64,000 nucleotides of DNA from Candidatus Thorarchaeota archaeon. GTDB lineage: Archaea > Asgardarchaeota > Thorarchaeia > Thorarchaeales > Thorarchaeaceae. Under the pieces are notes generated by a model. It did not search any database, was not told the origin of the DNA, and worked only from the letters and a program-made list of their open reading frames with translations. Position 1 is the first letter of the stretch. Each line of letters begins with the position of its first letter. The stretch covers positions 224,001-288,000 of the forward strand of contig RDOC01000001.1 of the NCBI GenBank assembly GCA_011364985.1, read 5' to 3'. Positions 1-64,000 of the stretch are shown here, piece by piece. Position numbers and translations under genes: made by a program.

Positions 1-171
1 GGCGCGATCCATGCTCATCCCGATGGTCCTGCAGCAGGGTCTCGCGCATTTAGACAGGCAATAGATGCAGTCATGGCAGGAATATCAATTAAGAAGGCTT
101 CGCAGGAACATGAGGAATTGAAACGTGCTATCGATTCCTGGGGCTCTGGAAAGACGGGCTTTGACCTGTGA
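1..171 (+). CDS. RuBisCO large subunit / RuBisCO-like protein, C-terminal fragment (5' truncated by window)
   Basis: Frame 1 reads GAIHAHPDGPAAGSRAFRQAIDAVMAGISIKKASQEHEELKRAIDSWGSGKTGFDL*. This matches the GG..GHP.G..AGA.A.RQA.DA...HxEL..A...WG C-terminus of form III/IV RuBisCO-family proteins. Not in the ORF track. Confidence 0.85.
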   Translation, partial: GAIHAHPDGPAAGSRAFRQAIDAVMAGISIKKASQEHEELKRAIDSWGSGKTGFDL

Positions 172-242
172 TTGGAAGCATTTGAAAGCCATGTCTCAGA
201 GCATGGAGAAGTCTAATAACCAAGTTCTACAAGTCTTCATGT

Positions 243-1259
243 ATGCGCCCTCAGGAGCTAATTGATGAATCAATCGTATCGTGGCTGCTAGAGCATAGTG
301 ATCCTAGTGTGCGATATTGGGCGCTGCAGAATCTGCAAGGTTTGAAGCCTGCTCACGAGGAGGTTCGGAAAGCTCAAGATGTCATTATGGCATCAGATTG
401 TGTTCGAAGGATTCTTTCGGCACAGAACACCAATGGCGCCTGGGGCGATGCCAATGACATGTATAACCCCAAGTATACGGCTACAACTCATTCTTTGCTA
501 ATCCTAGCTGAATTGGGTGCAAAAAGAACACAAGCAATAGAGAGGGCGATTGAGCACCTTTTCAGATTTCAGAGGACCTCTGGACATTTCCTTGGAGACT
601 TGCCCAAGACAGAAAAGGGTCGTTCGAGTGCCGTCAAAGATGGCTGCTGCCTTGACGGGAATATTCTGTACTACCTGAGCCACTTTGGTTTCCTAGATGA
701 CAGTAGGACGCAAAGTCTGATTGATTTCCAAGTCGAGTACTATAATTGGGAAAACACGGGATGGCCGTGTCGCGCATACCCAATCAATCCGGAAAGAGTC
801 TTCCCAAGCAACTGTTACATGGGCAGGATAAAGAATCTCAAAGGTCTCGCTTCGATCCCTAGTGAGAAAAGGTCTAAGGATGTTCAGAAGATAATACGGA
901 GCGAAATCGAAGTAATACTTGAGAATCAACTATTCAGATATCTCAGAAACCCTGATGGCAGCAGAAAAGCAAAAGTCGGTTGGACACGATTTGGATTTCC
1001 TCTTTTCTATCAATCAGATGTACTGGAAGTTCTTGATATGCTGACTGGCCTTGGAGTAAGAGATGAAAGAATGCAGGATTCCATTGACCTTGTTGTGAAG
1101 AACAGACGAGACGACGGGAAATGGATTCTCAAGAACACTTACAATGGAAAGATGCTTTGCAATATAGAGGAAAAGGGCCAGCCCTCAAAATGGATTACTC
1201 TACGAGCCCTTCGAGTTCTAAAAAGGCTTTATGGAGAGGATCTGTTTCAAAGAGCATAA
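243..1259 (+). CDS. Prenyltransferase/squalene-cyclase-like alpha-alpha toroid protein
   Basis: QW-type repeats (QNTNGAW, RRDDGKW), FGFPLFYQSDVLEVL and a C-terminal PSKWITLRALRVL, typical of this uncharacterised family. Confidence 0.65.
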   Translation: MRPQELIDESIVSWLLEHSDPSVRYWALQNLQGLKPAHEEVRKAQDVIMASDCVRRILSAQNTNGAWGDANDMYNPKYTATTHSLLILAELGAKRTQAIERAIEHLFRFQRTSGHFLGDLPKTEKGRSSAVKDGCCLDGNILYYLSHFGFLDDSRTQSLIDFQVEYYNWENTGWPCRAYPINPERVFPSNCYMGRIKNLKGLASIPSEKRSKDVQKIIRSEIEVILENQLFRYLRNPDGSRKAKVGWTRFGFPLFYQSDVLEVLDMLTGLGVRDERMQDSIDLVVKNRRDDGKWILKNTYNGKMLCNIEEKGQPSKWITLRALRVLKRLYGEDLFQRA

Positions 1260-1477
1260 TGTGTACCTTGGACCAATCAAGTTGCCCAGTGCCATCCTGA
1301 GAAGGATAGTAAATCCTGCGCAGCAAATCGGGATGTCTATGGTTAAACTCCCTTGAGGATGTCAGTAAAACATGGCTGATTCTTAGAATCGATTGCCGTA
1401 AACACACCAAGGATCCTCTTACGAAGCTCCTCCTCTATGAACTCGAAAACCGTACGGCTCGATGACTTGCTAAAATT

Positions 1478-3064
1478 TCACTTGTTTAGTCGACGATACA
1501 TAGCCTTGGTGTTCTTGTATATGTTCAGGAATTCCTTGTACAACTCATCATAGAGCTCTCTATTCTCCGGATTTGGTTGGAAAGTTCGAGAGAATTGTAT
1601 CAGTTCAGGGATTTCGTTAAAGGTACATATTCCAAGACCAACTGCCCCAATTAGTGCAGCACCTCGAATATTCGCATAGATTGGATCCTTGATTTGGCGT
1701 ATAGTTCGATTCAACACATCTGCATAGATCTGGCACCAAACATCTGACTGAGCACCGCCGCCAATGATATTCAGTGGGTCCATCCTTTTCTTGATGAACT
1801 TCTCCACAAGCTCCATCAACCAGCGGCTATTATAGGCCACTCCTTCAAATATGGCACGAATGATTTCTTCTCGTTTCGCTTCAAGTGAGATATTATGCAG
1901 GCCCCCCCGAAGAGTGTAATCTTCAACAGGAGTACGTTCGCCATAGAGCCAGGGGGTAAAAATCAACTTGTTGCTACCGGGTGGCACTTTCTCGACGATT
2001 GTATCGAACTCCTGATAGACCTCTTGCTTGCCAAAGCGTTGAGGGTCATCGGGAAACAAGACATTGTCCCGGAGAAACGCCAAACATGCTCCTGCTGTTT
2101 CCTGCTCATTTGCCACAAAGTATCGACCAGGGATTGCAGAAGGTAAGGATGCCATGTTATGGGATATGTCTGTCTTTTTGAAAGGTACATGGCACAGAAC
2201 CCAGCTACTCGTTCCAATGTATATGTGCCCTTCATAATTGCGCACAGCACCTGACCCAACAATAGCTGAGTGCAAATCAGGAGAACCAACCACCACCTTG
2301 GTTGTCGGCGACAATCCAATCTCGTTAGCAACATCCGGCTTCAAGTCGCCGAGAATGTCTATTGAACGCATAAGTGGAGGTAGTTTCTCTCGATGAATTC
2401 CCAGCTTCTTGATCAGGCCATCGTCGTATTTGATATTAGAGATGTCACGTGTGTCAGTGACCCAGTGGAGCATGATTGAGTCGTAGGAAGCTGCGAACCT
2501 TCCTGTTAGTTTGAGATTGAGATAGTCCTTGCACTCGAGAAACATGTAGGTGGAATTGTAGACTTCAGGGTGTTCGTTCTTGAGCCAGAGTATGTGTGCA
2601 ATCGGATCTTTACCACTTCCTGTCGGAATGCCACCAGTTTTGCGAAGCCAACGAAGAAGATTGAGAACGGAATACCCCTGGATGTTAATGAATCCCCTCA
2701 TCATTTTCTCTAAGTGCGGCTTGCCTCGTGTGTCCATCCAGATTATTGCATTCCAAAGGTGTTGCCCGTTCTCATCAACAGGAACAGTACCTGACCATTG
2801 GCTAGATACACAGACACCAACAATTCTCTCAGCTGGCACATAATTTGCTTGAACAAGGTTCTTGGATGCCCTAACGAATGCATCCCACCAGAGCGTTGGA
2901 TCTTGTTCGGCCCCTCCACCTTTCTTCAAAGTGATAGGTGTGTCCTCAAAATCGTATGCTAATACCTCACCACAGGAATCAGTGATTGCCACTTTCATAG
3001 CAGAAGTGCCATGATCCACAGCTAAGAGGAAATTATTCTCCTCACTATTCAATGCGAATCCCAA
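1478..3064 (-). CDS. FGGY-family carbohydrate kinase (xylulokinase-like)
   Basis: DHGTSAMK, AEQDP..WW, AIIWMDTR, YIGTSSW, PWLYGERTP, EGVAY and GGGAQSDVWCQIYAD motifs. Confidence 0.9.
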   Translation of the reverse strand: MGFALNSEENNFLLAVDHGTSAMKVAITDSCGEVLAYDFEDTPITLKKGGGAEQDPTLWWDAFVRASKNLVQANYVPAERIVGVCVSSQWSGTVPVDENGQHLWNAIIWMDTRGKPHLEKMMRGFINIQGYSVLNLLRWLRKTGGIPTGSGKDPIAHILWLKNEHPEVYNSTYMFLECKDYLNLKLTGRFAASYDSIMLHWVTDTRDISNIKYDDGLIKKLGIHREKLPPLMRSIDILGDLKPDVANEIGLSPTTKVVVGSPDLHSAIVGSGAVRNYEGHIYIGTSSWVLCHVPFKKTDISHNMASLPSAIPGRYFVANEQETAGACLAFLRDNVLFPDDPQRFGKQEVYQEFDTIVEKVPPGSNKLIFTPWLYGERTPVEDYTLRGGLHNISLEAKREEIIRAIFEGVAYNSRWLMELVEKFIKKRMDPLNIIGGGAQSDVWCQIYADVLNRTIRQIKDPIYANIRGAALIGAVGLGICTFNEIPELIQFSRTFQPNPENRELYDELYKEFLNIYKNTKAMYRRLNK

Positions 3065-3116
3065 TTCTGGAATGGCAAACGCGCATATATGAGATTCGAG
3101 AGCAGTTCCTTCCCAT

Positions 3117-4331
3117 TCAGATATCTATGGTTTCCACATTTCCTTTGTGGTCGATAGATTCTATGATAAGTGGCGACCCCTCTCCGGTGACTTCTTTCAG
3201 TCCGAGGACTTCTTTCATCATCAATAGAAGGTCCATTGGAACTATACATGCCTCAGGAGGCAATACGCCCTTCCCTTTTACCTTTCCACGGTACATGAGA
3301 ATCGCACCAATTGCAGCCGGTATTCCAGTCGAATCACCCATTGCACGCCCTACAGATGCCAAGGAGAAATCATATTCATGAGGATTGCCATCTAAAATGC
3401 CACGGACCCGTATCTTTAGACATCCTCTCTGTTCCCCGAAATCGGTTTCTTCGAGGATTCTGTCCCGTTGACTGAGGATGTAAGAAATCGCGAAGTCCAA
3501 AGGAACAACCTGCTGACCTCGTACCTCAATCGGCTCTTCGCCAACAATGCCAAGGCGAACAACATTTTGAATGAGGCTATAGTACTCAGGAGGAATAACG
3601 CATCCAAGATTTGTGACTCGCTTGCATTTGATATAGTTCGGAAGGGTGATTGTTTCCGGATGCGGGTAGCAGTAGCTCCTGTAGGTGCCAATCAGGGGAT
3701 ATTCAACATCTTCTTCCAATGCCATCCCACTCTCTTCGAAATACTTCACCGTTGTGAACTTGCCGTCAAGATACATGGGTATATCAGCCAGCATACTGTG
3801 AATTCGATGTGCAATGACAGCAGCTCCCTCTCTCACGTCACCACCATGAACGTGCAAGATGTCTATAGCATCAACCTCATCTAACATAGCATCAGCGCAG
3901 AATTTGGCAAGCAGATTGGCAACGCCGGGGGAACCCCCCATACCTGTAAGAGCAGTGATGTCCGCCTTCTTGGCGGCTTCGTCCATTTCTAAAAGATTCT
4001 TTGTTGCATCAAAATCATCACAGACATCCACATAATCTATGCCTGACTCAATTACTGCTTTTAGGACAATGGGACCCAGTTTGTAAAAGGGACCACAGAC
4101 GTTTAGTACAATATCCGCGCCCTTGATTGCATCCTTTACGTTCTCGGGGTCACTGGCATCAACAAGTATTGCAGAACATCGACTTGCATCAGCTTCACTG
4201 GCGCAGGTCTGAGCGCCTTCGTAGTCTAGGTCGGCCACAATGATCTCATCAAAATCATCGTAGGATGCAAGCGTCTGGACAGCAATGCTTCCAACAGTAC
4301 CGCATCCACCTATTACAACTATGCGAGCCAT
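3117..4331 (-). CDS. Saccharopine dehydrogenase-like NAD(P)-dependent oxidoreductase
   Basis: N-terminal GGCGTVG Rossmann motif, VLNVCGPFY, DYVDVCDD, GMGGSPG, HPETITLP, GVLPPEA. Confidence 0.88.
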   Translation of the reverse strand: MARIVVIGGCGTVGSIAVQTLASYDDFDEIIVADLDYEGAQTCASEADASRCSAILVDASDPENVKDAIKGADIVLNVCGPFYKLGPIVLKAVIESGIDYVDVCDDFDATKNLLEMDEAAKKADITALTGMGGSPGVANLLAKFCADAMLDEVDAIDILHVHGGDVREGAAVIAHRIHSMLADIPMYLDGKFTTVKYFEESGMALEEDVEYPLIGTYRSYCYPHPETITLPNYIKCKRVTNLGCVIPPEYYSLIQNVVRLGIVGEEPIEVRGQQVVPLDFAISYILSQRDRILEETDFGEQRGCLKIRVRGILDGNPHEYDFSLASVGRAMGDSTGIPAAIGAILMYRGKVKGKGVLPPEACIVPMDLLLMMKEVLGLKEVTGEGSPLIIESIDHKGNVETIDI

Positions 4332-4385
4332 AGTTCCCTTGGAGGACTCACGGATATTTTAGTCTGGCGCAGGTTTGCATGAGTC

Positions 4386-4937
4386 TTACCCGAGAAAATA
4401 TTCAGCGTGAACCCGACCTGCCGAATCAAAACGAACGCCCTCCATCTCCAGGATTCGGCGTTTCATATCGAGTCCTCCTTGGAATCCGCCCAAGGTTCTA
4501 TCAGAACGGACAGCTCTGTGGCAAGGTACTACAACAGGGAAGGGATTCCTAGCCAGAGCGTTACCGACTGCACGAATGCCGCGAGTACCTATTTCTGATG
4601 CGAGTCTCCCATAAGATGAAGTCATTCCGCGTGGAATTCTTCGTTCTTCAAGAAGCACGTCAAGCTGGAATTTATTGCAGACAGATGTATCAACATAGTC
4701 CATAGTGATGCGAGAAGAATCACCTAAGAAAAATCGCTGAATCCTGCGGACGAGTTCTTCAACTCTGGAATTCTCTTTCGTAAGCGTTGATGGAAAACGC
4801 TGTGAGAGTGTTCTAGCCAATTGACTCTTACTTTGTGGAAGCATAATGTGGATTGCAAGCGCTTTTTCATTCGCGAGCCGATAGACTATTCCACAATGGC
4901 CAAAGGCCGTTTCAAAGATACAATGATATAGCATCAC
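4386..4937 (-). CDS. ogt: Methylated-DNA--protein-cysteine methyltransferase
   Basis: IPRG...SYG.LA, RAVGNAL.RNP.P.VVPCHR active site, GGL.MK..ILEMEG. Confidence 0.95.
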   Translation of the reverse strand: MMLYHCIFETAFGHCGIVYRLANEKALAIHIMLPQSKSQLARTLSQRFPSTLTKENSRVEELVRRIQRFFLGDSSRITMDYVDTSVCNKFQLDVLLEERRIPRGMTSSYGRLASEIGTRGIRAVGNALARNPFPVVVPCHRAVRSDRTLGGFQGGLDMKRRILEMEGVRFDSAGRVHAEYFLG

Positions 4938-5045
4938 TTTGCACTCATTTTCAGGATAGGCAACACCTCACATAATGCTTTGGTGTAACACAAGTCTCAA
5001 TAGTACTCCCGAATTCAAGGGAGTATATCCAAGGAAGGTGCAGTG

Positions 5046-5786
5046 TTGAACATGGAGAAGTTTCACGGATTTGCATGCATGGTATGCGGTGGAACTCTTG
5101 TTTACGATGACAAGGCGAAAGAACAGATCTGTGATTACTGCGGGCAAAAAACGAAGTCTACGATTTACTGCCCAGAAGGCCATTTTGTATGCGATGTATG
5201 TCATTCTGGTGATGCAATCGAGTTGCTAAACAGAATGGCAGACTCAAACGACCGAATAAATCCGATAGATATCGTTGAGGATGCCTATCTGCATCATGCC
5301 TTCAAGTTTCATGGACCGGAACACCATAGCCTTGTACCAGCGGCGATTCTAATATCGCTTAAGAACATCGCCGCACAAAGACCGAACGGCGACATAGTGA
5401 CTGCAGAGATGGTTCGCGAGGGCATTCGGAGAGGTACAAAAATCCCCGGAGGATTCTGTGGGACTGCAGGAAACTGTGGAGCATGTGTGGGAGCTGGAGT
5501 TGCAATTGCCGTCTTTCTCGGTTCAACTCCGACAAGAGGACCAGAACGAAAAGCATCAATTCTCACTACAATTGCTGCATTGGAGCGGGTCACTGACGGG
5601 CTCATTAGATGCTGTAAGAGATCGACATTTCACGGTATTGCAGCGGCAATGCAAGTGCTTCGTGAGAAGTTTAAGATTGACCTAGGCCCCGAGCCTCGGG
5701 CAAGCTCCTGCAAGAACTCTCATCTAAACAAGGACTGTGCAAAAGAAGAGTGTGTCTTCTACCCTGGACTTCAAGACGCGAATTAG
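5046..5786 (+). CDS. Cys-rich DUF5714-type protein with N-terminal zinc-ribbon-like motifs
   Basis: CxxC repeats (CMVC, CDYC, CDVCH), HGPEHH, PGGFCG.AGNCGA, RCCKR and C-terminal C..C..C.FY. Start could be GTG 5043, TTG 5046 or ATG 5052. Confidence 0.7.
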   Translation: MNMEKFHGFACMVCGGTLVYDDKAKEQICDYCGQKTKSTIYCPEGHFVCDVCHSGDAIELLNRMADSNDRINPIDIVEDAYLHHAFKFHGPEHHSLVPAAILISLKNIAAQRPNGDIVTAEMVREGIRRGTKIPGGFCGTAGNCGACVGAGVAIAVFLGSTPTRGPERKASILTTIAALERVTDGLIRCCKRSTFHGIAAAMQVLREKFKIDLGPEPRASSCKNSHLNKDCAKEECVFYPGLQDAN

Positions 5787-5789
5787 GGA

Positions 5790-6548
5790 CTACTCCAAGG
5801 TGATTCGGTCCCCGATTTTGGCCGAAACGCGATCAATGGCACGTCCATTTCTTAGGGAAACCTCTAGCGTGCCAGCACTTCCCACTATTGCAAAGATGTC
5901 ATCATCAGGCCCATCTGCATAGGTCATACACTGGACTAGTTCTCTTTCCATACCAGACATGCGCAATTGAAACCTGTCTTTTGAGAGGGGCGAGAGATTG
6001 GTGACAATATTTCCAAAATGGTCTATTCTCACAACCTCACCTTCACGACCTTTCAGATGAAAGGCAATCTCGATGTCGAGTCCATTCTTCTTTCCTTGAA
6101 TCATCGACTCTAGATCCCCATTTTCAAGAAGACCTGCGGCCTTGGCAAAGACATCCCGACCATGAAAGGTACGAGACGAGGTACTATCTATACGTAAGGA
6201 AAATATCTCTCCTATTCCATCCTTCCGCATCGTGGGAGATAGCAGTCCATTGTCAGGTGCAATGAAGAAGTAGTTACTACTCTTAGCAAAGATGGCATCA
6301 CGCTCTGTGCCTACGCCAGGATCTACTACGCATACAAAGGTTGTTCCTAGAGGAAATGACTCAAAGCTTTGGAGAAGCACCCAAGCGGCTTCCCGCACTG
6401 ACTGAGGAGATATTGAATGTGTGAGATCCACGATTTTTGTGTTAGGTGCATGGCCTAGGATCACACCTTTCATGATTCCAACAAACTCGGACTCTCCAAA
6501 ATCGGTTAGCAGTACGATCAAGCTCTTCCTCCTCAGCTGATTATTCAA
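5790..6548 (-). CDS. SAM hydroxide adenosyltransferase (DUF62; chlorinase/fluorinase family)
   Basis: LLTDFG, MKGVI, VVDPGVGT.R, PDNGLL, TFHGRDVFA, IDHFGN. Confidence 0.93.
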   Translation of the reverse strand: MNNQLRRKSLIVLLTDFGESEFVGIMKGVILGHAPNTKIVDLTHSISPQSVREAAWVLLQSFESFPLGTTFVCVVDPGVGTERDAIFAKSSNYFFIAPDNGLLSPTMRKDGIGEIFSLRIDSTSSRTFHGRDVFAKAAGLLENGDLESMIQGKKNGLDIEIAFHLKGREGEVVRIDHFGNIVTNLSPLSKDRFQLRMSGMERELVQCMTYADGPDDDIFAIVGSAGTLEVSLRNGRAIDRVSAKIGDRITLE

Positions 6549-7671
6549 TCTTCACCATTCGAATCTCGTTGTAGTCAGTCAGGACCCGAACGTATCCGCG
6601 AAGCAATTCATCTACAGAGGGATCTCCGGTGTCGACCTTCAGTGTACCATTTTCAATTCCTCGAAGCTTCGCAGGTGTGCAGATTACAATGATGTTGTCT
6701 TTTCCTACTTTCTGTATTATGTTTGGGCTGATTTGTTGGTTTCCCCTACCAAATAGCATTCCTTGGTGACCGATAGGTGACACAACAATCCACGTCTTGT
6801 TGAAGTCATCAACCAAGTTCAGAATTTGCTCTTCATTGACATCCTTGTAGACCTGCTCATTTCTGTAGATATCAACGCCCAGAGTGGTCTTTTCAACATC
6901 CAGAAGCTCGGCCACCTTTTTCACTGTGGTCCCCGGACCTAGTATATACGTCCCCTTGGGAATCATTGAGTCAATGACATATCGGGCGATGGCCTCTTGA
7001 GCTTCACCTTCATCAATTGTTTCAGGACTTGCCTGTTTTGCTCCCTGAAATCGAGCTGGAACTGAAGGTCCCTTAAGGTACCCGTAGAGGCGTATTTCAA
7101 AACAGTCCTTGCGGAACGCCTCTTCATCGGCATCCATCACCTCGAATTCTGTGGAGGATGCAGTGCCCTCAGCAACGAGCCGCACAACTTCTGCTGCATC
7201 AGCTGGATTGACCACGAAGATGCCACTATACATCTTCACACCAGAAGGAACGCCTAGGACCATCAAATCGTCAAGACTATGTTCATCAACTTCGTCTAGA
7301 ATGTCTCTGGCCGTGCCGTCACCACCCACAAAAACCAACAGTCTAACACCAGCCTTGTAGAGAGCGTGAACACAAGCGCGTGTATCCTCAGCAGAGGTGA
7401 CATCACCCAAGGCAATTGGAATAGTTTTGTGCGGAATTTCGGCTTTCGCCGCCACTTGTTCGCCCATTTGCTGCGGACACGTAAGAATTTGAATATCGAG
7501 GGAACCACTACGAATAATCCGTCCCAAGGTTTCAAGAAATTCCATTGCACGCTTAGGAGCAACAGGAGTAGCACCAAGTTTCACAGCCTCATCAAGCACT
7601 CCATCAGTCCCCTTGAGACCGACCCGACCGCCCATTCCTGCGATTGGATTTATCAGCAGTCCGATAATCAT
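6541..7671 (-). CDS. ATP-NAD kinase family protein (COG3199 type)
   Basis: NPIAGMGG.VGLKGTDG, GGDGTARD, GVPSGVKMYSG, LFGRGNQQ, VDTGD. Overlaps the downstream DUF62 gene by 8 bp. Confidence 0.9.
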   Translation of the reverse strand: MIIGLLINPIAGMGGRVGLKGTDGVLDEAVKLGATPVAPKRAMEFLETLGRIIRSGSLDIQILTCPQQMGEQVAAKAEIPHKTIPIALGDVTSAEDTRACVHALYKAGVRLLVFVGGDGTARDILDEVDEHSLDDLMVLGVPSGVKMYSGIFVVNPADAAEVVRLVAEGTASSTEFEVMDADEEAFRKDCFEIRLYGYLKGPSVPARFQGAKQASPETIDEGEAQEAIARYVIDSMIPKGTYILGPGTTVKKVAELLDVEKTTLGVDIYRNEQVYKDVNEEQILNLVDDFNKTWIVVSPIGHQGMLFGRGNQQISPNIIQKVGKDNIIVICTPAKLRGIENGTLKVDTGDPSVDELLRGYVRVLTDYNEIRMVKIE

Positions 7672-7727
7672 TGATACGTCACGTCTCCCGAATTCCTTCT
7701 GACCTTTAGCGTTTCTGATGGATAGAC

Positions 7728-8333
7728 CTACTCAATTAGGGCATTAACTTCAGAGGCGGCTCTAATCCAGAAAGAGACTCGCAGCAGAACCTCCTCTAGG
7801 TATTCCTCTCGTTTATTAGGTGTTAGGCCTTCTGGCCAACGTGTTGTCCGATATTCATTGAACTTGTTGAAGACCTTACCGAATCGAGTCGTGAGTGGCA
7901 ACTTGACTTTGCTGTCTGCAATGGTGTTCAATGCGCGGATTAGGGTGACAAAATCAAGGTCAAGCCGCATAATCCACTTGCACATCGTTTTGAAGAAAGG
8001 ACGGTCATTCAAGTCGTCCCATGGGAGGCTCTTCACAGCCTCTCGGTCAGCGGCATCAATTCTCCCTGTATTGGCAGGGCATTTTGTGTCAAAGTCACAC
8101 TTTCCCCTGACATACATCTTCTTCTTTGAGATCCAGAGGATGATCTCATGCTGCCCCTTCTTCATCATTCGTTCCTTGTGTGGACCAACAGGAAAGATGA
8201 CCTCGATGATACCCTTCTCTCTGTACCGAGCCCCAGACTTCAAATAGAGCTGGAAGGCCCATGCCAGAGGGGGAATAGTGTTGACAGGGTAATGTTCATC
8301 AGCCTTTGTCATTGTCTTGTTAGCAGAACACAT
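7728..8333 (-). CDS. Hypothetical protein
   Basis: 201-aa ORF with protein-like composition, co-oriented with downstream genes. No family recognised. Confidence 0.7.
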   Translation of the reverse strand: MCSANKTMTKADEHYPVNTIPPLAWAFQLYLKSGARYREKGIIEVIFPVGPHKERMMKKGQHEIILWISKKKMYVRGKCDFDTKCPANTGRIDAADREAVKSLPWDDLNDRPFFKTMCKWIMRLDLDFVTLIRALNTIADSKVKLPLTTRFGKVFNKFNEYRTTRWPEGLTPNKREEYLEEVLLRVSFWIRAASEVNALIE

Positions 8334-8442
8334 TCCCCTTGATATGAGTTGGGATGTAAGACGATACTTTGGTTTCTAAACGAACGAATCTCTTATTTCG
8401 ACTATTCGGAAGAACCAACGATTCGTAGGAAGTGGTTCCAGT

Positions 8443-8940
8443 CTGCCCAAGGAAACCATAACGATTGCGGAATATTCTGAAAAGTATGCAGGTTCAATAG
8501 TAGAGCATCTATTCCCAGAAACTAGCCCTGAAGTGATTATTGGTCAGCAAAGAGAACTTCTGGCTCCTGGCCGGGATGAAGTCTTCAGTGTGTGTGCCCT
8601 AGAAGAGGATAAAGTCGTTGGGGTATGTACGGGCGTACGGGCGAGGTGACATGGTTCACGTCATAGGGTCGAGCTGGTCCAGATCGTAGTTCGCGACAAG
8701 TATCAGAGGAGAAGAGTTTCCAGACAGATGATGGCTGAGATTGCCAAGCACTTCAAGAAACTAGGAGTCAAGATAGTCCAAGTCAGCGTGGAGCGGAGAA
8801 ACACTGATGCGTGGCGGGCATACAAGAGGCTCGGTTTCAAACAAATTGGAATCCTACGTAGAGGGCTGAAATGTGATGATAACTATAACGACGAGATAAT
8901 GCTGGCAGCAGACATAGGCACGATCATTGGAGGAAATTAG
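8443..8940 (+). pseudogene. GNAT-family N-acetyltransferase interrupted by an in-frame TGA (8647-8649)
   Basis: One frame reads LPKETITIAEYSEKYAGSIVEHLF...VCALEEDKVVGVCTGVRAR*HGSRHRVELVQIVVRDKYQRRRVSRQMM...VERRNTDAWRAYKRLGF...DEIML. GNAT beta strands and the N..A..Y..LGF motif flank the stop. The start is inferred. Confidence 0.7.
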
Positions 8941-9485
8941 CGGATTCCCTGTTCGCGTCGATACACCAGCGTTTTTCCAAGTTCTGCGAAGATGTCGATG
9001 ATGCCCTCACCCGTTTTTGCACTGCTCTCAACGTAGGGCATGCCATGAGTGTCTGCAAACTCCTTCCCTTCCTTGGGCTCAACAACACGGTCAGGAAGAT
9101 CCGTCTTGTTGGCCACCAAGACCAGTGGTATATCCTTTCCAATGGCCCGCTTCAGCTCTTCCAGCCACTCCTCAAGGAGCATGAATGTTCGGCGCCTACT
9201 GACATCATACACAAGGAGGCCACCATTCGAACCGCGATAGTACATCGGCCTCAGGATTTGAAAGCGGGACTGACCAGCTACATCCCAGATCTGCAGCTTC
9301 ACGGTGAGATTATCGCCGCTGGAGCTGATGACATCGATATTCTTGACGGCGAATTGACTTCCGATGGTGGTCTTGTAATCAGTACGGAAGAATCCATGAG
9401 AGAATCTGGTGACGATTGCTGTTTTCCCTACTGCTCCTTCGCCCAGCACGACTACTTTAAATAAATAATCATATGAACTACTCAT
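8937..9485 (-). CDS. Rab-like small GTPase (eukaryotic signature protein)
   Basis: YDYLFKVVVLGEGAVGKT (G1), TIG (G2), KLQIWDVAGQ (G3), YYRGS, LVYDVS, NKTD (G4), ESSAK (G5). Confidence 0.95.
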   Translation of the reverse strand: MSSSYDYLFKVVVLGEGAVGKTAIVTRFSHGFFRTDYKTTIGSQFAVKNIDVISSSGDNLTVKLQIWDVAGQSRFQILRPMYYRGSNGGLLVYDVSRRRTFMLLEEWLEELKRAIGKDIPLVLVANKTDLPDRVVEPKEGKEFADTHGMPYVESSAKTGEGIIDIFAELGKTLVYRREQGIR

Positions 9486-9882
9486 CTATAAAACCACCAC
9501 TGATGTAATTTTCGTTGAGGGACATCTGCTAGTGAGAACCAATTCCAGAAGGGATCTCATGGTCATTATCCACTACTCCACAGTGCTCATGCATTCCAAC
9601 TGATATGGATAGACCTACGGGCGATAAAACGATAGCCGTCTAATAAGGTTTCGTCATACCAGTACAATCTACATTATGAAGGAGGTTTTTGTGGAAGGAA
9701 CATCAGCTGATATCATAGTTTCAACAAGTGGACTATCATCGAGAAGAAGTCACACTGCGGTTTCTAGATTTGCTATTCAGACACTCCTCAGACAAGCTAA
9801 GCATTGAGCGCTGCATTTTAATGGCATATAAACCTATGAACAGAAACTTGACGACATTCTATTTCTCAGCAAGGCTCATAGT

Positions 9883-10275
9883 ATGTCCAGGAGTCTGCTC
9901 ATACCCCCCATACCCCTGGATGGCTCACGCACTTGTTCAAGCGTTAATGGCACTTCAAGCAACAGCCATGTGTTCCACAGCGAATGTTGTAACTACTTGA
10001 CCAGCAATTGGAAACTTGCCATCCGTGCTGGAGATAGCTGGTCCGTAGCGGAAAAGGCCAATGAGCCTATTGACGTAACTTCGATTTCGAAATCTCAGGT
10101 ACCACTAAGAGGATTGCTCCACCATAGAGGAGATCCGAAACGGAATAGCCTGCAACTAAAGGATTTCGTTCTATCGCCAGATTCTGTGATGGAGGTCGTG
10201 CCCAGCGTGAAAGATGCTGAGACTGTATGCCAAGTCAGACAGGCCATCACGAGCAGATATACCTATGCAAAGTGA
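9883..10275 (+). CDS. Possible hypothetical protein
   Basis: Longest ORF (130 aa) in an otherwise unexplained 850-bp gap. No motif recognised. Confidence 0.3.
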   Translation: MSRSLLIPPIPLDGSRTCSSVNGTSSNSHVFHSECCNYLTSNWKLAIRAGDSWSVAEKANEPIDVTSISKSQVPLRGLLHHRGDPKRNSLQLKDFVLSPDSVMEVVPSVKDAETVCQVRQAITSRYTYAK

Positions 10276-10349
10276 TCATACTCGTTTCTTGAAGTGTCAC
10301 TGGTTCATCTGGATGGAAGACTTATGAGGCCATACAAGTAGCAGTAGAG

Positions 10350-11792
10350 TCACAGGTCTATCTTTGGGAAAGTCACTCTGATTGTCTTTCCCTGACTCAG
10401 GTCACCTTTGACCCTGTCAAAAACTTCGATTGTCCCGCCATACTTCTCTACAATATCGTGAGCGAGATGAAAGCCAATTCCCTCAATGCGAGAGCCCGGG
10501 TCGAATAATCTGCGTTTAGTTATCTCGGATAACCCAGGACCATTGTCGCTGACGGATAGGACATACTGGCTATCATCACACTCGAGCTCAATCCAGATCC
10601 TTTTCTCATCTGAAGGATTGTTCTCGTAGGAGTTAACGAGCAGCTCAGACACCAGCAACTCCAAGTAGTCATCCGCTTGGACCCGTGCGTCTGTTACGTG
10701 AAGCGACAGGCTTATGACAACATCGTCAAGGAGGATTGACGCGTCCTTCATACTCTCACAGAGGACATCGTCCAGAATTCTTTCTTTCAGGGGCAGATTT
10801 GTCAGAACCTCCATTACTCCCGAATTTGAGATGGTAGTAATGGATTTTGATACCGCATGGAGTATATTCTCAACAAGGTCCGATACGGAAGAGCCTAGGT
10901 CATTGAGCAAAAGAAGTTCGGCAGCAACTTGGACCTCCTGAAGGTGGTTTCTGATGTCATGTCTCATGAAATCGAGGTACATCTTTGCTCGACTCCTAGC
11001 AACCTGGAGATGTCTCTCTATGGCCTTCCGCCTGGTGATGTCAGTAATAACCACACAACTCCCAATGTATTTGGAAGCATCTTCGAAAATAGGAGATGCT
11101 GAAACTGTTACAGGAATCAATCGACCTGACGAATGGATGATATGCGTTTCATAGCGGTCAGACTTTCCAACCATTCTTTCCTTGATCTTACAGAACACTT
11201 CATCTCTAGTCAGTCCAGCCATGACATCAAATATGGGCTTGCCGATGAGATCCTCCTCCGTGTAATCGATCATTTTGCATAGAGCTGGATTTGCCTGCAC
11301 GAGAATACCATTATCATCAATTACTCCAAGACCTTCGTTCATGGTATTCACTAAGGTGTGATATAGAACCTCATGCCTCGAAAGAGCTTGCTGATACCTC
11401 TTCTCCTCTGTGATATCAATAATCTGTGTTAGAACTCTGATTCTGTTCTTCCCACTTGTCAGAAAGGAGTTATGAATTCGAACTTCTCTGGCTTGACCAT
11501 TACGGTGAAGCAGCTTGGCTTCGCAGGTCCAAGGTAATGCTTCACCGTCAAGTCTTGAGGAGTATTGTTCCATGATGAGTTCGGGACTCTCATGATGAAC
11601 GAAGTTGTCGAAGGGCTGACCAAGAATTTCATGTCTTTCTCTGCCTAGAATATCACAAAGCCTTTCGTTTACATACTCGACTATCTTGTCATCCCTAAAG
11701 ACGGCGATACCTTCAAGGGAATACTCAAGAATCTTGTCAAGGGCTTCCCTTCCCTCAGGAAACTCCGGATTCATTGGATTAATCGATGCCAT
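10350..11792 (-). CDS. PAS-PAS sensor histidine kinase
   Basis: Two PAS/PAC domains (..YVNERLCDILG..; ..ANPALCKMIDY..; DITEEK, DITRRK), H-box HDIRNHLQ, N-box ELLVNS, DNGPGL, and G2 GIGF..IVEKYGG. Confidence 0.92.
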   Translation of the reverse strand: MASINPMNPEFPEGREALDKILEYSLEGIAVFRDDKIVEYVNERLCDILGRERHEILGQPFDNFVHHESPELIMEQYSSRLDGEALPWTCEAKLLHRNGQAREVRIHNSFLTSGKNRIRVLTQIIDITEEKRYQQALSRHEVLYHTLVNTMNEGLGVIDDNGILVQANPALCKMIDYTEEDLIGKPIFDVMAGLTRDEVFCKIKERMVGKSDRYETHIIHSSGRLIPVTVSASPIFEDASKYIGSCVVITDITRRKAIERHLQVARSRAKMYLDFMRHDIRNHLQEVQVAAELLLLNDLGSSVSDLVENILHAVSKSITTISNSGVMEVLTNLPLKERILDDVLCESMKDASILLDDVVISLSLHVTDARVQADDYLELLVSELLVNSYENNPSDEKRIWIELECDDSQYVLSVSDNGPGLSEITKRRLFDPGSRIEGIGFHLAHDIVEKYGGTIEVFDRVKGDLSQGKTIRVTFPKIDL

Positions 11793-12252
11793 TTTTTGAC
11801 CAAGCCCATGCTGCTATGGTATACAGTCTTGCATCACTCGGTCAATTTATCTGATTCACAGATGCTATTGGTGCCCCCTATCGGCACCGAGCCATTGAGA
11901 ATGCTGCATATTGGCTCAGAGAATTTCACAATAAATCGTTTCTTGTGATGAACTCAGAAATCATACGAATCGCAGTGCACGATTTCCAGATAGCGCTCAA
12001 AGAGTGATTCATATCACGTCTTCGGCTGTCTGACATGAAGTTCATGTTGCTGTTATTCCATGCTGCATGGGAGCTGGCACAATATAGTATGGAAAGGACA
12101 GGACTCATCCCAAGAGTGGAGGACTTTGAATAACTCGAATATGCACTGCATCTGCGCTCTCACGACATCACAGAATGCCAATCAGATTACCTGTCCTTGA
12201 GAAAGCAAATTGCACCTTGCAGCTGGTAGTTGTAACGGTAAGGTCCATGAAC

Positions 12253-13047
12253 TCAAGGCTGTCTGTCGACCCAATCGAGGTATTTTCCGAGAACTCTGTT
12301 GAATTCAGCAGGATTTTGCAGCATGGGCACATGGTCAGCATGTCGAATGATAGCAAGGTCTGCACGAGGCAGCCTCTCTTCGAGGTCTTTGGCAGTTGAT
12401 GGAGTGATTATGTTGTCATGTTCGCCCACAACAACAAGAGTTGGCAAGTCAATCTCGTGGATGCGGCTAGTAATATCGAATCCATCCACAACAGCGAGGT
12501 CTCGTTGCATCACATGAGGGTTTCTCGTCTTGTGTATCTCCTCTCTGCGGATTATCTCAATTGCCTTCGAATTGCTGCCCTTGATCCTGTCACGAAGAAG
12601 TGATAGATAGGTGTCGAGCGCCTCGCGCGTCATTCCTGCAGCAAGGTTTGAAAGATTCAAATCACATGATGTGTCAACAAGTGTAAGCGCCTTCGGACAT
12701 GGAAAGTCATCCCTCAAGGCATATGACATGACTACGCCGCCACCCATTGAATGACCTACCAAGACGAAGTTCTGTAGTTCAAGATGATCCGCTAAGGCTG
12801 CGAGTTCCTCTGTATAACCGTTCTCAATGCTAGTCATCTTTGGATTTGGGTCCGACTTCCCATGACCAGAGAAATCAAAAGCAATGGTCTGATACTGCTT
12901 TCCAAACTCCTCCACTTGAAGGGTCCAAGCCTCATGAGAAGACCCTGCTCCGTGGACAAACACAATTGTGAGGATACTTGTATCACCAGTGCCCTTTGGG
13001 CCGACCACATAGTGAAGCCGAACTCCATCATGAACGAGATGGGACAA
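12253..13047 (-). CDS. Alpha/beta-fold hydrolase
   Basis: VFVHGAG, DFSGHGKS, GHSMGG nucleophile elbow, GEHD, H in ADHVP. Start reassigned to TTG 13047 after a GGGGTGA RBS; the ORF-track extension overlaps the divergent gene. Confidence 0.9.
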   Translation of the reverse strand: MSHLVHDGVRLHYVVGPKGTGDTSILTIVFVHGAGSSHEAWTLQVEEFGKQYQTIAFDFSGHGKSDPNPKMTSIENGYTEELAALADHLELQNFVLVGHSMGGGVVMSYALRDDFPCPKALTLVDTSCDLNLSNLAAGMTREALDTYLSLLRDRIKGSNSKAIEIIRREEIHKTRNPHVMQRDLAVVDGFDITSRIHEIDLPTLVVVGEHDNIITPSTAKDLEERLPRADLAIIRHADHVPMLQNPAEFNRVLGKYLDWVDRQP

Positions 13048-13160
13048 CTTGAGTTCACCCCAGGATTGGCCTATGAATCCATAACATATAGGCCTATTCC
13101 CTTTGAGAATTGCCTTTAGGTAGGTTTTTGAATCGGGACATAAGGAGTCAATTGAGTACA

Positions 13161-14534
<1,374 letters not shown>

Positions 14535-14543
14535 GGAGATATC

Positions 14544-14702
14544 TTGAGATTAGTAGAGGAGATTGACAGGGAAATCTGGAAAGGAAAAACAAAGATTCAC
14601 ATTCCGATGAACAGATTTAGCAAATGCAGCCAAGAAGAAAAGGAAGCCATAAAGCAGCTCTGCGTTGTCAATGGTGTTGAGCTTGTTCTAGATGCAAACT
14701 GA
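14544..14702 (+). CDS. Small hypothetical protein (52 aa)
   Basis: TTG start after GAGGAG, 9 bp after the glmM stop. Reads MRLVEEIDREIWKGKTKIHIPMNRFSKCSQEEKEAIKQLCVVNGVELVLDAN. Below the ORF-track cutoff. Confidence 0.6.
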   Translation: MRLVEEIDREIWKGKTKIHIPMNRFSKCSQEEKEAIKQLCVVNGVELVLDAN

Positions 14703-14783
14703 CAAAATGAGGCGATAGGTAGTATCCAGATAATCTTTATAGATAAACCAGAAGAAATTGTGATCACATCAGAGGTCAATGAC

Positions 14784-15182
14784 ATGAGTGAAAAAGGCGA
14801 CGACTTTATCATGGATGAGTTTGAGTGGGCACTGAAGGATCCCACCGAAGAGAAACTGAGAGCCTTGGGTGAAGTCGTCAGTATAATAACCAGTAAGCTC
14901 ACTGAAGCGATAAGTAAGTTACAACAAGATGTCTACGACCTCCAAGACAAGCTCTCGAAGGTGGAATCAAATCTAGGTGCCAAAATCATCTCACTTGAGA
15001 AGGGTGTAGCAAGTGGTGGAGCTATTGTTAGCGCACCTTCACCAGCAGCTGAGGCAGATAGCTCTGCAGCACCAATCGCACAAGCACCACCACCCAAAGC
15101 GCCTTCTGGTCCGGGAGGTATGATGGGCGAGCTTAAGGCATTGCTAGCCGCACGACGAAAGAAAGCGGAGTCCGGTGAATAG
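14784..15182 (+). CDS. Coiled-coil + Ala/Pro-rich linker + C-terminal Ena/VASP FAB-like (WH2-like) motif protein
   Basis: Heptad region LTEAISKLQQDVYDLQDKLSKVESNL, linker APSPAAEADSSAAPIAQAPPPKAP, tail GPGGMMGELKALLAARRKKAESGE. The gene is well supported; the function is inferred. Confidence 0.7.
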   Translation: MSEKGDDFIMDEFEWALKDPTEEKLRALGEVVSIITSKLTEAISKLQQDVYDLQDKLSKVESNLGAKIISLEKGVASGGAIVSAPSPAAEADSSAAPIAQAPPPKAPSGPGGMMGELKALLAARRKKAESGE

Positions 15183-15191
15183 CAGGGTATT

Positions 15192-15860
15192 TTAGAGCAG
15201 AAGATCAACGCTGTTTTGAGGATAGAAAGGACCAGCATGTGTTGGCAATGAGATTGTAAAGGCCTCGGCCCTCTCACAGGCAGCCTGAACCCCTCGTAGT
15301 CGTGTCCTAACATCATATAGCTTCGCATAGTAGTTGTTGGCCTTGGCTATTTGCGACTTATGTTGAGCCAGTGCCTTCAGAACGAAGGTGTGGGTTCCTG
15401 TTGTGTCAACATGGAGATGTGGACGAGGCAGAAGACTATTTACTTCCATGTGAAGGATTTTGTCCACACGATGTGCATTATCAAAAATCGTTGAATGTGA
15501 AGCCCATTCAACAGCCTGCTCAACCAGGGCTGAGCACTCGACATGGTTGCGATTATAGTCCTCTCCAGAATGAGTTATTACAATCTTTGGATGCGACTTG
15601 AGAATAGCTCCAATCACCTCATTTTGAAGAGAGGAATCGATTGCAAAATCGTCGCGTTCGCTCAGATAGAGATTTCGAACCCCAAGTATACTGCACGCGG
15701 CTTTCAATTCTTCATTGCGCGATTCGTTGCCTGTCATGCAATGTACATCCACAGGTATACCTCCCTCAACGTGTTTTCGAATTGTACCACCTGCCCCCAA
15801 AGTTTCGTCATCTGGATGAGCTGCAACAACAAGCAACCCATGCGCCGCAGTCTTGCTCAT
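15192..15860 (-). CDS. bshB: PIG-L/LmbE-family deacetylase, BshB-like
   Basis: AAHPDDE.LGAGGT metal motif, ELKAAC.ILG, ALAQHKSQ, RG.Q....AEAF. Divergent from bshA. Confidence 0.75.
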   Translation of the reverse strand: MSKTAAHGLLVVAAHPDDETLGAGGTIRKHVEGGIPVDVHCMTGNESRNEELKAACSILGVRNLYLSERDDFAIDSSLQNEVIGAILKSHPKIVITHSGEDYNRNHVECSALVEQAVEWASHSTIFDNAHRVDKILHMEVNSLLPRPHLHVDTTGTHTFVLKALAQHKSQIAKANNYYAKLYDVRTRLRGVQAACERAEAFTISLPTHAGPFYPQNSVDLLL

Positions 15861-15985
15861 GTATTGACCAGCGCCGCGGTGACTAATCAAGCTTTGGCAC
15901 TGATTATTGAGCGCAGAAGGAGAGTTTTAAGTTGTAACCAAATATCCTAAGGCAGCAGCAGTTGATCCCTAGGAAGGTGTGTTAT

Positions 15986-17158
15986 TTGCATATTGCAGTG
16001 AATCTTTATCCCTCAGTGGGAGGCTCAGGCCATCTAGCTACAAGACTTGGTCAACACTTGGCGCACAAGGGTCATAGTATCCACTTCATCACTTATCAGA
16101 GACCTTTCTCTTTGATGTGGGAACAGACAAGAGGTGTTTATGTTGATCTTGTTGATAGATTTGATTATCCGCTGTTCAGAGCGGTGGGTCCACCTTACAC
16201 TATGGCCTTGACATCAAAGATGGTCAAGGTCATCTCAGATTCTAAGCTTGACCTGATACATTCACATTATGCCATTCCTCATGCAATGGCAGCTTACATG
16301 ACCAGAGAAATAACTGGAACGCCCTATGTCATCACGCTTCATGGGTCAGATGTGCATTCTCTAGGACTAGACCCAGCATATCAGCCGGTGGTAAAACACA
16401 CCGTAGAGAAAGCAAACGCAGTCACAGCAGTTTCCCAGTTCTTGAAAGACCAAGCTCATAAGAAGCTCGGTATTGAGAGAGAAATCAAGGTCATTCCCAA
16501 CTTCATCGATGTAGAGCGCTTTGTTCATCTTACAGGAACGCGATTAATTGTTGAAAGCGGCTGCGTTGGTTTGCGGAGTGAAGAAGAAGCCAAGGCAATC
16601 AATCCCGACGAGAAGGTTCTGTTACATGCCTCCAACTTCCGCGAAGTCAAGAGAGTTGTCGAGCTTGTTGATATAATGCGGATTGTCGTCGACCATTATC
16701 CGAATGTCCGGCTCATAATCGCTGGAGATGGACCAACTCGTATTGAGGTTGAAAGAAAAATCGAAGCGTTGGACTTATGCAACCACATACATTTGCTAGG
16801 CGTAAAGAGCAATATGCAGCAAATAATGTGCTCAGCTGATGCGTTTCTCCTGAATTCGACTCTGGAAGGAATGCCTTTGGTTCTACTTGAGGCAATGTCA
16901 TGTAAACTGCCTGTTGTTACAACTCCAGCAGGGGGCATTCCAGAACTGGTAAGACCCGGTAAGGACGGTATTGTAACTAGAGGATTCGAACAAGAGGAGT
17001 ACGCAGAGGCAGTCATAGATGTCCTTGAGAATGATTCGCTTAGAAAGGAGCTGGGAGAGGCTGGACGGAAAAGGGTCATAGACAGTTACTCATCAAACAG
17101 AATAGTTCCTATGTATGAGAAGGTATTTCAAGAGGTACTAGAAGAGCAGGAGGCCTAA
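15986..17158 (+). CDS. bshA: N-acetyl-alpha-D-glucosaminyl L-malate synthase (GT4)
   Basis: YPSVGGSG..AT.LG..LA.KGH.IHFIT, PPY..AL.SK, HSHYAIPHA, TLHGSD...LG.DP, HASNFREVKRV and LVLLEAM follow the BshA signature closely. TTG start after AGGTG. Confidence 0.9.
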   Translation: MHIAVNLYPSVGGSGHLATRLGQHLAHKGHSIHFITYQRPFSLMWEQTRGVYVDLVDRFDYPLFRAVGPPYTMALTSKMVKVISDSKLDLIHSHYAIPHAMAAYMTREITGTPYVITLHGSDVHSLGLDPAYQPVVKHTVEKANAVTAVSQFLKDQAHKKLGIEREIKVIPNFIDVERFVHLTGTRLIVESGCVGLRSEEEAKAINPDEKVLLHASNFREVKRVVELVDIMRIVVDHYPNVRLIIAGDGPTRIEVERKIEALDLCNHIHLLGVKSNMQQIMCSADAFLLNSTLEGMPLVLLEAMSCKLPVVTTPAGGIPELVRPGKDGIVTRGFEQEEYAEAVIDVLENDSLRKELGEAGRKRVIDSYSSNRIVPMYEKVFQEVLEEQEA

Positions 17159-17164
17159 GACCAG

Positions 17165-18871
17165 ATGGATACCTCAGTGACAAATGTCTACCATGATTTT
17201 ATCTGGAGAGGCACAATGAGCGAACTTGCTGCACAGCTGTATGACCTGCCGATAGTGACCCTTGGCGGTTTCAGAGAGAGTACCCAAAAGATTCTAGCAC
17301 GATACAGCGAAACCTCGTGGCACACCGAAGAAAGACGCAAGGAAGTGATTGACGCCCTTCTAAGAATCAATCGAGGCGTGGGAGCCCTAACACCAGAGGT
17401 GGAGGATACAATTCATAGGCTGTTCAACGGAGCAATTGAAGCAGCACATCAGTCAGTTGTTATGGGCGGTCCAGGATATGTATTGAATAAAGCTGCAGTA
17501 GCGCATAGAATTGCTCTTCTGAACTCTAACCAAGAAAGCCCGCTTGGTTGTTTCTTTTGCGTAGCAGATTATGATATTGTTCAGACTGAACTCACTAACA
17601 TCAGAACTCCGAATATGGGACAAGAAGGAACTCTGATCAACATGCCAGTTTCAGGGGAATATGAACATTCTCCAGTCAGTGCCATTCCTCTTCCACGCAC
17701 AGGTTGGTACTCACAGGTTGAAGAGAACATCCGATCGAACTACCATCCAATATTCAAGGAACTTGAGGGGAGTACAAGAACGCTTATGGAAGAACGGCTT
17801 GAACAGGCTCTCTCTGTCACTCGTTGGGCATATAGGAACTCAAATACTATCGGTGAATGGGCCACAAGAATCCTTGGTCGACTATTCAACATCGAAGGCA
17901 ATTTGGGAATTCCATTGCTGCCCGCCTCAGATTCCGCAATCAGAAGCCTTCTTGTAGAGGGATTTGAGTTTCTTCTCGCAGAAGAAAACAGGACTCGATT
18001 TGTCAAATCCCATAATGAGTCAACAGACAAGATCAGATCTCACGGGATGAATCCCGGAAGTACTGAGAGAAATGACTCATATGTTCCTTTCTTCTATGAG
18101 TGTCCGAACAAGGGCTGTCACCGTGCAAGAACTGAGCTATATTATGACCAGAAAGGGAATTTGGCGACTCTATCAGGCAAGTGTCCGCAGTGTGGAGAAA
18201 GAATAGAAATAGAGATCAACGTAGACCATCCATCTCTTGCAGAACATTCTGAATGGATGTCACCTAGAGTGGACTCCAGGCAGATTGTAATCGATACCTT
18301 GCTTCCAGTAGTGACACATGTTGGTGGTGGTGGAGAGACTGCGTACTATGCTCAAGTCATCCCAGCAGCTCGAGCGCTTAGAATTCCATTTCCTGCATTC
18401 GTAAAATATCCCAGGGTCTATTTCAACACTCCGTGGAATGAAGCACTTGCTAAGCAGTTGCTGGAAAAGGAGCTCACTCCAATCCAGCGACAGGACATGT
18501 TCAAATTGACAGGCAAGATAGCAAGATTCAGAAGAAAGAACAGATTCGAGGAAATGAACAAAACCGTAGAGGAGTTTGGAAAATTCCTTCTCGAATCCCA
18601 TTCGCAGCTGAAGAAAGAGCTCGAAGAAGTCTCAGCAACGCTTCAAAAATCACCTACGGATGAACTTCGATTCACTCGTCTCGATATTGAGAGATACTTA
18701 AGCTGGGCATACGGCGAATATACTGAGGACAAGATGGGGCAGGAGGTTTCATGGTCATGGATAGAATGGTCTCTTAATTCCAGTTTCCCAGATCTCTTTG
18801 GGCCTTATGCCCGAGCCTATGTTCCCGAGATGAAGAATGGTGCAACCCTGTTTATCAACTTCATAGTCTAG
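17165..18871 (+). CDS. bshC: Bacillithiol biosynthesis BshC-like putative cysteine ligase
   Basis: AAHQ...MGGP.Y.LNK (cf. GQQ..L.TGP.Y..HK), ADYD, SPRVDSR (cf. SPNV..RP), LLP...VGGGGETAYYAQ (cf. GPGE..Y), YPR and a C-terminal helical/coiled-coil region. Starts 6 bp after bshA. Confidence 0.8.
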   Translation: MDTSVTNVYHDFIWRGTMSELAAQLYDLPIVTLGGFRESTQKILARYSETSWHTEERRKEVIDALLRINRGVGALTPEVEDTIHRLFNGAIEAAHQSVVMGGPGYVLNKAAVAHRIALLNSNQESPLGCFFCVADYDIVQTELTNIRTPNMGQEGTLINMPVSGEYEHSPVSAIPLPRTGWYSQVEENIRSNYHPIFKELEGSTRTLMEERLEQALSVTRWAYRNSNTIGEWATRILGRLFNIEGNLGIPLLPASDSAIRSLLVEGFEFLLAEENRTRFVKSHNESTDKIRSHGMNPGSTERNDSYVPFFYECPNKGCHRARTELYYDQKGNLATLSGKCPQCGERIEIEINVDHPSLAEHSEWMSPRVDSRQIVIDTLLPVVTHVGGGGETAYYAQVIPAARALRIPFPAFVKYPRVYFNTPWNEALAKQLLEKELTPIQRQDMFKLTGKIARFRRKNRFEEMNKTVEEFGKFLLESHSQLKKELEEVSATLQKSPTDELRFTRLDIERYLSWAYGEYTEDKMGQEVSWSWIEWSLNSSFPDLFGPYARAYVPEMKNGATLFINFIV

Positions 18872-18878
18872 AAGTGAC

Positions 18879-20144
18879 TCATAGGTTCTCTGACAGAAGT
18901 TTCCCAAGGCGCTCAATGCCTTCCGTGATGAGGTCCGGAGGGACGTAGGAGAAACCTAGACGCATGGTGTTCACTTCTGGTCTACTGGGTTCCAGTCCGT
19001 TTCCATCCTCGTGCAACGAATAGCCACTGATTGGGTAAAAGGCAACTCCTGGAACGTAGATGATGTCATTAGGAATACCAACCTTCTCCATGAAGACACT
19101 ACTATCAAACTCCTTTTCACTCTGCCACCAAACGAAGAATCCTCCAGTTGGATCAGTTCTTGTGCCAGCTGGAAACGAATCATCAATCGCCTTTGCCATG
19201 GCTTCGTATCTCGTCTTATACTGGGGAATGCCCTTTCTCATTGCATCATCGATATGATGCTCATAGTACTCATTGAGGATACGCTGGACAAGACTTGCAG
19301 TGCATAGGTCAAGGTAGCCCTTGTCCTTGAGAACCTCGTTTCTCACGTTGGTTGGAAGTACAGAATAGCCTACTCGTAATACAGCAGCTTCCTTACTGCT
19401 AGTACCCAAATAGGCCACACGCGCGTTGTCTTTGTCAAGAGACTTGATTGGCTTCGGATTCTTCTTGAACTGAATTTCAGCATATGCCGCGTCCTCAAGC
19501 AGCAGTATGTTGTGATTCTCGCATATGTCGTAGAGAGCTTGCCTTCGCTTCATGGGTACAGTGGTTCCCTTTGGGTTGTCACTGTCAGGAACTACATAGA
19601 GAAGGTCAGGAGTCTTTCCAAACTCCCGCTTTGAAATAAGAACTGCCTTCTCTGCATATTCAGGGATAATTCCATCCAAATCTGTTGGAATGGTGATTAC
19701 TCTCGCGCCAAGCTTGACAGCGGGACCAAGGAATCCAAGATATGCAGGTGAGGGAGTTATTATCACATCTCCAGGATCAATCAGTGTATCAAGAAGGGCG
19801 TATAGCGCCTGTTGAGACCCATTTGTTACTGATACGGATTCGTATTCTGTTTCATAATCGATAGGAATACCACGTATCTCACAAAGACGCTTAGCAAGTG
19901 TCTTTAGGAAATATGGCTGCCCACCAGTAGGACCATAGTTTAGATCTTCCAAAGCAAGTTTGGGATCCTTCTGATATTTCTCACCAAGGTCAATCATTAT
20001 TCTGGCGAAGGTATCAGTGGGAACAATACCAGGTTTGCCACCAGCAAAATAGAAATCCACCTTGTATTTCAGGAGTGCACGAATCTGTGACTCAGCTATA
20101 AACGACGTCCAAGTCGCAAAACTATAACCTGACTCATTTGCCAT
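18879..20144 (-). CDS. PLP-dependent aminotransferase class I/II (LysN/Aro8-like)
   Basis: YGPTGG, VTNGSQQAL, PAYLG, NPKG.T, EDAAY, GTSSK (PLP lysine), LRVG, GGFFVW, MRLGFS. Confidence 0.92.
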   Translation of the reverse strand: MANESGYSFATWTSFIAESQIRALLKYKVDFYFAGGKPGIVPTDTFARIMIDLGEKYQKDPKLALEDLNYGPTGGQPYFLKTLAKRLCEIRGIPIDYETEYESVSVTNGSQQALYALLDTLIDPGDVIITPSPAYLGFLGPAVKLGARVITIPTDLDGIIPEYAEKAVLISKREFGKTPDLLYVVPDSDNPKGTTVPMKRRQALYDICENHNILLLEDAAYAEIQFKKNPKPIKSLDKDNARVAYLGTSSKEAAVLRVGYSVLPTNVRNEVLKDKGYLDLCTASLVQRILNEYYEHHIDDAMRKGIPQYKTRYEAMAKAIDDSFPAGTRTDPTGGFFVWWQSEKEFDSSVFMEKVGIPNDIIYVPGVAFYPISGYSLHEDGNGLEPSRPEVNTMRLGFSYVPPDLITEGIERLGKLLSENL

Positions 20145-20347
20145 TGAAACCGCTCCCCGAGTCTATAGGGTGGATGACCACCCGGACCAAACGAACTCAG
20201 GATGTACATATCTGAGCATGAACAGAAATGTACGTTCGTTGTGGAGGATGTTAGGATTTCCCTTTATCCTTTACTGACTTCAAATAGGATTTGACGCCCT
20301 TAGTTGCGCCCCAGTGTACATATGTGTGCGTTAATCAATGGGCAGGT

Positions 20348-21139
20348 CTACTTGCTCTCGGCCGCAAATCTGGCTGCTACAGAAGAGGGATCTTCAGCCT
20401 CCACTATGGACCTCACTACAACTATGTAGGTAGCACCTGCATCCCTTGCATCCTTGGCACCACCACCCTGAATCCCAACACCCGGACTGATTATGGGGAC
20501 CTTCTCACCAAGGATGGACTTGATTTCACGGATTTTATCGGGATAAGTAGCCCCGACTATCACTCCATCTGAGCCCCAGCGCAATGCCCTTTCGGCAAAG
20601 ACTTTGTATAGGAACTTACGAGTCTTATTATCGACGAATACCTCCAAACCATATCCTTCATTGGCAGCAGGATGTGACATGTAGCAGAGGGTTATCACCC
20701 CACGGTCGCGATGCCGCGCCATTTCATAGACGTTGTCGAGTCCACCTTCCCAGCCCACCAAGGGATTTGCGATGATGGCATCAAAACCTGCATCAAAGTA
20801 GTACTTCGCTATGTGGAAATTCGTGTTGCCAATGTCATTCATCTTGCAGTCCATGATTGCCGTCAATCCAAAATCATGAATTGTATCAATGATCCGAGAC
20901 ACTCCATCAAAGAGACCAAGAGGAAGAACAATCTGACGATTGAACTTGAATGCAATGGCATATTCTGCAGTTTGGGATACGATTTGGATAGCGCGTTTTT
21001 CCAGTTTCTCCTGTTCCTGCTCACGGGCATGTCGGTCCAGGCCAACAAGGTTGGTGGTCAAGTCTATTCCTATAATAAGCCTGCTTTTACGTACAAACGA
21101 TGCAGCCGCGAGTTTTCGAGCGTATGCTTGTTCACCCAT
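20348..21139 (-). CDS. pyrF: Orotidine 5'-phosphate decarboxylase
   Basis: DCKMNDIGNT (DxKxxDIxNT), MSHP, VGAT.P, SPGVG.QGG, VV.RSI. Confidence 0.95.
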   Translation of the reverse strand: MGEQAYARKLAAASFVRKSRLIIGIDLTTNLVGLDRHAREQEQEKLEKRAIQIVSQTAEYAIAFKFNRQIVLPLGLFDGVSRIIDTIHDFGLTAIMDCKMNDIGNTNFHIAKYYFDAGFDAIIANPLVGWEGGLDNVYEMARHRDRGVITLCYMSHPAANEGYGLEVFVDNKTRKFLYKVFAERALRWGSDGVIVGATYPDKIREIKSILGEKVPIISPGVGIQGGGAKDARDAGATYIVVVRSIVEAEDPSSVAARFAAESK

Positions 21140-21219
21140 GAACTCCAACTCCTAGTGGTATGGTTAGCTCATGCACACTTATATGAAATACGGGTTCAAA
21201 AATCAACGGAGAAGCAGAC

Positions 21220-22263
21220 TTGAGCCCCGATTGGATGATGTCTAGAATTGCGGTTGTAACGATTGCCGTACTCGGCCCTGTCTACTTTGTCCTATTAGTG
21301 GCACTTATGCCCTTTCAGCTGACACCTTTTGATGATGTTCTATTCAACCGAATCTTCCATTATGTAGTGGTTCCAGTAGTATTTTCGGCGCCTTGGCTTG
21401 GGATAATCTACAACAATCGATATCGACTGGCAAATACGTTTCATCTCATGAATGAAACTACAGACGCAGTTCCTCTCAGATGGCGTGTCTTCTACGGAAC
21501 CAATGCTGCATTTGTTGTGGTCTTCTTCGTTTTGCCACTGGTCACTGCACCATTAGCCATCGTAGGAGGTCTAGTCATAGCTGGACACGTATTTTACAGA
21601 ATTGGCGTTGGGAAGCTTGGAGGCGGAAAGCCTGCAGCGTTTTTGGGTGCGCTGGTAGCTATTGCGCTTTGCATTCTGCCTATAATCGTTATGATAGAGT
21701 TCATTCCGAACTATCTTCAGGTTTGGGAGACCATTCTTAGTGCATGGAGCACACTGTGGGTTGACATAGTCTATGCAGTATCTCAATGTCTAGTCAATGC
21801 ATTGAACTTCGGGGCGCCAATCTACTTCATCTATTTCGCGGCTGGCGAATACGACAGAGGGCTATATGGGCGACTGTATACTAGGACGCCCTCTGGCTGG
21901 ATCAGATTCGGTGAGGCTGTAATATTCGCAGTGTTTCTATACTTGTATCTCCCTGTTGTGGTTACCCCATTCGGGTTCAGTTTATTCCTTGGGCTAGACC
22001 AGATCTTCACGCAATACATAAACTGGATCTCATTGGGAATAATGGGGATCATGATATTGGTGAAGTTTGGTCTCGGAGTGAGTGACAATAGCACCCTTGG
22101 TGGACCCTCGAACATCCTAATAGTCGGTGCCTTCCTCATTGTTGAGATAGTCAATAAAACGAATCTGGTTCTAAAAACGATTATAATATGGCTTGCCTTC
22201 CTAATATTCTCTGGAGTCAGCCTTGTGAACTATGTAAGGGCGTCCCCTCGGGAGATGTACTGA
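21220..22263 (+). CDS. Hypothetical polytopic membrane protein
   Basis: 347 aa with about 9-10 hydrophobic segments. Its stop abuts the NUDIX gene start. Confidence 0.75.
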   Translation: MSPDWMMSRIAVVTIAVLGPVYFVLLVALMPFQLTPFDDVLFNRIFHYVVVPVVFSAPWLGIIYNNRYRLANTFHLMNETTDAVPLRWRVFYGTNAAFVVVFFVLPLVTAPLAIVGGLVIAGHVFYRIGVGKLGGGKPAAFLGALVAIALCILPIIVMIEFIPNYLQVWETILSAWSTLWVDIVYAVSQCLVNALNFGAPIYFIYFAAGEYDRGLYGRLYTRTPSGWIRFGEAVIFAVFLYLYLPVVVTPFGFSLFLGLDQIFTQYINWISLGIMGIMILVKFGLGVSDNSTLGGPSNILIVGAFLIVEIVNKTNLVLKTIIIWLAFLIFSGVSLVNYVRASPREMY

Positions 22264-22701
22264 TTGTATAGGAATCCAACGCCCACGGTAGACGTGGTGG
22301 TATGGAACGGAAGCAGTGTGGTTCTCATTCAACGGGGACACGAACCCTTCGAAGGAAAATGGGCACTTCCTGGTGGATTTGTAGACTTCGGTGAATCAGT
22401 AGAAGCCGCTGCATTGCGAGAGGTGAAAGAAGAAACGGGTTTGACTGCTTCACTTCTGGCTATTCTTGGGGTATATAGTGCTGTGGATAGAGACCCGAGA
22501 ACCCATACAATGAGCACCGTTTTCATTGCGGAGAGCGAGGCAGAAGCTCCAACAGGCGGAGATGATGCCGCAGCAGCTAGATGGGTTAGACTGGACCATG
22601 TTGTCACGAAAGATCTTGCTTTCGACCATGGGCTCATACTCGACGATTTCAAGAGATGGCTGAAGAAAGACGCTACGTTCTGGTCAACAAGAGACCGCTA
22701 A
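22264..22701 (+). CDS. NUDIX hydrolase (ADP-ribose pyrophosphatase-like)
   Basis: WALPGGFVDFGESVEAAALREVKEETGL Nudix box, RDPR.H, GDDA, LAFDH. Confidence 0.95.
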   Translation: MYRNPTPTVDVVVWNGSSVVLIQRGHEPFEGKWALPGGFVDFGESVEAAALREVKEETGLTASLLAILGVYSAVDRDPRTHTMSTVFIAESEAEAPTGGDDAAAARWVRLDHVVTKDLAFDHGLILDDFKRWLKKDATFWSTRDR

Positions 22702-23057
22702 ATATCCAGAATCTCGATCTTATCAGCGAGCCTGATAATGGCCAAGTAGAATTTCAGCGGTTCTGATTGAGGTACGTTCACAAATTCAATTTCTTCCTTC
22801 TCCCTACTGGAATAGGATAGGAAGTTACCTGCAGGAGCCTCATCAGTAACAGTATAGATCCATAGTGGCAATCCGTATAATTCGTAGTAACCATGGTGTG
22901 AAATCATCGTTCCGAAGACATGCTTACCCTCGTGCTCAAAGTAGAGCATGCTTGGCATCCTATCTCGTTGGGCTGATGATCCCAATAGCATTCGAGCAAG
23001 ATCAGTCAGCGATTCCAGTTTCAGATTAACAGGGGATCTAACATCATCCTTGCTCAT
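22698..23057 (-). CDS. Hypothetical archaeal protein
   Basis: LESLTDLAR...YYELYGLP pattern reminiscent of small TACK/Asgard conserved proteins. Directly downstream of the HerA-like gene. Confidence 0.7.
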   Translation of the reverse strand: MSKDDVRSPVNLKLESLTDLARMLLGSSAQRDRMPSMLYFEHEGKHVFGTMISHHGYYELYGLPLWIYTVTDEAPAGNFLSYSSREKEEIEFVNVPQSEPLKFYLAIIRLADKIEILDI

Positions 23058-23085
23058 TTTGCACACCTACACGACGGCGTCAGTA

Positions 23086-25329
23086 TCACCTTATAAGGCT
23101 AGGCTTAGGTCTCTCTAACTCGCACAAGTCTGTAACGGAGGCCATTAAGGGAGCTGCCTCTTTCTTGCTCTCGCTAGTCACAACTACCGAAACGCAGGCT
23201 AGCATTCCACTGACACCGATCGACAGCCCAGCACGAGTACCATCTTTTCTTAGAAGCACATAAGAGAAGCCGCCCTCACTCTTTACGGAATCCAGTGTCA
23301 TGCCAGAACTCACTAGACTCTGAATGACTAATTCGACAAGCTGCTTGGGATCCATATCGATCCTAGATATCGCGATAGAATCTCTGAATTTGTTATCTGC
23401 TGCGAAGAGAAATTCGTGAGGCGTTTCCGAATAGAGAATCTTTCGCGTGAGTGCCTTCTCAAGCAATGTTCTTGATAGAACTCCAAATTCCCTGATGCAC
23501 ACCTCCATTCCCTCTATGGTGACAGGCTCGTATGATGCAGTTACTCCGCTCTCTGCCCGTGGTAACTCCCATTTCAAATTAGAGGAAGAGGCTTCTGCTC
23601 GAGGAGCAGATTCATCGGTTATTGTGATATCCTGCATTCTAGCATCGAAGTACTTCTCTATGTACTCGTGCATCCAGTTGTCAAGCAGTGCCCAATCTTC
23701 TTTGCTTAGTTTCAGTGGAGGACGCGGTATTACTGGTAGCTCCACAGTTTCCTCTTTTTCCAGCTGCGAAGGTTCTAATTCAATTTCCAGCTCATCTTCA
23801 CCAAGTTCCAAGTCGGCGGATCCCTCATCTCCAATTGACTCACTAGGGATCATCAACCGAACAGCCTCGAAAAGGGATGATAGTCGGTCAGTTCCGCCGT
23901 GCTGTGAAATTCGTGGGCGAATCTGAGTGATGAATCCACGTTTGTTCTCGGTGGTTTGATCAAAGACAATTGCAACGCCGCGGGGCAGACTACTGATGAA
24001 TACCTTGTCCCTAAACTTAAGAGGCATGACTGCTGGAGCCCTCTGCTGAAGCGCTCGAATATCAGCCTCATGTGAGAGAGAATGTGACAGAATAATGTCA
24101 GCCTGAGAGATGGCTTCATCTGCAACAGCTGATGGTTGCTGAGTACAGAGAACCAAGCTACATCCGAATCTTCTGCCCAGCTTTGCATAGCCAACTATGG
24201 CATCCTTTGCAGGAGTATTACCAGACTTCGGAACAAGAGTGTGTGCTTCGTCGATGATGAGCCAAGTTGGAGGTAGCTCCTCTCTGGCACTAGTTCCCTC
24301 ATCCGTCCAGGCCATTCTGTAGGTAAGAACCTGTCTACAAAGCATATTCGTCAGGATTGCAAGGACTGTGTCAGCCTCTGATCCAAGGGGGGCAACATCG
24401 ATTATCGTGATTCGCCCCGCGACTGCTAGGTCTTGGGCACTTGTTCCGCTTGGATGAAAGACACCTAGTCGGTCTGCGCGCTTCAGGCGTTGAATCATAG
24501 CTGTTCGTGTAGCGGGTTGATAGAGGTCAAGAATTGTGGGATTGGTTTCTATGCAGGCGATCATATCCTTGATGCTAAAATCGCGTTTAAGAGAAACCTT
24601 GCTGCCGCTTTCTGTGACATATCCTCTGCGAAGACTATCAAGAACCTCTCCAATCAAATTGTCCATGGCGGTGCTTAATGTCCCGCCTCGTTCCAACACA
24701 TAACCCCAATCTGCTGCGGTCAGCTCTCTGGGAGAAATGGCAAGGGGAAACAGCCGAGCGCGCTGTTTCACTTCATCAGGAAGACCTATGTAGGTTCGGC
24801 GTGGAATATAGACTGAAACAGGAAAACCTCTTGCTTCTAGATTCCACTTTCTCAGAAGACTGTCCTGATCCTCATTTGGTTCAACACACTGACGAAAAAC
24901 GTCAACAGTATCAATCACAACGGCAGCAACCTCGATTTCTCGCCGCTCCATAGCTCGGGCGAGCTCTTCAGCGATTATTCCCAGCGTATAGCTTTTGCCG
25001 GAACCTCTTTTTCCAGCCACAAATAGTACATGGGGACTAATCAAATCGAGTTGGACAGGCATTCCTAACAGTGATTCAAGAATATCATCTGCTGATTCTG
25101 CTATTGCTCCAATCAATCCTAGTCCCGCATGATGGTATTTCGCATGGAACCCCTCAGACCGTCCAATCACAACCCCAGAGCCGGGATCAACCAGAAGGTC
25201 GAGAGGATCTCCAACTCGGGGGTAGAATGCTAGTGCAGATTTGGGAATAAGGCTCACGGGCTGGTCAGACAGGACTAGTTCGTCTTCAGCCGGCGGCATT
25301 GGATCTTCTGAGTGGTGGTCTTCGTCCAA
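23086..25329 (-). CDS. HerA/FtsK-superfamily (DUF87-type) ATPase with long C-terminal extension
   Basis: PHVLFVAGKRGSGKSYT (Walker A), WLIIDEAH (Walker B), GRRFG arginine finger, LCTQQPS. Confidence 0.88.
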   Translation of the reverse strand: MDEDHHSEDPMPPAEDELVLSDQPVSLIPKSALAFYPRVGDPLDLLVDPGSGVVIGRSEGFHAKYHHAGLGLIGAIAESADDILESLLGMPVQLDLISPHVLFVAGKRGSGKSYTLGIIAEELARAMERREIEVAAVVIDTVDVFRQCVEPNEDQDSLLRKWNLEARGFPVSVYIPRRTYIGLPDEVKQRARLFPLAISPRELTAADWGYVLERGGTLSTAMDNLIGEVLDSLRRGYVTESGSKVSLKRDFSIKDMIACIETNPTILDLYQPATRTAMIQRLKRADRLGVFHPSGTSAQDLAVAGRITIIDVAPLGSEADTVLAILTNMLCRQVLTYRMAWTDEGTSAREELPPTWLIIDEAHTLVPKSGNTPAKDAIVGYAKLGRRFGCSLVLCTQQPSAVADEAISQADIILSHSLSHEADIRALQQRAPAVMPLKFRDKVFISSLPRGVAIVFDQTTENKRGFITQIRPRISQHGGTDRLSSLFEAVRLMIPSESIGDEGSADLELGEDELEIELEPSQLEKEETVELPVIPRPPLKLSKEDWALLDNWMHEYIEKYFDARMQDITITDESAPRAEASSSNLKWELPRAESGVTASYEPVTIEGMEVCIREFGVLSRTLLEKALTRKILYSETPHEFLFAADNKFRDSIAISRIDMDPKQLVELVIQSLVSSGMTLDSVKSEGGFSYVLLRKDGTRAGLSIGVSGMLACVSVVVTSESKKEAAPLMASVTDLCELERPKPSLIR

Positions 25330-25444
25330 AGAGCTCCCTCAAATGCAGCTAAACAGGAAGCCGGATAAAGCTTTGTTCTTTGGCGCGTGAAGAAGAAGGA
25401 CTTGGGACACAAGACTAAAATCGAGTTTCGAGCTGAACAGAAGC

Positions 25445-26224
25445 ATGAAAGACCAGATTCGAGATGGAGATTTCGTATACATCCACCTTGACAGTAAAAG
25501 GAACTGGATACGCAGAGTGGAAAAAGGAGAGGAGTTTCACTCCAATAAGGGAATAATCAAGTTCGACGACATCATTGGAAAGCCCTTTGGAATCAGGGTG
25601 GAAAGTCATTCTGGAACGGTCTTTCAGATTCATCGTCCAAGTCAAACGGACATTCAGATATCAATGGGGAGAAACACTCAGATAGTGTATCCAAAAGATG
25701 CAGGCACCATACTGATCGAAACGGGGGTTGTAGCTGGCTCAAGAATTGTTGAATCCGGAACAGGATCAGGAGCACTGACAAGCATATTGGCGAGAGCCGT
25801 GGGTCCGTCGGGGCATGTGTATACCTATGAGATTCGAGAGGATATGTATAGAGGGGCAAAGAAGAATCTAGACCGGTATGGATTACTGGAAAATGTCACC
25901 ATGCATAACAGAGACATCTTGGAGGGAATAGAAGAAGAGAATCTGGACGCTATCATTTTTGATTTAGCTACGCCTTGGAACTTGGTCAACGAAGCGCATA
26001 GAGTACTTAGACCGAGTTGTATTCTAGCAAGCTACAGTCCGACAATAGAACAATCAATGAAAGTATGCAAGGCACTTGGCGAAGGAGGAAAGTGGGGCAT
26101 GATTAAGACTCTTGAAGTCCTTCAGAGGGAGATCATGGTCAGAGAGGAAAGAACCAGACCAACAACATGGATGGTTGCTCATACAGGATACATGACCTTT
26201 GCCAGGTCAATCTCCAGTACCTAA
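25445..26224 (+). CDS. trmI: tRNA (adenine-57/58-N1)-methyltransferase
   Basis: RNTQIVYPKD, ESGTGSGALT, VYTYEIRED, DLATPW, YSPTIEQ, HTGY. Confidence 0.95.
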   Translation: MKDQIRDGDFVYIHLDSKRNWIRRVEKGEEFHSNKGIIKFDDIIGKPFGIRVESHSGTVFQIHRPSQTDIQISMGRNTQIVYPKDAGTILIETGVVAGSRIVESGTGSGALTSILARAVGPSGHVYTYEIREDMYRGAKKNLDRYGLLENVTMHNRDILEGIEEENLDAIIFDLATPWNLVNEAHRVLRPSCILASYSPTIEQSMKVCKALGEGGKWGMIKTLEVLQREIMVREERTRPTTWMVAHTGYMTFARSISST

Positions 26225-26235
26225 GGAAGTCCCCC

Positions 26236-26312
26236 GACTAAAACTTTATATCCATTCATACAGTCTGTTGACTGTCGATTGTTTTTGTCGATTATTGACG
26301 GAATGTGTCGGT
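26236..26312 (+). promoter_or_regulatory. Putative BRE/TATA promoter with downstream TGTCG(ATT) direct repeats
   Basis: GACTAAAAC-TTTATA at 26236-26250, TGTCGATT at 26273 and 26286, TGTCGG at 26306. Confidence 0.45.
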
Positions 26313-26382
26313 CATCGCCATGTCTTATCGTCATAAGAGAACTTCCTTTGCAAAGAGTCCAAGAGACCTACTAGGTAACATA

Positions 26383-26688
26383 ATGAGGCTGGGGCTAATC
26401 TCCTACGAGCTGTCAGATGTCACAGCAAGACAAGACGCCGATTCAGGAAAGAGCAAAACAGGAGAGAAGAGGATAAACGCGCTTCCAGAAAATGCTGAGG
26501 ATCTCCCTGCAGACATTGAAGCAGAAATAGTCCTTCCCCCAATGAATGAGATTGAAAATGATCTTTGTGACCATTATGTTCTGGCTCGTGAAGTAAAATT
26601 CGAGGTTGAAGAGGTTAAGGAGGTCTTCGAGAAGAAGAAGAAAAGACGAAACTACATTGAGTTCAGAAACGCTTACGAGAAGGGGTAG
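26383..26688 (+). CDS. Hypothetical protein
   Basis: Acidic protein with a basic C-terminal patch (EKKKKRRNY), directly upstream of the wHTH gene. Start uncertain (26305-26383). Confidence 0.55.
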   Translation: MRLGLISYELSDVTARQDADSGKSKTGEKRINALPENAEDLPADIEAEIVLPPMNEIENDLCDHYVLAREVKFEVEEVKEVFEKKKKRRNYIEFRNAYEKG

Positions 26689-26699
26689 GTGAACAGAGG

Positions 26700-27074
26700 A
26701 TGAACAATAGTGTGGAAGACCTCAAGGATGAAATCCAAGAGCTTAGAGAAACTGTCCTCGGCCTAAGAAGAACCGTAGGAGAACTCACAGTGCAGTTGGA
26801 GAAGACAGAGCCTGTTCAAAATAAGCCCAAGGAAGAAGGATTGTACAAAGTTATTTCTAATCAAAGAATCTGTGTTGAGGGAGACCTTAGCTGGACAAGA
26901 CTAGTGAAACATCTGCAAGATGCCGACCAAGGATTGACCGCAACCGAAGCAGCATCGCGGTGGGGTAGGTCACGCTCACGAACTAGTGAAGTGCTCAATA
27001 AGCTTGCCAACAAGGGTCACGTCGTCAAGTACCGGGATGGTAGAAAGATCAGATTCAGATGTCTTGAAGACTGA
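26700..27074 (+). CDS. Coiled-coil + winged helix-turn-helix DNA-binding protein
   Basis: N-terminal heptads (VEDLKDEIQELRETVLGLRRTVGELTVQL) and C-terminal GLTATEAASRWGRSRSRTSEVLNKLANKGHVVKYRDGRKIRF. Confidence 0.85.
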   Translation: MNNSVEDLKDEIQELRETVLGLRRTVGELTVQLEKTEPVQNKPKEEGLYKVISNQRICVEGDLSWTRLVKHLQDADQGLTATEAASRWGRSRSRTSEVLNKLANKGHVVKYRDGRKIRFRCLED

Positions 27075-27178
27075 CTTCATGGGCCGCTTCTTAGTAGTGC
27101 ACATTTCGCACCCTAGGTATTCTTAAGTATAGCATCTAGTACATAGCCTTTAGCGATTCGCAATAGGAGTTATGTCCG

Positions 27179-29497
27179 TTGACTAACCAGGCGCCAGGCA
27201 AGAAGAACGACGAAGCCGACTTCGAGGATGTTGAGGTGTACACAAGCAAACTGTACGAACTCAACATTCAGGCACAGGATGCCGTGAGGGATTTTTCTCT
27301 TCACGATATTGACGATGAAGAGGGGATAGAACTTAAGCGAATTGCTATGCACGATGCATACACCGAGCTCTATGATGCGATTGCCAAGTTTAGCGATGAA
27401 ATTGGCAGCGAGGAATTCGACATCGAGTACCTAAGAAGCAGACTTCCTCAAGCTGAAGATGAGGCAAAACAACAGATTGAAAATGCGCTTAGCGAGCTTC
27501 TGGCAAAGGCTCAGCAGAATCTTGCAGATGTGTGGATGTCGTTAGTACTTGCTTGGTTACATCAGGCTGCAGCTGCAAGCGGACCCTTCACCGAAGAAGA
27601 TAATGAGGAGAAGAGGAGAAGTGCTTCAAGTCATCTTGCCGACGTATATACCATGCTTGAAAAGCCCTTCTCTGCTGTGCCTCAGAAGATCGATGGTACT
27701 CAAAAGCTTCGTCGAGTTGCCTTGGGAGACAAGGCCTATCAGCTAATGTGTGAAGGCAGGGGTGAAAAAGACAGAGACCTAGCAGATTTGATGGGAAGCA
27801 ACAAGACTGCAGAAGCGGAATTCTATGATGAGTTTCTTAATGAGCTAATAGGGCAGGAAAGTACATTTCGACAAGCGTTCAATCCCTTTGATGAGCTAAT
27901 TTGGCGAAACATCCTAAGCTCCTTCATTTTTGAGCAGGCCACTGACCTGTACAATGAGTCAATTCCACACTTTGCGAAGAACAAGAAGCAAAACAAGCAG
28001 AAGATAGGCAAGATTAAGGCATGGAAACAGAACACCGCAGGTTTAAGTGAAGTCTACCTAGCGATGACTTACAATGACATTGCTGATGCACAAATGCGTG
28101 CGGGCAATCTCGAGGATGCCTCAAAGCTATACCACATCTCATCTGATGCATTTGGAAGGGCAGAGAAATGCTTTAGGAACTCACTTCAACTTCAGGCAAA
28201 TGCCACACAATCCGCTAATGATAAGGATCATAAGATGGCTCAATCCCTTTTCTGTAGAGCTGAGGCATCAGTTCAAACACTATCCGAATTGATGAAGCTG
28301 AACAACAAGCAAGAATCGTCTGCAATTCTTAAGGAGATTTTCAAGGACCTCAGGAAGGCCGAGAAGCTATCAAAGACAAGAGAATTAACTGGTGCCATCA
28401 AGGCGAATTTGACCACATTTTCGTTTGTAGAGAATCTCCTGAAGAAGAGGTTTGATGACCTAAGTGCAATACGAGACCAAATTGAATTTGCCAAAGAGAT
28501 TAGAAAAACCACCTTGATTCAGAGTGTAAGTAAAGCCTTAGATGAAGCCGGCTCAAACTTGGGAGAGAATGCCATTGATTCCCTTGAAGCAATACGCGAG
28601 GGACTAGATAATCTTGGCATTCTACTCAGCCTAGAGGTGGATGATGAAGAAATTGGCTATCTTAGGAACAAAACGATTGCATTGGTGAACAACGTCAAGT
28701 ATGTCATTCAATTCCAGCTCAGTTCAAAACTTGAGCAGAGCGTCAAATTCATACAGTCCCGAATTCTTGAGAATCTCCATGCCGCAGAAGCAGCCTCATA
28801 CTACAAGGTCATCGGAGAGAAGGCACAGGCCAGTGAGCTCACAGATCTTGGCAGACTTGCATTGGCAACAGCCTATGCATCAGAGGCGCAAGTCTACGCT
28901 AGGCAAACAGAACAGTGGTCATTCAGAACCCAGATGGAACGTATAGGTTACTTCAAGCAAATGGATGATGAGCTTGGGCAGCTTGAAGATGAGGAGAGTA
29001 TGGACGACGCAATGGAATCTCATGACACAACCCTGTCCAGAATAAAACAGGCCATCGCAGCCTTCGACTCGGCTGCCAATGAGCTTGCCAGTGTTAGAGA
29101 TGAGGAGATTAGAAAGAGGAACAATGTGGAAGCCCAAGTCCGCCAACTTCAAGCTGTAGTGATGAAATTTAGGGGTGACCTAAGAAGAATCCAGGGTGCC
29201 AAGAATGATTTTCTTGCTGAGGTGTCATTTAGGGCAGGCGACATATCCAAGGCGAAAATTCACTATTCAAATGCGAATGACGAGTTAAGGGAGGCAGTCG
29301 GCAATTACAATACGGCTGCGCAAGTCTTTCAGCAAAGCGGAGATGCTCAAGCGGCTCAAACAGTTGATGGCAGAGCAAAGACAACCGATATCCTTGCGCG
29401 CAGCATCTGGGACAATAGGCAACGTCTTGAGAGAGACCAAGAACCAAATGAAAAGGGAGATGCTGAGCTTTCAGCCTTGTACATGGGAGGCGGCTAA
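27179..29497 (+). CDS. Large all-alpha helical-repeat (TPR/SNAP-like) protein
   Basis: 772 aa, A/E/L/K-rich, with recurring A...RAG(N/D)...A...Y..A/S motifs. Confidence 0.7.
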   Translation: MTNQAPGKKNDEADFEDVEVYTSKLYELNIQAQDAVRDFSLHDIDDEEGIELKRIAMHDAYTELYDAIAKFSDEIGSEEFDIEYLRSRLPQAEDEAKQQIENALSELLAKAQQNLADVWMSLVLAWLHQAAAASGPFTEEDNEEKRRSASSHLADVYTMLEKPFSAVPQKIDGTQKLRRVALGDKAYQLMCEGRGEKDRDLADLMGSNKTAEAEFYDEFLNELIGQESTFRQAFNPFDELIWRNILSSFIFEQATDLYNESIPHFAKNKKQNKQKIGKIKAWKQNTAGLSEVYLAMTYNDIADAQMRAGNLEDASKLYHISSDAFGRAEKCFRNSLQLQANATQSANDKDHKMAQSLFCRAEASVQTLSELMKLNNKQESSAILKEIFKDLRKAEKLSKTRELTGAIKANLTTFSFVENLLKKRFDDLSAIRDQIEFAKEIRKTTLIQSVSKALDEAGSNLGENAIDSLEAIREGLDNLGILLSLEVDDEEIGYLRNKTIALVNNVKYVIQFQLSSKLEQSVKFIQSRILENLHAAEAASYYKVIGEKAQASELTDLGRLALATAYASEAQVYARQTEQWSFRTQMERIGYFKQMDDELGQLEDEESMDDAMESHDTTLSRIKQAIAAFDSAANELASVRDEEIRKRNNVEAQVRQLQAVVMKFRGDLRRIQGAKNDFLAEVSFRAGDISKAKIHYSNANDELREAVGNYNTAAQVFQQSGDAQAAQTVDGRAKTTDILARSIWDNRQRLERDQEPNEKGDAELSALYMGGG

Positions 29498-29509
29498 TAC
29501 TGTCGCGGT

Positions 29510-31732
29510 TCATGTGAGAGCATACGACTGATCAGGCGTCCGCGTTAGGATTGGATTGGTGTATATCCTATTTGTCTTGAAGGGGGCAAAAGCAACTCCG
29601 CCTGCATGGTAGAACTTGCTAAACCACTCGACAAAGTGCAAACGTAGTGTGTGCATGAATGCCAAAAGGCCCTCCAGAATTCCAACAATGAATGTGCCAA
29701 TAATCGCTCCGAGCAGAGGGAGGTATGCAGGGCCCCATGTTTCAGTGGCATCATTGAATACCTCATGTGGAACAATCTCCACGCCAAGAATAGACACTGC
29801 AGGGAAAGGAATCTCAATAATCGCAGGAATCATGGAGAAGAACACTCCACTGAGAATGACATGAACCGAGTTCAGTGCGAATATTCGTGCGTAGCTGACT
29901 GTGTGGCTAATCATTCCTATTGCATATTCAAGAAACACGACAGCGCCATCCATTCCGCCCTTGAAGGAGGCGACGGCCATTGTTATCATGGGCAAAATGA
30001 GTGTGAGCACTGTAAAGGAGAGAGGAGCTATGCCACTGGGGATATACACGCCGTTATTTCCAATTCCGTAGCCGATGCCAGCTATGGGAATCCAGAGATA
30101 GACTTGCTCTCCTGGGTCTGCATTGAACCACGCGTCAATACTGCCATAGCTCACTCCAAATATCAGATTAATAAATCCCAAGTATAGAATCAAATAGGAA
30201 ATCGCAACCATCGCTTCCCTACGCTCATGGTGTTTGATTCTATTGTACAAATTAAGCAGAATGCCAAGAAGAATATGGATAACACCTATTTCGATGGATA
30301 GTTTTAACATATGGGCAGATCGGTAGGGATTTTCTACGGGATGCCCATGATCGAGCAGAAGGTGGCCTTCAGCATCAAGCAAGTAGTAAGAGAAAGTTGG
30401 CCATAGGGGTTCGATTACTGTCTCAGCACCAAAGAAACTTCCAAATAGAAAGCCGCCGACCATGGCAAAGATTCCCATCAAGATTAGGCCTTCAGCACCC
30501 GATTGTAGGTAGCCCAGTATTTGTCCCCAATCATCGCCTCTGTTTCTAGACCGCCATGCCGCTAGTCCAATAAGGATAATCAAAAATCCTTGACCTACGT
30601 CTGAAAAGACAAATCCAAAGATAATCGGGAAGGACAAGAACATTAGCTTTGTGGGATCTAAGTCATGCTTTGAGGGAGTGCCATAAGCGTAAACGACATC
30701 TTGCGTTGGTTTCATGAATTTGGGATTGTTCAAATAGGTGGGAGACTCATGTTCTGCAAAATCAGGATACTCAAATTTGATATCCAACGCAGGGCCAACA
30801 ACGCTTCCAATAATTGACTCAAATTCATCTTCTGTTCCAGAGGGGATCCATCCCCATGCTTTGACGGACTGCTCGGTGTAGACTAGAAAGGCCTTGGCAC
30901 CAATCCTTTTGCTCTCTATGTCAAGAAGTTCCCAAGCGGCAAGGATGCGCGGCTTCCATTCGCGTGCAATGATTCTCTTTCTTGCGTCAATCTGATCAAG
31001 TTCGGCTTTGAGTTCGGCAATCTTCGTAGTGGCCTCGTCAGCAATATCTTCTGGGCGACCATCTGCTGCTATTGGAGTGCTAAATGACTCAAACTCCATT
31101 GCTGTGAGAATCCGTTCAACAGCGTTTCTACGATCAATTGGTACACTTAGAGTTGCGACTGCAACACCTCGCTTTAACGGCACGTGATTCATCACGTAGG
31201 CATCTTCTGTAACTTCCTTCAGACTCCACTCAAGCTGGCTCACTCGCCCCTGTGGAATCACGCCTGCTGTGGTAAAGGTAAATTCAGTCATCCCAAGCAT
31301 GGATGGATCAATGCCAAGGGGTTTCAAAGAAACTACTACATCATGTATTGCCAATTGCTTGTCGAGTTCCAATCGGGTAGCGGCATAATCAGCATCCAGC
31401 TCCACGATTTCCGGCTCCACCGAACGAATTACTTCTGAAGCATATTCAATTATGTTTTGAATGCTAGATTCATCAATGTCGATACGGGAACCAATCCCAC
31501 GTCCAAGTTTGATATCAAGAGAGGCCAGGATCTTCTGTAGCCTTTCGAGGGCAGCAAACACGCTTTCTTCATCTCGAGATCGCTTCACCTCAATGGCTGC
31601 TGCCTGATGAGTCACATCGATGAATTCGAAGAGGCCAAATTGATCGAGTGCAAGCAGAAGCTCTCTTTCCAAATCCCGATGAGTCACAACTCTGGCTACC
31701 AGCATCTCGGCTGGGCTCATTCTTAGTCCCAT
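29510..31732 (-). CDS. atpI: A/V-type ATP synthase subunit I (a)
   Basis: WGWIP, YGTP...LDPT, FGFVFSDVGQG, SHTVSYARIFAL (essential Arg), HTLRLHFVEWFSKFY. Confidence 0.95.
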   Translation of the reverse strand: MGLRMSPAEMLVARVVTHRDLERELLLALDQFGLFEFIDVTHQAAAIEVKRSRDEESVFAALERLQKILASLDIKLGRGIGSRIDIDESSIQNIIEYASEVIRSVEPEIVELDADYAATRLELDKQLAIHDVVVSLKPLGIDPSMLGMTEFTFTTAGVIPQGRVSQLEWSLKEVTEDAYVMNHVPLKRGVAVATLSVPIDRRNAVERILTAMEFESFSTPIAADGRPEDIADEATTKIAELKAELDQIDARKRIIAREWKPRILAAWELLDIESKRIGAKAFLVYTEQSVKAWGWIPSGTEDEFESIIGSVVGPALDIKFEYPDFAEHESPTYLNNPKFMKPTQDVVYAYGTPSKHDLDPTKLMFLSFPIIFGFVFSDVGQGFLIILIGLAAWRSRNRGDDWGQILGYLQSGAEGLILMGIFAMVGGFLFGSFFGAETVIEPLWPTFSYYLLDAEGHLLLDHGHPVENPYRSAHMLKLSIEIGVIHILLGILLNLYNRIKHHERREAMVAISYLILYLGFINLIFGVSYGSIDAWFNADPGEQVYLWIPIAGIGYGIGNNGVYIPSGIAPLSFTVLTLILPMITMAVASFKGGMDGAVVFLEYAIGMISHTVSYARIFALNSVHVILSGVFFSMIPAIIEIPFPAVSILGVEIVPHEVFNDATETWGPAYLPLLGAIIGTFIVGILEGLLAFMHTLRLHFVEWFSKFYHAGGVAFAPFKTNRIYTNPILTRTPDQSYALT

Positions 31733-31779
31733 AATGTTCCACCGTAGAGCATCACCAGAACATACCAAAATGGGAGGCG

Positions 31780-31925
31780 TTTCGAAGCAATAATCTGGTA
31801 ATGAATTGGCCCTCTCTGCATAAGATAAACATTATGAAATGAAATCACTAATTCATGTTTAACAAATATAGCCCAATCTTTATCAATACTTGAGATTGGA
31901 AATCCTTGTCTAGGATTTCTTGAGG
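31780..31925. promoter_or_regulatory. AT-rich divergent promoter region between subunit I and subunit H genes
   Basis: AT-rich non-coding stretch with TTTAA/TTTAT elements between divergent starts. Confidence 0.4.
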
Positions 31926-31933
31926 AACCAGCC

Positions 31934-32275
31934 ATGTGTGCGGCGCATGAACAAATCGGTCAGATACATGAGGCTGAGGTCTCTGCAAAGAAAGAGGTTG
32001 GTGTAGCCGAAAAGCGCGCTAAGGAAATAAGGGAGAAAGCGGATAAGGACGCAAAAGAGATTATCACAGCTGCTCAGAAAGAGGCGCAAATGATTCTGCA
32101 AAGACACTCGAATGGCCTCCAAGATAGGAAGAGGGAGATTGAGCAAAGTACTCTGAACGAGTCCGAGAAGATTACGAAGCAAATAGAGAAATCTGCACGT
32201 GGAAGATTTGATGACGCAGTAAAGCAAGCCGTTCGGATGATTACTGGAGTGGATGAGCAGGATGGAAGGCGTTGA
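31934..32275 (+). CDS. atpH: A/V-type ATP synthase peripheral stalk subunit H (G)
   Basis: 113-aa charged helical protein (I.EAE..A...V..A...A.EI...A...A.EII..A..EA), overlapping subunit E. Confidence 0.75.
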   Translation: MCAAHEQIGQIHEAEVSAKKEVGVAEKRAKEIREKADKDAKEIITAAQKEAQMILQRHSNGLQDRKREIEQSTLNESEKITKQIEKSARGRFDDAVKQAVRMITGVDEQDGRR

Positions 32276-32888
32276 GAATATCATAGACATAATCAAAGCC
32301 AAAACAACCCAACAGACCGACAAGATTGTTGCTGATGCGAATGCATACAAGAATGAGCGAATCAAACGTGCCAAGGAGCAGGCAAAGACCATTGTTGAGA
32401 AGGCCACTTCAAGAGCCGAAAATGAAACTCATTTGGAGGTTTCAAAGTATCAAGCGGGCGCAATTCTCAAACATAAGTATATGATTCTCAATACGAAAGA
32501 ATCCATAATGAAAGAGGTCCTAGATAGCGCATGGGACCAAGCGATGAAGAAGGTTGGCAAAGCCGATTACAAAGTAATCCTAACCCGTCTTGCTGTGTAT
32601 GGAGGCGCAACCCTCAATGTTGATGAGATAGAGATTCTTCTTCCCGATGGCATCAAATCCACAGTGGATGAAGAAGAGGTAGCAAAGGGAATTGAAGAGC
32701 GGATCGGGAAAAAGACGAAGGTCAAAATGTCCAAAGAAAAGATTCGAGCTTCAGGTGGACTTATCGTACGAGCTACCGATGGGACCAAGTGGGTGGATAA
32801 TACATTCGAAGCAAGACGAGAGAGGAGAGAAGAAGATATCCGCGATATGATTGCTTCGGTTCTCTTTGGGAAAGAAGAAAAATCTTAG
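32253..32888 (+). CDS. atpE: A/V-type ATP synthase subunit E
   Basis: GVENIIDII N-terminus, helical stalk, SGGLIV...DG..WVDNTFEAR, IASVLF. Confidence 0.9.
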   Translation: MSRMEGVENIIDIIKAKTTQQTDKIVADANAYKNERIKRAKEQAKTIVEKATSRAENETHLEVSKYQAGAILKHKYMILNTKESIMKEVLDSAWDQAMKKVGKADYKVILTRLAVYGGATLNVDEIEILLPDGIKSTVDEEEVAKGIEERIGKKTKVKMSKEKIRASGGLIVRATDGTKWVDNTFEARRERREEDIRDMIASVLFGKEEKS

Positions 32889-32936
32889 AGAGAACGGGTG
32901 ATATCGCGTCCATCCCTAGGTGACATGTTCTACTTC

Positions 32937-33332
32937 CTAGACCAGAGTACCAATATATCCCACTAAGAGGAAGGCAATAACAAATCCGTAGATTGCAATG
33001 GCTTCGATGAAAACAACGTAGAGAATACTCTTACCAAAGGTCTCTGGTTTTTCAGTGATTGCACCGAGAGCTGCGGCTGATGCAGTACCCATTCCAACGC
33101 CACCACCGATACCAGCAAGACCAATCGCCAAACCTGCTCCAATCGCAAGGCCAAGGATTGCCAAACCATTACCTTCGGTCTGCAATGGCATAAAGCCAGG
33201 ATTGGCGGGCGTACCCAAAGCATGCAAAGTAGAGGGGAGGTTGAACGTGACAAGAGCCACCATTACAAATAGGAATCCTACAAAGCCCAAGATAAATATG
33301 AAAAGGCTGCTTGTCCGCGTATCGATCTTCAC
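32937..33332 (-). CDS. atpK: A/V-type ATP synthase proteolipid subunit K (c), single hairpin with extra N-terminal hydrophobic helix
   Basis: GAGLAIGLAGIGGGVGMG...GAITEKPETFGKSILYVVFIEAIAIYG. GTG start after GGAGG. Confidence 0.93.
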   Translation of the reverse strand: MKIDTRTSSLFIFILGFVGFLFVMVALVTFNLPSTLHALGTPANPGFMPLQTEGNGLAILGLAIGAGLAIGLAGIGGGVGMGTASAAALGAITEKPETFGKSILYVVFIEAIAIYGFVIAFLLVGYIGTLV

Positions 33333-33349
33333 TGAATTCCATCCTCCAA

Positions 33350-34408
33350 TTACCAAATTGTGATCATTCTTCTAATGTTGTCTGCTGCCATTCCTCTTTC
33401 TAAACCTACCGCAATAGACCGAAGGTTGCGAATTTCATAGTGCTTCAGGCTAAAGAAGCCAAGAATAGTACCTATGTGAAAGGGGTATGCAGTGAGCTGG
33501 AGTTTGACACGCATGGCGATGTAGTCTTCAATTGCCAATTCCAGTTCGGAGATGTCGTTGGTTTCTTCGTACAAACGTGCCAGTCTGCCAGCAAGCTGTG
33601 CGTAACGTGTTTCGTTGAGTTTGTTTATGGCTTCTCTCCAAGAAGGGCTATTCATTATCGACTCTGTCAGTGCATTTCGAGTGAATCGAATCATTGACAT
33701 CTCGATAGCTCTGGTGTCTAGTTGAAGAGCCAAAGCTCGAATCATTGTAAGGAGATTTCGCAGGTCCACACGGGCCTCCAAGACATCAAGGGCTCTTTCC
33801 CTATCTTGTTGCGGAAACTTCTTCAGCACTTCAAGAACGGAACGGAGATACCATTCTTCGACGGCGACCTCAAGAGGTGCCGTTGAGTCAAGCTCTTCAT
33901 ACGCTGGCAACCGTGTTAGAAGAGCGATTTTTGGTTCCCAGTATGGCATCATCTCAATGGCACGATTCACAGAGCCCTGATCAACAAGAGACTCGAACTC
34001 CTGTGTCTGACTGGGGGATGTGGGGACAAGGTATGCCAGTATCTCATTCCTATCAAGACCTACATGCAGCCCTCGAAGGATAGACTTGATATTCTCTGCC
34101 AAGAACATATCAAGGTAGGTTTCTGTAAAGGCCCGAGCCTTTCCTGTAAGTGTTCGAGTTAGGCGATAGCTCACATCTGCATAGTCCTTTGCCAGAATCT
34201 GACCAAGCTCTGCAGCATTGGGAACTTCTTGTGGATATTCTCCGGCAATCAGTGGGCCGTAGTATGTTTCAGATAGGCCTCGTATGAACTCGACATAGCT
34301 GGGAGATTGCAGGAGCCTTTCATAATCCCCGACCGTTAGAAATCGCGCCTTTAGACCTCTTATTCGTGTGTTAACATATGCGTATTCACTTACTGCACGA
34401 AAGGCCAT
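33350..34408 (-). CDS. atpC: A/V-type ATP synthase subunit C (d)
   Basis: YAYVNTRIRGLKARFL, ENIKSILRG, DLRNLLT.IRA, K.YEIRNLRSIAVG. Confidence 0.92.
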   Translation of the reverse strand: MAFRAVSEYAYVNTRIRGLKARFLTVGDYERLLQSPSYVEFIRGLSETYYGPLIAGEYPQEVPNAAELGQILAKDYADVSYRLTRTLTGKARAFTETYLDMFLAENIKSILRGLHVGLDRNEILAYLVPTSPSQTQEFESLVDQGSVNRAIEMMPYWEPKIALLTRLPAYEELDSTAPLEVAVEEWYLRSVLEVLKKFPQQDRERALDVLEARVDLRNLLTMIRALALQLDTRAIEMSMIRFTRNALTESIMNSPSWREAINKLNETRYAQLAGRLARLYEETNDISELELAIEDYIAMRVKLQLTAYPFHIGTILGFFSLKHYEIRNLRSIAVGLERGMAADNIRRMITIW

Positions 34409-34561
34409 TTACTTGCCCATCCAAATAAACAGGTAAAAGAGGGAACAACGAGCATCTTCCGAGAGGATGATATAAGGTTGACGACATAGGGCCTTGGTCT
34501 TCACTCACCTCAGTAGAAGAATTCAAATAACCGGTGAAGTATTTGTTGATGGGAGATAACC

Positions 34562-35146
34562 ATGACTGACGAGGCCAGCACATATACGAAAAGAGATGTC
34601 TTTGACCTGGGCAGTATGTTCAGAAGCTCAGCAACCATATCTTTTGTGATACAAATCGCAGCTGTCATTCTTATGATTGGGTCCTTGATCGCCTTTGCGA
34701 TTGGAGACTTGTTTCTTGCTCTAAACGATGAACTGAAGGTACTTCTGTTTCTGATCATATCCATTCTCTTTCTAGCCATGTTCCTGGCTGCAATCAGCAT
34801 CTTTGTTAGATTCTCCAGACGTATTGGAAACACAGTCGTGGGTCCAGGCATTGAGCAGGTGCGATTCGACACTCCCGGGGTAAAGGGAGTTGTCATTCTC
34901 TACGGAGTCTTGGTGGCCTTGATGGCTATTCTGGGAATCTATGGCTGGTACCTGATTGACATCTACTATCTGACACCCTTTGCTGCTTCCTTTAACTCCA
35001 TATCACTCAGAATCTTTGGACTTGCATTGGGAGCTTTCTTCATTGCTTTTCTGGTTCAGATAATCATAGCAGGTGTTGGTAGAAGCGCAACGAAAGTGAT
35101 AATCGAAGTGCTAGATGCAGACGATGATGAGGAGTTTCTCAGGTAG
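34562..35146 (+). CDS. Hypothetical 4-TM membrane protein
   Basis: Four hydrophobic segments and an acidic C-terminal tail (DADDDEEF). Confidence 0.75.
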   Translation: MTDEASTYTKRDVFDLGSMFRSSATISFVIQIAAVILMIGSLIAFAIGDLFLALNDELKVLLFLIISILFLAMFLAAISIFVRFSRRIGNTVVGPGIEQVRFDTPGVKGVVILYGVLVALMAILGIYGWYLIDIYYLTPFAASFNSISLRIFGLALGAFFIAFLVQIIIAGVGRSATKVIIEVLDADDDEEFLR

Positions 35147-35474
35147 AATCAGAGATACCCATCCTGTCTGAGAAATCAAACTCCTCATAGATTTCTTCAA
35201 GAGGCGGACTCCAAGTTCGCTTCATCGTTGACTGTTGGTCCATTCGATCATAGTATCCAACTGTCACATATACACTGTAAATGCCAAAAAGGAAGCCGAC
35301 TAGGAGACCCCCTAAAGACCCCCATAATGCACCCTGAGGGCCCCACCATGTAGAGCCGAGATAATTCCCAATGGAGAGCATGATGATTATAGAACAGGGA
35401 AGCTCAGAAGCCACTGCAAGCCATCGCCCAATTCCGGTCATTCCTGAAGATACTGAGTCGGTATCACTGCTCAT
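35139..35474 (-). CDS. AtpZ/AtpI (ATPase gene 1)-like two-helix membrane protein
   Basis: LAVASELPCSIIIMLSIGNYLGSTW...GLLVGFLFGIYSVY resembles the AtpZ pattern (..G.E.......G..LD.......G...G...G.Y). Lies next to ATP synthase genes. Confidence 0.55.
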   Translation of the reverse strand: MSSDTDSVSSGMTGIGRWLAVASELPCSIIIMLSIGNYLGSTWWGPQGALWGSLGGLLVGFLFGIYSVYVTVGYYDRMDQQSTMKRTWSPPLEEIYEEFDFSDRMGISDST

Positions 35475-35589
35475 GACAGTATTGTATCATCTAGCACGGA
35501 TATAGCTGTTGGTTATTGTAGTTTAGCAGCTGTGCAGCTGAGCCAAGGCTTTTGTGTGGATTGTGCAATAAATTGCACAGGTTCAAGCT

Positions 35590-36876
35590 ATGACGATGGA
35601 CCTCAGATACGGAAATCGAACCATAAATCTCAATATCCCAGACAAAAACATCGCCGGGATGATAGAGCCAAGGAAAGCACATGTACTCTCTAACATCGAC
35701 GAGGAATTGTCTAGAGTGCTTGCCAATCCTCATGGACCACAGCTTGAGGAGATTGTGAGAAGCAAGAGCATTTGTGTACTGGTAGAGGATCATACTCGTG
35801 ATGAGCCACATTATGCCTTGCTTAATGCAATAGCACCACTTCTGAGGGACGCAAACAGAATACAATTCATTATTACCACTGGGTCCCACGAGGTTGAGCA
35901 TCCTGGCAATCTTGAGATTGTAGAGCTGATCAGACGTGTAGCGCAGGATGTCAAGCTTGGCAATTTCGATATTGTGATCAACGACTGCCATAACAGCGAA
36001 ATGACTCACCTCGGAGAAACTAGCCGTGGAACCCCTCTTATAGTGAATTCAGCAGCTGTAGGACATGATGTATACGTAGTGGCCGCTGATATGAAAGCGC
36101 ATTATTTCGCTGGCTACTCTAATGCCCTCAAGAACTTCCTTCCCGGAATCTGTGCCTTTGAAACTATTGAAGCAAATCATTCAATGGCTCTGAATCCCAG
36201 CTCTACCTTTGGAAGGCATCCATACCATCCAGACCCTGATAGAAGAGACAACCCATTAGCCGAGGATATGAGAGAGGCCATGGAGATTATCACGAAGGAT
36301 GCAAAGGTCTTCACTTTGTCAGTGATTACAGATGAAGGGAAGCTGATTTGGGCAGACGCAGGGAAAGTTGAACCGGTGGTGGCTGGAGGGATAGAGATTC
36401 TGGACGAAACAGCTAGCTTCATCGTTCAGCCTGTTTCAAGGATCATTGTTTCACCGGGAGGTTATCCGCAAGACAAGAGCCTGTACCATGCCCAGAGAGG
36501 CCTCGAACTCACAAAGAATGCTGTGGAAGATGATGGTGAGATTCTGTTCTTGGCAGAATGTCGTGACGGAGTTGCACCCCCTGAAGCGACAGAGAACTTC
36601 TACAATAAGCTAGTTGTTCCATTGGATGATGTCATTGCCTCCATCAGCGGAAAATACCATCTCTATGAGCATAAAGCGTACAAGTTTGCCGAGCTTCTCA
36701 AGAGAGTTGCCAGTATTAAGATGTACACTGAGTTAGAGAAGGATGTTGTAGAGTCAGCTCATCTGGAAAAGGTGACAAACCTGCAAAAGGTCATTGATGC
36801 ATGGATAGAAGCGGATCCGGAAGTAAAGATTCTTGTTCTTGACAAGGCCAACAAGATTGCGGTCTATGCCAAGTGA
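35590..36876 (+). CDS. larA: Nickel-pincer-dependent lactate racemase family (LarA-like) protein
   Basis: EDHTR, TTGSH, HYFAGYSNALKNFLPG (His and cofactor Lys), IEANH, SPGGYPQD..LY.A..G, AECRDG. Confidence 0.88.
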   Translation: MTMDLRYGNRTINLNIPDKNIAGMIEPRKAHVLSNIDEELSRVLANPHGPQLEEIVRSKSICVLVEDHTRDEPHYALLNAIAPLLRDANRIQFIITTGSHEVEHPGNLEIVELIRRVAQDVKLGNFDIVINDCHNSEMTHLGETSRGTPLIVNSAAVGHDVYVVAADMKAHYFAGYSNALKNFLPGICAFETIEANHSMALNPSSTFGRHPYHPDPDRRDNPLAEDMREAMEIITKDAKVFTLSVITDEGKLIWADAGKVEPVVAGGIEILDETASFIVQPVSRIIVSPGGYPQDKSLYHAQRGLELTKNAVEDDGEILFLAECRDGVAPPEATENFYNKLVVPLDDVIASISGKYHLYEHKAYKFAELLKRVASIKMYTELEKDVVESAHLEKVTNLQKVIDAWIEADPEVKILVLDKANKIAVYAK

Positions 36877-36894
36877 GATATTGGCGTCAGACGC

Positions 36895-38406
36895 TTACCA
36901 GTGGATTGACTTTATTGCTTCATAGAGAGTTCTATATCGTGTGTATCCGGCATCGTAAATCGATCGCGTTTCATCCCTTGGATTGAGAGGCGTTAGCGGT
37001 CTGACCATGCAATCCGCTGTTTCAACGAGCGAATCATAGATACCGATGCCCAAATATGCAAGCATGGCCGCCCCCAATGCAGTTGCCTCTTCTATCTCTG
37101 TTCTAATCACAGGCTTGTTCACAACATCAGCTTGAATCTGCATCCAAGTTTCACTACGAGCGGCGCCACCGGTGACCCTCATCTCCCTCGCTGCAACTCC
37201 CAGGTCATTCATGACATCGAGATTTGTCTTAATCTCATACGAAACTCCTTCCAGAATTGCACGAATCAGATGATGACGTGTGTGTCCAAGAGCGAGCCCT
37301 GCGAAAATTCCGCGGGCATACGGATTCCAATAGGGAGCACCTGCACCTGCGAAGTGAGGAATATGAACAATTCCCTCCGAACCAGGAGGGACATCAGCTG
37401 CGCACTCTGTAATGACCTCGTAAGGATCAATGCCTCTTTCCTCTGCGATTTCTCTCTCAGGACTGCCCAGCTGGTCTCTAAACCATCGCAGTGCCGAGCC
37501 AGTTGTAAACATGCTAGCTTCGATGACAAAAGAATTAGGGACTACATGTCTACTGCAAAGCACGCGTCGTGAGGCATCTAGTTTCTTCTCTCTTGAAAAT
37601 GCCAGTATGAAAGTTCCAGTGCCGGTTGTGGACTTCAACGAGCCAGGATGAACAACACCAACACCCAGAGCAGCACACTGCTGATCGCCTCCACCTGCCA
37701 CAACAGGTGTGCCTGTCTCCAGTCCGCATACCTTTGAGGCTTCTGAAGAAACCTCGCCCAAGATTGTTCCGGATTGTACTGGTGTGGGAAGCTTTTCTCC
37801 AGGTAGTTCGAGAGCATCAAGCATCCTTTTTGACCACTTTGCCTGTTCTATGTCAAAGAGAAGAGTCCTGCTAGCATTGGAGAAGTCTGTTGTCATCGTT
37901 CCAGTTAGGCAGAACACAAGGTAGTCATGGACAAGGAGGAACGCATGTGCATCCTCGTATATTACGGGTTCATGTTCCTTGAGCCAGAGAAGCTTTGGCG
38001 CAGTGAAGTAGGGATCCACCGTAAGTCCAGTTATCGTGTAGACATCATTATCAGGGATCTGCTCCTTTATCCATTCGCATTGAGGAACCGTTCGCCTGTC
38101 TTGCCAGACGATTGCATTGTATAGGGGTCTCCCGTTCTCTCCAATTGGAACTACCGTTTCACGTTGGTTCGTGACGCTCACAGCTGCAATTCGAGAACAA
38201 GGGGTGCTGCTAGACTGAAGACATAAGTCTATGGTTGCGCACGTTGCATTCCACCAATCATCAGCGTTCTGCTCTACCCAGGACGGTCGAGGAAAAATAC
38301 TCTCGAACTCCTCGTATGCCCTTGCCTTGACAGTTCCATCAGGAGCAAAGAGCATGGAACGCACACCAGTCGTGCCTGCATCTATTGCAAGAACAAGCTC
38401 ACTCAT
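36895..38406 (-). CDS. FGGY-family kinase (xylulokinase/glycerol kinase-like)
   Basis: IDAGTTGVR, TNQRET, AIVWQDRR, TDFSNASRT, GGGDQQCA, GAGAPYW, TGGAARS..WMQIQAD. Confidence 0.92.
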   Translation of the reverse strand: MSELVLAIDAGTTGVRSMLFAPDGTVKARAYEEFESIFPRPSWVEQNADDWWNATCATIDLCLQSSSTPCSRIAAVSVTNQRETVVPIGENGRPLYNAIVWQDRRTVPQCEWIKEQIPDNDVYTITGLTVDPYFTAPKLLWLKEHEPVIYEDAHAFLLVHDYLVFCLTGTMTTDFSNASRTLLFDIEQAKWSKRMLDALELPGEKLPTPVQSGTILGEVSSEASKVCGLETGTPVVAGGGDQQCAALGVGVVHPGSLKSTTGTGTFILAFSREKKLDASRRVLCSRHVVPNSFVIEASMFTTGSALRWFRDQLGSPEREIAEERGIDPYEVITECAADVPPGSEGIVHIPHFAGAGAPYWNPYARGIFAGLALGHTRHHLIRAILEGVSYEIKTNLDVMNDLGVAAREMRVTGGAARSETWMQIQADVVNKPVIRTEIEEATALGAAMLAYLGIGIYDSLVETADCMVRPLTPLNPRDETRSIYDAGYTRYRTLYEAIKSIHW

Positions 38407-38470
38407 TGTGATGTCACAAATCAGGCATTGCTCAATCCTTGATAAGAAAGCTTCGACGTGTAGGAAGGTG

Positions 38471-38767
38471 CTACGATCTATAACTTCGTTCAGATTCGAT
38501 GACCTCTCGTAGGTCTCTGCGGAATCCGGATCCTACCAGATGAAGTTTGAGACTTCGATTGTTCTGAATCTGTTTCTCTCGACGCGTTGCATTGCCTCGG
38601 TCATCGCACTCCTCAAGATAGACCAGATACTTTGGCTTGTGAGCACGAAGATAAGCAGCCCCCTTTGGGCTTCCCGAAACATGTTCCGAAAAACGTCTTT
38701 GCAGATCGTTGGTTTGGCCTGTGTAGTAGGTACCATCTTCAGTTTCAATAATATAGACGAAGTACAT
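38471..38767 (-). CDS. GIY-YIG nuclease family protein (UPF0213-like)
   Basis: YFVYII...DGTYYTGQTNDLQRRF.EH...KGA.Y, A.RREKQI. Confidence 0.9.
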   Translation of the reverse strand: MYFVYIIETEDGTYYTGQTNDLQRRFSEHVSGSPKGAAYLRAHKPKYLVYLEECDDRGNATRREKQIQNNRSLKLHLVGSGFRRDLREVIESERSYRS

Positions 38768-38858
38768 TGATCTGCGACCAGCTATGTCAGTCAGTTGACC
38801 GGATATAGGCCTTTGCAATACCGAAAATGCGTGCAGGTTCTTGGAGCCTCATTCATGG

Positions 38859-40439
38859 TTATGGACTCAATGCACCAGTAATTCCAGTGATGAAAGCTTC
38901 AACTTGAAATAGGGCAGATCCGGCTGCCTCTGCAATAGAATAGACTGGAGCAGGATATACTCCTATTACAACCAGCGCAATTGCCAGTAGAGCCATTGCA
39001 CACAGCATGGATGTACTTGATCTGTGGGCGTTTTCAACATTCTCTGTTGGGTCCTTCAGCCATACCACGTTGAGCATCCTCAGATAATAGCCAAGAGCCA
39101 GAAGAGCATTGAACACTGCAACCAATGTGAACAGCAGATAGGGACTGCCTATTACAAGACCTGCATCAACACCAGCGGCTAGGATAAGGAGCTTGGCGTA
39201 GAATCCAGCAAAGGGAGGCATTCCCATCAGCGAAAGCACTCCAATTGCAAAGAATGCTGAAGTAAGAGGCATTTTCTTTCCAATTCCCTGAAGGGCATCG
39301 AGGTCTCTAGTGCCAACCGCATGCAGAAATGCTCCGGCGCAAAGGAACAACAACCCCTTCGTGAAGGCATGAACCACCACATAGAAGGCACCCGTTTCAT
39401 AGCCAAAGGCGGTTCCGGCATAGGGCGTTGCGGCAAATGCAAATAGGATGAAGCCAATTTGTGTGATTGAGCTGTACGCCAACATTCGTTTCAAGTCAGT
39501 CTGTGTGAGAGCATAGAAGTTGCCTGCAGTCATTGTGACTGCCGCAAATATCGCGAGAAGGAGAGGCCAATTGACCATCTCGAAGGGGAAGAGAACGGCG
39601 TTCATTCGCACTATACCGTAAATCCCGACCTTGATTACCACACCTGAGAGCATCGCACTAATCCCACTTGGTGCTGCTGGGTGAGCATCAGCTAACCATG
39701 CTGCGAAGGGGACAATGGCACCCTTTACTCCGAAGCCGGCTGTCATCAGCGCCACAAGTATCGGAATCAGTGGGTGTCCAGAGCCAGCTCGTATCGCTGT
39801 CGCCATGACCCCTAGATTCAGAGTGCCTGTAAGACCATAGAGATAGCTTGCAGAAAGTAGTACCAATGTAGACCCAATAGCGGACATCATCAGGTACTTG
39901 ATTGAAGCTTCCAGACCCTCCCAAGTTCTTCTAAAGGCCACAAGAATGAAACTGCAAATGCTCATCGTTTCATAGAACAGGAATAATGTAAAGAGGTCCC
40001 CAGAAACCACGACGCCATTCATTGCTCCTACCATGATGAGAAGCAGCATGTAATATCTGGGCAGCCCAGTGTCATTCTTCATGTATCCAATCGAGTAGAC
40101 CGAAACCACAAATCCAAGGACGGTGAAGATGCCCATTAGCAGGACTGAGAACTGGTCTGCGATCATTACCACTGAACACGGTTCGGTATGTGAAGCGTCT
40201 AAGGGCCAAGTAAATGTTTGGAGACCACCAGTCCAGACAGCGATTCCAAGGTAGTAGACATAGATGAATGTCAAAGCAAATCCAAGTATTGCTATGATAG
40301 CGGGCATGGTGGCGGCGCGTTTCTTCCTTGCGAAGAGATGGATCTCAGACAGAATTGCAATCAGTATCGCTGTTGCTACAGGAATAACGACCGGTATAAC
40401 GGCAGCCAACTCGGGAATATAGAGAAAGTCAGGTTGCAT
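38859..40439 (-). CDS. Antiporter-like membrane subunit (NuoN/MrpD type)
   Basis: GDLFTLFLFYE, EASIKYL, GFGVKGAIVPF..WL.DAH..AP, KVGIYG, KRMLAYSS, GMPPFAGFYAK. Confidence 0.88.
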   Translation of the reverse strand: MQPDFLYIPELAAVIPVVIPVATAILIAILSEIHLFARKKRAATMPAIIAILGFALTFIYVYYLGIAVWTGGLQTFTWPLDASHTEPCSVVMIADQFSVLLMGIFTVLGFVVSVYSIGYMKNDTGLPRYYMLLLIMVGAMNGVVVSGDLFTLFLFYETMSICSFILVAFRRTWEGLEASIKYLMMSAIGSTLVLLSASYLYGLTGTLNLGVMATAIRAGSGHPLIPILVALMTAGFGVKGAIVPFAAWLADAHPAAPSGISAMLSGVVIKVGIYGIVRMNAVLFPFEMVNWPLLLAIFAAVTMTAGNFYALTQTDLKRMLAYSSITQIGFILFAFAATPYAGTAFGYETGAFYVVVHAFTKGLLFLCAGAFLHAVGTRDLDALQGIGKKMPLTSAFFAIGVLSLMGMPPFAGFYAKLLILAAGVDAGLVIGSPYLLFTLVAVFNALLALGYYLRMLNVVWLKDPTENVENAHRSSTSMLCAMALLAIALVVIGVYPAPVYSIAEAAGSALFQVEAFITGITGALSP

Positions 40440-40444
40440 ATGTA

Positions 40445-41995
40445 TTAGCCTCCTCCCATCATAGACAGCAGAACAGGATTCACAATCTGCCAGAGCAACC
40501 AAGGCCAGATTCCCAGAATAACGACAAGTAGAGTCATTAGAATGGTGATTGAAAGAATGATCTTGGAGGGATCAGATACGCCTTCAAGTGCCTCCGGCAC
40601 TTGCCCGAAAAACACACGTCTAATGGCCCATAGATAGTATCCGGCAGTTAGCCCTGTCGCCACAACGCCAACAACTGTCAGAACCAGAAAAGCGGTGGAG
40701 ACACCCCCTGCCTCCACAGCCCTCTCGGCTGCTCCTGCGAAGATCATCCATTCTCCTGCAAAGGCAGATAGAGGAGGTGTTCCTGCGAGAGCCAACGCAC
40801 CTATGACAAAAGTAGTTGCCAAAACAGGCATCTTTGGAGCAAGGCCCCCGAGCCTATCGAAGTCCATGGTTCCTGTCTTCATCTTGATTGCGCCCGCACA
40901 GAAGAACATCAGACTTGCAAGGATGCCGTGATTGATCAGCTGAAACGCAGCCCCACTGAGTCCAATCGTGGTCATGGTTGAGTAGCCAAACATTAGATAG
41001 CCGAGCTGGCTTATGCTGGAATATGCTAGCATCATCTTCAGGTCCTTTTGTGCAATGGCAAGCATTGCACCGTAGAACATCGTAATTACAGAAATGGTCA
41101 TGAGCCCTGTTGAGTAATCGTACAATGCTGTCGAAAAAATCGGGATCACAATTCGTATGACTCCATAGGCTGCAGTCTTTGTCATCGCCCCGCTGAGGAG
41201 TACCAATACTGGGATTGGAGCTTCGCCGTAGACAGGTGGTGCCCAGACATGTAGTGGGACAAGCCCCAGTTTAATTCCGAACCCCAATAAGAAGATGAGA
41301 CCGATTGTCTTTGCCAAATCAACCTTCATTGGATCCACGGCTAGGGAGGACGAATAGAGGGTCACAATATCGAGGGACCCAGCATCTGCAAAGAGCATGA
41401 AGACGGCGATAAGTGAAATAAGCCCTCCAACTGCGGTCCAAATCCAGAATTGAAATGCGTTTCTTGACCGTCTAGTAGGATCATCAGACACGCCATAGAG
41501 ATAGACCAGCAGAAAGGCAGGAATTAGCATTACTTCATAGAATAGAAAGAACTGGAGTAAGTCTGTTGCATAAACAACCCCGACCATGGCCGCGACAAAC
41601 CACACCATTAGAGCATAGTAGTGGCCAGAATTAGTCAAGTTCTTCATGTAAACATAGGAGAAGGTGACTGAGAATAGACCAAGGCTAAGGATTAGGATAG
41701 CAACAGGGGCACTCAATCCATCGCCTCTGAATCCAAATGTCATTATCGCTGAATCTCCAGAGCCGATCCAATCAAACACATGCAGAATCTCATTATGGGA
41801 CCATACTTCAGGACTGAACAGAAGAAGGAAATTGAGAAACAAAGCGCCAAGTAATGACAGGCCAGCAAGTGTCTTTGATGCTTTTTCAGACCAACGACCT
41901 GCTACAAGAGTGAGTAGGCCACCGAGGAGGAGGAGCACTACGGAGAGTATCATTGGATATTCTGAGAGAACAGGAATGGAAAGTAGTCCTTGCAT
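40445..41995 (-). CDS. nuoM: Antiporter-like membrane subunit NuoM/FpoM type
   Basis: DGLS, FFLFYEVMLIP, GIKLGLVPLHVWAP, KTAAYG.IR, AYSSISQLG, NHG, GTPPLSAFAGE. Confidence 0.88.
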   Translation of the reverse strand: MQGLLSIPVLSEYPMILSVVLLLLGGLLTLVAGRWSEKASKTLAGLSLLGALFLNFLLLFSPEVWSHNEILHVFDWIGSGDSAIMTFGFRGDGLSAPVAILILSLGLFSVTFSYVYMKNLTNSGHYYALMVWFVAAMVGVVYATDLLQFFLFYEVMLIPAFLLVYLYGVSDDPTRRSRNAFQFWIWTAVGGLISLIAVFMLFADAGSLDIVTLYSSSLAVDPMKVDLAKTIGLIFLLGFGIKLGLVPLHVWAPPVYGEAPIPVLVLLSGAMTKTAAYGVIRIVIPIFSTALYDYSTGLMTISVITMFYGAMLAIAQKDLKMMLAYSSISQLGYLMFGYSTMTTIGLSGAAFQLINHGILASLMFFCAGAIKMKTGTMDFDRLGGLAPKMPVLATTFVIGALALAGTPPLSAFAGEWMIFAGAAERAVEAGGVSTAFLVLTVVGVVATGLTAGYYLWAIRRVFFGQVPEALEGVSDPSKIILSITILMTLLVVILGIWPWLLWQIVNPVLLSMMGGG

Positions 41996-42007
41996 TTTCG
42001 TATCCTC

Positions 42008-44059
42008 CTAAAACAAAATAACAATGAGGAGAAACGCGATGATGCCTATCATCATGCCCAACACATTTGTATTGAGCACACCAGTCATGGTGCGTCTCCA
42101 TCCTCTCGAAATGGTATCCATGCCGCCGCTCACTGACTCGCTAAAGGAGAGGAGCGCCGACTCGACTCTTGTTCTTAGTCCATTGCTGAGCCAAAGATAA
42201 CCATCCACAAAGATGCGATTATAGGCTGCGTTGATATACCAACGGTTCTCCAGAAACCGTCCAAGTGGTCCATTTCGAAGACCAGTGAAATCGCCTCGTC
42301 CCTTGAAGTAGATGACGTAGGCAGGGATAATTCCAGCGCACCAGACTCCAACCGTGAAAAGCGTAGTAAACCCGAGGCTCCATACAGGCAGACTAGACCA
42401 GTCAAATGGATGAAGGAGTAGGCTCCCAAAGGGTGCAAAGGTGTTGAAGAAGATTGGCTGAAGAAGCATACCTCCTGCTGCAAAGGCAGCAAGAATCACC
42501 AGAGGAACCTTCATTGTGATAGGTGCCTCATGGATATGATGCCCATGGGATTCTAGGCCTCTGATGTGGGCGGATTTCTCGCCAAAGAAAGTCATTCCCA
42601 CCATTCTGAAGGTGTAGAAGGCCGTAAGGATAGCGGTAACAAAGGTCACCATGAAGAGAAGAGTCTCACCCTCGTGCCACAGAGCCTCGAATATCATCTC
42701 CTTTGACCAGAATCCTATGGTTGGAGCAACGCCGGCCAAAGCCAGTGCTCCGACAATGAATGTTGTCGCAGTGATCTTCATGTCTTTCCAGAGTCCGCCC
42801 ATGTCCTTCATGGATTTGCTCTGAACAGCATGAAGTACTGAGCCAGCAGCAAGAAAAAGGAGGGCTTTGAAAATGGCATGAGCCAGAAGATGGAACGCAC
42901 CGGCACTGTACGCAGCAACGCTCTCCGCCACTAAGCCAGAGGCCCCAAGAGCAACGAACATGTATCCCAGCTGTGAGATAGTTGAATACGCCAGAACCTT
43001 CTTGATCTCATCCTGAACCAAGGCCATTGTTGCCGCCATAAATGCCGTAAAGGCACCTATCCATGCTACTACTTGAAAGAAGATGGTGATGCTGACAAAC
43101 GTGAGTGCAATCTCAATGAAAATGGGAACTACCCTTGCCACAAGATAGACTCCTGCCTTCACCATGGCTGCAGCGTGAATCAAGGCGCTGACGGTTGTGG
43201 GACCTGCCATAGCTTCTGGAAGCCATGTGTGTAGAGGAAACTGGGCACTCTTTCCAATGGGTCCTGCAAGAATGAGCAATGCAGCAATAGGTAGCAGCAA
43301 GGATAGCATTTGGGCGAAATCGGCAGTAAGATGAAGTTCTGGGAGAGAGCGTGCAAATGCGAAGAGCTCGGTGTAATTGAATGTCCCTGCCATGAAGTAG
43401 ATCAGAAGAATGCCAGCAAGGAGGCCGATATCGCCAACTCGTGTGACCATGAACGCCTTCATTCCACAAACAGCATTGTAGTCTCCCTCTGTTTCATACT
43501 CTGGAACGGGACTAGGGGTCTTGACATTGTGCCAGAATCCGATAAGAGCATAGCTACAGAGCCCGACTATTTCCCAGCCAATGAAGGTCTGCAAGAGGTT
43601 GTTAGACATCACCAGCAGTACCATGCCAGCAACGAAGAACTGCATGAAGAAGTAATAACGGGTAAGACTGGGGTCCTTCACTAGCTTGCCTTCCTCGTCA
43701 TGTCCCGTCATATATCCGACACTGAAGAGAATGATCAGAGAACCAATCCCTGCGGCGATCATGGCCATTAGAACGCTGAGGGCATCAATCAGGACACCGA
43801 ACTCGATGGGAGCTAAATCACCAGCTACTACCCAAGTGAAGAGAATCACATCAGGAAAGGGTGCAGTCTGTACAATTGCTGGGTCTAGAACTAAGGTGAT
43901 AACCATGTCAACTGCAATGAAAGCTGTAACAAAACCAACTAGAACTGCCATAAAGTCCCTGAGGGCTCCATGGATTCTTGCAAAGACAGGAGTCAGCAGT
44001 GCTCCAATAGCTGGCACTACAATGACTAACCATCCAGCCATCTCAAGTGGGAGCATCAT
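42008..44059 (-). CDS. nuoL: Antiporter-like membrane subunit NuoL/FpoL type
   Basis: GWEIVGLCSY.LIGFW, KAFMVTRVGD, GKSAQFPLHTWLPEAMAGPTTVSALIHAA, KKVLAYSTISQLGYM, HAIFKALLFL, FWSKE and a C-terminal lateral helix. Confidence 0.93.
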   Translation of the reverse strand: MMLPLEMAGWLVIVVPAIGALLTPVFARIHGALRDFMAVLVGFVTAFIAVDMVITLVLDPAIVQTAPFPDVILFTWVVAGDLAPIEFGVLIDALSVLMAMIAAGIGSLIILFSVGYMTGHDEEGKLVKDPSLTRYYFFMQFFVAGMVLLVMSNNLLQTFIGWEIVGLCSYALIGFWHNVKTPSPVPEYETEGDYNAVCGMKAFMVTRVGDIGLLAGILLIYFMAGTFNYTELFAFARSLPELHLTADFAQMLSLLLPIAALLILAGPIGKSAQFPLHTWLPEAMAGPTTVSALIHAAAMVKAGVYLVARVVPIFIEIALTFVSITIFFQVVAWIGAFTAFMAATMALVQDEIKKVLAYSTISQLGYMFVALGASGLVAESVAAYSAGAFHLLAHAIFKALLFLAAGSVLHAVQSKSMKDMGGLWKDMKITATTFIVGALALAGVAPTIGFWSKEMIFEALWHEGETLLFMVTFVTAILTAFYTFRMVGMTFFGEKSAHIRGLESHGHHIHEAPITMKVPLVILAAFAAGGMLLQPIFFNTFAPFGSLLLHPFDWSSLPVWSLGFTTLFTVGVWCAGIIPAYVIYFKGRGDFTGLRNGPLGRFLENRWYINAAYNRIFVDGYLWLSNGLRTRVESALLSFSESVSGGMDTISRGWRRTMTGVLNTNVLGMMIGIIAFLLIVILF

Positions 44060-44385
44060 CCTCGTAACCTCCTGAGCTTGCGAATGTCAAGTGTACCGTA
44101 GTGCTCGTAGGCATTCTTGATCAGACTAATGGCCACCACAGCAATTGCGCCGCCAACGCAGATGGAAAGAATCACGAAGACCTGAACCATTGGGTCAATA
44201 GGGCCCAAGGTGGAAGGTCCGGTTAGAAAGGCACCGAATGCGAGGAAGTTGAGATTCACTGCTGCAACCAAGATTTCAATTCCAATAACAAGCTTCACCA
44301 TGTTTCGATTGCTTGCCAGTGTGTATATGCCGATAATGTATAGAACCAGTGAGAAGAGCAAGTAGATTTGGAGCATATCAAGCAT
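44056..44385 (-). CDS. nuoK: NuoK/MrpC-type small membrane subunit
   Basis: GIY.L..RN..K..IGIEIL..AVNLNF, DPMVQ, YGTLDI..L..LRG. Confidence 0.85.
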   Translation of the reverse strand: MLDMLQIYLLFSLVLYIIGIYTLASNRNMVKLVIGIEILVAAVNLNFLAFGAFLTGPSTLGPIDPMVQVFVILSICVGGAIAVVAISLIKNAYEHYGTLDIRKLRRLRG

Positions 44386-44388
44386 CGC

Positions 44389-44652
44389 CTACTCATTCCT
44401 CCTCATGGTTCTGAACATTGCAGAGGCTCCGATGACTGCTGCGAATAGCAGGGTTACTTGCACAAGCAAGTCAATGGACCGATAAGACCAGAGCCAGTCA
44501 CCGACCATACGCCCTATACCCTCCCAGTCATTGATGGCAAATGTAGTTCCACCAGGGGCGGCCAATTCAAAGGCCGTGAGGTCCAACAGGCTGACTCCAA
44601 CGATTAAAAGGAGGATTACGGAAAGAAATGCTGCTGCGATTTTGTACTTCAT
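44389..44652 (-). CDS. NuoJ C-terminal half / MnhB-MbhE-like subunit
   Basis: Two TM segments, LWSYRSIDLLVQVTLLFAAVIG, position between the J1 and K genes. Confidence 0.7.
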   Translation of the reverse strand: MKYKIAAAFLSVILLLIVGVSLLDLTAFELAAPGGTTFAINDWEGIGRMVGDWLWSYRSIDLLVQVTLLFAAVIGASAMFRTMRRNE

Positions 44653-44948
44653 TGTGAAGCCACCTCTACTTCGTCACCGGTTTTGGGTTCGGTTTCCGCT
44701 TCACCGGGCTCATCTAGGTTCATTGTGGTAAGAAAGAGAATTGCAAAAGCTCCAGAGAATACCGTGCAGTTGAAGAATGCCACATATGGTGCTCCCAAGA
44801 TAACGAATGAGAGACTGAGTATGCCATTTGCCAGCGCAAATGCAATGACTGAGAAGGAGAGCTTGCGATACTCTATTGCAACAATGAAGAATACTACGGT
44901 AAGTACCAAGATTAACAGTTGGATGACTTCAGACAATGATGATATCAT
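44649..44948 (-). CDS. NuoJ N-terminal half / MbhD-like subunit
   Basis: Three TM segments, LGAPYVA motif, first gene of the operon, 4-bp overlap with the next gene. Confidence 0.7.
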   Translation of the reverse strand: MISSLSEVIQLLILVLTVVFFIVAIEYRKLSFSVIAFALANGILSLSFVILGAPYVAFFNCTVFSGAFAILFLTTMNLDEPGEAETEPKTGDEVEVASQ

Positions 44949-45152
44949 CAGTTTTCCCTGCCTTGACCGCACCTAAGATGCGCGAATAAGCCGCACGAAA
45001 CGAATTCAAAATAAAAGTAACGGATGGGGATACTCTGGAAATATGCCGACCAGCAGAGCACTCTGGGATTCCATCCAAATGGATCTCTAGATGGTGACCT
45101 AAAACTGAGTATGAAGCGGTGCAGGAACGACACGACGAATGTAATCCAACTG

Positions 45153-48100
45153 CTAAGTCACCGTAAGAAACAGGCTTAGCTTATCAACAACTCCTTCTTC
45201 AGTTCGGAGCACCAACTGGACAAGATACTGCGCCATTACCACTCCAGCCGGCAAATTCACTGCTACTAAAGCTGTCGTTCCGTACAAGTCACCAGGACCC
45301 ACCGAACCGATATCGAGTGTGAAAGTGGAGTTCGTTGGATTTTCCACGGGAGTAATGGAGGTCCCATGCCATTCGATCGAGAAATTCCCAGTAGTTACTA
45401 CGAAATTAAGGCAAATATCGTGGCTCACATTGTCGTTATTACGGAAGAGCATAACTAGATCAGCAAATTCACCGGAATCAATCGTGATGGGGCTAAAGAC
45501 AGCACTCTCGATACCTACTTCTCCGGATTCAATGATGGTCTGGTTCAGTAGACCAAACATGCTGTAATATGCCTCCACGATATTCCTACCCAGTTCTACG
45601 CGTTCCCCAGTTTTAGCATCCACAAGTCCAACGCCGCCGAGCTTCTCTATAACCCTGTTCGATGAGGTTTCCACTTCTAAGAACACAGGAATCACAAAGA
45701 ACAGATCACCACCAAGATGATACAGGAGGCGGTTTCCATACCTGTGAGTCCCCCAAAGCTGAAGTTGGGTGCGGACCACATCGTTGGTTTCAAAGGCCTG
45801 TTGAGCTGCATTTGGCCCGAGAAGTGTGGATGTGCCTTCCTCTCCTGCTTTGTAAAATGCTAACTTGCCAAACTCCTTGTTTCCACAGCCCATCACATAG
45901 ATTCCGGCCAGATTCCGTCCGGCAGAATCACGAAACTCGCTATTGTGCATGGCCACAAATCGCTCTTCTCCCCCGATTCGCATGATTATGTAGCGTGTGT
46001 CAGAATCTTCCGGCATCTGATGAAAATCGAGGCCACTTCGCCAAATCAGTCCATTGGTGACATGATAGATGTAAGCAACCTCCAGCTGGCGTTCATACAA
46101 GTCCTCAGGCCATTTCATCTGCGACTGCAGCCAGTCTGGAGAGTCCTGCCATGGATAATAACTCATGTAGGTTGAATCCAAGAAGAAGCCAGCTTCTTCA
46201 GAAGGGGATTTATAGAACTGCAGAGTGCCAGATGCTATATCGACCAATACAACGCCGATGAAGCGCATGTAGTCTTCTTGTGCATAGGCAGTCGCTAAGC
46301 GATAGTCAATGAAGACCGAAACAGCATAGAAAATGTTGCCGTTTTCATCCACGACTATGTAAGGGTCAGCATCAGCCTCAAGTCCCTGCAGAAGAACGGA
46401 GTCCACACGAGAAACAACATCCCTCTCAAACAACATATCCATCTCTCGTCCCAAAAACGACCACGCATCAAAGCCCATTGTTAGCATGTAGAAGAAGGAT
46501 TCAAACCCACCCAAGACGTAATCGGGAAAAGCCGAAAATGTAACGTTGCCGACTTCTGTGAAGCCAGGTACGTTTACAAATGTGACACCCCGAAAACCGT
46601 TTCCTTCCCCATAGTACATATTGATGTCTTGAGTTCGATTCAAAAGGGCAACAAGGTTCTCATTCTCAATGATATCGCCACTGTAGGCATCCAACACTAC
46701 AAGGCCTTTAGTGTGAGTGTAGATTAAGTGCTGGCTGATGAAATCGGATGTAACACGTTGAAAATCAAAGGTAAGAGGGGCAATCCAGTACTCGTGCTCC
46801 TTAATGTACACAATGTCGGAGTCCGCAAGTTCCATCCAGTTCGTTCCAATTTGATTCTTCATCCGTAAATAACTCGCAGTTTGGTCCCATTGACGAACGG
46901 TAGTTAGTGATTCAACCTCTCCCTCGGGAGTCGCATTCACAGTCAAGTCTTCAAGAGGAAGAATCCGCATATCTTCAAGACCAGCGGCCCAAGTTGTTAT
47001 CTCGATTTCCTTTGCAGTTTCAGTATTGAATTTCCATTCAACATACTTGTCGCCCTCCATCTGGATTCCGTAGTACACAGCCTGAATCGCAGGCAAGGTA
47101 ACGACAACTACTATGAGAAAGAGGGCAAAAATACCAAATCTCCGTGGCGAACCAATGAGAGGAATCATTCGTTCTAGCTTCAGTCGCCGCAGTTCATTGC
47201 CTACGCTGGCTCTGTCGTGCATAAGAAGCTCAACACGCTGTCGATAATCCTGTGCATCAATCGCACCCGATTCATATTCCTGCCTAATGGATATGAGTTC
47301 ACCTTGAAGTCTAGCCAAATCACCTTCAAGTTGAACTATCTTACTTCGCAGCCGCTGTTGCGCATCACCACTTCGAAGACGAAGGGTCATAAACAGAAAT
47401 GAGCCAATGAGGCATACACCCATAGCAATAATCAGCGCTATATAGGACATCCATGTACCTGCATTCACAGTCCACATAGGAACGCCAAGTAGCTCCAGTG
47501 CAATGCCGAAGGTTACAGCCAGAAGCCCCTTTGCTATTACGACAAAGGGATCTCGATTGCTCGTCATTAGGTCCGTGATAATGCTCAGCACCAGACGAGC
47601 TGCGCTCATCAAAAGAAATGTACCCAGAAGACCTACATAGAGCTGGTATGCTTCCATTGCTGGAATAAGACTCTCAACATAGCTGGCAGGTGTATTCGGA
47701 GCAAAGGGCAATTGAAAGAGCGTTGAAAGCTCACCAGACGACAACGAGATTGATCCATTGTCCATTAGAAACATTAAGAACGCAACATTTTGGCCAGTTA
47801 GTGAATACCCTCCAGTTGCGACATAGTAAAGAAAGAACCCACCAAACTGAAAGACTCTCCATAGGATGGTGGTGGGCACATCCAGACTCTTTCTGACAGG
47901 TCCGGTTTGGGACAGCGCAGATATAAACGAGATGAATGATGACCGCCAAGGTATCGTGATCAAACTCAGGATTGCAAGAAAGACCGACGCAATGAATATG
48001 TTCCAGTCAAGGGTCCAGGTGTTCCAGTAACTCACGCCAGATTTTGTATCATACATTGACCCGTAGATTATTTGACCAAGCCACCATCCGTAGATGGCTG

Positions 48101-48179
48101 AAGCAATAGATATGGCAACACCAGTGATAATGGCCACGATTAGAAGGGTTCTTCTCAATTCCATCGTGAGTTCCTCCAT
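45153..48179 (-). CDS. UPF0182-family membrane protein
   Basis: N-terminal multi-TM region, R.WD, HLIYTH, YYGEG, DPYIVVD, V.VD...G...FY, YIIM, YGN.L, F.IPV, and a C-terminal beta-rich domain. Confidence 0.75.
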   Translation of the reverse strand: MEELTMELRRTLLIVAIITGVAISIASAIYGWWLGQIIYGSMYDTKSGVSYWNTWTLDWNIFIASVFLAILSLITIPWRSSFISFISALSQTGPVRKSLDVPTTILWRVFQFGGFFLYYVATGGYSLTGQNVAFLMFLMDNGSISLSSGELSTLFQLPFAPNTPASYVESLIPAMEAYQLYVGLLGTFLLMSAARLVLSIITDLMTSNRDPFVVIAKGLLAVTFGIALELLGVPMWTVNAGTWMSYIALIIAMGVCLIGSFLFMTLRLRSGDAQQRLRSKIVQLEGDLARLQGELISIRQEYESGAIDAQDYRQRVELLMHDRASVGNELRRLKLERMIPLIGSPRRFGIFALFLIVVVVTLPAIQAVYYGIQMEGDKYVEWKFNTETAKEIEITTWAAGLEDMRILPLEDLTVNATPEGEVESLTTVRQWDQTASYLRMKNQIGTNWMELADSDIVYIKEHEYWIAPLTFDFQRVTSDFISQHLIYTHTKGLVVLDAYSGDIIENENLVALLNRTQDINMYYGEGNGFRGVTFVNVPGFTEVGNVTFSAFPDYVLGGFESFFYMLTMGFDAWSFLGREMDMLFERDVVSRVDSVLLQGLEADADPYIVVDENGNIFYAVSVFIDYRLATAYAQEDYMRFIGVVLVDIASGTLQFYKSPSEEAGFFLDSTYMSYYPWQDSPDWLQSQMKWPEDLYERQLEVAYIYHVTNGLIWRSGLDFHQMPEDSDTRYIIMRIGGEERFVAMHNSEFRDSAGRNLAGIYVMGCGNKEFGKLAFYKAGEEGTSTLLGPNAAQQAFETNDVVRTQLQLWGTHRYGNRLLYHLGGDLFFVIPVFLEVETSSNRVIEKLGGVGLVDAKTGERVELGRNIVEAYYSMFGLLNQTIIESGEVGIESAVFSPITIDSGEFADLVMLFRNNDNVSHDICLNFVVTTGNFSIEWHGTSITPVENPTNSTFTLDIGSVGPGDLYGTTALVAVNLPAGVVMAQYLVQLVLRTEEGVVDKLSLFLTVT

Positions 48180-48715
48180 TCACCTGCGGATAAGATTCTA
48201 CAGAATTGCACATATGAGCATATGGTTGTAAGAAAGTTGTTTCATCTGAGGCTCTGAATAGCTCCCATTTCGTTGCAAAGAGCAAGAGATCTTCCGTCAA
48301 TTGATCGCGAACTACGGAACGTTCATTGATTCATGAGACAGTCCGTGAAATTCTGCACAATGGGCAGATGTGCACCAGAATCAACAATAATGAGCAAAGG
48401 AGAGTAAGGAAGAACAGAAATCAACAACGTGAATGTTGGAATTAGTGCAGCAACAGACATCGTTAATGCTACTCTGTCCGTATTGAAGCGAGACAATATC
48501 AGCACTTTTCTTCATGCCATTGCCAGCAATCAAGTTAGAGCTGTACATTTTTCGAGAGAACAGATCATCAGAGCTTTGACCAATCGCTTTTTGGCAGCTT
48601 ATCCCTCTTGAGCTAGTACAACGATGATTTTAGAGGAATCCTTTAATGTGAAACACAAAGACCTGTGAATTGCATCTTCAATTGCCTCTCATGGTTTTCA
48701 GGACGCGTGTTTGAG

Positions 48716-50062
48716 TTGACAAAAAAAGTAGTTGTAATCGGGATGGGATATGTTGGGATTCCTGCAGCGGCACTTCTGGCTGATGTGAATGGATTTGATG
48801 TTACGGGCCTTCAGCGAAGATCCAAACGTTCAGGATGGAAAATCGATATTTTGAATAAGGGCAAATCGCCATTTGAAGGAGATGAACCAGGTCTCGACGA
48901 GCTCATAGAGAGAGTGGTGAAGAAAGGCAGCTTCCGTGCGACTGACGATGTAGAGGTTCTTACAGAAGCAGATGTCATTCTGATAGATGTTCAGACACCA
49001 ACAGATGCACAGAACATGCCTCGGTATGATTCTCTAAGAGAAGTAAGTGCACAGATTGGCCAACGCATAAAGAAAGGGGCTTTCGTAATTGTTGAGTCGA
49101 CTGTTGCTCCAGGAACAACTGAAAACGTGGTTCAGAAGATCATTGAGAAGGAGTCAGGACTCAAGGGAGGTGTGGATTTCAATCTTGCATTCTCTTATGA
49201 GCGAGTAATGCCTGGAAAACTCCTAGAATTCATAACAAACATGCCGCGTGTCGTAGGGGGAATAACGCCGGAATCCACTCAGCTCGCAGTTGATTTCTAT
49301 TCTACCATCGTAAAGAAGAAGATATACACTACCGACACCCTCAGCGCTGAGCTCTCCAAGACCATCGAGAATGCATATAGAGATGTTAACATCGCTTTTG
49401 CCAACGAGATGGCACTTGTGTGTGAAAGTCTTGGGGTGAATGTCTATGAGATTATTGAGCTGATCAATGCTAGAGATGACAGGCATATGCACATTCCTGG
49501 AGCGGGAGTAGGGGGACACTGCTTGCCGAAGGACCCGTGGCTCCTGCGCTTTGGCCTATACGAATATGGATCATGGAAAATTGAGCCCGAGTTCATCTCT
49601 TTGGCTCGGCGAATAAATGATCACATGCCCATACATATGGCAGATCTAATCGAGAACGCACTCGCTTCTCGTGGAGTGTCAATACATAATGCGAGAGTGA
49701 CTATACTTGGGCTTGCTTACTTGGAAGACTCTGATGACACGCGGAATAGCCCGGCGGCAACACTTGTTGGAGCACTTCAGGCAAAAGGGGCTGAGATTGT
49801 CCTACATGATTCTTACGTCCGTGAATGGGACTTGGGACCACAGGAGATCGAGAGAAACCTGATGAAGGCAGTCAAAGATTCTGATTGCTTGGCTCTGGTC
49901 ACCAAACACAAGGAGTATTTTGAACTCGATTTTGATGGGATTAAAGCCGAAATGAGAACGCCCACAATAGTCGATGGACGGAATGTATTTGATGCGAGAG
50001 AAATTGAGTCGAAGGGCTTTGAGTATAGATGCATTGGCAAGGTAGGAATAAGACGAGGCTAG
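48716..50062 (+). CDS. wecC: Nucleotide-sugar dehydrogenase (UDP-N-acetyl-D-mannosamine dehydrogenase-like)
   Basis: GMGYVG, ESTVAPGTT, ERVMPG, K.IENAYRDVNIAFANE, PGAGVGGHCLPKDP, DDTRNSP. Confidence 0.9.
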   Translation: MTKKVVVIGMGYVGIPAAALLADVNGFDVTGLQRRSKRSGWKIDILNKGKSPFEGDEPGLDELIERVVKKGSFRATDDVEVLTEADVILIDVQTPTDAQNMPRYDSLREVSAQIGQRIKKGAFVIVESTVAPGTTENVVQKIIEKESGLKGGVDFNLAFSYERVMPGKLLEFITNMPRVVGGITPESTQLAVDFYSTIVKKKIYTTDTLSAELSKTIENAYRDVNIAFANEMALVCESLGVNVYEIIELINARDDRHMHIPGAGVGGHCLPKDPWLLRFGLYEYGSWKIEPEFISLARRINDHMPIHMADLIENALASRGVSIHNARVTILGLAYLEDSDDTRNSPAATLVGALQAKGAEIVLHDSYVREWDLGPQEIERNLMKAVKDSDCLALVTKHKEYFELDFDGIKAEMRTPTIVDGRNVFDAREIESKGFEYRCIGKVGIRRG

Positions 50063-51300
50063 GCACCCAGTTTTGGAATATGTCCAGCATATCCGAGTAA
50101 TAAAGGCATGAGGTCTTGTCCAATAATCATTTTGAGAACGCCATGGGCACAGTCAAACTCGGAAAACGCCCTCACGTCATCGGGTCTAATGAAACTACTC
50201 CATAGAAGAACTGGGACCGGATCACATGTATGCTCGCCAATCTCGATTGGCGTTGTATGATCGCCAGATACAGCAATAACAAGCTTGTCACCAACGGCAT
50301 CAATTATCTTCTGTACCATCATATCGGTGCGTTCGATGGCAAGCACCTTTTCCTGTGCATTACCATCATGACTTGCATTGTCAGTTGCCTTCACATGGAT
50401 GAAAACATAATCATAATCTCCTTGGACACACTCAATTGCCCTTTCTGCAATTCCCTCGAAGTTTGTATCAATCGTTCCAGTTTGTCCTTTGACTTTCACA
50501 TGCTCCATTCCGACGTATTTTGCAGTGCCTATATAGAGAGAACCTCCGGCAAGAGCGGCACTCTTGATTCCATATCTCTCCGACAAGGTGGGCATCTTCT
50601 TATGCTGTCCAGGCCCTCTAAGAAGGATGATATTGGCGGCAGGTAACCCTCGTTCGATGCGGTTCTTGTTCACTCTAATGTCCTTCAAACGCTCGTGTGC
50701 AATCTTTGTCAGGCTGTTAACTATCTTGGCAGTCTTCTGTGCTTCAGAAGTGAGAGCCTTGGAGTTGAGAATTATTTCTCCCGTTTCATGAGGGTCCGTA
50801 TCCGTTACTTCACCTGAAAGCCCAGGACCTTCAAAGACTACTGCACCCCGATGTTGACTAGTCGCTGTGAAATGTACCTTGACTCCGTCAATCTCAATAC
50901 CAGCCAGCGCCTCCTCGAGCGCTCTGTGTTCCTCATTGGTGAAATCTCGACCAGCCCTGCGGTCAATGACACGTAATTCAGTATCCACCGTAGCAAAATT
51001 GGCGCGAAAAGCCACGTCACCAGGTTTAGAAGCCAGTCCGGCCCCAAGAGCTTCAAGAGGACCGCGGCCTGGATAGGTGGCAATTGGATCGTATCCAAAG
51101 AGCGCAAGGTGAGCTGCATCACTGCCAGGGGTTATTCCAGGTCCAATCACATCCATGAGACCAGTCTGCCCTTCAAGGGCCAGTTTGTCAAAAGTGGGCG
51201 TCTTTGCTGCTTGAAGGGGAGTCACACCCTTCAGATCCTTGCAGGCCCGGTCTCCTAAGCCATCAAGAATCACTAACATGGCAGTGTGCTTAGTGGGCAT
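50059..51300 (-). CDS. apgM: 2,3-bisphosphoglycerate-independent phosphoglycerate mutase (archaeal type)
   Basis: LDGLGDR, TPLQAA.TP, PGSD.AHL, GRGPLEALG, AFRANFAT, HVKATD.ASHDG, GDHTTP, H..DPVP. Confidence 0.95.
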   Translation of the reverse strand: MPTKHTAMLVILDGLGDRACKDLKGVTPLQAAKTPTFDKLALEGQTGLMDVIGPGITPGSDAAHLALFGYDPIATYPGRGPLEALGAGLASKPGDVAFRANFATVDTELRVIDRRAGRDFTNEEHRALEEALAGIEIDGVKVHFTATSQHRGAVVFEGPGLSGEVTDTDPHETGEIILNSKALTSEAQKTAKIVNSLTKIAHERLKDIRVNKNRIERGLPAANIILLRGPGQHKKMPTLSERYGIKSAALAGGSLYIGTAKYVGMEHVKVKGQTGTIDTNFEGIAERAIECVQGDYDYVFIHVKATDNASHDGNAQEKVLAIERTDMMVQKIIDAVGDKLVIAVSGDHTTPIEIGEHTCDPVPVLLWSSFIRPDDVRAFSEFDCAHGVLKMIIGQDLMPLLLGYAGHIPKLGA

Positions 51301-51303
51301 CTT

Positions 51304-52602
51304 CTAATAGTTCCTCCAAATGGTATTGAACTCCTTACCAGGGTATCCGCATTCTCCTCCGAGTAATGAGTATATCTCCAGTAAGCGGTTGTACTTCTCT
51401 ACACGGTCGCTCCTTGCAGGGCCGCCTGTCTTAATCTGTCCTGTCGATAGCGCCACTGCAAGGTCAGCGATGAATGTGTCACCAGTCTCTCCACTTCTAT
51501 GGCTCACGACGACTGGCCAGTTTGCACCATTAGCTACCTTAGCTGCATCGATTGCCTCAGAAACACTCCCAATTTGATTCAACTTCAACAGAAGAGCATT
51601 TCCAGCACCCATATCTATTGCCTTCTTGACGGTTTCTGGATTTGACACAGTAAGGTCATCTGTGACTATTTGTGCGCGCGACTTCTTGGTGTACTCGGCG
51701 AAATCATCAAAGGCGTTCTCATCAAAGGGATCTTCCACAGTCATCAACGGGAAGGTCTTCTCAAGGTCAAGATAGAACTCCAGCAACTCGCCCGAGTCAA
51801 GGGTCTTACCATCGACTGTGTATTCTCCGTTTTCATAGAACCCGCTTGCAGCGGCATCAATACCCAGCACAACGTCTTTGCCAGGGGTGTAACCTGTCTC
51901 CACCGCTGCATCCAGAATCTCAGAGAAAGCATCACTGGTGTTCTTGAGCCCAAATCCGCAATAGCCGCCCTCGTCGCCCACATGCTTTGCCATCCTTCCA
52001 TGTTTGGATATCATTCGTTTACCGAGGGTATGGTAGACTTCGCTAATGCACTGAATTGCCTCTTGGACATCAGCAGCTCCAACGGGCAGAATCATGAACT
52101 CCTGAATAGCGAGCTCGTTTCCCGCATGAGCACCGCCGTTGATTACATTAGATAATGGAACAGGCTGCAGATATTTTTCCTCCTTGCCAATAACGTTCAT
52201 TCGAAGATACTGGAAAAGATCCATGCCAAGATGTTTTGCTGCAGCCACAGCAGTTGCCATGGAAACCGAAAGAATGGCATTTGCACCGAGTTTCCCTTTT
52301 CCGGGAGTCGGGTCTGCTTTTAGGAGGACGTCATCTACTGCTCGTTGGTCAAGGGGGTCCACCGATGTCACGGTTCCAGCAATTGTAGTGTTTACATTCC
52401 CAACTGCCTTTTCGACCCCCTTACCTCCATACCGTTTGCCGCCGTCTCTGAGTTCCAGAGCTTCTCGGACACCAGTTGAAGCCCCACTTGGAATCCGTGC
52501 CATTCCGACTGTGCCATCGGAGAGATAGACTTTCGTCATGAGTGTCGGATTCCCACGAGAATCCAGAATTTCGATTGCTTTGACATCGATAATGCGTGTC
52601 AT
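51304..52602 (-). CDS. eno: Enolase
   Basis: EILDSRGNPT, PSGASTG, NGGAHA, VGDEGG, EDPF, LLKLNQIG, SHRSGET, QIKTG. Confidence 0.97.
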   Translation of the reverse strand: MTRIIDVKAIEILDSRGNPTLMTKVYLSDGTVGMARIPSGASTGVREALELRDGGKRYGGKGVEKAVGNVNTTIAGTVTSVDPLDQRAVDDVLLKADPTPGKGKLGANAILSVSMATAVAAAKHLGMDLFQYLRMNVIGKEEKYLQPVPLSNVINGGAHAGNELAIQEFMILPVGAADVQEAIQCISEVYHTLGKRMISKHGRMAKHVGDEGGYCGFGLKNTSDAFSEILDAAVETGYTPGKDVVLGIDAAASGFYENGEYTVDGKTLDSGELLEFYLDLEKTFPLMTVEDPFDENAFDDFAEYTKKSRAQIVTDDLTVSNPETVKKAIDMGAGNALLLKLNQIGSVSEAIDAAKVANGANWPVVVSHRSGETGDTFIADLAVALSTGQIKTGGPARSDRVEKYNRLLEIYSLLGGECGYPGKEFNTIWRNY

Positions 52603-52753
52603 CTTTGAACACCTTGTATTTGCAGTTGTACCCTCTGCTCTTTAGTCCTGCCTAAAGGGATTTACGCAATGGCTATGCACATACTGCATCAGAGAAGTCC
52701 TATTATGCCAGATTTCCCTAATGAATCTTCAAAGATAATGGATCGAGATTGAG

Positions 52754-54202
52754 ATGGCAATTGAGAAACGCAACCGAACCAAAATTGTATGTACCATAGG
52801 GCCGGCCTCAAGGTCCGGAGAAACCCTAGCAAGAATGATTGAGGCAGGTATGGATGTTGCACGACTCAACCTGTCCCATGATACTCATGCAATCCACAGA
52901 AAGACCTTCGAAACCATTAGGTCAGTCGACGATTCGATCCCGATTCTATTTGATATTCAAGGCCCGAAGATCAGGATAGGCGATATGAAAAAGGCAGTAG
53001 AACTGCAGACAGGGGATTCCTTCACGTTATCAATCAAGGACTTTGTTGGGAACAGAGAGCGAGCATCAATATCGCACAAGGACCTTCCGAGGGATGTGAA
53101 ACCTGGGGATGTCATAGCTATCAATGATGGGATTGTAAGACTCAGGGTTAAGGAGATTGATGATGATGAGGTGCGTACTGAGATAACGCACGGTGGTCCC
53201 ATCTCAAGCAGAAAAGGAGTGAATGTACCAGGAATACGATTGTCTTGTGGAGTGCCAACAGAGAAAGACCTGAAGGACTTGGACCTCGCAGCTGAACTGG
53301 AGCCCGATCTAATTGCCATCTCCTTTGTTGTTGACGAGAACGACGTGAGACGCGTCAATAAGATTCTGAAATCGAATGGACCAAAGAATGTCGATGTGAT
53401 AAGCAAGATTGAGCATACTTTGGCTGTAAAGAATTATCCCGCCATTCTTGAGGAGTCACATGGTGTGATGATTGCCCGTGGTGATCTGGGTATAGAAGTT
53501 CCAATTGAAGAGGTCCCGATTCTTCAAAGAGACCTGATTCGCGAGGCAAACATGTGGGCTCGAGCAGCTATAGTTGCAACGCACATGCTGGAATCAATGA
53601 TACATGAGCAGATGCCCACCAGAGCTGAAGTAAGTGATGTTGCCCACGCCGTTTTTGATAGAGCAGATGCAGTGATGCTCAGTGGCGAAACGGCCATTGG
53701 ACACGATCCTGTTGGCGCCATTGAAATGATGAAACGCGTCGCAGGAAGGGCCGAGAAACGAATTACTCCCATCAAACCAGATGATATCACATCGCCAAAG
53801 AAGCTTATTGTGGAGGTCATAGGCAGCCTTGTCTACAATACAGTGGCCCTTCTTCCCGACAAGATTGGCGGGGTGATTACTGCAACCAGAAGCGGATTCA
53901 CAGCAAGATGGATCTCAAAGTTCAGACCACCCACGAACATCTATGCAGTCACCAACGATCCAGCAGTCGTAAGGCGACTTAGACTCTGGTGGGGTGTGTA
54001 TCCTGTGAAATACGACCAGGACATCCAAAGCGTTGATGACTTGGTTATGGAGGCAGTTTGCGCAGCCCATGAAAGAGAACTCATCAGTATAGACAAGGAT
54101 GTCGTATTCACATCTGGAGTGAGGCACATCCCTGGAAAGACTAATGTTGTTGGAGTGTTTCATGTGCGCGATCTGGTACAACTCCCCAAGTCTAGATACT
54201 GA
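52754..54202 (+). CDS. pyk: Pyruvate kinase
   Basis: TKIVCTIGPAS, ARLNLSH, GPKIR, KGVNVPG, SKIE, MIARGDLG, PTRAEVSDVA, MLSGETA. Confidence 0.97.
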   Translation: MAIEKRNRTKIVCTIGPASRSGETLARMIEAGMDVARLNLSHDTHAIHRKTFETIRSVDDSIPILFDIQGPKIRIGDMKKAVELQTGDSFTLSIKDFVGNRERASISHKDLPRDVKPGDVIAINDGIVRLRVKEIDDDEVRTEITHGGPISSRKGVNVPGIRLSCGVPTEKDLKDLDLAAELEPDLIAISFVVDENDVRRVNKILKSNGPKNVDVISKIEHTLAVKNYPAILEESHGVMIARGDLGIEVPIEEVPILQRDLIREANMWARAAIVATHMLESMIHEQMPTRAEVSDVAHAVFDRADAVMLSGETAIGHDPVGAIEMMKRVAGRAEKRITPIKPDDITSPKKLIVEVIGSLVYNTVALLPDKIGGVITATRSGFTARWISKFRPPTNIYAVTNDPAVVRRLRLWWGVYPVKYDQDIQSVDDLVMEAVCAAHERELISIDKDVVFTSGVRHIPGKTNVVGVFHVRDLVQLPKSRY

Positions 54203-54557
54203 TTACAGAGATAGGATTATTGCAGGTGGAACTTAGATGTGGCAGCAACTGTCATCGTCTTTGTGGTCCTAAGGAAGAGATGAGCCAAAGAAGGTGCTGC
54301 GGGAGGCACAGTCTGACCGTGTGACTCATATCACTGGCACAACCCTTGATGTTGTCGGAGAACCAAATAGCACGCCGCTCAGACCCGAAGCTCATTTGTC
54401 ATTTGAGGAAAGGGAGATTCGGAGAAGATTCTCAGTGGGAGCTACAACAAGAAACGCTATCCTCATTGGTACGAAAGAGAGATATAGTGTGCTCATTTCG
54501 ACCTATGTGGTGTCACGCTAAAGGACAGAAAAGCAGGATTTTCTCTCAGAGGATGAG

Positions 54558-57500
54558 ATGATGAACAGAAATCAATCTGCGGTGTTTCTTGTCACAATAT
54601 CAGCCGTTGTCTTGGCAACAACACTCCTGATTCTCTATTTCTTGTCCACCCTTCCACTGACCATCGGACCTATTGCCCTGCTGATCCCAGTCTCTATGGT
54701 TGCACTTACGTATCTTGGAATAAAGAATGATACAGAGAGAACATTTCGTATTGATATTGGGAATAGATTACCATGGGAATTGCTCATTGTTGGGATCTGG
54801 GCGGCTCTACTTATTCTGGCCCTATTGCCGAGAGAGACGATGAGCCTGATTTTTGTACCATGGGAAAGTCTGGATGTTTTAGACTTAATACTCTCCGTTT
54901 TCTTTTTGCCGCTCACTTCATTCTTTCCGGGTTATGCAATCCTGAAAGTGGGATTTGACGATATGGACCTTGGGATTCCAGTAAAGCTTCTGATAGCCTA
55001 TATTCTTAGTTGGTTCACCTCGGCTCTATCTGGCTATGTAAGTGTCCTGTTTTTCAGGAGCTCAGGTTTTGCAGGAACCATTCATCTAGCTTTAAGCATT
55101 ATTCTCCTTGCACTCCTTTCCTTGCGCATCTTACTTGAAACGCCAATAGAAGACTCTGAAACAATCGAGGTTCCATTAAGTCTAGTCTTAGTTCTCGTGC
55201 CCATCATCATCGTAGTATTGGCCTCTACTATAGTAAGCAACTTCCCGTTCATAGCCGTCCCCTACAATGACCAGTGGGTTATTTTCGGGGCCACTCTGAG
55301 AATGATGGACAGCACGGTCGCGTATAGTTTTCCGTACTACTGGCCTCAGCTGCATTATTCCACAGTACTTGGTATTAGCAGAATCAATGCTATGAATACC
55401 TACATGTTCCTGCCATTCTTCTCTATCCTAACACCTTTCTGTTTCTATTATTTTGCCAGAGCTTTTGTTGACAGCAGAATCGCAGTGCTTTCCACTCTTG
55501 TTTATACTCTTTTCAGTGGATTAGGATGGATTGCAATTATTGGCTTGACTACCATACAATATTCAGACCTCGCGTTTCTAGGTGATGAGATGGGACTGCA
55601 TCCAATGGTCAGGCCGTTATTTTTTATATATCCCAAGATCTTCTCATCTGCCTGCATCTTCATTGCGATGTATCTAGCCTTTAGAAAGAATAGGGGAAAT
55701 GGTAATTGGAAAACCCCTTTGTTGATTGGAACTCTAATCGCCATATCATACCTATGGCATTTACTTGAGGCGCTGTTGCTCATCTATATGCTAGTCCCAT
55801 TAGCGATTATTATCTATCGCGAGAGAGATTCGGTTAGGCTGCTAACCACAGGCTCCGCATTTGGCATGGTTCTAATTGCCATATTCGGGACGATGAACTC
55901 TGACATATGGAGCTCTAATTTTCCGAGGCTATTTCCGGTCTACCTATCACCCTTGGTCATAGTCGCCATATCAGCAATCATCATTTCATTTGTTGTGCTA
56001 TTGCTGAGAAGTAGAGTGTCGTTTGATTTAGGAAGATATCAAAGAATCACAGACATGGCATCCTCAAGAAGACTTGCAGGAGTAGTGTCTGGAGTACTAC
56101 TGATGATTAGTGCCGTTCTGGTTATTCAAGGACTCGCAGACCTCTATCAGAGTATATCTGACTTGTATGCGATGCGACTGAATTTGTATCCTGTGAAATT
56201 GGGCATATCACTCTTCCTTTTCGTTGCTGCGATTGGGATCGCTCATGAAGAATCAAGGCCCATGACGATTGCAATAACTTTCGTTGCAATCATCTTCTTG
56301 GTGGGGCATACTTATGGATACATTCTTTCGCTCACAGCGAGCGAGGGAAATACGATTCTTTTCCACGACCTTTCGATTCCAATTCTGCCGGAATGGAGAT
56401 TCGTTAGGCAGTATTGGCATTGGATCGCCCTAGCAGCAGGTATTGCTATTCATCGTATCATCTCTCTCGGACGAATTAAAATGCCTAGAATAAGGCCCCA
56501 GCTCCCCAAGATTGCATCAATCACAATCATACTTTGTATTTCGCTAGTTGGAGTATGGGATACGGTCTTGGTCACAGACTATGTGATGAGGGATACATAC
56601 GCTAGTATCAGCCAAGAGGAACTAGGAGGGATATCTTTCTTGAATAACCTGCCGTCAATTGGAACTTGCCTAGCTCCGGGACTATCGATATCAAATCCAC
56701 GAATAGTGACAAGGTTCACCAAGTTAATCCTTGATTCCTACAATAATGACGTATTCTCTTCGACTACTCCCGAAGAGCTTGCGTTGTTGGCATCCATTCT
56801 ATATAGGGAGTCGATTGGAATGGTCCCTGTGTACTATTTCGAATTGGACAGGCTACGTAACACATTGGACTACCATGCTGAGGAGTATTTCTATCAATAC
56901 ATAGTGTCATTTCTTCAATTTATGTATCAGGATGAATTCTCTAGGGTGGGAAGTGTCCCGACATTTTTCCCACCTGACGATTCACCGAGGATCTTACTGC
57001 TTGTCCCTAGTCTTCATGACAGTAGCTACTCTGAGTATTCGGATGCATTCTACACGCATTTCTTGCCTGCAAATATGCTCATGTTCTCGGGCACATCCTA
57101 CGATGTTCGAACCGAATCGGATCTCAGGATTGATGAACAGACGAGTTTTATCATCTCAAGCAATCTGTCTCTAGCCTCTGAACCGTACATCGTGTCATGG
57201 ATTAACAACGGCAATACCTTCATTTTGCTAAACACAACTATGCCTTATGCTTCCTCAATTCGATTGGGAGCTGCTGACGAATTGGTGGCAGCTGGTTCGG
57301 AAGTCAATTGCACTTCTGTGGAGGTGGACTACTCACTAGAGGTATCTCCGGATTGGAGTATCTTGGCGTGGTACTACAACAAGGATGTTCCAGTATCACC
57401 TCTTGCCACCTCGAAGAAATCTGGTGCTGGGGAGATATGGACACTAAAGATGTGGCCATTTACAAACCTATTGAATCCTATGTTCGGGCAGGATGTGCCA

Positions 57501-58139
57501 TGGCTGGTCGCGAATGCACTGACAAAAATCCCTTTTCTTCTAAGCTTACCTAGATTTCATGATGTAAGTGAGCAAATCGAACTTGAAATAGTATATAGCC
57601 CTCTGAATTGCGTGGGCAATATTTCCATTGAGAGCACAAGTCTTGTTCTTCGGAATTGTCCAATAACCAGTTTTGTCTTAGATTATCAAAATGGCACTCT
57701 ATTTGAACATCCTCTTGAATTGGCCACAGTAATCAGGAATTTGGCCCTACGAGGAACCTATAGCATTTCAATCTCTACTAGTTCATGTAGATTATCGACC
57801 AATCATTATACTTGGTATAGTACGTTGTCTTCATCTGATGCTATTCATGTTGAAATTGACTTGAGTGCCGGATCACTAGCCAGATTTGACCTAATAAGCA
57901 GCGCACAAACAAATTCGATTGAAATTGGCGAGGGGATGATTCATTTTGTCTTGGACTCGCCTAACAGACAAGTGGCATTGAACTTGAAATCTGCAGTGTT
58001 TTCGGTGGAGGGACAAGTCAGCTACTTTGATAGGAATTTGCAGCGAAGAAGTGCTAGTGGGTTGATTGAATTTCAGATACTTGGCAGTGGATCTAGTATT
58101 ATTTGTAGCGAATGGAGTGTTGAGCACCCAAGTCCATAG
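54558..58139 (+). CDS. Large multi-pass membrane protein, GT-C-like, with C-terminal extracellular domain
   Basis: About 650 aa of TM helices including LTSFFPGYAIL and an NDQW...YWPQLHY loop, followed by an about 500-aa soluble domain with N-x-S/T sequons. Confidence 0.7.
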   Translation: MMNRNQSAVFLVTISAVVLATTLLILYFLSTLPLTIGPIALLIPVSMVALTYLGIKNDTERTFRIDIGNRLPWELLIVGIWAALLILALLPRETMSLIFVPWESLDVLDLILSVFFLPLTSFFPGYAILKVGFDDMDLGIPVKLLIAYILSWFTSALSGYVSVLFFRSSGFAGTIHLALSIILLALLSLRILLETPIEDSETIEVPLSLVLVLVPIIIVVLASTIVSNFPFIAVPYNDQWVIFGATLRMMDSTVAYSFPYYWPQLHYSTVLGISRINAMNTYMFLPFFSILTPFCFYYFARAFVDSRIAVLSTLVYTLFSGLGWIAIIGLTTIQYSDLAFLGDEMGLHPMVRPLFFIYPKIFSSACIFIAMYLAFRKNRGNGNWKTPLLIGTLIAISYLWHLLEALLLIYMLVPLAIIIYRERDSVRLLTTGSAFGMVLIAIFGTMNSDIWSSNFPRLFPVYLSPLVIVAISAIIISFVVLLLRSRVSFDLGRYQRITDMASSRRLAGVVSGVLLMISAVLVIQGLADLYQSISDLYAMRLNLYPVKLGISLFLFVAAIGIAHEESRPMTIAITFVAIIFLVGHTYGYILSLTASEGNTILFHDLSIPILPEWRFVRQYWHWIALAAGIAIHRIISLGRIKMPRIRPQLPKIASITIILCISLVGVWDTVLVTDYVMRDTYASISQEELGGISFLNNLPSIGTCLAPGLSISNPRIVTRFTKLILDSYNNDVFSSTTPEELALLASILYRESIGMVPVYYFELDRLRNTLDYHAEEYFYQYIVSFLQFMYQDEFSRVGSVPTFFPPDDSPRILLLVPSLHDSSYSEYSDAFYTHFLPANMLMFSGTSYDVRTESDLRIDEQTSFIISSNLSLASEPYIVSWINNGNTFILLNTTMPYASSIRLGAADELVAAGSEVNCTSVEVDYSLEVSPDWSILAWYYNKDVPVSPLATSKKSGAGEIWTLKMWPFTNLLNPMFGQDVPWLVANALTKIPFLLSLPRFHDVSEQIELEIVYSPLNCVGNISIESTSLVLRNCPITSFVLDYQNGTLFEHPLELATVIRNLALRGTYSISISTSSCRLSTNHYTWYSTLSSSDAIHVEIDLSAGSLARFDLISSAQTNSIEIGEGMIHFVLDSPNRQVALNLKSAVFSVEGQVSYFDRNLQRRSASGLIEFQILGSGSSIICSEWSVEHPSP

Positions 58140-58144
58140 TAGTG

Positions 58145-59191
58145 CTACCATAACCCAGCACTTGGACCCAGTGATTCAACAACATTCTCTCTATTGGTTT
58201 CAAGCCAGTTGTAGACCGTTACTAGACCTTCTTTGAAATCCTTCTTCGGATTGTACCCAAGAATCCTTTTCGCTTTCTCAATCGAAGCTAACCTGCGATT
58301 TGATCTGTCCCAATCTCTCTTTGGTTTTTGTATCCATCCGCCCTTACTACCCGTTATCTCAATGACCAAGTCCGCAAGACTCCTGACTGAGGTTTCTGTG
58401 CCCGATGCTAAGTTCATTGCCTCACCAACGGCACCATCTATGACGCCCATTCGAAGAATACCATCCACGATATCATCGACATAGGCAAAATCACGAGTTT
58501 CTTCGCCCTTGCCCATTACTGGTAATGGTCTGTCGTGCATAGCAAGCCACATGAATACTGGAATTACGTTCCGATACTGACCTGGAACCTCGCCAGGCCC
58601 ATAGACATTGAAGAAGCGTCCAATTACTGTGGGCAGACCAAATATTTCATGATAGTGATTGCAGTATAGTTCTCCAAGTAGTTTGTGAATCTGGTATGGA
58701 GTGTCGAGAGTTAGAGATACTGTGCCCTCCTTGAATGGAATCTCAGCATGACTCCCGTAGACAGAACATCCCGAGCCTGCAAATATGACGCGTTTAGGTT
58801 CCATGAGCCGTGAATATTCGAGGACTCTTAAAAGACCTAGACCATTCACCATCAGGTCGGTCTCAGGATGGTCGATGCTGTTCTGATTGGCAAAGTGTGC
58901 AGCCAGATGGATAACGAAATCTGGATTTTCATAGAATACCTGCTTCAGCTTTTGTTCGTCCAGCACGCTTCCCTCAATCACTTGCAAGAGAGGGTGTTTT
59001 GGCAGATTCCAAGGAAATGATGCTGAGAAATCATCAAGGACGGTGATCTTGGCAGGGTCCACAGAAAGCAGTGTTCGCACCAAATTACTTCCGATACATC
59101 CTGCTCCCCCAGTGATCAGAATCTTCTTGTCATTGTAATGAGAAAGAACCTGGCCGCTGTCCAAACTATTACTCTCCAATCCGATAAGCAA
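58145..59191 (-). CDS. NAD-dependent epimerase/dehydratase (extended SDR)
   Basis: ITGGAGCIGS, HLAA, YQIHK (YxxxK), RFFNVYGPG, TRDFAYVDD. Confidence 0.93.
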   Translation of the reverse strand: MLIGLESNSLDSGQVLSHYNDKKILITGGAGCIGSNLVRTLLSVDPAKITVLDDFSASFPWNLPKHPLLQVIEGSVLDEQKLKQVFYENPDFVIHLAAHFANQNSIDHPETDLMVNGLGLLRVLEYSRLMEPKRVIFAGSGCSVYGSHAEIPFKEGTVSLTLDTPYQIHKLLGELYCNHYHEIFGLPTVIGRFFNVYGPGEVPGQYRNVIPVFMWLAMHDRPLPVMGKGEETRDFAYVDDIVDGILRMGVIDGAVGEAMNLASGTETSVRSLADLVIEITGSKGGWIQKPKRDWDRSNRRLASIEKAKRILGYNPKKDFKEGLVTVYNWLETNRENVVESLGPSAGLW

Positions 59192-60098
59192 GTTTGAACC
59201 AGTCTACCGTCCTTTTTATACCTTCATCCAATGTAATGGTCATCTTGTGGCCAAGGTCAGCCTTTGCCTTTGATGAGTCTGCTATCTTGAATCTGGTAGT
59301 AAAGGGTTCTTCTTCTTTGAAAGTGATTTTTGACGGGTCGGCTCCTGTGTGTTTCACGACAATATCGGATAGCTCTTCGATGGAGTATTGTTTTTCGCTT
59401 CCGAGATTGTACACTTCACCGGGCTTGAAATCGTCAATGATGTTTGCCAGAGATCGGCAGATGTCTTCCACGTATTCGAAGGTTCTCTTGTGCCCCTTGT
59501 GAACGGTATAGGGAAGACCATGGAGAGCACGGTAGATGAAAACGGGGACAACTCCTCTGAAGGGGCTATAGTGTTCATGTGGTCCATATACGTTGAAGAG
59601 ACGTACCCGGACGGATTCAGTGCCATCCATCTTACTGGAGTTCAGGATTTGGAGCTCATTGACCCATTTTGACAGAGCATAGTCGTTCATCTGTTTGATG
59701 GGGATCCTCTCCATGACATCTTCAGCCATGACCCCGTCATAATCCCCGTAGACCTCAGCACTGCCAAAGAAGATTAACTTGAAGCCGTATTCCTTTTGCG
59801 CCGTCAAAATGTTTTTTGTCCCTACTGCATTGGTATTCCAAAGGTTCTCATAATGTGCCTCCCCGTTCCACCGGCCATATTCGGCTGCGGCGTGGTAGAC
59901 ATAGTCAAACTCCTTTCCTTCGAATATTCTCTGAATCTGTCTGTAAGATGCTACATCACATCGAAGAAATCGGAGATCTTTCGATTGGAGGATGTCCGCG
60001 GACCAAGCATCATACCCTCTCTTTTGGAGCTCCGAAACAAGATTTACACCAATGAACCCTTGCCCACCAGTCACCAACACTAGAGTCAAAACCGTCAA
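59169..60098 (-). CDS. NAD-dependent epimerase/dehydratase (extended SDR)
   Basis: VTGGQGFIG, HAAAEYG, SAEVYG, YALSK, RLFNVYGP, RTFEYVED. Start uncertain by a few codons. Confidence 0.93.
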   Translation of the reverse strand: MTVLTLVLVTGGQGFIGVNLVSELQKRGYDAWSADILQSKDLRFLRCDVASYRQIQRIFEGKEFDYVYHAAAEYGRWNGEAHYENLWNTNAVGTKNILTAQKEYGFKLIFFGSAEVYGDYDGVMAEDVMERIPIKQMNDYALSKWVNELQILNSSKMDGTESVRVRLFNVYGPHEHYSPFRGVVPVFIYRALHGLPYTVHKGHKRTFEYVEDICRSLANIIDDFKPGEVYNLGSEKQYSIEELSDIVVKHTGADPSKITFKEEEPFTTRFKIADSSKAKADLGHKMTITLDEGIKRTVDWFKLAYRIGE

Positions 60099-60335
60099 CC
60101 GCCTTTGCTTTCTCCCAGTCGGATTTGTCCCTCCAAATCGTCCTTAAAAGACTAGTGGAGCACTAAGGCACTTTGCTGCTTCATCTGAATCTCCATTACG
60201 ATTAAAAATGGTCCACACCTTTCAAAGAACAGGGTATGAAATGTACCCCATATCGACATTAAGTTCTGTGGATCTCAGATGGATATAGGCGCCATCCTAA
60301 TATTGTGTTCTTGAACATCCACTAGGTGTGATATA

Positions 60336-63300
60336 ATGGGAGATTGGTATGAAGCAATTGGCTATCAGCAGAGAAGAAGTGAGAAACTAGCAAGACATCT
60401 ATTGAATGCAATTATGGCAGCAATATTCCCGTTTCTGATAGTTATCCTTCTTCCTTATGCAATCCCCTTCAGATTCGGATTTGCCGTCATTGTTTCAGTC
60501 ATTGCAGGACTGACTGCAATCATCATCACAGACACTGAAACCATTATTGTCTATTCTAATACGATAAAGAGAAGTCAACTAATGTTTGTTATGCTCTATA
60601 CAGGGCTAATCCTCATTACTGCATTGTCATTGGGAACCCCTTTCGAACCGGTTGTTCTGGCATCCAGAGATCTGACTCGCTATTTGCCCAGTTTCCTAGT
60701 AACGGTATTGCTTACATCGTTCATGCCAGGATATGCAATTGTTGTATCTGTTATGGAAGATGCAACAGACACCACAGAGAGATTGGTGTATTCAATTCTA
60801 AGTAGCTTCTTGGTTACAGGATGCATCGGATTCATCTCGTGGAATTTGAGTGCTATGGCACTCTCCAAGCCGATTCTTGTCGCAACGAATCTTCTAATTC
60901 TGGCAGTATACGTGATCTACAACATAATCAGTGAAAGGCCCGATTCGATTTCATCGGAGCGTTCCAAGACTAAAATGAGCATAATGAATGCAATTGTGCT
61001 TGTTGTGCTATCTCTATTCTTGTATTTGACATATTTCACTGTGCACAATATATTCGAATCATCACTCCCAATTGTAGGGGATGAGTTCGATCATGTTGCG
61101 TATATTGCAAAGCTTCTTTCTAATTCAGTCACATGGCAAGAAGATAAGCTGGGGATACTCACAACACCGTCATACCCGTACCTTTTCCATCTGTTCATGG
61201 CCGTCTGTGTGACTATATCTGGAATCGCTGTTGCAGATTATCTCCTGCTCAGTGCCTTGATACTACTACCCTTACCAATGTTGGCATTCTATGTCATGAG
61301 TAAGACAGTAACTGGAAATTCCAAGCAGTCCATTGTTGCTACTGTACTCTTCCAAGTTACTTCCGACTTCGGTTGGCTCATTGCCATTTCTTCATACTCA
61401 GGCACCAATGACCTTCAGACAATCCTAAGTGTATCAAATGATACCTGTAGCATTATCTTTTCTCTGTGGCTGCCGATTATTGTTGCACCCTATCTGATAG
61501 ATCTAGCCGCGTTCTTGTTGATTATGGGACTGATGTTCAACAAGAATGCAGACTCAGGGAAACTAGTGACAATCTCGACTATTCTTCTTATTATTAGCAT
61601 ACTTAGCCATATGGAGAAAGCATTAATCATAGCGGGACTCACTGGTATCCTTTCACTGATTGGAGTCATAACAAGTAAACGGGGCATTAGGACAAAAGAG
61701 ATAGGAGCTGCCCTAGTTCTCGCCTCGATAGTTGTTATTGTCATCGATCTAGTGGCCCTCAGAAGGCTGTTCACAGCATATTACATAGCCACCTTGGTTG
61801 TTTGTATTGTTGCAGGGGAGTTGGCCTATCTCGTAAGCGACAGGCATTTCAATTCCAAATCCATTCAAAATTGGCTGACTTACAATTATAAACCAACAGC
61901 AATCGTTGCGACTTTGCTTTTTGTGGGAACTGCATATTTGGAGTTCATCTTTGGTAAGACTCCAGGTGCACATTGCTCCTGGATTCCCCTCTTTCTTATT
62001 CCACTTAAGCTAGGTATTGTCGGAGTACTAGCCGGTATTTGGCTCCTAAAATTGGACTTTCGCAACGCCAGAAAACACGGAGTTCTACTTGTGCTGGTGT
62101 CCTGTGTAATTCTGGGGGAGATAGGTCTATATCACGCGGGCATACCATTTGCATTGATCGTAGGCTCCATTTTGGATGAGTTCAGATACGTCAGAGATGT
62201 TGTATGGCCGATTTTTTCATTAGCTGGGTCTGTGGCACTCTTCGTGCTAGTGGAAAGAATACAGAGGTTCCGCGCTCCATCCTTTATGAGAAAGATAACC
62301 AAAGGATTGGTTCCAAGTCTGGTCATTGGATTGCTCCTTGCCTCAAGTATACCATCCCATCTACTGAAGATTCAGTACAATGCTGCTAATAGCGGGATAA
62401 ATCAAAACATTGAGCCGGTTGTAGAATTCATGGATACACTGAATATCACAGATGGAGGCACAGTTTATGCCCCCGCAAATCTGGCAAGAAGTGTCGCTGC
62501 AGTCACCGGAGCAATTGTATATTCTCCATCAACGTCAGTTTATGGTCCATTGCTTTCCGACGGGTCAGACATATACACAACACTGTGGCTTTTAAATTAC
62601 CTCAACGTGCAATACATGATTCTCGACAAGCCAAATTCGATAGTGGGAATTGGACCTGTTGCAGAGATGTCACCTATCCTGTATAGCGATAGTGCATATC
62701 GGGTCTGCCAAGTACTCACACAGTCAGGCCCCACATTGACATCAAGTACCGCTCTTGTTGATGACCATGTCGTAGAACGCTTTGGAGAGGAAATTGGATT
62801 CGGCATGAAGCCAAGTTGGCAAGAATCATTTTCGAATGTTTCGAACTGGGTGGCAGCTCCCATGACGTTCACTAATGTCTTAGAGTACTCGTTGACGACA
62901 AATGAGGACGGGGAAGCTCAGCTGATGGCATCTGGAGTGGCAGGAAGCAAAACGGTCATGCTATATCAGATGCTCTTTGATGCTGGACTACAAGTGGAGA
63001 AGGGAACGTATATTGGTGTTAGGTTCAAAACTTCGCCCGGTGCAAAATTACTTGTTCAGATTCTTTACAACGATAGGACAATGAGCAATGCGCGCCTTGG
63101 AAGCACACCGTATCTGCAGTCAGAAGACTGGATATCATTAACCACATATCTTGATAATGTTGGGGCTAACGTAACAGGGCTAAGAATCGGTCTTACCAAC
63201 ATATACAATGAAGATGTATCCGAGTTGAATGGGAGTATTGACTATCTAGTGATTAATAGAGAGGATTCTAATCGTGCTGATGCGGCCATACTTCTTTCCA

Positions 63301-64000
63301 TGACGAATCTCAATTTCACGACTATATCAAGTTGGGATTCCATCCTTGAAGCTCAGCCTTCAGTAATCATAGCATCAGAGGATTCAACTTACGGGAATCT
63401 GACTAGCTTCTTCGCACGCATCAATGAAGACTCAAGAGTGATTCTTCTCGGAAATCTAAATGAAAGCAGTAGCATCCAAGACTATATCGACATCACAAAC
63501 CTCAACTGCTCAACAGTAGCTGATTCCCTTGTTGCATCTGATGAAACATGGAATATTCCTTCTATGCGAGTTGATTGCATATCAATATCAGGCGGACTGG
63601 TGCTTAGTACATATGCTGGAAATCAGAACCTGCCCTTTCATGTAAGATTATTTGTCAACGACACAAGGCAAATAGACTATCTGAATGTGTGGCCTCTTAT
63701 CGAAGCTATAAGGGGAACAGGTAATGAAGACGCTTTGGGAGAAGCACAGCTGGCATTGACCGAATACCTCCAGATTCAGTTGATGCTTCCAAGTTGCTCA
63801 TATATTGAACGAAAATTCTATTTGAAGAACTCAGGATTTGTTAGATATGCTGGTACTCTTGAAATAGAAACAACAGGATTGATTCTGCCGCATATCTTAC
63901 AGAATGAATCCTTAGGAAGCTTAACTAACGCCAGCATTTTGGTGGTTGAAGGGGAAGCGAGATTTGAGCCCGCACAATTTGGCTACTTGATCATCTCTAT
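60336..64000 (+). CDS. Large multi-pass membrane protein, GT-C-like, paralog of 54558..58139 (3' truncated by window)
   Basis: ATG 60336 after AGGTG; reads MGDWYEAIGYQQRRSEKLARHLLNAIMAAIFP...LLTSFMPGYAIV...GDEFDHVAYIAK...YPYLFH..., and the same frame is open at the window end (..RFEPAQFGYLIIS). Absent from the ORF track, consistent with no stop in the window. Confidence 0.8.
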   Translation, partial: MGDWYEAIGYQQRRSEKLARHLLNAIMAAIFPFLIVILLPYAIPFRFGFAVIVSVIAGLTAIIITDTETIIVYSNTIKRSQLMFVMLYTGLILITALSLGTPFEPVVLASRDLTRYLPSFLVTVLLTSFMPGYAIVVSVMEDATDTTERLVYSILSSFLVTGCIGFISWNLSAMALSKPILVATNLLILAVYVIYNIISERPDSISSERSKTKMSIMNAIVLVVLSLFLYLTYFTVHNIFESSLPIVGDEFDHVAYIAKLLSNSVTWQEDKLGILTTPSYPYLFHLFMAVCVTISGIAVADYLLLSALILLPLPMLAFYVMSKTVTGNSKQSIVATVLFQVTSDFGWLIAISSYSGTNDLQTILSVSNDTCSIIFSLWLPIIVAPYLIDLAAFLLIMGLMFNKNADSGKLVTISTILLIISILSHMEKALIIAGLTGILSLIGVITSKRGIRTKEIGAALVLASIVVIVIDLVALRRLFTAYYIATLVVCIVAGELAYLVSDRHFNSKSIQNWLTYNYKPTAIVATLLFVGTAYLEFIFGKTPGAHCSWIPLFLIPLKLGIVGVLAGIWLLKLDFRNARKHGVLLVLVSCVILGEIGLYHAGIPFALIVGSILDEFRYVRDVVWPIFSLAGSVALFVLVERIQRFRAPSFMRKITKGLVPSLVIGLLLASSIPSHLLKIQYNAANSGINQNIEPVVEFMDTLNITDGGTVYAPANLARSVAAVTGAIVYSPSTSVYGPLLSDGSDIYTTLWLLNYLNVQYMILDKPNSIVGIGPVAEMSPILYSDSAYRVCQVLTQSGPTLTSSTALVDDHVVERFGEEIGFGMKPSWQESFSNVSNWVAAPMTFTNVLEYSLTTNEDGEAQLMASGVAGSKTVMLYQMLFDAGLQVEKGTYIGVRFKTSPGAKLLVQILYNDRTMSNARLGSTPYLQSEDWISLTTYLDNVGANVTGLRIGLTNIYNEDVSELNGSIDYLVINREDSNRADAAILLSMTNLNFTTISSWDSILEAQPSVIIASEDSTYGNLTSFFARINEDSRVILLGNLNESSSIQDYIDITNLNCSTVADSLVASDETWNIPSMRVDCISISGGLVLSTYAGNQNLPFHVRLFVNDTRQIDYLNVWPLIEAIRGTGNEDALGEAQLALTEYLQIQLMLPSCSYIERKFYLKNSGFVRYAGTLEIETTGLILPHILQNESLGSLTNASILVVEGEARFEPAQFGYLIIS

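Follow-up and report, generated by a model that had tools for sequence, protein, structure and literature searches.

We found that P0001, a protein of 132 residues encoded in a 64,000-nt stretch of Thorarchaeota DNA (hereafter the window), is the Thorarchaeota (Thor) member of an unnamed Asgard family whose proteins possess a coiled coil, a proline-containing linker and a C-terminal tail with an E-L-K core. On sequence grounds, we consider it a credible and hitherto undescribed candidate for an actin-associated adaptor, its tail resembling the F-actin-binding (FAB) segment of human VASP; the preliminary description of the gene product as an Ena/VASP-like actin regulator is partly supported. 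As for the family itself, no published description was found in the literature on Asgard WH2, VASP, polyproline and proline-rich/coiled-coil proteins, which yielded only WH2-like motifs within Asgard gelsolins and statements placing Ena/VASP-type polymerases in the eukaryotic machinery.

The features of the gene and its surroundings are collected in Table 1. A TTTATAG[CA] box precedes the orthologous gene in 11 of 11 Thor loci compared, at about 40–50 nt from the start codon in those with a clear start. Conservation of this TATA-like element implies that the P0001 gene possesses an archaeal promoter of its own and is more than the distal end of the operon that lies upstream. The GAGGT element favors the ATG at 14784 over an upstream GTG at position 14760, and the homologs in our alignment likewise start at M-S/G-x. 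The window occupies positions 224001-288000 of contig C11 in an assembly that is 1.70 Mb in size and 74% complete.

Table 1. Positions in the window of the P0001 gene, of the elements of its product and of the flanking genes.
Feature	Position	Strand	Basis or remark
PGM/PMM-type phosphohexomutase	13110-14534	+	four Pfam domains; directly upstream
Archaeal TATA-box-like element TTTATAGA	14736..14743	+	sequence read; ~45 nt 5' of ATG
Shine-Dalgarno-like GAGGT	14772..14776	+	sequence read; 7 nt before ATG 14784
CDS of P0001, 132 aa + stop	14784..15182	+	ATG 14784, TAG 15180-15182; real gene
Conserved N-terminal motif, residues 7-36 DFIMDEFEWALKDPTEEKLRALGEVVSIIT	14802..14891	+	short helix, DPT turn, start of long helix
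Long helix / heptad coiled coil, residues 22-76	14847..15011	+	AF2 helix, heptad test
Perfect a/d heptad window, residues 37-64	14892-14975	+	heptad test
Disordered Ala/Pro/Ser/Gly linker, residues 77-112	15012..15119	+	low pLDDT, composition
APPPKAP, residues 101-107	15084-15104	+	inside linker
24-residue tail GPGGMMGELKALLAARRKKAESGE	15108-15179	+	last 24 residues of P0001
C-terminal putative docking helix and basic cluster, residues 113-127 MMGELKALLAARRKK	15120..15164	+	conservation, AF2
Bacillithiol-type cluster: PIG-L-type deacetylase (-), GT4 glycosyltransferase, BshC-like gene	15192-18871		

The tail, the APPPKAP stretch and the N-terminal heptad coiled coil named in the preliminary description are all present in the letters and positions given there, and the three-part architecture it proposed is borne out by the AlphaFold2 (AF2) helices, the disordered linker and the heptad test. 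The AF2 model, for which a 31-sequence alignment served as input, places helices at residues 3–18, 22–76 and, at the terminus, 114–129, with a pLDDT of >90 at residues 31–60 and up to 94 in the long helix, while residues 78–111 appear disordered (pLDDT <50). The score of the perfect heptad window was matched by none of 2000 shuffles, and the hydrophobic periodicity peaks at 3.5–3.6, although the coil sequence itself varies among homologs. The 36-residue linker is composed largely of alanine (10), proline (8), serine (6) and glycine (5); within it P97, A101 and P102 are near-invariant among the Thor homologs (alignment A1).

Conservation is concentrated at the two ends of the protein. Across 31 Thor-type sequences there is little or no variation in the N-terminal EFEWAL.DPTEEKLR.LGEVVSIIT or in the tail MMGELK.LLAARR.K, whose helix and basic cluster (residues 113–127) are invariant, in contrast to the variable coil and linker. 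The ratios of nonsynonymous to synonymous differences among 20 Thor orthologs follow the same division: 0.19 for the N-terminal motif and 0.24 for the tail against 2.35 for the coil and 1.30 for the linker, i.e., a protein-level constraint 5–12 times stronger at the ends. Purifying selection thus acts strongly on the tail. Its conservation had been named beforehand as a test of the actin reading, and it is retained both in the Thor-type homologs and, as the E-L-K core, in all tails aligned (20 of 20 from several Asgard families, alignment A2).

Database searches place P0001 in a family of its own. At E ≤ 0.01 there are 224 homologs, almost all of which are annotated as "hypothetical protein" in Thorarchaeota MAGs, and an exhaustive phmmer search of 1.84 billion cluster representatives gave 11 matches, all family members and none eukaryotic. 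Searches of Pfam, NCBIfam and PDB sequences with P0001 returned only sub-threshold coiled-coil noise, and 10 non-Thor homologs had no significant Pfam match. In the ESM Atlas only unnamed clusters of the same family were found and the tail alone gave no usable match; Foldseek comparison of the AF2 model with the PDB retrieved only designed helical proteins (E > 3). Likewise, a profile search of the PDB with the tail found nothing related, the twinfilin-2 segment ELKEFFAKARAG at E = 2.6 being at chance level. When longer proteins carrying the family sequence were sought, no VASP appeared at E ≤ 10, and one family member with a long start call was retrieved.

Across the Asgard genomes, the full-length profile (A1) matches 183 of 301 and the tail profile 201 of 301. 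P0001 shows the features of the full-length profile, namely an N-terminal ..F...L..DP..EK...LG.. helix, a coiled coil and a Pro-containing linker, and its C-terminus agrees with the family pattern h-h-G-E-L-K-x-L-[LF]-x-x-R-[RK]. Within the Thor family the tail profile is found in 73 of 76 genomes, in a single copy each and always in a frame of 130–160 aa. In other families, given here by working labels, it is present in f9 (65/68 genomes), f24 (7/7), f19 (5/6), f7 (5/5) and f12 (17/19), and none was found in f5 (0/28), f27 (0/11), f20 (0/7) or f17 (0/5). One short contig of family f30 (genome G297) carries tandem paralogs at L036:85-519 (-) and L036:599-973 (-), both with intact tails.

The non-Thor homologs retain the same architecture with a tail of the form P.SLRGAIMGELK.LFAKRKK, and the N-terminal motif is recognizable in them, as well as in the GTPase fusions described below, as ..DPT..K...LG... 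Their linkers contain true polyproline tracts such as GGPPGGPPGGPPPPPGG and APPPPPGAPPPPPGRP. In Loki-type members such polyproline stands directly before the tail, e.g., GGPPGGPPPPPGG and APPPPPGAPPPPPG; the APPPKAP of the Thor linker is replaced there by GPPGGPP or APPPPPG, canonical tracts of the (G/A)PPPPP type. The proline stretches that the preliminary description invoked for profilin recruitment occur in canonical form in the Loki-type homologs; the Thor protein itself offers PPP only.

The resemblance of the tail to VASP is confined to the FAB segment. This segment was quoted in the preliminary description as about half identical to the tail, and the quoted letters match residues 259–278 of human VASP as printed (PMC10340426). 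Aligned without gaps, 13 of 24 positions are identical and all hydrophobic positions are kept, which is a strong match to the FAB helix (h-M-x-E-h-x-A-h-L-A-x-R-R-K) at the level of a short motif. The last four letters of the 24-residue comparator lie beyond the printed residues, and we take them to be those of VASP. We slid this 24-mer over the 31,139 stop-to-stop frames (2.03 million residues) of the protein's own genome using ungapped BLOSUM62 scores: the tail obtained 66 and the runner-up window 34. With the 16-residue FAB core the same scan gave 45 for the tail and 28 for the next best window.

Profile scores agree with these scans. The HMM built from the 20 tails of several Asgard families (A2) scored the human FAB at 13.9 bits, which no FAB shuffle out of 5000 attained; in the genome, the highest-scoring frame from outside the family obtained 8.6 bits. 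A Thor-only tail profile also separated FAB from the best null (19.9 vs 12.2 bits), and a profile without Thor sequences still did so (10.1 vs 8.7 bits, reached by 1 of 5000 shuffles). The WH2-like GAB segment of VASP obtained only 0.1 bits. The difference between FAB and GAB, together with the shuffles, indicates that the likeness is specific to FAB and survives the control for composition. Extrapolation from the genome null gives about 0.03–0.14 expected equal matches per human-sized proteome, a value to be read with the selection of FAB as comparator after the resemblance had been noticed, and a match of 16–24 residues is too short for database-wide significance or for proof of homology. 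Within these bounds, the resemblance between the tail and FAB is real and specific, and suggestive as regards homology.

Cultured Asgard archaea crawl and form actin-dependent protrusions. The availability of actin and profilin, on which the actin reading relied, is confirmed for the genome of P0001, in which we located genes for an actin resembling those of eukaryotes (C11:432205-433308, 443 bits), for a gelsolin with two domains (C11:415877-416404) and, outside the window, for a pair of neighboring profilin paralogs (C18:53368-53742 and 53860-54201, both -). The profilins were detected through a Thor homolog matching PDB 7PBH and 5ZZA; the profilin profile of Pfam lacks the sensitivity needed and misses both of them as well as nearly all Thor profilins. 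Actin was found in 263 of 301 Asgard genomes, including families where no tail was found: f5 (actin in 28/28 genomes, tail in 0/28), f27 (8/11 vs 0/11) and f17 (5/5 vs 0/5). Since actin is near-universal and also present in families where no tail was found, the phyletic pattern neither supports nor excludes a link between the two.

In the literature found, profilins and gelsolins are the only named regulators of Asgard actin, and a single-copy family of 130–150 aa bears on the question of what nucleates, elongates or bundles Asgard actin filaments. The published text on the Lokiactin co-immunoprecipitation mentions BAR proteins, gelsolins, profilin and an Arf GTPase, and no P0001-like protein (PMC13716822). 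As for profilin recruitment, the profilins of Loki are reported not to bind polyproline, and that of Thor needs millimolar concentrations to bind a polyproline peptide of VASP (PMC8410842). It follows that the best proline tracts occur in lineages for which no reader of them is known, and that recruitment of profilin by the Thor protein, which has PPP only, is doubtful.

From the architecture and the conserved ends, a mode of action can be proposed. The coiled coil would assemble the protein into a dimer or a higher oligomer, in which several tails would be carried on flexible Ala/Pro-rich arms of ~35 residues. Each tail would dock on one conserved partner, most likely actin, in a FAB-like manner, i.e., through a hydrophobic helix face followed by R/K residues contacting the acidic surface of the filament. 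By carrying several such tails, the protein would tether, bundle or cap-protect filaments, and the polyproline ahead of the tail in Loki-type homologs could additionally feed profilin-actin. Because the proline part of the Thor protein is weak, filament binding or bundling is likelier there than processive elongation. Actin is favored as the partner by the FAB likeness, the Loki-type polyproline, the precedent of arcadin-2 (see below) and the enrichment of an Arf GTPase with Lokiactin. P0001 may accordingly be viewed, tentatively, as an oligomeric adaptor with FAB-like actin-docking tails and as a candidate actin regulator; that the tail itself docks on actin appears plausible, if somewhat short of probable.

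The genomic context of the gene is conserved within lineages. Of 15 Thor-family loci, drawn from many genera, 14 share the order PGM/PMM-type mutase gene (+), P0001 gene (+), bshB-like gene (-), then bshA-like and bshC-like genes. A 52-aa ORF at 14544-14702 is probably not a gene: Pfam gave no match for it, and tblastn found none in 14 orthologous loci (13 of the Thor family and one of a sister family). One public gene call, P0130 (472 aa, annotated as phosphomannomutase, on a 2.1-kb contig), joins the mutase domains and the family sequence and is probably a read-through or frameshift artefact involving the upstream mutase. In turn, the neighbors in Loki-type loci encode eRF1/pelota, a radical-SAM protein, a 206-aa helical protein, a ~590-aa protein without known family and an Elf1-type zinc ribbon. 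The 206-aa protein is rich in Lys and Glu, has no Pfam match (L027:6257-6874, +) and possesses orthologs in 9 loci; its gene adjoins the family gene on the same strand, upstream in f9 and downstream in part of f24, and BLAST found no counterpart in the Thor genome of the window. None of the Thor or Loki-type loci examined has a cytoskeletal or actin gene beside the family gene.

We found that in Loki-type genomes the module also occurs fused to small GTPases. The secondary, weaker matches of the tail profile there are C-termini of proteins of 407–549 aa: 14 such matches were listed in 41 Loki-type genomes, and all nine ORFs inspected encode GTPase proteins, with no gelsolin or profilin fusion among them, the remaining listed matches being mostly in frames of ~416–426 aa. 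In the middle of these proteins lies a G domain of the Arf or Gtr1-RagA type, scoring up to 83 bits with PF00025 and up to 94 bits with PF04670. The full family profile (A3) matches over the final ~100 residues with E-values of 1e-8 to 7e-15, and this part comprises the DPT..K..LG helix, a coiled coil, a Pro-rich linker and a ..ELKDLFAKRKK end. In an AF2 model of one fusion, based on a 9-sequence alignment, pLDDT ranged from 33 to 66 across the module. When the GTPase part of one protein was used as a query, no match was found in 5 Thor genomes (E ≤ 1e-5). One Loki-type genome encodes a 459-aa Rab-like GTPase protein (L069:1341-2717, +), in which PVSLRGAIMSELKQ lies internally at residues 221–246 and is followed by a long helical region. 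The C-terminal arms are not discussed in the preprint on Asgard Arf-type G domains (10.1101/2024.02.28.582541), and an Arf GTPase was enriched in the Lokiactin co-immunoprecipitation (PMC13716822). That other Asgard lineages have the module fused to Arf/Rag-like GTPases suggests a role for it as an output arm of small-GTPase signaling.

These fusions supply the main rival to the actin reading, a non-actin partner within the GTPase systems. The tail would then be a linear docking motif for another Asgard protein, such as a regulator or an effector of small GTPases, a protein of the roadblock/longin type or a factor involved in trafficking, and its FAB likeness would be convergent. That Arf/Rag-like GTPases of about 410–550 aa carry the full module as a C-terminal arm speaks for such an adaptor, as do the internal copy in the Rab-like L069 protein, where the sequence behaves as a portable linear motif, and the lack of cytoskeletal synteny and of a tight co-distribution with actin. 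Yet it comes with no candidate partner, and it leaves unexplained why the tail is the best match in its genome to an actin-binding motif and why polyproline of the profilin-binding type stands before it; moreover, a link with Arf-type GTPases is itself compatible with control of actin. We regard this alternative as possible but rather unlikely.

A second alternative is that the terminal helix with its RRKK cluster binds anionic archaeal membranes, in the way of the membrane-targeting helices of MinD/FtsA or Arf, with coil and linker serving as an anchored spacer. Membrane-targeting sequences indeed usually consist of a helix and a basic cluster that follow a flexible linker at the extreme C-terminus, the fused GTPases are without the N-terminal amphipathic helix that defines Arf, which makes a C-terminal anchor plausible, and archaeal-type lipids permit amphipathic helices (preprint 10.1101/2024.02.28.582541). 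However, the helical hydrophobic moment of the tail is low (0.08 for the 15-mer, 0.19–0.22 for sub-windows, compared with 0.19 for VASP FAB), and P0001 is acidic overall, with a net charge of -5. In addition, individual residues including G115 and E116 are invariant or nearly so across several Asgard families, which is unusual for lipid-binding helices, whose character is conserved and not their sequence. The invariant acidic E116 and the low hydrophobic moment are more in keeping with a specific contact to a protein than with binding of lipid, and we consider a membrane tether improbable.

Asgard archaea have ESCRT-III and Vps4, and the outline of ESCRT-III, too, comprises a helical N-terminal core, a flexible Pro-containing linker and a short C-terminal helix, but a role of the tail as an ESCRT-type MIM recruiting Vps4 can be dismissed as very improbable, since the tail misfits the MIM1 pattern (D/E)xxLxxRLxxL(K/R) in every register and has basic residues in place of the acidic ones of MIM1, the tail profile scores nothing else in the genome, ESCRT-III tails included, above 8.6 bits, and P0001 has no Snf7 match in Pfam.

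Returning to an actin-docking tail, its consequences would reach beyond the Thor protein. Were actin binding to hold, the design of polyproline plus actin-binding helix would predate eukaryogenesis and would be linked to small-GTPase control; were it to fail, the tail would represent a new docking motif of Asgard GTPase systems. A further step, which we consider doubtful, would be to see in the family a missing Asgard factor of filament assembly or bundling, welded to GTPases in some lineages and a pre-eukaryotic counterpart, or even the ancestor, of the combination of polyproline with WH2/FAB on which VASP, WASP and formins rely.

Human VASP comprises an EVH1 domain, a proline-rich region and an EVH2 domain with GAB (residues 223–239), FAB (259–278) and a tetramerizing coiled coil (343–380) (PMC10340426). 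P0001 is similar to it in having a FAB-like helix with an R/K cluster, a Pro-containing flexible region just before it and a coiled coil in the same chain, and its Loki-type relatives add (G/A)PPPPP repeats like those of the VASP proline-rich region. In contrast, its coiled coil is N-terminal and built of ordinary heptads, while VASP_tetra is C-terminal and right-handed, and P0001 has 132 residues against 380 of VASP, with no detectable homology beyond the motif of 16–24 residues. Pfam gave no EVH1 (WH1) match at E ≤ 10, the N-terminus being a 76-residue helical segment, and no match to VASP_tetra (PF08776); GAB, KLRK and LKKV motifs are absent from P0001, as is a (G/A)PPPPP region, for which there is APPPKAP only. 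Membership in Ena/VASP is rejected given the absence of EVH1, GAB and the VASP tetramerization domain, and P0001 would function, at most, in the manner of the FAB-plus-oligomerizer half of an EVH2 domain.

Membership in the WH2 family is not supported either. Neither P0001 nor the 10 non-Thor homologs match PF02205 at E ≤ 10, and no LKK[TV] is present. Homology with EVH2 cannot be demonstrated. What P0001 shares with WH2 proteins (PF02205; WASP, WAVE, WIP, thymosin beta-4) is a short helix of amphipathic character with basic residues behind it, in many cases preceded by polyproline. The helix of WH2 has the consensus R-x-x-L-L-x-x-I-R/K, which the Loki-type R-G-A-I-M-x-E-L-K parallels; the difference lies in the LKK[TV] that follows the helix break in WH2 and is missing from P0001. 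A WASP-like acidic/Trp reading of the N-terminal DEFEW was set aside, the Trp being Thor-specific.

A further comparison is with arcadin-2 of Pyrobaculum (PDB 5LY3), which regulates crenactin solely via a 17-residue C-terminal helix bound in a hydrophobic groove (PMC5173319). It is an archaeal protein that contacts actin by a short helix at its extreme C-terminus, so that such a mode exists in archaea. The two proteins differ in that arcadin-2 is encoded in the actin (arcade) cluster, makes a tryptophan-centered contact and sequesters monomers, while the P0001 gene is not beside actin, and the PDB profile search detected no similarity between them. In turn, with the C-terminal arms of the Asgard Arf/Rag-like GTPases (about 410–550 aa) P0001 shares true homology over the entire module, the Thor protein differing from them in being free-standing. 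Finally, the order of polyproline and then tail in the non-Thor homologs is the order seen in VASP, WASP and the FH1 regions of formins.
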